Part shown: in pieces, positions 1-8,925 of the stretch
How the letters are laid out: every line of letters starts with the position of its first letter
Numbering within the stretch: the first letter of the stretch is position 1
Origin: a virus
Lineage: Duplodnaviria > Heunggongvirae > Uroviricota > Caudoviricetes
IMG/VR virus record: IMGVR_UViG_2681813316_000018
Length of the DNA stretch: 8,925 nucleotides
Strand: one strand, 5' to 3'
The notes under the pieces: generated by a model
What the model was told of the DNA's origin: nothing
Database searches by the model: none
Seen by the model: only the letters and a program-made list of their open reading frames with translations
Made by a program: the position numbers and the translations under genes

Positions 1-230
1 GAGTTGATGGCTCATGATGTCCCTCTGGGATGCGCTCCGGATGAATATGATGATCTCATATCAGGAACTTGTTCGCACCTTCCCTAGAAGCATCATTGAA
101 ACTAATTTATTAAATAACCATCGAGTTTCTGGAATACAGACGTTAACCATCTCTCCAAAATCTAAAAGATAATAAGAAAAAATGTTTAACGCACCAATCC
201 ATTTCATAGTTTCATGAGACATCAGGCACA

Positions 231-260
231 AAAAAACCCGCTCAGCGGCAGGTTTTTGAC
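231..260 (-). terminator. Putative tR'-like intrinsic terminator downstream of Q (weak stem)
   Basis: Plus strand reads AAAAAAA-CCCGC-TCA-GCGG-CAGG-TTTTT; on the minus (Q-sense) strand a short GC stem (about 4 bp) is followed by a run of 7 U. About 100 nt downstream of the Q stop, the position where lambdoid phages carry tR'. Stem is short, so low confidence. Confidence 0.3.
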
Positions 261-360
261 ATTTACCAACGGTAGACATACAAGGCCCATCGTTGAGAAA
301 ATCTTATCCATGTTTTTTGAAAAATGCAAGTATCACGTCGACATCTTCGGCGAAAATTAT

Positions 361-1113
361 CTATCTTGTCACTTTTCTCAATTGCGATTCAGCATACGCT
401 TCTTCCTGCCAGCACTTTGTAACCAGTTTATTAATAACGTCTGCATATCCTTTGTACCACTGATAATCCGTCAGGTCCGGTACCAGTTTCTGGACATGAT
501 GCCGCGCCAGTGTGGTTGGTAAACGGCTAAACCGGTTGCCATTGCAACGCCCACAAATCTTATAAACAGGCACACCATGAAGCCGGGTTCTTTTTTCATC
601 CAGGACAATACCTTTACCCTTACACCCTCTGCACGCTGTGCTGACTTCTCCCTTACCATGGCAATGCTGACATAGTTCCTTCACCCACTCTTCCTTGATA
701 ACAGATTCCCCGCTTCTGGAGTGTTTCACCACTTCGCGCAATACATTATGAAATCCAGTACCAGCACAATGCTCACAGCGAGCCTTACTTGCCGCAGACC
801 TGGAATAATCAGCAAAGGCAAAATTCACAAGGTAAGGGATGATCTGTAACCGGATTTCTTCACTCAATTTGTTCAATGTCGGGTTATCCAGTGCCATCGC
901 GTAATTGAGCAGACCTTCAATCGCAAACTGAGGGTCCTGAACGCCAACTTTTGCCAGGAATAAGGCAAACCCAAGCGGTGCTTTCGACTGCACCATCCCC
1001 TGCGCAGCCATTACATCCGTAATTGTTAAACCACCCGAGCCTGTCGCCGGTGCGTCATCGCTCAGTTTTGGAGATTTCGGGGAGTAATATTTCGGTAAGG
1101 CTTCAAGGTTCAT
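361..1113 (-). CDS. Late-gene antitermination protein Q (QuuQ-like, 250 aa)
   Basis: 250-aa ORF; CxxCxGxG-type zinc-finger repeats (CEHCAGTGF, CQHCHGKGE, CRGCKGKG); SD GGAGA 7 nt upstream of ATG at 1113; last gene of the early operon, immediately after a DUF968-like gene as in Qin (ydfU-quuQ). Similarity to QuuQ is recalled, not searched. Confidence 0.75.
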   Translation of the reverse strand: MNLEALPKYYSPKSPKLSDDAPATGSGGLTITDVMAAQGMVQSKAPLGFALFLAKVGVQDPQFAIEGLLNYAMALDNPTLNKLSEEIRLQIIPYLVNFAFADYSRSAASKARCEHCAGTGFHNVLREVVKHSRSGESVIKEEWVKELCQHCHGKGEVSTACRGCKGKGIVLDEKRTRLHGVPVYKICGRCNGNRFSRLPTTLARHHVQKLVPDLTDYQWYKGYADVINKLVTKCWQEEAYAESQLRKVTR

Positions 1114-1126
1114 GCTCGTTCTCCAC

Positions 1127-2122
1127 TTACGCCAGTACGCCTATTGCCAGCGCACGATCGATAAAACGAAATATCAGCTCCAGCTGGGAACCATACTTCT
1201 CTTCAAATGCCACGGTATCCGCATGCAGCTCGTCGTGATGCTTTCTGCACAAAGGCAACACAAAGAGGTCATGCGCTTTTGTACCCATTCCCCCCTGACC
1301 GTGGCCTATCAGGTGGTGGGGATCATCAGCAGGCTTTCCACAACATGCACACGGCTGTGTCTTAACCCAGCGTGTGTACTTTTCATTAACCCAGCGGCGA
1401 CGTTTTGGGCGTAACATAAAAGACTCCGGCGACTCCGGATCCACTTTCAGCGCCAGCACCTTTTTCGCCTTATCCTGGATGATGCTGGTGGCAGGAACCG
1501 AAGGCACAAGGTCACTTTCCCGGGTGACAGACGGCACAACAGGCTTCGGTAATCTCAGTGCCTTACGGGCTGCACTTTCCGGTAAGGCATCCGCCAGGTC
1601 ATTACGAATCAGCCACCAGCACAGTTCCGGCATTGTCACAACGTGACTGTCATCAAAACCGAGATCCCGACGCACAACAGACAACACCCAGCGGGCACAG
1701 TTATCCGTTGCCATTGATTCCAGCCGTTCCGTGAACTGATCACGCAGCTGGTTATCGCAGTGCCAGCACAGACGGATTGCGCCCGGCGCGTGTCGCATTG
1801 TGGTCATGTTCTCGCTGTGCCAATCGGAATGAGGCCACTGGCAGCCTTTTTCACGAAGTAACCAGCTTTCAAGACATTCCACGCCACCAGCACGACGGAT
1901 CACTGCCTCATTGCGGAACACGGCCCGAACGGCAGGATCATCCACCAGCGGTTGTGATGCCGCCGGAACGGCACCACTGGCGAAAGATGAATAACGTTCC
2001 GGCTCAGGCTCCAGCAGGACACGCCCCTGCATAAACAGGGGCATCAGCTCTGAACCTGGCCTGAACAATACGATCCCCATACGCGGGGCAATTTCAGGGG
2101 TCAGTAGTGCTCTCACGGTCAC
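1127..2122 (-). CDS. DUF968/YdfU-like protein with C-terminal HNH-like Cys/His motif (putative nuclease); start codon uncertain (GTG at 2122 or 2116)
   Basis: 331-aa ORF; C-terminus has CACCGKPADDPHHLIGHG...CRKHHDELH; begins 1 nt after the KilA-N gene stop; sits directly upstream of Q like ydfU in Qin. Family name recalled from memory. Confidence 0.6.
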   Translation of the reverse strand: MTVRALLTPEIAPRMGIVLFRPGSELMPLFMQGRVLLEPEPERYSSFASGAVPAASQPLVDDPAVRAVFRNEAVIRRAGGVECLESWLLREKGCQWPHSDWHSENMTTMRHAPGAIRLCWHCDNQLRDQFTERLESMATDNCARWVLSVVRRDLGFDDSHVVTMPELCWWLIRNDLADALPESAARKALRLPKPVVPSVTRESDLVPSVPATSIIQDKAKKVLALKVDPESPESFMLRPKRRRWVNEKYTRWVKTQPCACCGKPADDPHHLIGHGQGGMGTKAHDLFVLPLCRKHHDELHADTVAFEEKYGSQLELIFRFIDRALAIGVLA

Positions 2123-2123
2123 C

Positions 2124-2933
2124 TCAATGAACGGTATCGAGCAGCTTTAACAGCTCAGGGAATCGGGATTCGAAGAAATGCGGCTGCGTCTCGCGCGGAT
2201 TTGCGGGACTGGTGATGTTCTTGCCGAACATGCAGCCTTTCGCCGTCAGCGACCAGAATTTTTTGATGTTGTTAATCGCAGTGCGGCTGTATCGTTCACG
2301 TTGTTCAACGATCCCCAGCTTTGCCATCTGGTGATATGCCTGATTAGCCGTCAGGCGGATACCATACTGTTTCAGCAGTGCACTCAGTGACAGTGTCGGG
2401 CGACTTGAGCCATCGTGTGCATCAGCAGGAGCATCAATGGCATAGCGCGGTGCCAGATTCGGTAAGCCAACAGCCTCCTGGAGTTTCTGACAGGCACCAA
2501 GCACAGATGAGTTAGACAGGTTTAATTCCCGACGCATAAAGTCCAGCAGAATCACACCAGCCTGCATCTTGTCAGCAGCCTGTCCGGATAATTTTTCCGG
2601 TGTGCTGGTTACCATGTCGAAAGTACGGATCACCTTCAGATGGAATGACGGGCTGATCCACATTGCATAGGCATACACCAGTTCCTTGCAGACATACGTT
2701 CCCCGTTCATTTCCCCCATGAATCACACTCACCGGGTCAACACCCAAATTCTGGGTGTTGGTCAATTCATGAACAAGTTCAACAGTTTGTTGGCTGGAAA
2801 GAAACTTTCCTGGCTCCTTGGTTCTGGCATTTGCACCAGATGCTACTGCTGCGTGATGTAGATCGTTCAGGCTGTAACGCCCATAAACATCACGACGAAC
2901 TTCAATACCATCAATGACCATCAGATTATTCAT
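2124..2933 (-). CDS. KilA-N domain protein (N-terminal KilA-N DNA-binding domain plus C-terminal extension)
   Basis: N-terminus MNNLMVIDGIEVRRDVYGRYSLNDLHHAA matches the KilA-N/APSES-type pattern; start placed at the internal ATG (2933) because it has SD GAGGAG about 9 nt upstream, whereas the ORF-track start at 2966 lies inside rusA with no SD. Confidence 0.7.
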   Translation of the reverse strand: MNNLMVIDGIEVRRDVYGRYSLNDLHHAAVASGANARTKEPGKFLSSQQTVELVHELTNTQNLGVDPVSVIHGGNERGTYVCKELVYAYAMWISPSFHLKVIRTFDMVTSTPEKLSGQAADKMQAGVILLDFMRRELNLSNSSVLGACQKLQEAVGLPNLAPRYAIDAPADAHDGSSRPTLSLSALLKQYGIRLTANQAYHQMAKLGIVEQRERYSRTAINNIKKFWSLTAKGCMFGKNITSPANPRETQPHFFESRFPELLKLLDTVH

Positions 2934-2952
2934 ACTTCGTTTCTCCTCTTGA

Positions 2953-3342
2953 TCAGGCGGCTGCACCCGCCGTTTTCTCGTACTTACTGATAGTGATCTC
3001 GACCTTCCCTTTCGGGATAACCGGTCCCCACTCCACCAGCATTCTTTTCACCTGACTGTCGTCTTCCCACACACCCGCGTGGGTCAGGGCGTCAAACAGC
3101 GCCTTGTTATAGTTGTCCAGATCGCGGATCCTGTTATCCGGAGGAAACAACACGATCTCCACTGAAGCAGGTGCCGACGTTGGTTTCGGCAGACGACGTA
3201 ACTGCTCAATGATGGCGGCACACGCCGCGCTCTGAAATTTTCGCCCCGCCTCGCTTATCAGGCTCTTACCAGCAAATGCCCCTTTGTTGGGGTGTCGCCA
3301 GTACGTGTTCACGCTGGGCGGAAAAGGCAGTATTAGCTTCAT
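2953..3342 (-). CDS. rusA: Crossover junction endodeoxyribonuclease RusA (Holliday junction resolvase)
   Basis: 129 aa; catalytic-region motif RIRDLDNYNKALFDALT matches the RusA acidic DxD...D signature; start ATG overlaps the upstream MTase stop (ATGA). Confidence 0.85.
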   Translation of the reverse strand: MKLILPFPPSVNTYWRHPNKGAFAGKSLISEAGRKFQSAACAAIIEQLRRLPKPTSAPASVEIVLFPPDNRIRDLDNYNKALFDALTHAGVWEDDSQVKRMLVEWGPVIPKGKVEITISKYEKTAGAAA

Positions 3343-3992
3343 GCCACCATCTCCCTGACCAGTTTTTCCGCCTGCTGGCGAACCTGCGCCAGAAATGCCT
3401 CACCACATGCCTCAAGTTCATCGCGCCCGATGTAGCTGATTGCCGGTCCCTTCCAGGTCTTGTCGAAAACAGCAATAGCACCAGCGAAGAAAGCACCTGT
3501 TGGCACCTGCTTTTCGTCTTTCGGGATAAACCAGGCAGGCAGTTCAAAACCAATACGCCCGCGAATAAAAGCAATATGATCTGCACCTTCCGGCCACCAC
3601 ACTTCGCCGGTGGCAGCTTTGATCAGGAAAACATAGCGCCCGCCTTTATCACGCATGGCACTGGCATGCTTCATGATGTAACGCATGCCGGTGATGTATT
3701 GCCCCTCATGCTGACTGGCGCGGCTGTACGGGGGATTGCCAAAGGCAGCACCTTTAAGCTCCGCAAGACGTTCTGACCAGTCATGCGCCAGCGCGTTGTC
3801 TTCCGCCGTGTAATACGCGGCACATTTGGCGTTATCACCGTCAGTGAACAGATCCAGAACAAACGGACCAAACAAGGTGTTAATTCCCCAGAAAATGTTG
3901 TCCGGCGTGCGCCACTGATCGCCCACTTCCTTCAGTTCATGGGCTGGTTTGTTCCGCAGTTCTACCAGCGCCTGGCAATATTTATTACTCAT
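3339..3992 (-). CDS. Phage Dam-family DNA N6-adenine methyltransferase
   Basis: 217 aa; motif IV GNPPY (AAFGNPPYSRA) characteristic of N6-adenine methyltransferases; size and position typical of phage Dam-family MTases; start ATG overlaps the stop of the upstream 30-aa ORF (TAATG). Confidence 0.75.
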   Translation of the reverse strand: MSNKYCQALVELRNKPAHELKEVGDQWRTPDNIFWGINTLFGPFVLDLFTDGDNAKCAAYYTAEDNALAHDWSERLAELKGAAFGNPPYSRASQHEGQYITGMRYIMKHASAMRDKGGRYVFLIKAATGEVWWPEGADHIAFIRGRIGFELPAWFIPKDEKQVPTGAFFAGAIAVFDKTWKGPAISYIGRDELEACGEAFLAQVRQQAEKLVREMVA

Positions 3993-4084
3993 TAAGCCCC
4001 CACGTAAAAAGCATCCGCAATGTCTCCGGAAGTACAGCCCGGATGGGCTTCAATGAATTTCTGAACGTCATTTAACAGACTCAT
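3992..4084 (-). CDS. Small ORF (30 aa, MSLLNDVQKFIEAHPGCTSGDIADAFYVGA) between the replication gene and the MTase
   Basis: Not in the ORF track (too short). ATG 2 nt after the O-like stop, G-rich SD-like GGGGGTGA just upstream, stop overlapping the MTase ATG; fills the whole intergenic gap, consistent with translational coupling. Confidence 0.3.
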   Translation of the reverse strand: MSLLNDVQKFIEAHPGCTSGDIADAFYVGA

Positions 4085-4086
4085 GA

Positions 4087-5079
4087 TCACCCCCTGAATC
4101 CTGCCGGGATCTGGCTGTAGTCCACGTTGTCGTAACTGGCTTTGAAGTACGGGTCTTCACGTTTTTCTGTGTGCGTGCTGACGGACGGCGATAAGCGCAG
4201 GGAAAGCTCATCCCATTTTTCCCGCAACTTCGACGGGCTGAGCACGTTACGGCACCAGAACGGATCGCGGCTGACGCGGCTGTACATCTCGCAGATTTGT
4301 TTGTGAGTACGACCATCCTGCACACACATCAGGCGAATTTCGTTTGCCCATGCTGTCCAGTTCGGTTCTTTGGGACGAACCACCTCGCCGTCACATTCGG
4401 CGGCCTGCTCGTACAGGGCGATGATTTTTTTCCAGAGCCACTGTGCGCAGGTCAAATCATCCTGCGTTCCCCACTGGCGCTTTTTAGGGCTGAATACAAC
4501 CGCATCAGGATGGCGAGTTAAAAACTCCTGTTCAGCCGTTTGCGTGTCCGGTTGCGAAGCGTCCGGACGAGAAGAGGTTTTATTCTCTGTAGTAATCTCT
4601 GTTGTATTCTCTGTAAGATCATTGGGCCATTTTGACCCGATGACAGCGTGTCGTTTTGAACCAATGGATCGTATCATTTTGCGCCCATCCATCAGGTCAC
4701 TTTGACCCGATGGAGAAGTGCATTTTGACCTGATGGATTCGTTCACTTTGACCTCTTCTAAAAGCTCACTTTCATAGTTGATCGTGTAGAAGTTGGTCAT
4801 GTCACGCTTCGATTTATTGAGTTGCTCGCGACGCAAAACCCCAAGTGATTTCAGGCTTGCAAATGTGCGTTTCAGAGTGGACTCTGACCAGAACGGAAAC
4901 TGCTCCAGCCACTGTTCTGTCGTGTTATAAACCCAGCGAATTCCGCCATGCTCAGTGCCTGAATTCGTTTCATTCAGCCAGTAATGAAGCTGCTGCAACA
5001 CAATTGCCTCATTCAGACCAATACGGCATGCAAGATCACGATTTATCACAATGGGCTGGGATGTCATTAACAGGCTCAT
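4087..5079 (-). CDS. Putative replication initiator (lambda O-like in architecture; iteron array inside its coding sequence)
   Basis: 330 aa; SD GAGG 6 nt upstream of ATG; first large gene after the cro/regulator cluster; a low-complexity linker (TENTTEITTENKTSS) next to an internal direct-repeat array as in lambda O/ori. No sequence similarity to lambda O itself was recognised; function is inferred from position and iterons. Confidence 0.55.
   Translation of the reverse strand: MSLLMTSQPIVINRDLACRIGLNEAIVLQQLHYWLNETNSGTEHGGIRWVYNTTEQWLEQFPFWSESTLKRTFASLKSLGVLRREQLNKSKRDMTNFYTINYESELLEEVKVNESIRSKCTSPSGQSDLMDGRKMIRSIGSKRHAVIGSKWPNDLTENTTEITTENKTSSRPDASQPDTQTAEQEFLTRHPDAVVFSPKKRQWGTQDDLTCAQWLWKKIIALYEQAAECDGEVVRPKEPNWTAWANEIRLMCVQDGRTHKQICEMYSRVSRDPFWCRNVLSPSKLREKWDELSLRLSPSVSTHTEKREDPYFKASYDNVDYSQIPAGFRG
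4628..4755. repeat. Iteron array (putative replication origin): six direct repeats with 23-bp periodicity, core TTTGACC(C/T)GATGG
   Basis: Repeats start near 4628, 4652, 4675, 4698, 4721 and 4744 (cattttgacccgatga, cgttttgaaccaatgga, cattttgcgcccatcca, cactttgacccgatgga, cattttgacctgatgga, cactttgacctc); flanked at 4570-4620 by an AT-richer stretch with ttctctgta repeats. Confidence 0.65.
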
Positions 5080-5248
5080 GACCGACCTCTATTTCCCTGA
5101 ATTTACGACGAAACTGTTCGAGCGGACTGAAGCATTCATGTTCATAGCCTTCACGGAGGTAGATAACCCGTTGTGTTTCCGGCTCCAAACGAATGACTCT
5201 GACGGGCACTCCGTAGTGATCTTTGAACCAGCGGTTAACTTGTCGCAA
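5036..5248 (-). CDS. Small hypothetical protein (70 aa, TTG start); possibly a DUF4222-like prophage protein
   Basis: Strong SD AAGGAG 8 nt upstream of TTG at 5248; protein-like composition ([37 protein letters not shown]); overlaps the O-like start by about 44 nt and conflicts in frame with ORF 5089-5427. DUF assignment is an unverified recollection. Confidence 0.4.
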
Positions 5249-5427
5249 AGGACTGTCTCCTTCTGCCGGTTGAAATCACCCACAGCCCACTCTGCAAAGC
5301 TGTGGGTTACAATTTCCCTGTCACCTGGTACATTCACTGCATAGCAATATTCCACCTTCGCTTTTCCACCCGGTACAGGAAGCGCAATCAGTTGCGAGCG
5401 ACGGTAGTGTGTTGTTAAACTGTTCAT
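5089..5427 (-). CDS. Hypothetical ORF (112 aa) coupled to the upstream regulator gene; conflicts with ORF 5036-5248
   Basis: ATG overlaps the upstream TGA (ATGA) with SD GGAG upstream; N-terminal about 45 aa looks protein-like, C-terminal part is Ser/Thr-rich and low-complexity; a 9-bp-stem hairpin (5278-5307) lies inside it. Confidence 0.3.
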
Positions 5428-5981
5428 GCGTTAGTTTCTCCACAACCAGAAGCAATCGACGCCACGACGCCCGGAGCTGCACACTCGCGGGCGTTACTCT
5501 CTTCTGGAGCGCAAAAGATTTTGTAGACCAGTGCTGCATGCTCCTGGAGCTTCGAAATTGACAGATACAACTCATCATTAATTGCTGTCTGCTCGTGTGG
5601 CTCCACTACCCCATCTTCGATTGCCGAACGAATCTGCTTTGAGTAACTCCCGATCTGTTCGATGACTTCCAGCAGGCGCTGGTTTATATCGGCGTTGTCC
5701 ACATCCTCGACGTCAGGAAGAGACACAAAGACGCCATTTGCAGACTGCGCCACAGCGTCAGCAATGAAGTGAGTTCCACCAGCACGTTGCAAAATCATTG
5801 CCCATCCCAGCGGGAAAATCTGATCGCCATCGGCACGAAGGCGGTTAAATAATGCGTTCTCTGTTACATCCAGCCAGTCAGCTGCTTCAGCGTAACCACC
5901 CGGCAACGTTGCGATAGTTTTTCTGACAGCTTTCACGTACCACTCAGGCTGTTTTTCTACTTTCCAGTGATGCTTACCCAC
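5424..5981 (-). CDS. Putative early regulator in the cII position (YdaT-like; functional analogue of CII by position)
   Basis: ORF immediately downstream of the Cro/YdaS-like gene; start placed at GTG 5981 (SD AAGGAG about 7 nt upstream) rather than ORF-track ATG 6014, which has no SD and overlaps cro. YdaT-like identity is inferred from synteny, not from recognised motifs. Confidence 0.5.
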
Positions 5982-6003
5982 GGCTATCTCCTTAAAACTG
6001 TGG

Positions 6004-6252
6004 TTACTTTCCATCTGATAAGTCTTTAATCTTTTGAAAAATATCTGGACGTAATTTTTCTTTTGATACGCCAGTGGTCATTTCAATAAATATCGAGAGC
6101 TTTGCAGGGGGACGCTTTTCTCTGTTCAAACAGTTCCAGACATGTTGTTGCTTTACTAAACGACCACTGCTGGCTGTGAGCTTCCGAGCCAATTCTGATT
6201 GACCACCAGCCAGAGCGATTGCCTCTGATAAGGCTAATTGCTCAGGTGTCAT
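6004..6252 (-). CDS. Cro-like HTH repressor (YdaS/Cro family)
   Basis: 82 aa; SD AGGAG 6 nt upstream; motif AGGQSELARKL...LRPDIF matches the YdaS/Cro-family pattern as recalled; divergently transcribed from the CI-like gene across an operator-rich spacer. Confidence 0.8.
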   Translation of the reverse strand: MTPEQLALSEAIALAGGQSELARKLTASSGRLVKQQHVWNCLNREKRPPAKLSIFIEMTTGVSKEKLRPDIFQKIKDLSDGK

Positions 6253-6389
6253 AGCTTTCTCCTATCTGTAAGTAGTAAAGTTGTTGATAACTTCGATTAT
6301 ACAACTACAACAACTTTTATCACAACTTTTAGATGTTGGAAAGCTAAAACATAAAGTTGTAACCTCAATAAAAACGAGGGGGATATGTT
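6253..6389. promoter_or_regulatory. OR-like operator/promoter region between cro-like and cI-like genes, including a PR-like promoter for the minus strand
   Basis: At least four operator-like sites built on AAGTTGT/ACAACTT half-sites: AAGTTGTTGATAACTT (6278-6293), ACAACTACAACAACTT (6301-6316), CAACTTTTAGATGTTG (6323-6338), AAAGTTGTAAC (about 6352-6362). On the minus strand a perfect -10 TATAAT (complement of 6296-6301) with a TTGTGA -35-like hexamer 18 bp upstream would drive cro. Confidence 0.7.
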
Positions 6390-7076
6390 GTGAAAACATT
6401 GGCAGAAAGACTAAAAAGCGAAAGAGAAAAAGCAGGAATGAGTCAGGCGCAACTAGCTGAAAAAATTGGGCTTTCACAACAATCCGTAGCGAAAATCGAG
6501 AATGGAGAAACTCAACAGCCTCGGAAAATTAAAGAGATTGCTAAAGTGTTAGGGGTTTCTCAAAAGTGGTTGCAATTGGGAATTGAGGATAACGCGTCTT
6601 TCCCAGACCTTGTTGTAAAGGAGGCTGAAAGTACAGCATTAGATCCTGACATTTTTGCAAACATTCCAGTCCTAGATGTCGAGTTATCAGCGGGTAATGG
6701 ATGTTTGGCTGAAATAGTTGAATCAACTGTAGACTGGTTCCCGCTAAGAAGGATTGATTTAAGAAAAGCTGGTGTATGTGTCTCCAATGCAAAGATCGTA
6801 AAAATTTGGGGCAATAGTTTACTACCTGTACTTAACAATGGAGATTTTGTTGCTGTTGATGTTTCCCAAACGGTTCCTATTCGTGATGGGGATCTTTATG
6901 CCATACGTGATGGCGTATTACTTAGAGTTAAAATATTGATCAATTTACCTGACGGTGGTCTGATTCTAAGAAGTTTCAATAAAGATGAGTATCCAGATGA
7001 AATACTCACCTTCGAAGATAGGCGTTCCAGAATTCACGTTATAGGTAGAGTATTCTGGTCATCGCGCACTTGGTAA
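6390..7076 (+). CDS. CI-like prophage repressor (N-terminal XRE-type HTH, C-terminal S24/LexA-like autopeptidase)
   Basis: 228 aa, GTG start with SD GAGGGGGA; HTH (MSQAQLAEKIGLSQQSVAKIENG); Ala-Gly cleavage site (LSAGNG); Ser (WGNSLLP) and Lys (LRVKIL) catalytic-dyad positions as in LexA/lambda CI. Confidence 0.85.
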   Translation: MKTLAERLKSEREKAGMSQAQLAEKIGLSQQSVAKIENGETQQPRKIKEIAKVLGVSQKWLQLGIEDNASFPDLVVKEAESTALDPDIFANIPVLDVELSAGNGCLAEIVESTVDWFPLRRIDLRKAGVCVSNAKIVKIWGNSLLPVLNNGDFVAVDVSQTVPIRDGDLYAIRDGVLLRVKILINLPDGGLILRSFNKDEYPDEILTFEDRRSRIHVIGRVFWSSRTW

Positions 7077-7261
7077 TGCATCAAAAAACCTTCCTTCAGA
7101 AATTTAGTTACCATTATTACCCGCCTTTTCAATCTTCCTCCCGTGATTTGAGAGTTTCCAATCACGGAAGGAAAGTGTCCCTTGTGTAATTAAAAGCGCA
7201 TCGTCCATACAACCTCCTTTTTTGATAACCCTTGCCCTCATTTCACATCCGTCAAAACCAC

Positions 7262-7317
7262 ATAAAGTTGTTGACAACAACCAAAACAACAACTAGATTA
7301 CAACTTAAAGATGTTGC
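7262..7317 (+). promoter_or_regulatory. OL/pL-like operator-promoter driving the leftward (plus-strand) early operon
   Basis: Perfect 7-1-7 inverted repeat GTTGTTGACAACAAC (7267-7281) containing a consensus -35 TTGACA (7271-7276); -10-like TAGATT 17 bp downstream (7294-7299); CAACTTAAAGATGTTG (7301-7316) nearly identical to the OR site CAACTTTTAGATGTTG. Confidence 0.6.
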
Positions 7318-7409
7318 AGTAACGAACAGGCAGGACGCCCACGAAGTAGCCGCCGGTGGCGTATGAATGACCGGATGATTCGTTAAATACTATGTGTAAG
7401 AGAGCACAA

Positions 7410-7613
7410 ATGAACAGTTATTTCACATGCTCGTTTTGTGGCGCAAACGAGCTGCAGGCAAAAAAAATCATCGCCAAAGGCGGAAAAGATGAAGTTGCTA
7501 TCTGCTCTGAGTGCGTAGTCTTGTGTGTCGGGGCATTAATCAATATCAGCACAACTATTCGGTTCACACCAAATGAGAATGCGCCTTTAGATACGCTGAA
7601 ATCTGGAGGTTAA
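7410..7613 (+). CDS. Small protein with ClpX-type C4 zinc finger (zf-C4_ClpX-like), first gene of the pL-like operon
   Basis: CSFCG...(about 20 aa)...ICSECV matches the ClpX N-terminal zinc-binding domain pattern (E. coli ClpX: YCSFCGKSQHEVRKLIAG...YICDECV). Start placed at ATG 7410 (weak SD GAGAG) rather than 7392 (no SD); either is possible. Confidence 0.6.
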   Translation: MNSYFTCSFCGANELQAKKIIAKGGKDEVAICSECVVLCVGALINISTTIRFTPNENAPLDTLKSGG

Positions 7614-7702
7614 AGAACAAAATGAAAGTCCAGATTTTAAACAATAACTGTGAAGTCGTTTGGGCGTAAAACATGACCGCGCGTAGACCAAGGGAGGAAA
7701 AA

Positions 7703-7879
7703 GTGGGAATAGTTAGAACTCAAGCAGATATATTGAAAATCAGCTCTGAATTGCTTGGAGTTTTGAAAAGTGAGCTCACCGCACATGGCATCGAGCCCAC
7801 TGACGAAAATTTAAGTTGGGTTTTGTCGATTATTCAACAATCACTCAAGCCCAGCCTCAGCAAACTTTTTATCGAGTAG
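7703..7879 (+). CDS. Hypothetical small protein (59 aa from GTG 7703; 68 aa if ATG 7673 is used)
   Basis: Strong SD GGGAGG 6 nt upstream of GTG at 7703; no recognised domain. Confidence 0.4.
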   Translation: MGIVRTQADILKISSELLGVLKSELTAHGIEPTDENLSWVLSIIQQSLKPSLSKLFIE

Positions 7880-8139
7880 TGCTTCGAACTATCGTAAAGC
7901 TTGCTTATGTCGTCTATCGGGTTTTCTGACGTACTGTAATTTTTATCTGATGTCATGGCAGCAGTCTGATATGCAGTGCGAGTCTTAACCGATAGTTGGA
8001 ATAAATAAAGAATTTTTCTTCTTTGGTCATAACTATTTCCTTCTTGGCTATATGAAAACACCAAGATACCACCGAGCCTGAAGTGGTGAAAAGACAGGCA
8101 CATAACAGCTAAGTATTTTCAACCAAAAAGAATCCTTAG

Positions 8140-8450
8140 CGTTGTGGTGAATGCGGCTCAGCGCACGCGGGTTAAGGTTGAGGCTGACAGTCGACCTTCT
8201 GTGGATACCCACCCGCCTGGTGTGCAACCTTCGCCAGGCACCGGGAGGCACCCGGCACCACAACTTTATGCTGTGTGTAGTCCTGGCGGTACCAGCTTGT
8301 ACCCTTGCTTCCGGCTGGTACCGTCCTTTTTACAAAACAGAGAAGAGCATCACCGGACGACGGGCTCATAACCCAATCCATCCGGGCGGCTGCCACCGCA
8401 GGTGTTCTTCTCTGTTTTGTGGAGAAACTAATCGGCCTTGCAGGGTCGAT
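8140..8450 (+). other. GC-rich, highly self-complementary non-coding segment (candidate structured RNA or cis-regulatory element)
   Basis: Sharp rise in GC relative to the flanking AT-rich sequence; open frames on both strands translate to Arg/Pro/Cys-rich, non-protein-like sequence; several perfect stems (8215-8239, 8241-8255, 8285-8325). Confidence 0.3.
8285..8331 (+). terminator. Intrinsic (Rho-independent) terminator in the leftward operon
   Basis: Perfect 10-bp stem cggtaccagc (8287-8296) with gctggtaccg (8314-8323), extendable by G.U and G-C pairs, loop about 15 nt, followed after 1 nt by TTTTT (8327-8331). Confidence 0.5.
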
Positions 8451-8470
8451 ATGATGAGGAGCAGCAAAAT

Positions 8471-8831
8471 GGCTAGCGAACGCAGTACTGATGTGCAGGC
8501 ATTTATCGGGGAGCTGGACGGCGGCGTATTTGAAACCAAAATCGGCGCAGTTCTCAGTGAAGTCGCTTCCGGTGTGATGAACACGAAAACCAAAGGTAAG
8601 GTCTCGCTCAACCTGGAAATCGAACCGTTTGATGAGAACCGTGTGAAAATAAAACACAAACTCTCATATGTTCGCCCGACTAACCGCGGGAAAATTTCCG
8701 AAGAAGACACCACCGAAACGCCGATGTATGTCAATCGCGGTGGTCGTCTGACTATTCTGCAGGAAGACCAGGGACAATTACTGACTCTTGCCGGTGAACC
8801 TGACGGAAAACTCCGCGCAGCAGGTCATTAA
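8471..8831 (+). CDS. Hypothetical protein (120 aa) of the leftward early operon
   Basis: SD GAGGAG 7 nt upstream of ATG 8471; protein-like composition from MASERSTDVQAFIGELDGG onward; the ORF-track extension back to 8151 is Arg/Cys-rich junk within the GC-rich structured region. Confidence 0.55.
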
Positions 8832-8896
8832 TATCGTTCTTAATTAACTGATTATTTATCTCATCACTGAATATCTTTATATAGTGAGGACTTATT

Positions 8897-8925
8897 ATGT
8901 CTCAGAACTTAGACGCAACCGCAAT
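8897..8925 (+). CDS. 5' end of a further gene (MSQNLDATA...), truncated by the window edge
   Basis: ATG at 8897 preceded by SD GTGAGGA with 6-nt spacer; only 9 codons visible. Confidence 0.3.

Follow-up and report, generated by a model that had tools for sequence, protein, structure and literature searches.

Background

An iteron origin of replication that lies inside the gene of its own initiator is a textbook arrangement, known from phage lambda. Related arrangements include those of the Stx phages 933W and P27, which carry six iterons of graded affinity (PMC7466680), and those of Firmicute phages in which the origin lies within the gene of the origin-binding protein, namely the "replisome organizer" genes represented by gene 38 of SPP1 (oriL) and ORF20 of 80alpha; a deletion of the latter is not complementable in trans, and its embedded origin was inferred genetically (PMC5499656). 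A similar system is found in the RepA_N theta plasmids of Firmicutes, such as pSK41 and pTZ2162 (PDB entries 4pta, 4pt7, 4pql and 5kbj), and in RepA of the Vibrio PLE. The iterons of RepA_N plasmids are semi-palindromes that converge on an A-tract (PMC7145576), the N-terminal domains of their initiators form tetramers, and the boxes of pSK41, which have the same core and period as the array described below, bind protein (PMC5703833).

Some lambdoid phages have an O homologue as their only replication gene. Such O-only modules are reported for phage LLS and for 34 of 314 lambdoid phages of Enterobacterales in a 2025 study whose available text gives their gene content and states that the mechanism of O-only replication is not understood and has never been studied; it names mEp460_4F5 as the closest relative of the LLS repressor, explicitly as an unstudied phage, and that text does not describe the origin, the iterons or the nature of the N-terminal domain of O-only phages (PMC12315714). 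The gene analyzed here has a 98%-identical relative in mEp460_4F5.

We analyzed 8,925 nucleotides from a Caudoviricetes virus (IMG/VR record IMGVR_UViG_2681813316_000018; hereafter the window), in which an open reading frame and its translation define a 330-residue, "O-like" replication initiator gene at positions 4087-5079 on the minus strand. Judging from the sequence and its relatives, we consider it highly probable that positions 4579-4758 are the vegetative origin of an E. coli lambdoid prophage, embedded in its own initiator gene. The prophage itself could be defective.

Layout of the iteron array

The original prediction for this locus was a replication origin made of six direct repeats of a 13-nucleotide core spaced by 23 bp. 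Six repeats are present: cores of the form CAYTTTG start on the plus strand at 4628, 4652, 4675, 4698, 4721 and 4744, at intervals of 24, 23, 23, 23 and 23 bp, the predicted spacing being exact for all intervals except the first. Description as direct repeats of a 13-mer holds less well, as TTTGACCYGATGG occurs without mismatch only twice, once with one mismatch and once with two, in addition to one inverted copy at about 4687-4701; the copies at 4675 and 4744 match it only in part. The actual unit is a 23-bp dyad with the consensus CATCnGGTCA-AAW-TGACCnGATG, whose natural register begins at 4620 and not at 4628, and six such abutting units occupy positions 4620-4758 inside the minus-strand initiator gene. 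The inverted copy was considered as a separate, reversed iteron and rejected, since it belongs to the dyad at 4690-4712, whose left arm it forms.

For an assessment independent of the window we used a weight matrix (PWM) trained on relatives only, from which the window was excluded, and scanned both strands of the 8925 bp. Exactly six sites score above 8, all within 4620-4758, with scores of 27.0, 13.2, 19.7, 27.1, 26.8 and 26.6 in coordinate order from 4620; the maximum in shuffled windows (n=200) averages 7.8 and peaks at 18.7. The scan revealed no second phased cluster of sites elsewhere in the window, and a candidate seventh unit at 4759-4781 (CACTTT...) was rejected with a score below 8. 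Read along the gene strand, the array starts with unit 1 (4736-4758, GAAGAGGTCAAAGTGAACGAATC, PWM score 26.6, codon frame 0), which is farthest from the 12-mers described below, followed by unit 2 (4713-4735, CATCAGGTCAAAATGCACTTCTC, 26.8, frame 2) and unit 3 (4690-4712, CATCGGGTCAAAGTGACCTGATG, 27.1, frame 1), an inverted repeat and the best of the dyads, complementary at 9 of 10 arm positions. Unit 4 (4667-4689, GATGGGCGCAAAATGATACGATC, 19.7, frame 0) is degenerate and contains GATC at 4667-4670, unit 5 (4644-4666, CATTGGTTCAAAACGACACGCTG, 13.2, frame 2) is the weakest and lies 24 bp from unit 6, and unit 6 (4620-4642, CATCGGGTCAAAATGGCCCAATG, 27.0, frame 2; 8 of 10 arm positions complementary) adjoins the 12-mers. 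Units 1, 2, 3 and 6 are strong, and the weak units 4 and 5 are the two central repeats that had been described as degenerate, correctly so.

The periodicity of the segment is pronounced. Within 4620-4781 the self-match is 0.554 at lag 23 and 0.517 at lag 46, compared to a background of ~0.25; none of 5000 shuffles match the periodicity of the array at any lag from 10 to 40, and the segment has the best self-match score of the whole window. Counts of the motif are less informative: window-wide, TTTGACCYGATGG with up to 3 mismatches yields 11 matches where 4.6 are expected (2 of 200 shuffles equal this number), and CAYTTTGACC with up to 2 mismatches yields 16 where 18.3 are expected. The signal of the array is one of clustering and phasing and not of motif count. 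Tandem Repeats Finder reports just 2.5 copies (4697-4754) because the central units are degenerate. A literature search with the motif strings returned only unrelated primer or sequence matches, and a paper on Bacillus phage B83 was set aside as a parallel, its subject being ParG-type partition iterons.

The 12-mer block and the GATC junction

Immediately 3' of the array in the direction of transcription lie three tandem 12-mers of the type ACAGAGAWTAC (ACAGAGAATACA, ACAGAGATTACT and ACAGAGAATAAA; 4579-4616, minus strand), a proposed unwinding or loading element that encodes TENT-TEIT-TENK. They constitute the minimum of GC content (0.30 at 4580-4619), in agreement with the AT-richer stretch that had been predicted beside the array. 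The block is found in 111 of 133 distinct relatives, and its 12-bp tandem structure is kept from Firmicutes to Proteobacteria at a fixed position beside the iterons. Its entropy is low at all three codon positions and its synonymous choice is frozen, with GAG used 315 times and GAA 4 times, and ACA or ACT 574 times and ACC or ACG once; consequently, the block is likely an unwinding element.

Inspection of the sequence places a GATC (Dam site) at 4617-4620, at the junction of iterons and 12-mers. A GATC at this junction was also seen by eye in most of the Enterobacterales relatives inspected and in relative L006. As for enrichment of GATC in the array, there are two sites only in the window, and for this reason the conserved GATC of the junction is all that could speak for control of the SeqA or Dam type.

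Selection at the DNA level

Units 1 to 6 fall in codon frames 0, 2, 1, 0, 2 and 2, and all three frames are therefore used. Entropy by codon position was calculated from 55 distinct colinear relatives. In the N-terminal domain it is 0.29/0.15/0.85 for the first, second and third positions, while in the iteron cores it is flat at 0.27/0.31/0.25, the third positions being lower (p=5e-8). Conserved positions track the 23-bp phase rather than codon position, and the CA, the TG and the TG and CA that meet at unit boundaries are nearly invariant. The use of three reading frames and the conservation in 23-bp phase identify the array as a DNA-level site rather than an amino-acid repeat.

The array in related genes

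Comparison with the iterons of relatives had been proposed as a check, and its outcome is favorable: phased CAnnnTG cores at 22-24 bp are kept at the same place in the gene in 93 of 109 distinct arrays (about 85%). The array-bearing relatives come from Enterobacterales, Pseudomonas, Comamonas, Acinetobacter, Staphylococcus, lactobacilli, Bacteroidota and others. Staphylococcal relatives such as L132 also have GGTCAAAATGACC dyads with 12-mers behind them, and the N-terminal domain of the initiator recurs in several S. aureus phages (96, 42E, phiIPLA88 and others). Among complete E. coli genomes, 1838 of 5426 carry related origin sequences.

Across phyla about 85% of distinct arrays keep a CA-AAW-TG center of the unit, and the flanking arms change in a compensatory manner. 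When the arrays are grouped into 26 specificity classes, complementarity holds at 54 of the 78 flank positions, compared to 29.6±3.5 after shuffling, in statistics that ignore phylogeny; none of 10,000 shuffles reach this number, and each of the three flank pairs shows all four Watson-Crick pair types. The base pair next to the core also varies with residue 67 of the initiator: Ser occurs with T·A in 55 of 62 arrays, Asp with G·C in 18 of 19 and Lys with A·T in 3 of 3. The mutual information of this residue is 0.95 bit and that of the next column 0.61, again in statistics that ignore phylogeny.

The initiator protein and its neighborhood

The initiator matches phrog_391 ("replication initiation O-like", E=7e-102). 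Pfam and NCBIfam contain no family for it, Pfam yielding none at E<=1 for the N-terminal domain or the whole protein; sub-threshold hints were to the Cdc6_C winged helix and to Slx4. The earlier description of the gene as O-like is accurate for the C-terminal domain (residues ~179-297; 4189-4545, minus strand), which is homologous to that of lambda O: BLASTP aligns residues 147-294 with lambda O 135-270 at 33% identity (E=1e-26), and the AF2 model has helices at residues 179-296. This domain has no Pfam match. The DNA at 4087-4589 is ~97% identical to O genes of the SfII/SfIV type, whose N-terminal half differs; the SfIV genome paper does not mention an origin. Between the domains lies a predicted disordered linker, residues 111-177 (4549-4749, minus strand), without secondary structure and with pLDDT of 28-43 in the full-length AF2 model, in whose coding sequence iterons and 12-mers are embedded.

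The description as O-like does not extend to the N-terminal domain (residues ~1-105; 4765-5079, minus strand), a predicted iteron-binding winged helix. Its predicted structure has a DnaD-like winged-helix fold for which the RepA_N plasmid initiators are the best structural match. The initiator does not match PF04492 (Phage_rep_O) at E<=1, where lambda O as positive control scores 5.7e-36, nor PF06970 (RepA_N) at E<=1, where pSK41 Rep scores 2.5e-32. Alignment of the N-domain profile by hhalign gave probabilities of 0.24% with lambda O and 0.07% with pSK41 Rep, both weak negatives since the templates were single sequences. A sequence search of PDB returned nothing with the single protein, and no Rep with the N-domain profile. 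The suggested link of this domain to RepA_N is one of predicted fold and site anatomy only.

The order of genes in the window is cI, cro, cII and initiator, followed by dam (PF05869), rusA, KilA-N, DUF968 and Q. No gene for a P-type helicase loader or a helicase was found in the window, and the same applies to relatives L001-L005. With a C-terminal domain of the lambda O type and no P partner, the helicase-loading step of lambda cannot be copied here.

Proposed mechanism and alternative explanations

We infer binding, unwinding, helicase recruitment and origin activity for this locus, as follows. Each dyad would be bound by a dimer of the N-terminal domain, a monomer on either arm, with reading and bending of the invariant CA/TG and of the A-tract at its center as occurs in the Rep boxes of RepA_N plasmids; residue 67, with which the recognition helix starts, may read the base pair that flanks the CA/TG core. 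Four strong and two weak units in 23-bp phase would then assemble an O-some-like nucleoprotein complex, which would strain and open the adjoining 12-mer block, and the C-terminal domain would recruit host replication proteins, a phage helicase or loader gene being absent.

A more far-reaching reading, which we offer tentatively and consider rather unlikely, is that the 12-mers, present beside unrelated N-terminal domains, are more than an AT-rich region and form a sequence-specific element for both unwinding and helicase entry, read by the initiator or by a conserved component of the host primosome, and that the family is a widespread, undescribed hybrid class of phage replicons. The 12-mers would be recognized probably as single-stranded DNA, and O-only phages could in this way load the host helicase without a phage-encoded loader. 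The hybrid class would join an iteron-reading domain resembling RepA_N to a universal 12-mer element and to host-interaction domains that can be exchanged, and a simple code of origin specificity would lie in residue 67 (Ser, Asp or Lys).

The repeats might instead be a by-product of coding, that is, a low-complexity or duplicated peptide linker born of slippage, without a role in DNA. The region does encode a disordered, poorly conserved linker, and natural in-frame deletions of four units exist, which shows that the linker peptide is dispensable; a natural deletion of 31 codons marks such a loss as tolerated. Coding-driven amino-acid repeats had been named at the outset as the finding that would overturn the prediction, and they are ruled out by the three frames, the 23-bp phase and the covariation: 23 is not a multiple of 3, the wobble signature is gone with conservation in 23-bp phase in its place, and the dyad symmetry covaries across phyla. 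As the synonymous choice in the 12-mers is also frozen, and the relatives, with N-terminal domains just 42-68% identical, do not share the array by very recent descent, we regard this explanation as extremely unlikely. Dyad covariation by itself fits binding of a protein dimer and a nucleic-acid hairpin alike, and the dyads could act as RNA, a series of mRNA hairpins with control over translation, the pausing of ribosomes or the stability of the message; a unit can fold into a stem of as many as 10 bp closed by a 3-nt loop, and compensatory changes in the arms are also expected of an RNA stem. This, too, is very unlikely in our estimate, because mismatches of the G·U type are not enriched on the sense strand (103 G/T vs 210 A/C), strict phasing at 22-24 bp, invariant CA/TG and an A-tract characterize sites of protein-DNA contact, one base pair varies together with a residue of the protein, and protein binding is established for the pSK41 boxes, whose core and period are the same (PMC5703833).

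Two other explanations accept a DNA-level role and assign it differently. The array may be bound by the initiator and yet be mainly regulatory, as an autoregulatory roadblock or operator or as a site of copy control or incompatibility (by handcuffing or titration), with replication starting elsewhere. Plasmid iterons also mediate autorepression and handcuffing and RepA_N N-terminal domains tetramerize (PMC5703833), and the array sits inside a transcribed gene where bound protein could block transcription. We find it improbable that this is the main role, given that the array is paired with a low-GC 12-mer block immediately downstream in 111 of 133 genes, that the origins of lambda and pSK41 are laid out with this pairing, that the window has no other phased cluster of sites, and that the two closest analogues use the same array as their origin (PMC7466680, PMC5703833); an array can regulate and also serve as an origin. 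Alternatively, the 12-mer block, and perhaps the array, might be kept mainly as a recombination joint, a patch of homology through which phages exchange modules, N-terminal ones for specificity and C-terminal ones for interaction with the host. The mosaic boundary of the gene sits at the 12-mer block, with 4087-4589 ~97% identical to SfII/SfIV-type genes and 4581-4620 97.5% identical to a stretch of Stx-phage O genes that have unrelated N-terminal domains and iterons, and the same N-terminal domain is joined to at least two types of C-terminal domain. However, a homology patch need not be the GC minimum and has no need of a 12-bp tandem structure across phyla or of a fixed place beside iterons, and in pSK41 the corresponding position is taken by an AT-rich tandem repeat of a different kind, suggestive of a functional requirement. 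A role mainly in recombination is accordingly improbable, and as a second role it can coexist with unwinding.

If the locus is the vegetative origin, as we consider highly probable, it is a candidate origin of the O-only lambdoid module in a common E. coli prophage. Its defined dyads, 12-mer element and domain boundaries make O-only replication directly testable and raise the question of which host factors stand in for lambda P. The family comparison ties origins of lambdoid phages to those of Gram-positive RepA_N plasmids through 23-bp phasing and the GTCAAAAnGAC core, provides a candidate one-residue specificity code (residue 67), and brings to light a cross-phylum 12-mer element. Practical uses would be automatic annotation of origins in thousands of prophages and prediction of incompatibility groups in phage replication.

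Comparison with known systems

The layout mirrors that of the lambda origin, as had been predicted. An iteron array and an AT-rich element lie between the two domains within the initiator gene, the units spanning codons 108-153 and the 12-mers codons ~155-167; in lambda O the iterons are at codons 116-144 and are followed by an A/T tract. The lambda origin likewise has a central place in its initiator gene, where it separates the coding parts of the N-terminal DNA-binding and the C-terminal domain, and its iterons also have internal dyad symmetry and an A/T-rich element downstream in the direction of transcription (PMC7466680). The gene context (cI, cro, cII, initiator) is shared, and the number of six iterons is that of Stx phages 933W and P27. 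The iterons had been predicted to differ from those of lambda in both sequence and spacing; the sequences are indeed unrelated (TCCCTCAAAACGAGGGA in lambda, GGTCAAAATGACC in the window), but the spacing is alike, with starts 20, 24 and 23 bp apart in lambda. The window further differs in its N-terminal domain, which in lambda is of the Phage_rep_O family, in having a defined 12-bp tandem repeat as the AT-rich element, and in lacking P or any other helicase or loader gene.

In SPP1 and 80alpha the likeness is the embedded origin, and likeness in the family of the N-terminal domain is seen in other S. aureus phages; unlike the window, Firmicute phages with such embedded origins have a helicase loader, and sometimes a helicase, beside the initiator. 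The O-only lambdoid modules, as far as the available text describes them, resemble the window in having a single O homologue without helicase or loader (PMC12315714).

RepA_N plasmids differ from the window in being plasmids and not phages, and in membership of PF06970, outside of which the window initiator falls by sequence. Their C-terminal domain is the genus-specific, DnaG-binding Bac_RepA_C, whereas that of the window is of the lambda O type; pSK41 Rep matches PF18008, and the C-terminal domain of the window has no such counterpart in Pfam. The downstream repeats have a period of 12 bp in the window and 15 bp in pSK41 and are unrelated in sequence. In both systems the initiator is modular, with an N-terminal domain for specificity and a host-specific C-terminal domain, and the origin lies within rep, in DNA that encodes a dispensable linker (PMC5703833). 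The window has semi-palindromic iterons on an A-tract, placed centrally in linker-coding DNA, as RepA_N plasmids do. In the rep gene of pSK41, GTGTCAAAAGGACAC boxes begin 408 nt into the gene, recur with a spacing of exactly 23 bp and precede AT-rich tandem repeats, and the core GTCAAAAnGAC is common to the iterons of pSK41 and of the window.

Array of six dyad units

Inside the initiator gene, six units occupy positions 4620-4758 at successive spacings of 24, 23, 23, 23 and 23 bp. No other segment of the window is as periodic: the array has a self-match of 0.554 at lag 23 against a background of about 0.25, a value that none of 5000 shuffles equalled over the lags 10 to 40. A weight matrix trained on relatives only and scanned over both strands of the 8925 bp returned exactly six sites, which are the six units, and none outside them. 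Four units are strong (scores 26.6-27.1), the unit at 4667-4689 is intermediate (19.7) and that at 4644-4666 is weak (13.2); the maximum score in shuffled windows averages 7.8. Periodicity and scan thus bear out both the six repeats of the original prediction and the degeneracy it ascribed to two central ones. The array was also correctly placed inside the initiator gene, except that this gene lies on the minus strand, and the predicted 13-mer core, although present, makes up just the right-hand half of the unit, a 23-bp dyad that reads CATCnGGTCA-AAW-TGACCnGATG on the gene strand. The arms are complementary at 9 of 10 positions in the best-kept dyad (4690-4712) and at 8 of 10 in the dyad at 4620-4642.

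Repeats that merely follow from the encoded peptide can be ruled out, because a 23-bp period does not fit a whole number of codons, the units fall in three codon frames (0, 2, 1, 0, 2 and 2) and codon entropy is flat. In 55 distinct relatives that are colinear and 74-100% identical, the N-domain has the usual codon signature, with entropies of 0.29, 0.15 and 0.85 at codon positions 1, 2 and 3, whereas the iteron core has 0.27, 0.31 and 0.25, and its third positions are 3.4-fold less variable than those of the N-domain (p=5e-8). Conservation in these relatives tracks the 23-bp phase, the CA, the TG and the TG|CA at the unit boundary being almost invariant. By these sequence patterns, the units are DNA-level elements.

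Arrays and arm covariation in relatives

We collected 160 loci encoding relatives of the N-domain from viral and genome collections. Nearly all contain an array with a period of about 23 bp that starts ~300-340 nt into the gene, and phased CAnnnTG cores recur every 22-24 bp in 93 of 109 distinct arrays. Two of the loci (L090 and L091), from metagenome bins labelled Veillonella parvula and Bacillota, have initiator sequences of the E. coli type that share 75% identity with the query and are probably mis-binned enterobacterial prophage contigs.

The CA-AAW-TG centre is constant, and the flanking arms vary by lineage yet remain mutually complementary: GGTCA/TGACC in E. coli, Staphylococcus and lactobacilli, GGGCA/TGCCC in Pseudomonas and some Enterobacteriaceae, GTGCA/TGCAC in Comamonas and Hydrogenimonas, GGACA/TGTCC in Pantoea and Mixta, and further GATCA/TGATC, GCTCA/TGAGC, TATCA/TGATA and TGCCA/TGGCA. 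Counted over 26 specificity classes, flank positions are complementary in 54 of 78 cases, compared with 29.6±3.5 when partners are shuffled (54 was reached in 0 of 10,000 shuffles), and each flank pair shows all four Watson-Crick pair types. Such covariation is predicted for a symmetric dimer reading two half-sites. The same complementarity would also be expected of an RNA hairpin, but the mismatches show no excess of the G·U type (103, against 210 A/C). We consider it highly probable that the array is an initiator-binding origin, and most of the remaining doubt concerns a mainly regulatory role. The original reading of an origin within the initiator gene is therefore supported, with corrections to strand, dyad unit, spacing and N-domain.

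Residue 67 (codon about 4879-4881), where the predicted recognition helix begins, stands out in its mutual information with the base pair beside the CA/TG core (0.95 bit, next column 0.61, with kinship ignored). Ser accompanies T·A in 55 of 62 cases, Asp G·C in 18 of 19 and Lys A·T in 3 of 3. As an association between aligned sequences, this makes the residue a candidate specificity determinant and only a lead.

The 12-mer block

In gene orientation the last iteron is directly followed by a GATC (4617-4620), which forms the junction with three 12-mers, ACAGAGAATACA, ACAGAGATTACT and ACAGAGAATAAA (4579-4616). This block is the GC minimum of the gene (0.30), in agreement with the AT-richer stretch predicted near the repeats. 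It occurs in 111 of 133 distinct relatives, Firmicutes included; the 12-bp tandem repeats, ACAGAGAWTAC, are conserved from Firmicutes to Proteobacteria and are found in most of the fetched loci L008-L167. The block encodes T-E-x-T, always in the same frame, so that frame alone cannot tell protein-level from DNA-level constraint, but synonymous choice can. For Glu the block uses GAG 315 times and GAA 4 times (947:1354 elsewhere in these genes), and for Thr it uses ACA/ACT 574 times and ACC/ACG once (834:1039 elsewhere). In close relatives all three codon positions are nearly invariant (entropies 0.03, 0.27 and 0.11). The same 40 bp, 97.5% identical, are carried by O genes of Stx phages (L006 1501-1540) that have an unrelated N-domain and unrelated repeats of the GGGAAAC type and are followed by a helicase gene. 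We infer that the block may be an unwinding or loading element. The junction GATC recurs at the same place in most Enterobacterales relatives, and the phage's own Dam methylase gene (3339-3992) closely follows the initiator gene; methylation might conceivably be linked to origin firing.

The initiator and its gene

The 330-aa initiator (4087-5079, minus strand) matches phrog_391, "replication initiation O-like", at E=7e-102. In the full-length AlphaFold model, a linker of residues 111-177 lacks secondary structure (pLDDT 28-43) and separates the folded N-domain (residues ~10-105) from the helical C-domain (~179-297); the linker-coding DNA (~4549-4749) holds the iterons and 12-mers. The O-like assignment holds for the C-domain, a homologue of the lambda O C-domain (33% identity, E=1e-26), and not for the N-domain, which has no match to the Phage_rep_O family. 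The initiator matches no family in Pfam or NCBIfam, RepA_N included, where the positive controls succeed (lambda O matches its own family at 5.7e-36, pSK41 Rep at 2.5e-32); hhalign of the N-domain against single-sequence templates was negative for lambda O and pSK41 Rep alike. A model built with 58 diverse homologues makes the N-domain a winged helix (pLDDT 85.5). Two protein searches gave about 1900-2500 homologues of this domain (4756-5079) at E<=1e-5, 42-68% identical across phyla and with a near-invariant IGLNEAIVLQQ motif, and yet neither Pfam nor NCBIfam has a model for it.

The gene is mosaic, with its joint at the 12-mer block. Positions 4087-4589 are ~97% identical to SfII/SfIV/SKA5-type O genes, whose 5' halves differ, whereas the iteron-bearing 5' half (4590-5079) is 98-99.6% identical only with mEp460_4F5 and 77-82% with HannyBb-type and Klebsiella phages. 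Many relatives combine this N-domain with another C-domain, PF09524. Natural variants (E. coli proteins P0073-P0076 and P0080, 290 aa) have an in-frame deletion of 31 codons; these 93 bp equal 24+23+23+23, that is, four units, which leaves about two. The lone 24-bp spacing is what makes a four-unit deletion in-frame, and the deletions indicate that iteron copy number varies and that the linker peptide is dispensable.

Genomic setting

The window is the early-right region of an E. coli lambdoid prophage. A cI-like repressor gene (6390-7076) is on the plus strand; on the minus strand are a cro-like gene (6004-6252), a cII/CP76-like gene (5424-6014), a 112-aa gene of phrog_1170 (5089-5427) between the latter and the initiator, and, after the initiator, dam, rusA, a KilA-N gene, DUF968 and Q. 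The 112-aa gene has no match in Pfam or NCBIfam and is conserved in mEp460_4F5. That phage has an additional 162-aa hypothetical gene between initiator and dam (L001 2037-2525), which the window lacks, the gap here being only about 95 bp. Several complete E. coli chromosomes carry segment 4570-4800 with 100% identity, and 1838 of 5426 complete E. coli genomes contain related sequences, which are mostly annotated as "hypothetical protein" and reach >=95% identity in 226 of these genomes.

Neither the window nor any of five annotated relatives (L001-L005) has a P-like, DnaC-like or DnaB-like gene after the initiator. The replication module (3339-5079 in the window) is confined to the O-like initiator, and the gene after it is dam, not a loader or helicase gene. 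Such O-only modules were counted in 34 of 314 Enterobacterales lambdoid phages in a 2025 study, according to which none of them has been studied and their mode of replication is not understood (PMC12315714). Iterons at this place would be expected by a specialist; undescribed in the literature searched are a RepA_N-like design in a lambdoid phage, a 12-mer element shared across phyla and the loader-less context.

Comparison with known origins

The annotated lambda iterons start at 39034, 39054, 39078 and 39101, span O codons 116-144 and are followed by an A/T tract. Their spacing of 20, 24 and 23 bp means that the spacing found here is not unusual, contrary to the original prediction that it differs from lambda's. 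In lambda the O C-domain binds P, whereas the window has a lambda-O-type C-domain without P. The graded units have a precedent in Stx phages, where O binds well to the four of six iterons closest to the AT tract and weakly to the distal two, which are nevertheless essential (PMC7466680).

[quoted passage not shown] In the staphylococcal plasmid pSK41, the N-domain of Rep recognises four Rep boxes in the middle of rep, and its binding is affected by the A/T centre of the box; the central segment of the protein, encoded by the ori, is a dispensable linker, and the host-specific C-domain binds DnaG (PMC5703833). Read directly, pSK41 has four GTGTCAAAAGGACAC boxes exactly 23 bp apart, the first 408 nt into rep, and then three AT-rich 15-bp repeats. 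Period, layout and the core GTCAAAAnGAC are common to the window and pSK41, and by this analogy the element would work like lambda ori and a RepA_N origin alike. At the sequence level its N-terminus belongs to neither initiator family; the element combines, as a mosaic, a reading head and iterons that resemble those of RepA_N origins, a conserved 12-mer block and a tail of the lambda-O type.

Follow-up and report, generated by a model that had tools for sequence, protein, structure and literature searches.

A stand-alone ClpX-type zinc-finger protein at the head of the early-left operon of an Escherichia coli lambdoid prophage, a candidate decoy of the ClpX docking domain

Background

Small phage proteins that inhibit AAA+ proteases of the host include lambda CIII, which is directed at FtsH, and T4 PinA and T7 Gp4.5, which are directed at Lon. 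CIII is made early from pL, and such inhibitors protect phage or host proteins by blocking the host protease. ClpXP controls lambda O, Mu transposase, sigma-S, antitoxins and cleaved repressor fragments. No phage protein directed at the ClpX N-domain is known to us, and the literature collection that was searched for such proteins contains none.

[quoted passage not shown] The present analysis concerns a short phage gene in a stretch of 8,925 nucleotides, referred to as the window. An earlier note, made from the letters of the window, had read this gene as a free-standing ClpX-type zinc finger.

Results

Setting and start of the zinc-finger gene

The sequence belongs to an E. coli lambdoid prophage of the CPS-53/SfII/SfV/ST64B type, of which the window represents the immunity and early region; its features are collected in Table 1. 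At least 80% of the segment 6300-8925 is present in 25 complete E. coli genomes. In the closest of them (99.7% identity), the gene order given by PGAP is repressor, 'ClpX C4-type zinc finger protein', yfdP and a YfdQ-family gene. The promoter ahead of the zinc-finger gene lies within repeats that are common to the cro/cI region; TAAAGTTGTTGAyAAC, ACATAAAGTTGT and ATyACAACTTwwAGATGTTG are all found again between the divergent cro and cI genes, in the promoter region at 6276-6360. Therefore, it can be regarded as a repressor-controlled analogue of pL. With this promoter, its cro/cI-type repeats and the HTH+S24 repressor upstream, the assignment of the gene by the earlier note as the first of a pL-like operon holds, and early expression would be expected when the prophage repressor releases the promoter. 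The second gene of the operon, orf68, directly follows the leader in the ORF map of phage SfII, and the co-occurrence table indicates that its presence or absence is independent of the zinc-finger gene.

The 67-aa product of the zinc-finger gene is MNSYFTCSFCGANELQAKKIIAKGGKDEVAICSECVVLCVGALINISTTIRFTPNENAPLDTLKSGG. An alternative in-frame ATG at 7392 would yield a form of 73 aa. All homologues open with MNxY[FY]TCSFCG, and what precedes this Met varies from clade to clade. Because the homologues share the MNxY start and the upstream extensions are not conserved, the start is placed at 7410 and not at 7392; the Shine-Dalgarno-like site also belongs to the former, and ATG 7392 has no such site. 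The reading frame of 67-73 aa with a CSFCG...ICxEC arrangement, as described earlier, is thus real, and the ORF list contains its 67-aa form at this place. PGAP/NCBI names the protein 'ClpX C4-type zinc finger protein' (WP_024237502.1), and it falls in PHROG 5259 (phrog_5259; function unknown; E 1.5e-29). In 5 of 80 IMG/VR loci, a 35-aa product results that is out of frame from the A8 run onwards.

Table 1. Features of the window (positions as in the whole stretch; strand + or minus)
Feature	Position	Strand	Basis or remark
Q-like antiterminator	361-1113	minus	
DUF968/HNH protein	1127-2122	minus	
KilA-N protein	2124-2966	minus	
RusA	2953-3342	minus	
Dam	3339-3992	minus	
O-like replication initiator	4087-5079	minus	PHROG 391, E 7e-102
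CP76-type cII	5424-6014	minus	
YdaS-type cro	6004-6252	minus	
cI-like repressor, HTH_3 + Peptidase_S24	6390-7076	+	Pfam; immediately upstream, same strand
Operator-like repeats (ACAAC/GTTGT half-sites) over the promoter	7256-7317	.	repeat families D1-D4, D8, I2, I7, I8, I12
pL-like sigma-70 promoter, TTGACA-17-TAGATT	7271-7299	+	promoter scan, 10/12 matches
Early-left transcript leader, 64 nt	7321-7384	+	conserved between phages; probably structured RNA
Shine-Dalgarno-like AAGAGAG	7398-7404	+	5 nt ahead of ATG 7410; read from sequence
Stand-alone ClpX-type zinc-finger gene	7410-7613	+	67 aa, stop codon included; ORF list, Pfam PF06689
Zinc-binding domain proper, residues 5-47	7422-7550	+	ClpX alignments, AF2 model, Foldseek, invariant columns, dN/dS
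A8 run within the zinc-finger gene, frameshift hotspot	7460-7467	+	sequence and IMG/VR loci
C-terminal tail, residues 48-67	7551-7610	+	predicted disordered; poorly conserved across family variants
Second gene of the operon, orf68, 68 aa, function unknown	7673-7879	+	PHROG 15476, E 8.8e-49

Identity and predicted fold of the domain

The match to the ClpX zinc-binding domain is far beyond chance. Pfam PF06689 (zf-C4_ClpX) is recognised at residues 12-46 of the 73-aa form with 41.3 bits (E 1.4e-10), well above its gathering cutoff of 27 bits, so that the Cys spacing pointed out by the earlier note is not coincidental; no other family was found in the Pfam search. A phmmer search of PDB sequences returned ClpX chains only, led by the E. 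coli ZBD 2ds5 (E 3.6e-4). BLASTP against K-12 ClpX gave 16 identities over 33 residues (48%). The CSFCG and ICxECVxLC motifs are in register in this alignment, and relative to the ClpX ZBD the beta-hairpin is longer by a 3-residue insertion. The predicted zinc ligands Cys7, Cys10, Cys32 and Cys35, invariant across the family, align with ClpX C15, C18, C37 and C40 (Met1 counted). The ClpX core residues F16, L27, I28, I35, V40, L42, C43 and I47 correspond to F9, I20, I21, I31, V36, L38, C39 and L43.

An AlphaFold2 model was built on nine family sequences; its pLDDT is 73-89 over residues 1-50, and residues 53-67 stay below 50. Its predicted fold is a treble clef with a C-terminal helix (residues 33-51). 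When this predicted model was compared with the PDB by Foldseek, 2ds5, 2ds6 and 2ds8 matched at an rmsd of 1.4-1.7 A, with a target-normalised TM of 0.80-0.83 and a probability of 1.00. Every match other than a ClpX ZBD has a probability of 0.21 or less, and the anti-sigma factor CsfB was not among the listed PDB fold matches. We infer that the protein binds zinc and that it is probably dimeric.

The NCBIfam equivalogs of ClpX itself, TIGR00382 and NF003745, scored 25.7 and 22.7 bits, where 359 and 371 would be required. Because these scores are far below the cutoffs and the chain ends at residue 67, the protein has no AAA+ module and, therefore, is not a ClpX. The Pfam score, the PDB matches and the fold model also agree with the former description of a ClpX-type ZBD that lacks the AAA+ module. 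By profile, ligands and predicted fold alike, it is a PF06689 domain protein. The NCBIfam search gave it no functional name, and the 67-, 121- and 203-aa forms had no defence-profile match in PADLOC-DB at E<=0.01.

Selection within the prophage family

Selection was examined over codons 1-47 in 4 divergent variants (E. coli, two of Salmonella type and the 121-aa form). Synonymous sites are saturated, with 20-27 synonymous differences per ~30 sites; dN is 0.16-0.28 and dN/dS, where calculable, 0.12-0.31. Across the family 28 positions are invariant, all four Cys among them. Past residue 47, the tails vary from 10 to 75 residues and are unlike in sequence between variants. This pattern of substitution points to strong purifying selection on the zinc-binding domain while the tails drift; therefore, the function would reside in the domain.

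The residues that make up the ClpX pocket are only partly retained. F16 is kept as F9, a residue that also belongs to the structural CSFCG knuckle. I46 is replaced by A42, at a position that varies between A, I, V and K within the family. ClpX Y34 has become A30, and the helix surface is hydrophobic and uncharged (VVLCVGALINI), as against acidic in ClpX (VDLCNDIIREE). The family also has invariant surface residues of its own, N2, Y4, E14, K23 and N45, which suggests a partner of its own.

Relatives among stand-alone ZBD proteins

Close homologues are few, with 15 clusters among 5.8 billion proteins, in E. coli and Salmonella; the name 'ClpX C4-type zinc finger protein' is already attached to several of these clusters. 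When 1.84 billion representatives were searched with a profile, 596 proteins were recovered at E<=1e-3, almost all of 50-300 aa. Among the best 150 of the 596, only 2 are ClpX-sized (~416 aa), and the others have 27-465 aa apart from one larger protein. Many of these best 150 carry two to four tandem ZBDs, and one protein of 2505 aa has 37 repeats. A wider profile recovered more than 7000 stand-alone ZBD proteins (90% clusters). The idea that the phage had recently copied the domain from its host is rejected, given 48% identity to E. coli ClpX over 33 residues and a profile that prefers stand-alone ZBDs, as the small number of ClpX-sized proteins among its best matches indicates.

The genomic surroundings of the relatives are diverse. 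In a Beijerinckiaceae bacterium, the gene X of a tig-clpP-X-clpX-lon operon is an ORF with tandem ZBDs, which evidently is a duplication of the clpX 5' end. In Desulfofundulus, a ZBD gene is found amid recombinase, excisionase and transposase genes, and further stand-alone ZBD genes adjoin SRP genes or an ECF sigma factor. Among predicted viral structures, the ZBD fold occurs in small uncharacterised proteins of Pseudomonas, Bacillus and Clostridium phages. A profile scan of species-representative genome contigs gave only 3 distant loci in Clostridia, because the zinc-finger gene is too rare for such a set. YdaE of the Rac prophage was considered as ClpX-like and rejected, as its sequence is without the CSFCG/ICxEC pattern.

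Proteins with PF06689 only (PHROGs 5259, 20296, 12435 and 6797) belong to the same architecture class as the zinc-finger protein. Most bacterial members of this class have 2-4 tandem ZBDs and are more ClpX-like (CSFCGK..QV.RLIAGP), whereas the enterobacterial prophage clade has a single domain, the signatures MNxYxTCSFCGAxE..AKKIxAKGG and CVVxCV, and a fixed position at the early-left head. Stand-alone ZBD proteins are thus a large family, known by annotation and functionally blank, of which the zinc-finger protein is an ordinary member. Recognition of the gene is not new, since RefSeq and PHROGs already carry annotations of the gene and its domain. In the literature collection that was searched, no paper on free-standing ClpX-type ZBD proteins, of phages or otherwise, was found.

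Distribution and position of the gene

In the 80 IMG/VR loci with a relative, nearly every ORF begins ~86-95 nt past the start of the leader core. The neighbouring genes vary: the repressor is 100%, 94%, 82% or ~26% identical, or undetectable; cro is variably present; and the O protein shares 66-100% identity or cannot be detected. The zinc-finger gene is thus independent of immunity type and of replication type. The earlier note had singled out the O-like initiator as the protein to be stabilised; with O so variable and the repressors unrelated, no specific tie to it is seen, and as a specifically associated partner it is rejected on the co-occurrence table.

The gene is absent from SfII, ST64B and mEp460, all of which have the leader, followed in ST64B and mEp460 by other first genes. 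Salmonella phage 118970_sal3 has a 57-aa homologue at the same place. When the distinct contexts 3' of the exact leader 38-mer are compared, ~27 of 106 start with a ZBD gene, and the remainder have unrelated small ORFs or none. From the varied first genes behind the leader it follows that the zinc-finger gene is an optional cassette and that the slot it occupies, the first of the early-left operon, is hypervariable. Of 5426 complete E. coli genomes, 98 (1.8%) carry the gene. Being absent from several phages, frameshifted in 5 of 80 loci and rare in E. coli, the gene is dispensable.

The conserved leader

The 64-nt leader is near-invariant in SfII, ST64B, mEp460 and 118970_sal3, while both flanks differ. 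Its exact 38-mer is found in more than 120 IMG/VR contigs, and the leader occurs, unannotated, in 1386 of 5426 complete E. coli genomes; a search of Rfam did not find it. A structure of three helices (1-6/59-64, 9-11/17-19 and 33-37/50-54) pairs 93.8% of cells, compared with 18-43% in slid controls. Compensatory changes are seen at four pairs (GC/AU 29:11, GC/UA 43:3, GC/UA 42:2 and UA/GC 44:2). RNAfold energies are no better than those of shuffles. The leader is probably a structured RNA. In size and place it is reminiscent of the putL antiterminator RNA of HK022; no sequence similarity to putL was found, and Rfam has no put family. Phages with unrelated promoters and downstream genes share the leader, and it is a more unusual object than the zinc-finger gene.

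Discussion

A possible decoy of the ClpX docking domain

The domain was correctly recognised by the earlier note, and the decoy role that it proposed is a plausible and reasonable hypothesis. By analogy with the effect of the purified ZBD in trans, the zinc-finger protein may be a decoy of the ClpX N-terminal docking domain that acts by competition, a reading adopted here tentatively. Because the known role of the domain is ClpX docking, a free ZBD made at derepression would be expected to compete for ligands of the N-domain. Once the repressor lets go of the early-left promoter, a small, zinc-bound and probably dimeric copy of the docking domain would be made at once. It would bind ligands of the host ClpX N-domain, either adaptors (RssB, SspB) or N-domain-dependent substrates. 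N-domain-dependent degradation by ClpXP would then be selectively slowed, and pore-recognised degradation of the ssrA type would be spared. The fuller proposal is somewhat doubtful: that the phage has in this protein a natural mimic of the ClpX N-domain that acts in trans, an 'anti-adaptor' against RssB/sigma-S, SspB cargo and clients of the lambda O or MuA type, with ssrA-type clients spared.

The decoy reading draws on specific and significant homology, for which the ClpX ZBD is the only counterpart in the PDB, on a hypervariable slot behind a repressed early promoter and a leader, where genes for host takeover would be expected, and on the fact that unrelated phages and mobile elements also have stand-alone ZBD proteins. 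Against it are the dispensability of the gene and a protein that is no recent copy of the host domain. The aligned sequences also argue against it, with the variable A42 in place of pocket residue I46, a helix surface unlike that of ClpX, the hairpin insertion and the invariant surface specific to the family. In S. aureus, ClpX helps to clear cleaved repressor fragments during induction (bioRxiv 10.1101/2022.09.18.507959). Therefore, a blanket inhibition of ClpX could be counter-productive. The N-terminal ClpX motif of lambda O is TNTAKI. The N-terminus of the O-like protein in the window does not seem obviously similar to this motif, and the O-like initiator is not specially indicated as a client.

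Other explanations

It is possible, but on balance unlikely, that the protein binds through its zinc finger a host or phage target that has nothing to do with ClpX, the dimeric treble clef serving as a generic scaffold. The invariant surface residues and hydrophobic helix of the family, both unlike ClpX, and the lack of conservation at the I46 position agree with such a binder, as do the free-standing ZBD genes near SRP genes, an ECF sigma factor and mobile-element genes. To our knowledge, PF06689 has no function besides ClpX docking, which counts against it, and the fold search of the PDB gave the ClpX ZBD alone at high probability. A sigma factor, a repressor or a defence protein could be the target, as in the case of B. 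subtilis CsfB, a dimeric treble clef that resembles the ClpX ZBD and has a function unrelated to ClpX (PMC5890618). However, the zinc-finger protein is well above the ClpX ZBD threshold, and CsfB is only ~20% identical to the ZBD.

Less probable still is an adaptor or recruiter, in which the ZBD would pair with the ClpX N-domain or fill the adaptor site while the C-terminus or a partner delivers a target to ClpXP. This would suit the relatives that join a constant ZBD to differing C-terminal extensions. The C-terminal half of a 112-aa Salmonella form corresponds to PHROG 28225 and is a separate overlapping ORF in 118970_sal3, and a 121-aa form is PHROG 20296. In one locus (L127), the same slot holds a 203-aa form whose ZBD is Pfam-positive (35.4 bits) and whose C-terminus is free-standing in another locus (L149). 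Moreover, four divergent tails end in a shared motif, (I/L/V)x(I/V)xFx(D/H/Y)(A/S)P. The 67-aa form of the window, however, carries just a 20-residue disordered tail, without these extensions or the distal motif. Its IRF..NAPLDT segment was considered as that motif and rejected, as the alignment pairs the tail with the linker in the longer forms. AlphaFold leaves the tails unstructured and undocked at pLDDT <50, including the tail with the distal motif in an 86-aa relative (P0010). ClpX ZBD dimers are stable, and heterodimerisation with the host domain is therefore uncertain.

That the protein regulates the early operon by binding nucleic acid, for example as an N-like factor at the leader, is very improbable. 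The gene does lie where N or Nun lies in lambda or HK022, right after a conserved and probably structured leader. However, only about a quarter of the 106 distinct downstream contexts of the leader have a ZBD gene, and SfII, ST64B and mEp460 have the leader without it; an antiterminator of the N/Nun type in obligate pairing with the leader is largely refuted by this distribution. The protein also has no arginine-rich motif, and we know of no nucleic-acid-binding role for ClpX-type ZBDs. Finally, a decaying and functionless remnant of captured clpX 5' sequence is barely credible: the gene is rare, it is frameshifted at the A8 run in some loci, and tandem duplication of the clpX 5' end yields free ZBD ORFs in one bacterial lineage, but this explanation is contradicted by the selection pattern of saturated synonymous sites, low dN and 28 invariant positions with all four Cys, and also by a position and spacing after the leader that are fixed in 80 loci.

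Significance

If the protein is indeed a mimic of the docking domain, it would represent a new viral way to reprogramme a host protease, selectively by class of client, and would give a function to the very large 'ClpX C4-type zinc finger' family, which lacks functional annotation. In that case, the stand-alone ZBD proteins, of which bacteria and phages have thousands, would amount to a general class of ClpXP regulators that has gone unrecognised. For the phage, it could stabilise early proteins or block abortive infection by toxin-antitoxin systems that ClpXP triggers. If there is also read-through from the repressor transcript in lysogens, it could increase RpoS or keep out phages that depend on ClpX, such as Mu. 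Additionally, a ready-made genetic tool to turn off adaptor-dependent ClpXP degradation would be available. If the protein is not a mimic, the ZBD fold would have been reused for another target.

Comparison with known systems

The closest system is the ZBD of E. coli ClpX itself (PF06689; PDB 1OVX, 2DS5-2DS8), which the zinc-finger protein resembles in the CxxC...CxxC arrangement, the CSFCG and ICxECVxLC motifs, the hydrophobic core and the predicted fold; in contrast to ClpX, it has no linker and no AAA+ module. The B. subtilis anti-sigma factor CsfB (Gin) likewise stands free and is a dimeric treble-clef zinc finger similar to the ClpX ZBD, but it targets sigma factors, and the authors who described its ~20% identity to the ZBD doubt a common ancestry (PMC5890618). 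With the Ira anti-adaptors IraD, IraM and IraP, the outcome would be the same if the decoy reading holds, namely that RssB is kept from delivering sigma-S. Their folds, however, are unrelated to that of the zinc-finger protein, and they bind RssB via surfaces of their own. The likeness to lambda CIII, T4 PinA and T7 Gp4.5 is an analogy of the proposed logic alone, with no relation in sequence or fold. Those proteins act as competing substrates or direct inhibitors of the protease, whereas mimicry of the docking domain of the protease is proposed here.

A near-invariant leader before a hypervariable coding slot

Among the phages compared, the sequence of the 64-nt leader is near-invariant despite unrelated promoters and unrelated downstream genes. 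More than 120 IMG/VR contigs contain it, and so do 1386 of the 5426 E. coli genomes, where it carries no annotation; an Rfam search of the leader gave no match. Downstream of it, 106 distinct contexts can be distinguished. Genes encoding the ClpX-type zinc-binding domain (ZBD), belonging to at least 2 lineages, fill about one quarter of these contexts, and the others carry small, unrelated ORFs, of which one encodes an HTH_17 domain, or lack an ORF.

Positions of the features in the window
Feature	Position	Strand	Description
Q-like antiterminator	361-1113	-	PHROG 127, E 2e-108
34-aa ORF MDDALLITQGTLSFRDWKLSNHGRKIEKAGNNGN	7104-7208	-	Antisense, between cI stop and pL
Hairpin	7135-7173		17-nt arms, inside the 34-aa ORF
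Leader, 64 nt	7321-7384	+	About 20 nt 3' of the pL -10 element
First coding slot	7385-7680		Hypervariable (loci L087-L206)
A8 run	7460-7467	+	Within the zinc-finger gene
Short ORF MKVQILNNNCEVVWA*	7623-7670	+	Truncated start of a 122-aa gene
STnc100 match	8123-8334	+	Rfam, Gammaproteobacterial sRNA; 41.7 bits, just below the gathering score of 47; E 1.6e-6

The 122-aa gene whose truncated start remains in the window is intact in another locus, L098, and occupies the first slot there. Together, the truncated and intact copies are evidence that first-slot cassettes are replaced through recombination. The zinc-finger gene is itself frameshifted at its A8 run in 5 of 80 IMG/VR loci, leaving a 35-aa product; these frameshifts could be sequencing errors, or could reflect on/off switching by slippage.

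Fused, tailed and tandem relatives of the zinc-finger protein

At locus L127, a 203-aa ORF lies 98 nt after the leader start. Its product is a fusion of a second, divergent ClpX-type ZBD, scored by Pfam at 35.4 bits, with a C-terminal region of about 160 aa, the end of which is homologous to the 64-aa free-standing first-slot protein of locus L149. Long divergent tails were also observed in 4 relatives outside the window (P0008, P0010, P0012 and P0021), which have a common terminal motif, (I/L/V)x(I/V)xFx(D/H/Y)(A/S)P, preceded by a variable, disordered linker; the motif is absent from the short form in the window. Proteins consisting of 2-4 tandem ClpX ZBDs and nothing else are very common in bacteria, and a single protein of 2505 aa contains 37 ZBD repeats (tandem-repeat proteins noted: P0024, P0026, P0016 and that of locus L211). 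One tandem-ZBD protein, of 125 aa, is encoded between clpP and clpX and overlaps the clpX start (L211, 5001-5378 and 5375-6640); its gene is a duplicated clpX 5' end.

Other features of the window

The 34-aa antisense ORF has a perfect AAGGAGG Shine-Dalgarno sequence and co-occurs with the cI/cro type of the window; a family search with it gave no match of note. The STnc100-like stretch is located upstream of yfdP (8469-8831), and PGAP annotates a frameshifted hypothetical protein over it. Additionally, the Q-like antiterminator contains DnaJ-type CxxCxGxG zinc-finger repeats, which account for its weak matches to DnaJ and anti-TRAP.

Probable structure of the leader and comparison with HK022 putL

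A probable three-helix structure of the leader includes 4 compensatory pairs, and its paired cells amount to 93.8%, compared to 18-43% in slid controls. Sequence similarity to HK022 putL was not found; in size and position, the leader is reminiscent of putL.

Follow-up and report, generated by a model that had tools for sequence, protein, structure and literature searches.

Short terminated leader RNAs of phages, of the type represented by lambda 6S/StxS and IsrK, can act in trans. STnc100 and PasD are described as abundant Hfq-bound prophage sRNAs of other strains (bioRxiv 10.64898/2026.05.13.724894; PMC12370729), and the put RNAs of phage HK022 have been described as two stem-loops of about 70 nt located close to an early promoter (PMC9378689). 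The locus described here lies in a window of 8,925 nt (the whole stretch of DNA that was analysed; IMG/VR record IMGVR_UViG_2681813316_000018), which represents, in reverse orientation, the early and immunity region of a lambdoid prophage of the SfV/ST64B type. The GC-rich island in its early-left operon is a divergent, promoter-less, pL-embedded variant of STnc100/PasD that scores below the Rfam threshold, and it represents a subfamily of this known prophage RNA family that is invisible at that threshold. As to its role, we consider it somewhat probable that positions 8142–8331 (+ strand), as such a promoter-less member in the pL operon, yield an RNA by way of a short transcript and at the same time provide an attenuating terminator. 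The genes and signals of the window are as follows.

361–1113, minus strand: Q gene (Pfam PF03589)
ending near 6252, minus strand: cro-like gene
6390–7076, + strand: cI-like repressor gene
7271–7299, + strand: pL promoter TTGACA-17-TAGATT with operator repeats (10/12 match)
7392–7613, + strand: ORF for a ClpX-type zinc-finger protein, in the pL operon
7673–7879, + strand: unannotated ORF of 68 aa, in the pL operon
8469–8471, + strand: start codon ATG of yfdP, with the Shine-Dalgarno sequence (SD) GAGGAG at 8456–8461

The operator repeats at pL are common to the cro–cI intergenic region, indicating that the + strand 3' of pL corresponds to the "leftward" operon. Transcription from pL would start at about 7306, so that the STnc100-like core lies approximately 835 nt downstream; an AT-rich spacer separates the 68-aa ORF from the island, mosaic joints are found on both sides of the island, and the operon continues after it with yfdP, yfdQ and yfdR, on to a PrtN/excisionase-like gene. 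Upstream of the island pL was the sole promoter-like site, and a simple promoter scan gave no further site in 7400–8925; the best sigma-70 match upstream of the island itself reached 6/12, which equals the background. Neither an N-like gene nor a boxA/boxB site was evident in the pL operon, in agreement with the earlier note. The gene start that it had placed after the island was found together with its SD, but not at the position given, since 8471 is the G of the ATG.

The GC content was 0.55–0.60 in 8101–8400 versus 0.39–0.42 on the upstream side, as expected from the GC-rich island proposed earlier, and the + strand of 8123–8334 folded better than shuffled sequences (z = −2.66, compared with −1.34 for the minus strand). 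All three stems that had been named were present: 8215–8239 (8 bp), 8241–8255 (5 bp) and 8285–8325 (12 bp), the last followed by UUUUU. Four elements did not appear in that first reading: a closing helix (8141–8149/8256–8264), a hairpin termed P2 (8153–8168), a pseudoknot (8174–8180/8225–8231) and a 25-bp hairpin (8327–8351/8401–8425).

Regarding the coding capacity of the region, the NCBI pipeline (PGAP) marks 8144–8454 as a frameshifted hypothetical protein or pseudogene, and the open frame 8151–8831 is in phase with yfdP, both of which favour a decayed or unrecognised protein-coding gene. However, the ORFs 8144–8371 and 8151–8831 were absent from a collection of 15 billion proteins, which bears out the earlier impression that the frames are not protein-like; the 120-aa YfdP starting at 8469 was found on more than 1000 contigs in the same search. 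The reading frame was not conserved either: compared with ST64B, the window shows length differences of 20 nt in the terminator loop and of 1 nt each in the core and in the stretch from the terminator to the ATG, and no ORF through the region was common to the window, ST64B and mEp460, in which the ORF starts and boundaries differ. An intact gene in homologous prophages, the finding which according to the earlier note would speak against a structured RNA, was looked for in ST64B and mEp460 with a negative result. Moreover, the substitutions are compensatory in RNA helices (see below), which leaves a protein-coding origin of the island barely credible.

By searching IMG/VR with the 20-mer CCGGGAGGCACCCGGCACCA, at least 120 viral contigs were obtained; they contained 114 distinct elements, which fell into 59 clusters at a distance of 12%. 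A covariance model (R1) and the corresponding alignment (A1) were built from 43 family representatives. R1 scored 79.7 bits (E ~1e-20) in the window at 8142–8265 and only on the + strand; SfV and ST64B scored similarly to the window, and mEp460 more weakly (26.5 bits). The core comprises the following parts.

8142–8265, + strand: RNA core of 124 nt
8141–8149/8256–8264, + strand: closing helix P1, 9 bp at 100%, an inverted repeat with the 5' strand GUUGUGGUG
8150–8168, + strand: junction AAU and hairpin P2 (8153–8168; GCGGC-UCAGC-GC-A-CGC), placed by alignment to the covariance model
8169–8171/8212–8214, + strand: helix P3, GGG/CCC around a variable insert, all 3 pairs covarying
8215–8222/8232–8239, + strand: hairpin P4, 8 bp, −13.3 kcal/mol, all 5 modelled pairs covarying
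8241–8245/8251–8255, + strand: hairpin P5, CCGGG-AGGCA-CCCGG, 5 bp, −7.7 kcal/mol
8174–8180/8225–8231, + strand: pseudoknot AAGGUUG/CAACCUU, formed by the strand after P3 with the P4 loop

RNAalifold on a MAFFT alignment, with pair counts taken over 107 distinct sequences, gave five helices arranged round one junction. In the alignment of these 107 relatives, which was fitted to the family model and hence favours it, 97.4% of the cells were paired, compared with 85.9% in shuffles and at most 48.4% in slid controls; the independent MAFFT alignment led to the same helices. Double-sided changes were observed at 18 of the 25 core pairs among the 107 distinct relatives. In P1, 4 pairs were changed on both sides in the 107 sequences, with variants such as GCGGUG/CACUGC and AUGAUG/CAUCAU in other Enterobacteriaceae. 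P2 was paired in 99.6%, and 4 of its 5 pairs were changed on both sides (CCCC/GGGG, CUUUC/GAAAG, GCGG/CGC); its loop motif CUNNGCG is common to the whole family and its stem sequence is specific to the subfamily. P5 (8241–8255) runs straight into the 3' strand of P1, CACCACAAC, and the two together (8241–8264) form a near-invariant signature of the family, the 20-mer CCGGGAGGCACCCGGCACCA being invariant in alignment A1; mEp460 has a variant P5 loop, AGAUCAGCA.

The pseudoknot strand begins 0–2 nt 3' of P3 and is complementary to the P4 loop across the relatives. The complementary run had a mean length of 6.94 nt versus 4.90 nt in shuffled strands and reached 7 nt in 61% versus 9.4% of the cases, and more than 15 distinct complementary sequence pairs back the interaction (for instance, CCAGUC/GACUGG, CUGGUGU/ACACCGG, ACUGGAU/AUCCAGU and AGACUGACAAA/UUUGUCAGUCU). 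ST64B is only 77% identical overall to the window, yet every helix and the pseudoknot are intact; its pseudoknot is identical to that of the window, and a competing local hairpin is not conserved in it. As modelled, the core is thus a complex conserved fold with a five-way junction and a pseudoknot, of the complexity of riboswitches or RNP scaffolds. In the literature that was searched, only a PCR primer matched the core sequence.

Under permissive settings, 8123–8334 (+ strand) matched the Rfam family STnc100 (RF02076) over model positions 1–206 with 41.7 bits (E = 1.4e-7), whereas no Rfam family matched the window at gathering thresholds, the cut-off for STnc100 being 47 bits. The earlier note had named no known RNA that the element matches; STnc100 is one, the match being below the threshold but of full length. 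Two of the possibilities raised in the note, a stable phage ncRNA and an sRNA derived from a 3' UTR, fit what the relatives of the element are. P1, P2, P4 and P5 aligned column for column with STnc100. Copies in late regions all passed the Rfam threshold (57–161 bits), and copies of the window subtype (ST64B, mEp460, L014, L069 and L090) gave no STnc100 match at gathering level. PasB was also considered as the same element and rejected; it is located among structural genes.

Among 134 copies, 95 were located in late regions and 20 between a cI-type repressor gene and yfdP/yfdQ. The late copies lay downstream of Q genes from two unrelated Pfam families and were followed by genes for holins (of three families), lysozymes or the NanS esterase. 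They typically carried a promoter TTGACn-17/18-TAAATT whose −10 element ended 8 nt before UGGUG, indicating that transcription starts at P1; these promoters matched at 8–10 of 12 positions at a fixed distance, compared with 6/12 for the window copy. Since the late copies also had terminators of their own and occurred in tandem arrays of 3–5, they are independent RNA genes, in agreement with the published descriptions of STnc100 and PasD as prophage sRNAs; they were also found beside tRNA genes. The possibility that they serve as a Q-loading pR' leader was rejected, with a separate 82-type pR'-tR' unit present directly after Q, and matches to isrK in ST64B and mEp460 sat elsewhere than the STnc100-like elements. 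A terminator followed the core in at least 85 of the 134 copies. The window subfamily occupied the same place in the pL leader of several diverged phages (the window, ST64B, mEp460 and L090), a constancy that may point to a dedicated function in cis. By analogy with STnc100 and PasD, the RNA encoded in the window would be expected to associate with Hfq.

The complete island together with the yfdP start was found in 1823 of 5426 complete E. coli genomes; in CPS-53 of E. coli K-12, the element and the whole leader were absent upstream of yfdP. A genome scan at species level gave true members in Enterobacteriaceae only. The 15-mer CCGGGAGGCACCCGG used for genome scanning was too short, and most of the 120 matches listed were chance matches in high-GC genomes; about 9 among those 120 were real, all of them from Enterobacteriaceae.

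Downstream of the core, the following parts lead up to yfdP.

8265–8284, + strand: single-stranded tail of 20 nt with the motif UGCUGUGU at 8269–8276
8285–8296/8314–8325, + strand: intrinsic terminator with a 12-bp stem and a 17-nt loop, −23.0 kcal/mol, followed by C and UUUUU (8327–8331)
8327–8425, + strand: second domain, a 25-bp stem with an internal three-way junction
8362–8374, + strand: copy of the initiator-tRNA anticodon stem-loop, GGG-CUCAUAA-CCC, an arm of the second domain
8431–8438/8443–8450, + strand: small hairpin upstream of the yfdP SD

The tail motif UGCUGUGU was found just 5' of the terminator in the window, ST64B, phiNP, L014, L058 and L069 and is a candidate seed or Hfq site; no phage target for it above chance was found within the window. 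A simple terminator scan missed the hairpin at 8285–8325 solely through its loop limit of ≤8 nt. In the closest genome, the terminator at 8331 was the only strong one on the + strand between pL and the end of the operon. ST64B and L090 carried different hairpins and U-tracts at the same place, so that the terminator and the hairpin after it are kept in structure and not in sequence (ST64B, L090 and phiNP). These observations bear out the earlier proposal that the strand of the pL operon encodes a non-coding RNA element that is structured and carries a genuine intrinsic terminator. With a short U-tract of 5 U and a long loop of 17 nt, the efficiency of termination is uncertain. In phiNP, the core was replaced and the tail, terminator and hairpin were retained, indicating that the core and the attenuator may be separable.

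The 25-bp stem of the second domain (8327–8351/8401–8425) takes in the terminator U-tract, and the + strand of 8326–8475 folded with z = −6.06 against shuffled sequence. In four phages 39 pairs were kept, 4 of them with double changes, and the stem and arms were retained with compensatory changes in ST64B, phiNP and mEp460; in L090, a long hairpin of unrelated sequence occupied the site and was followed by the same UGUGGAGAnAC motif. At the site of the small hairpin at 8431–8450, ST64B carried a different one. The sequence CGGGCUCAUAACCC (8361–8374) matched the anticodon arm of the initiator tRNA metY at all 14 nt. Furthermore, in Klebsiella phage RCIP0034 a relative of the second domain directly follows the genes for tRNA-Asn and tRNA-Arg, downstream of Q; its ends read GGCCUG...CAGGCC-ACCA, and it was called by neither ARAGORN nor the Rfam tRNA model. 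The resemblance of the second domain to tRNA may reflect descent or mimicry, and the position of a long perfect stem beside the ribosome-binding site suggests, on the predicted structure, RNase III processing or translational control.

From these elements, the following course of events can be proposed. The module would consist of the 124-nt core locked by the pseudoknot, the 20-nt tail with UGCUGUGU and the intrinsic terminator, and would represent an RNA gene captured in the early-left operon. Transcripts from pL (~7306) would cross the two small ORFs and the AT-rich spacer and largely end at 8331. With termination at that site, the last ~190 nt would correspond to the type of RNA for which other phages have stand-alone genes, and the AT-rich spacer would probably permit trimming to this size, so that a discrete RNA could accumulate. 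As no other strong stop occurs between pL and yfdP-yfdQ-yfdR and the following genes up to the excisionase-like one, the terminator would attenuate the operon. In the read-through mRNA, the U-tract would be buried in the 25-bp hairpin just before the ribosome-binding site of yfdP, a probable site of RNase III cleavage or translation control.

Several other readings of the core have to be weighed against this one. It may be a sensor, either an aptamer resembling a riboswitch or a binding site for some factor of the host, which would set read-through of the terminator and tie early-left expression to a cellular signal. The riboswitch-like size of the fold, its five-way junction, pseudoknot and invariant junction and loop nucleotides would suit such a function, as would the terminator that follows the core in at least 85 of the 134 copies and the fixed place in the long untranslated pL leaders of several phages. 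By inspection of the 59 clusters, however, no conserved alternative pairing was found, the 3' part of the core being invariant and the terminators differing; most copies are self-contained tandem genes with promoters of their own, not leaders of one gene class; and the downstream genes vary. No known riboswitch class was matched when the window was compared with all Rfam families at an E limit of 10, and we regard a sensor as rather unlikely. The core may instead act as a cis-acting processive antiterminator RNA, put-like or EAR-like, that would let RNA polymerase pass 8331 and later terminators. The operon has no evident N-like gene and is blocked by a strong terminator, ahead of which the core is transcribed, but the relatives of the core are stand-alone genes, not operon leaders; each has a terminator at which its RNA ends, and these RNAs accumulate as sRNAs. 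The put RNA is also far from it in build (~70 nt, two stem-loops, beside the promoter; PMC9378689), and neither R1 nor the 20-mer with ≤3 mismatches gave a match in HK022 22000–40751, which tells against the put-like element suggested in the earlier note. Direct reading of HK022 putL and putR, in addition to the model and motif searches, showed no relation of put to the island. Besides, a different segment at a put-like position right after pL, 7321–7383, was 81–100% conserved across the yfdP-type phages, all of them and regardless of the immunity region that they carry, and contains a stem with compensatory changes (CCGGU/ACCGG, CCUGG/CCAGG, CCCGG/CCGGG); as a candidate site of antitermination, it is to be preferred to the island. 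No second copy of it, as an analogue of putR, was found. An antiterminator in the core itself is therefore very unlikely.

It has also to be considered that the island mimics tRNA, in which case the core would resemble the acceptor/T-arm/D-arm half and 8327–8425 the anticodon arm of initiator tRNA, and the whole would act on host enzymes that are directed at tRNA, as their decoy, sensor or processing signal; RNase P, VapC-type anticodon nucleases or the 30S P site would be examples. P1 (7–9 bp) abuts P5 (5 bp) as the acceptor abuts the T stem, 14 nt are those of metY, the RCIP0034 relative follows two tRNA genes and ends in ACCA, and STnc100 genes adjoin tRNA arrays. On the other hand, neither ARAGORN nor the Rfam tRNA and tmRNA models found anything in the window, even with E values of up to 10 allowed; the P5 loop is made of 5 nt compared with 7 in a T-loop, and the likeness could equally come from a decayed tRNA gene without present function; mimicry by the island as a whole seems improbable. 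Similarly improbable is a core that is no more than a passenger; in this case, an RNA moron would have entered the pL operon by recombination and would have lost its promoter, and of the remnant only the terminator would now matter, as an insulator. The mosaic joints on both sides, the different core in front of the terminator and hairpin in phiNP and the lack of the whole leader in K-12 CPS-53 would agree with this, whereas the retention of every helix and the pseudoknot in ST64B at 77% identity and the presence of the complete element in 1823 of 5426 complete E. coli genomes argue against it. A short-transcript RNA of the STnc100/PasD family combined with an attenuating terminator remains the reading that we prefer.

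The five-way junction, the pseudoknot and the invariant loops exceed what a plain base-pairing sRNA needs, so that the sRNA label may miss the real function and the filing of the STnc100/PasD family as Hfq sRNAs is possibly incomplete. An unlikely but far-reaching extension is that STnc100/PasD is a folded receptor RNA (an aptamer, RNP scaffold or tRNA mimic), which in the window, together with the anticodon-arm mimic, would gate early-left expression at the onset of lytic growth. If this were true, the same receptor would be deployed both as constitutive tandem genes beside tRNA arrays and in the pL leader, and would sense or neutralise a host factor such as a defence nuclease directed at tRNA or a component of the apparatus for transcription or translation. 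Independently of this, roughly one in three complete E. coli genomes carries the whole element, the NCBI pipeline mis-annotates it as a frameshifted pseudogene, and the hidden subfamily sits at the only strong terminator of an operon leading to excision functions. The pL leader is a test case of how N-less phages of the SfV/ST64B type bring polymerase past the early terminator, with the core and the conserved 7321–7383 segment as two candidates. What is new here is the promoter-less, pL-embedded variant below the threshold and a family fold far more elaborate than the sRNA label implies.

Compared with known systems, the element is closest to STnc100 and to PasD1 and PasD2 of EPEC, with which it shares helices P1, P2, P4 and P5, the signatures GGUGAAU and CCGGGAGGCACCCGGCACCA, the tail and intrinsic terminator (present in the Rfam alignment), a total length of ~190–210 nt and enterobacterial lambdoid prophages as hosts. 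It differs from STnc100 in the sequence of the P2 stem and in having no promoter of its own, and from the late copies between Q and the lysis genes in being located in the pL operon upstream of yfdP. The Rfam consensus structure of STnc100, as aligned to the window, contains no pseudoknot, in contrast to the core in the window; the accessible part of the preprint (bioRxiv 10.64898/2026.05.13.724894) gives only RNAalifold consensus folds, and neither the pseudoknot nor the five-way junction was found described in that part. With the tRNA genes of phage late regions, the element has in common the neighbourhood of its relatives, the stacking of P1 on P5 and the copy of the initiator anticodon stem-loop, but it forms no cloverleaf and the window copy has no CCA end. 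As with HK022 put, a structured nascent RNA lies upstream of terminators in an early operon without N protein; however, put is a V-shaped pair of stem-loops of ~70 nt that contains a triplex, lies at +3 of pL and suppresses terminators downstream of it by way of the beta' zinc-binding domain, whereas the core in the window is a 124-nt multi-helix junction ~835 nt from pL with independent genes as relatives. The segment 7321–7383 shares with put a putL-like position and short motifs, but not the topology. Finally, as in lambda 6S/StxS (pR'-tR') and IsrK of Gifsy-1, both a short RNA ending at a terminator and a longer mRNA made by read-through would arise from one promoter; in those systems, the RNA lies close to its promoter and has a simple structure, unlike the element in the window, and in phages with STnc100 genes pR'-tR' is a separate leader of ~70 nt directly after Q.

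RefSeq/PGAP places a 'hypothetical protein, frameshifted' on the structured RNA at 8144-8454 of the window, and the same label is found on two relatives, L002 (3045-3355) and L247 (7945-8255). Labelling the structured RNA as a frameshifted protein is a systematic mis-annotation, which probably affects many E. coli genomes.

STnc100-type genes also occur in settings other than the early-left operon. In seven relatives (L012, L021, L029, L066, L083, L008 and L020), 2-5 of them lie in tandem at spacings of ~250-480 bp, each gene having a -10-like element (TAGGCT/TACAGT) and 1-2 terminators, and the arrays are directly adjoined by phage tRNA gene arrays. The P2 subtype of the window (P2, hairpin 8153-8168) was found between portal and terminase genes in L014, L058 and L069, where a strong promoter, TTGACA-N17-TAATAG, stands ~170 nt upstream, overlapped by the palindrome TTACCAnnnTGGTAA, a likely operator, and where the RNA is followed by small moron ORFs that have terminators of their own. 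Since P1-like phage-plasmids carry sequences that match the window's core in its 5' half with ~71% similarity (SJ46 99118-99247, RCS47 77135-77263; in P1 itself, 32 nt at 63681-63712 with 94%), this subtype reaches beyond lambdoid phages.

The following loci differ from the window between pL and yfdP:
L249 2326-2462: Citrobacter phage phiNP, with replaced core.
L126 5380-5560: leader upstream of yfdP in E. coli K-12 CPS-53.
L004 (mEp460) 2615-2650 and L090 3755-3790 (the latter on the reverse strand): a differing pL-proximal hairpin, CGGCGUAUG-GCA-CAUGCGUCG.
phiNP shares its pL leader with the window, and likewise the motif of the tail, the terminator and the hairpin after the terminator, but where the window has the STnc100-type core, phiNP has an insert of unrelated sequence that the same P1 helix (UUGUGG...CACAAC) closes. 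In K-12 CPS-53, direct repeats of GATTTTGACGGGTCA-like units replace the leader, and homology with the window starts only at the yfdP ribosome-binding site. In mEp460 and L090 the STnc100-type core is preceded by a GC-rich untranslated leader of 350-600 nt, and the 3' strand (CAUGCGUCG) of their hairpin is identical to nucleotides 27-35 of putL, an antiterminator RNA of phage HK022.

Between pL and the core, the window has the following features:
7321-7383 (+): conserved segment of ~62 nt, directly 3' of pL.
7392-7613 (+): 73-aa ClpX-type C4 zinc-finger protein (PF06689), first gene after pL.
7673-7879 (+): ORF of 68 aa, unannotated, whose N-terminus (MTARRPREEK) is rich in arginine; second gene after pL.
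7834-8103 (-): 89-aa ORF in the AT-rich spacer.
7957-8031 (-): 25-codon ORF in the spacer, in another frame; it has a good SD, AAGGAAAtagttATG, around 8031.
The closest genome has no annotation for either spacer ORF. ST64B and mEp460 have no counterparts of the two genes after pL, and no ORF at that place.

In the rightward operon, close to an antirepressor-type gene, Rfam isrK and C4 antisense RNA were seen as neighbours in ST64B (405-593, -), mEp460 (323-511, -) and L063 (2471-2669), the same arrangement as in Gifsy-1; the window has no such pair.

The segment at 7321-7383 shows 81-100% conservation across all yfdP-type phages (SfV, ST64B, phiNP and many IMG/VR loci) although their immunity regions differ, and its stem carries compensatory changes (CCGGU/ACCGG, CCUGG/CCAGG, CCCGG/CCGGG). 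No further copy was found in the window. The segment has CGAAC(A)GGC and GGAUGA in common with putL/putR, the antiterminator RNAs of phage HK022, and is a candidate nut/put-like antitermination site.
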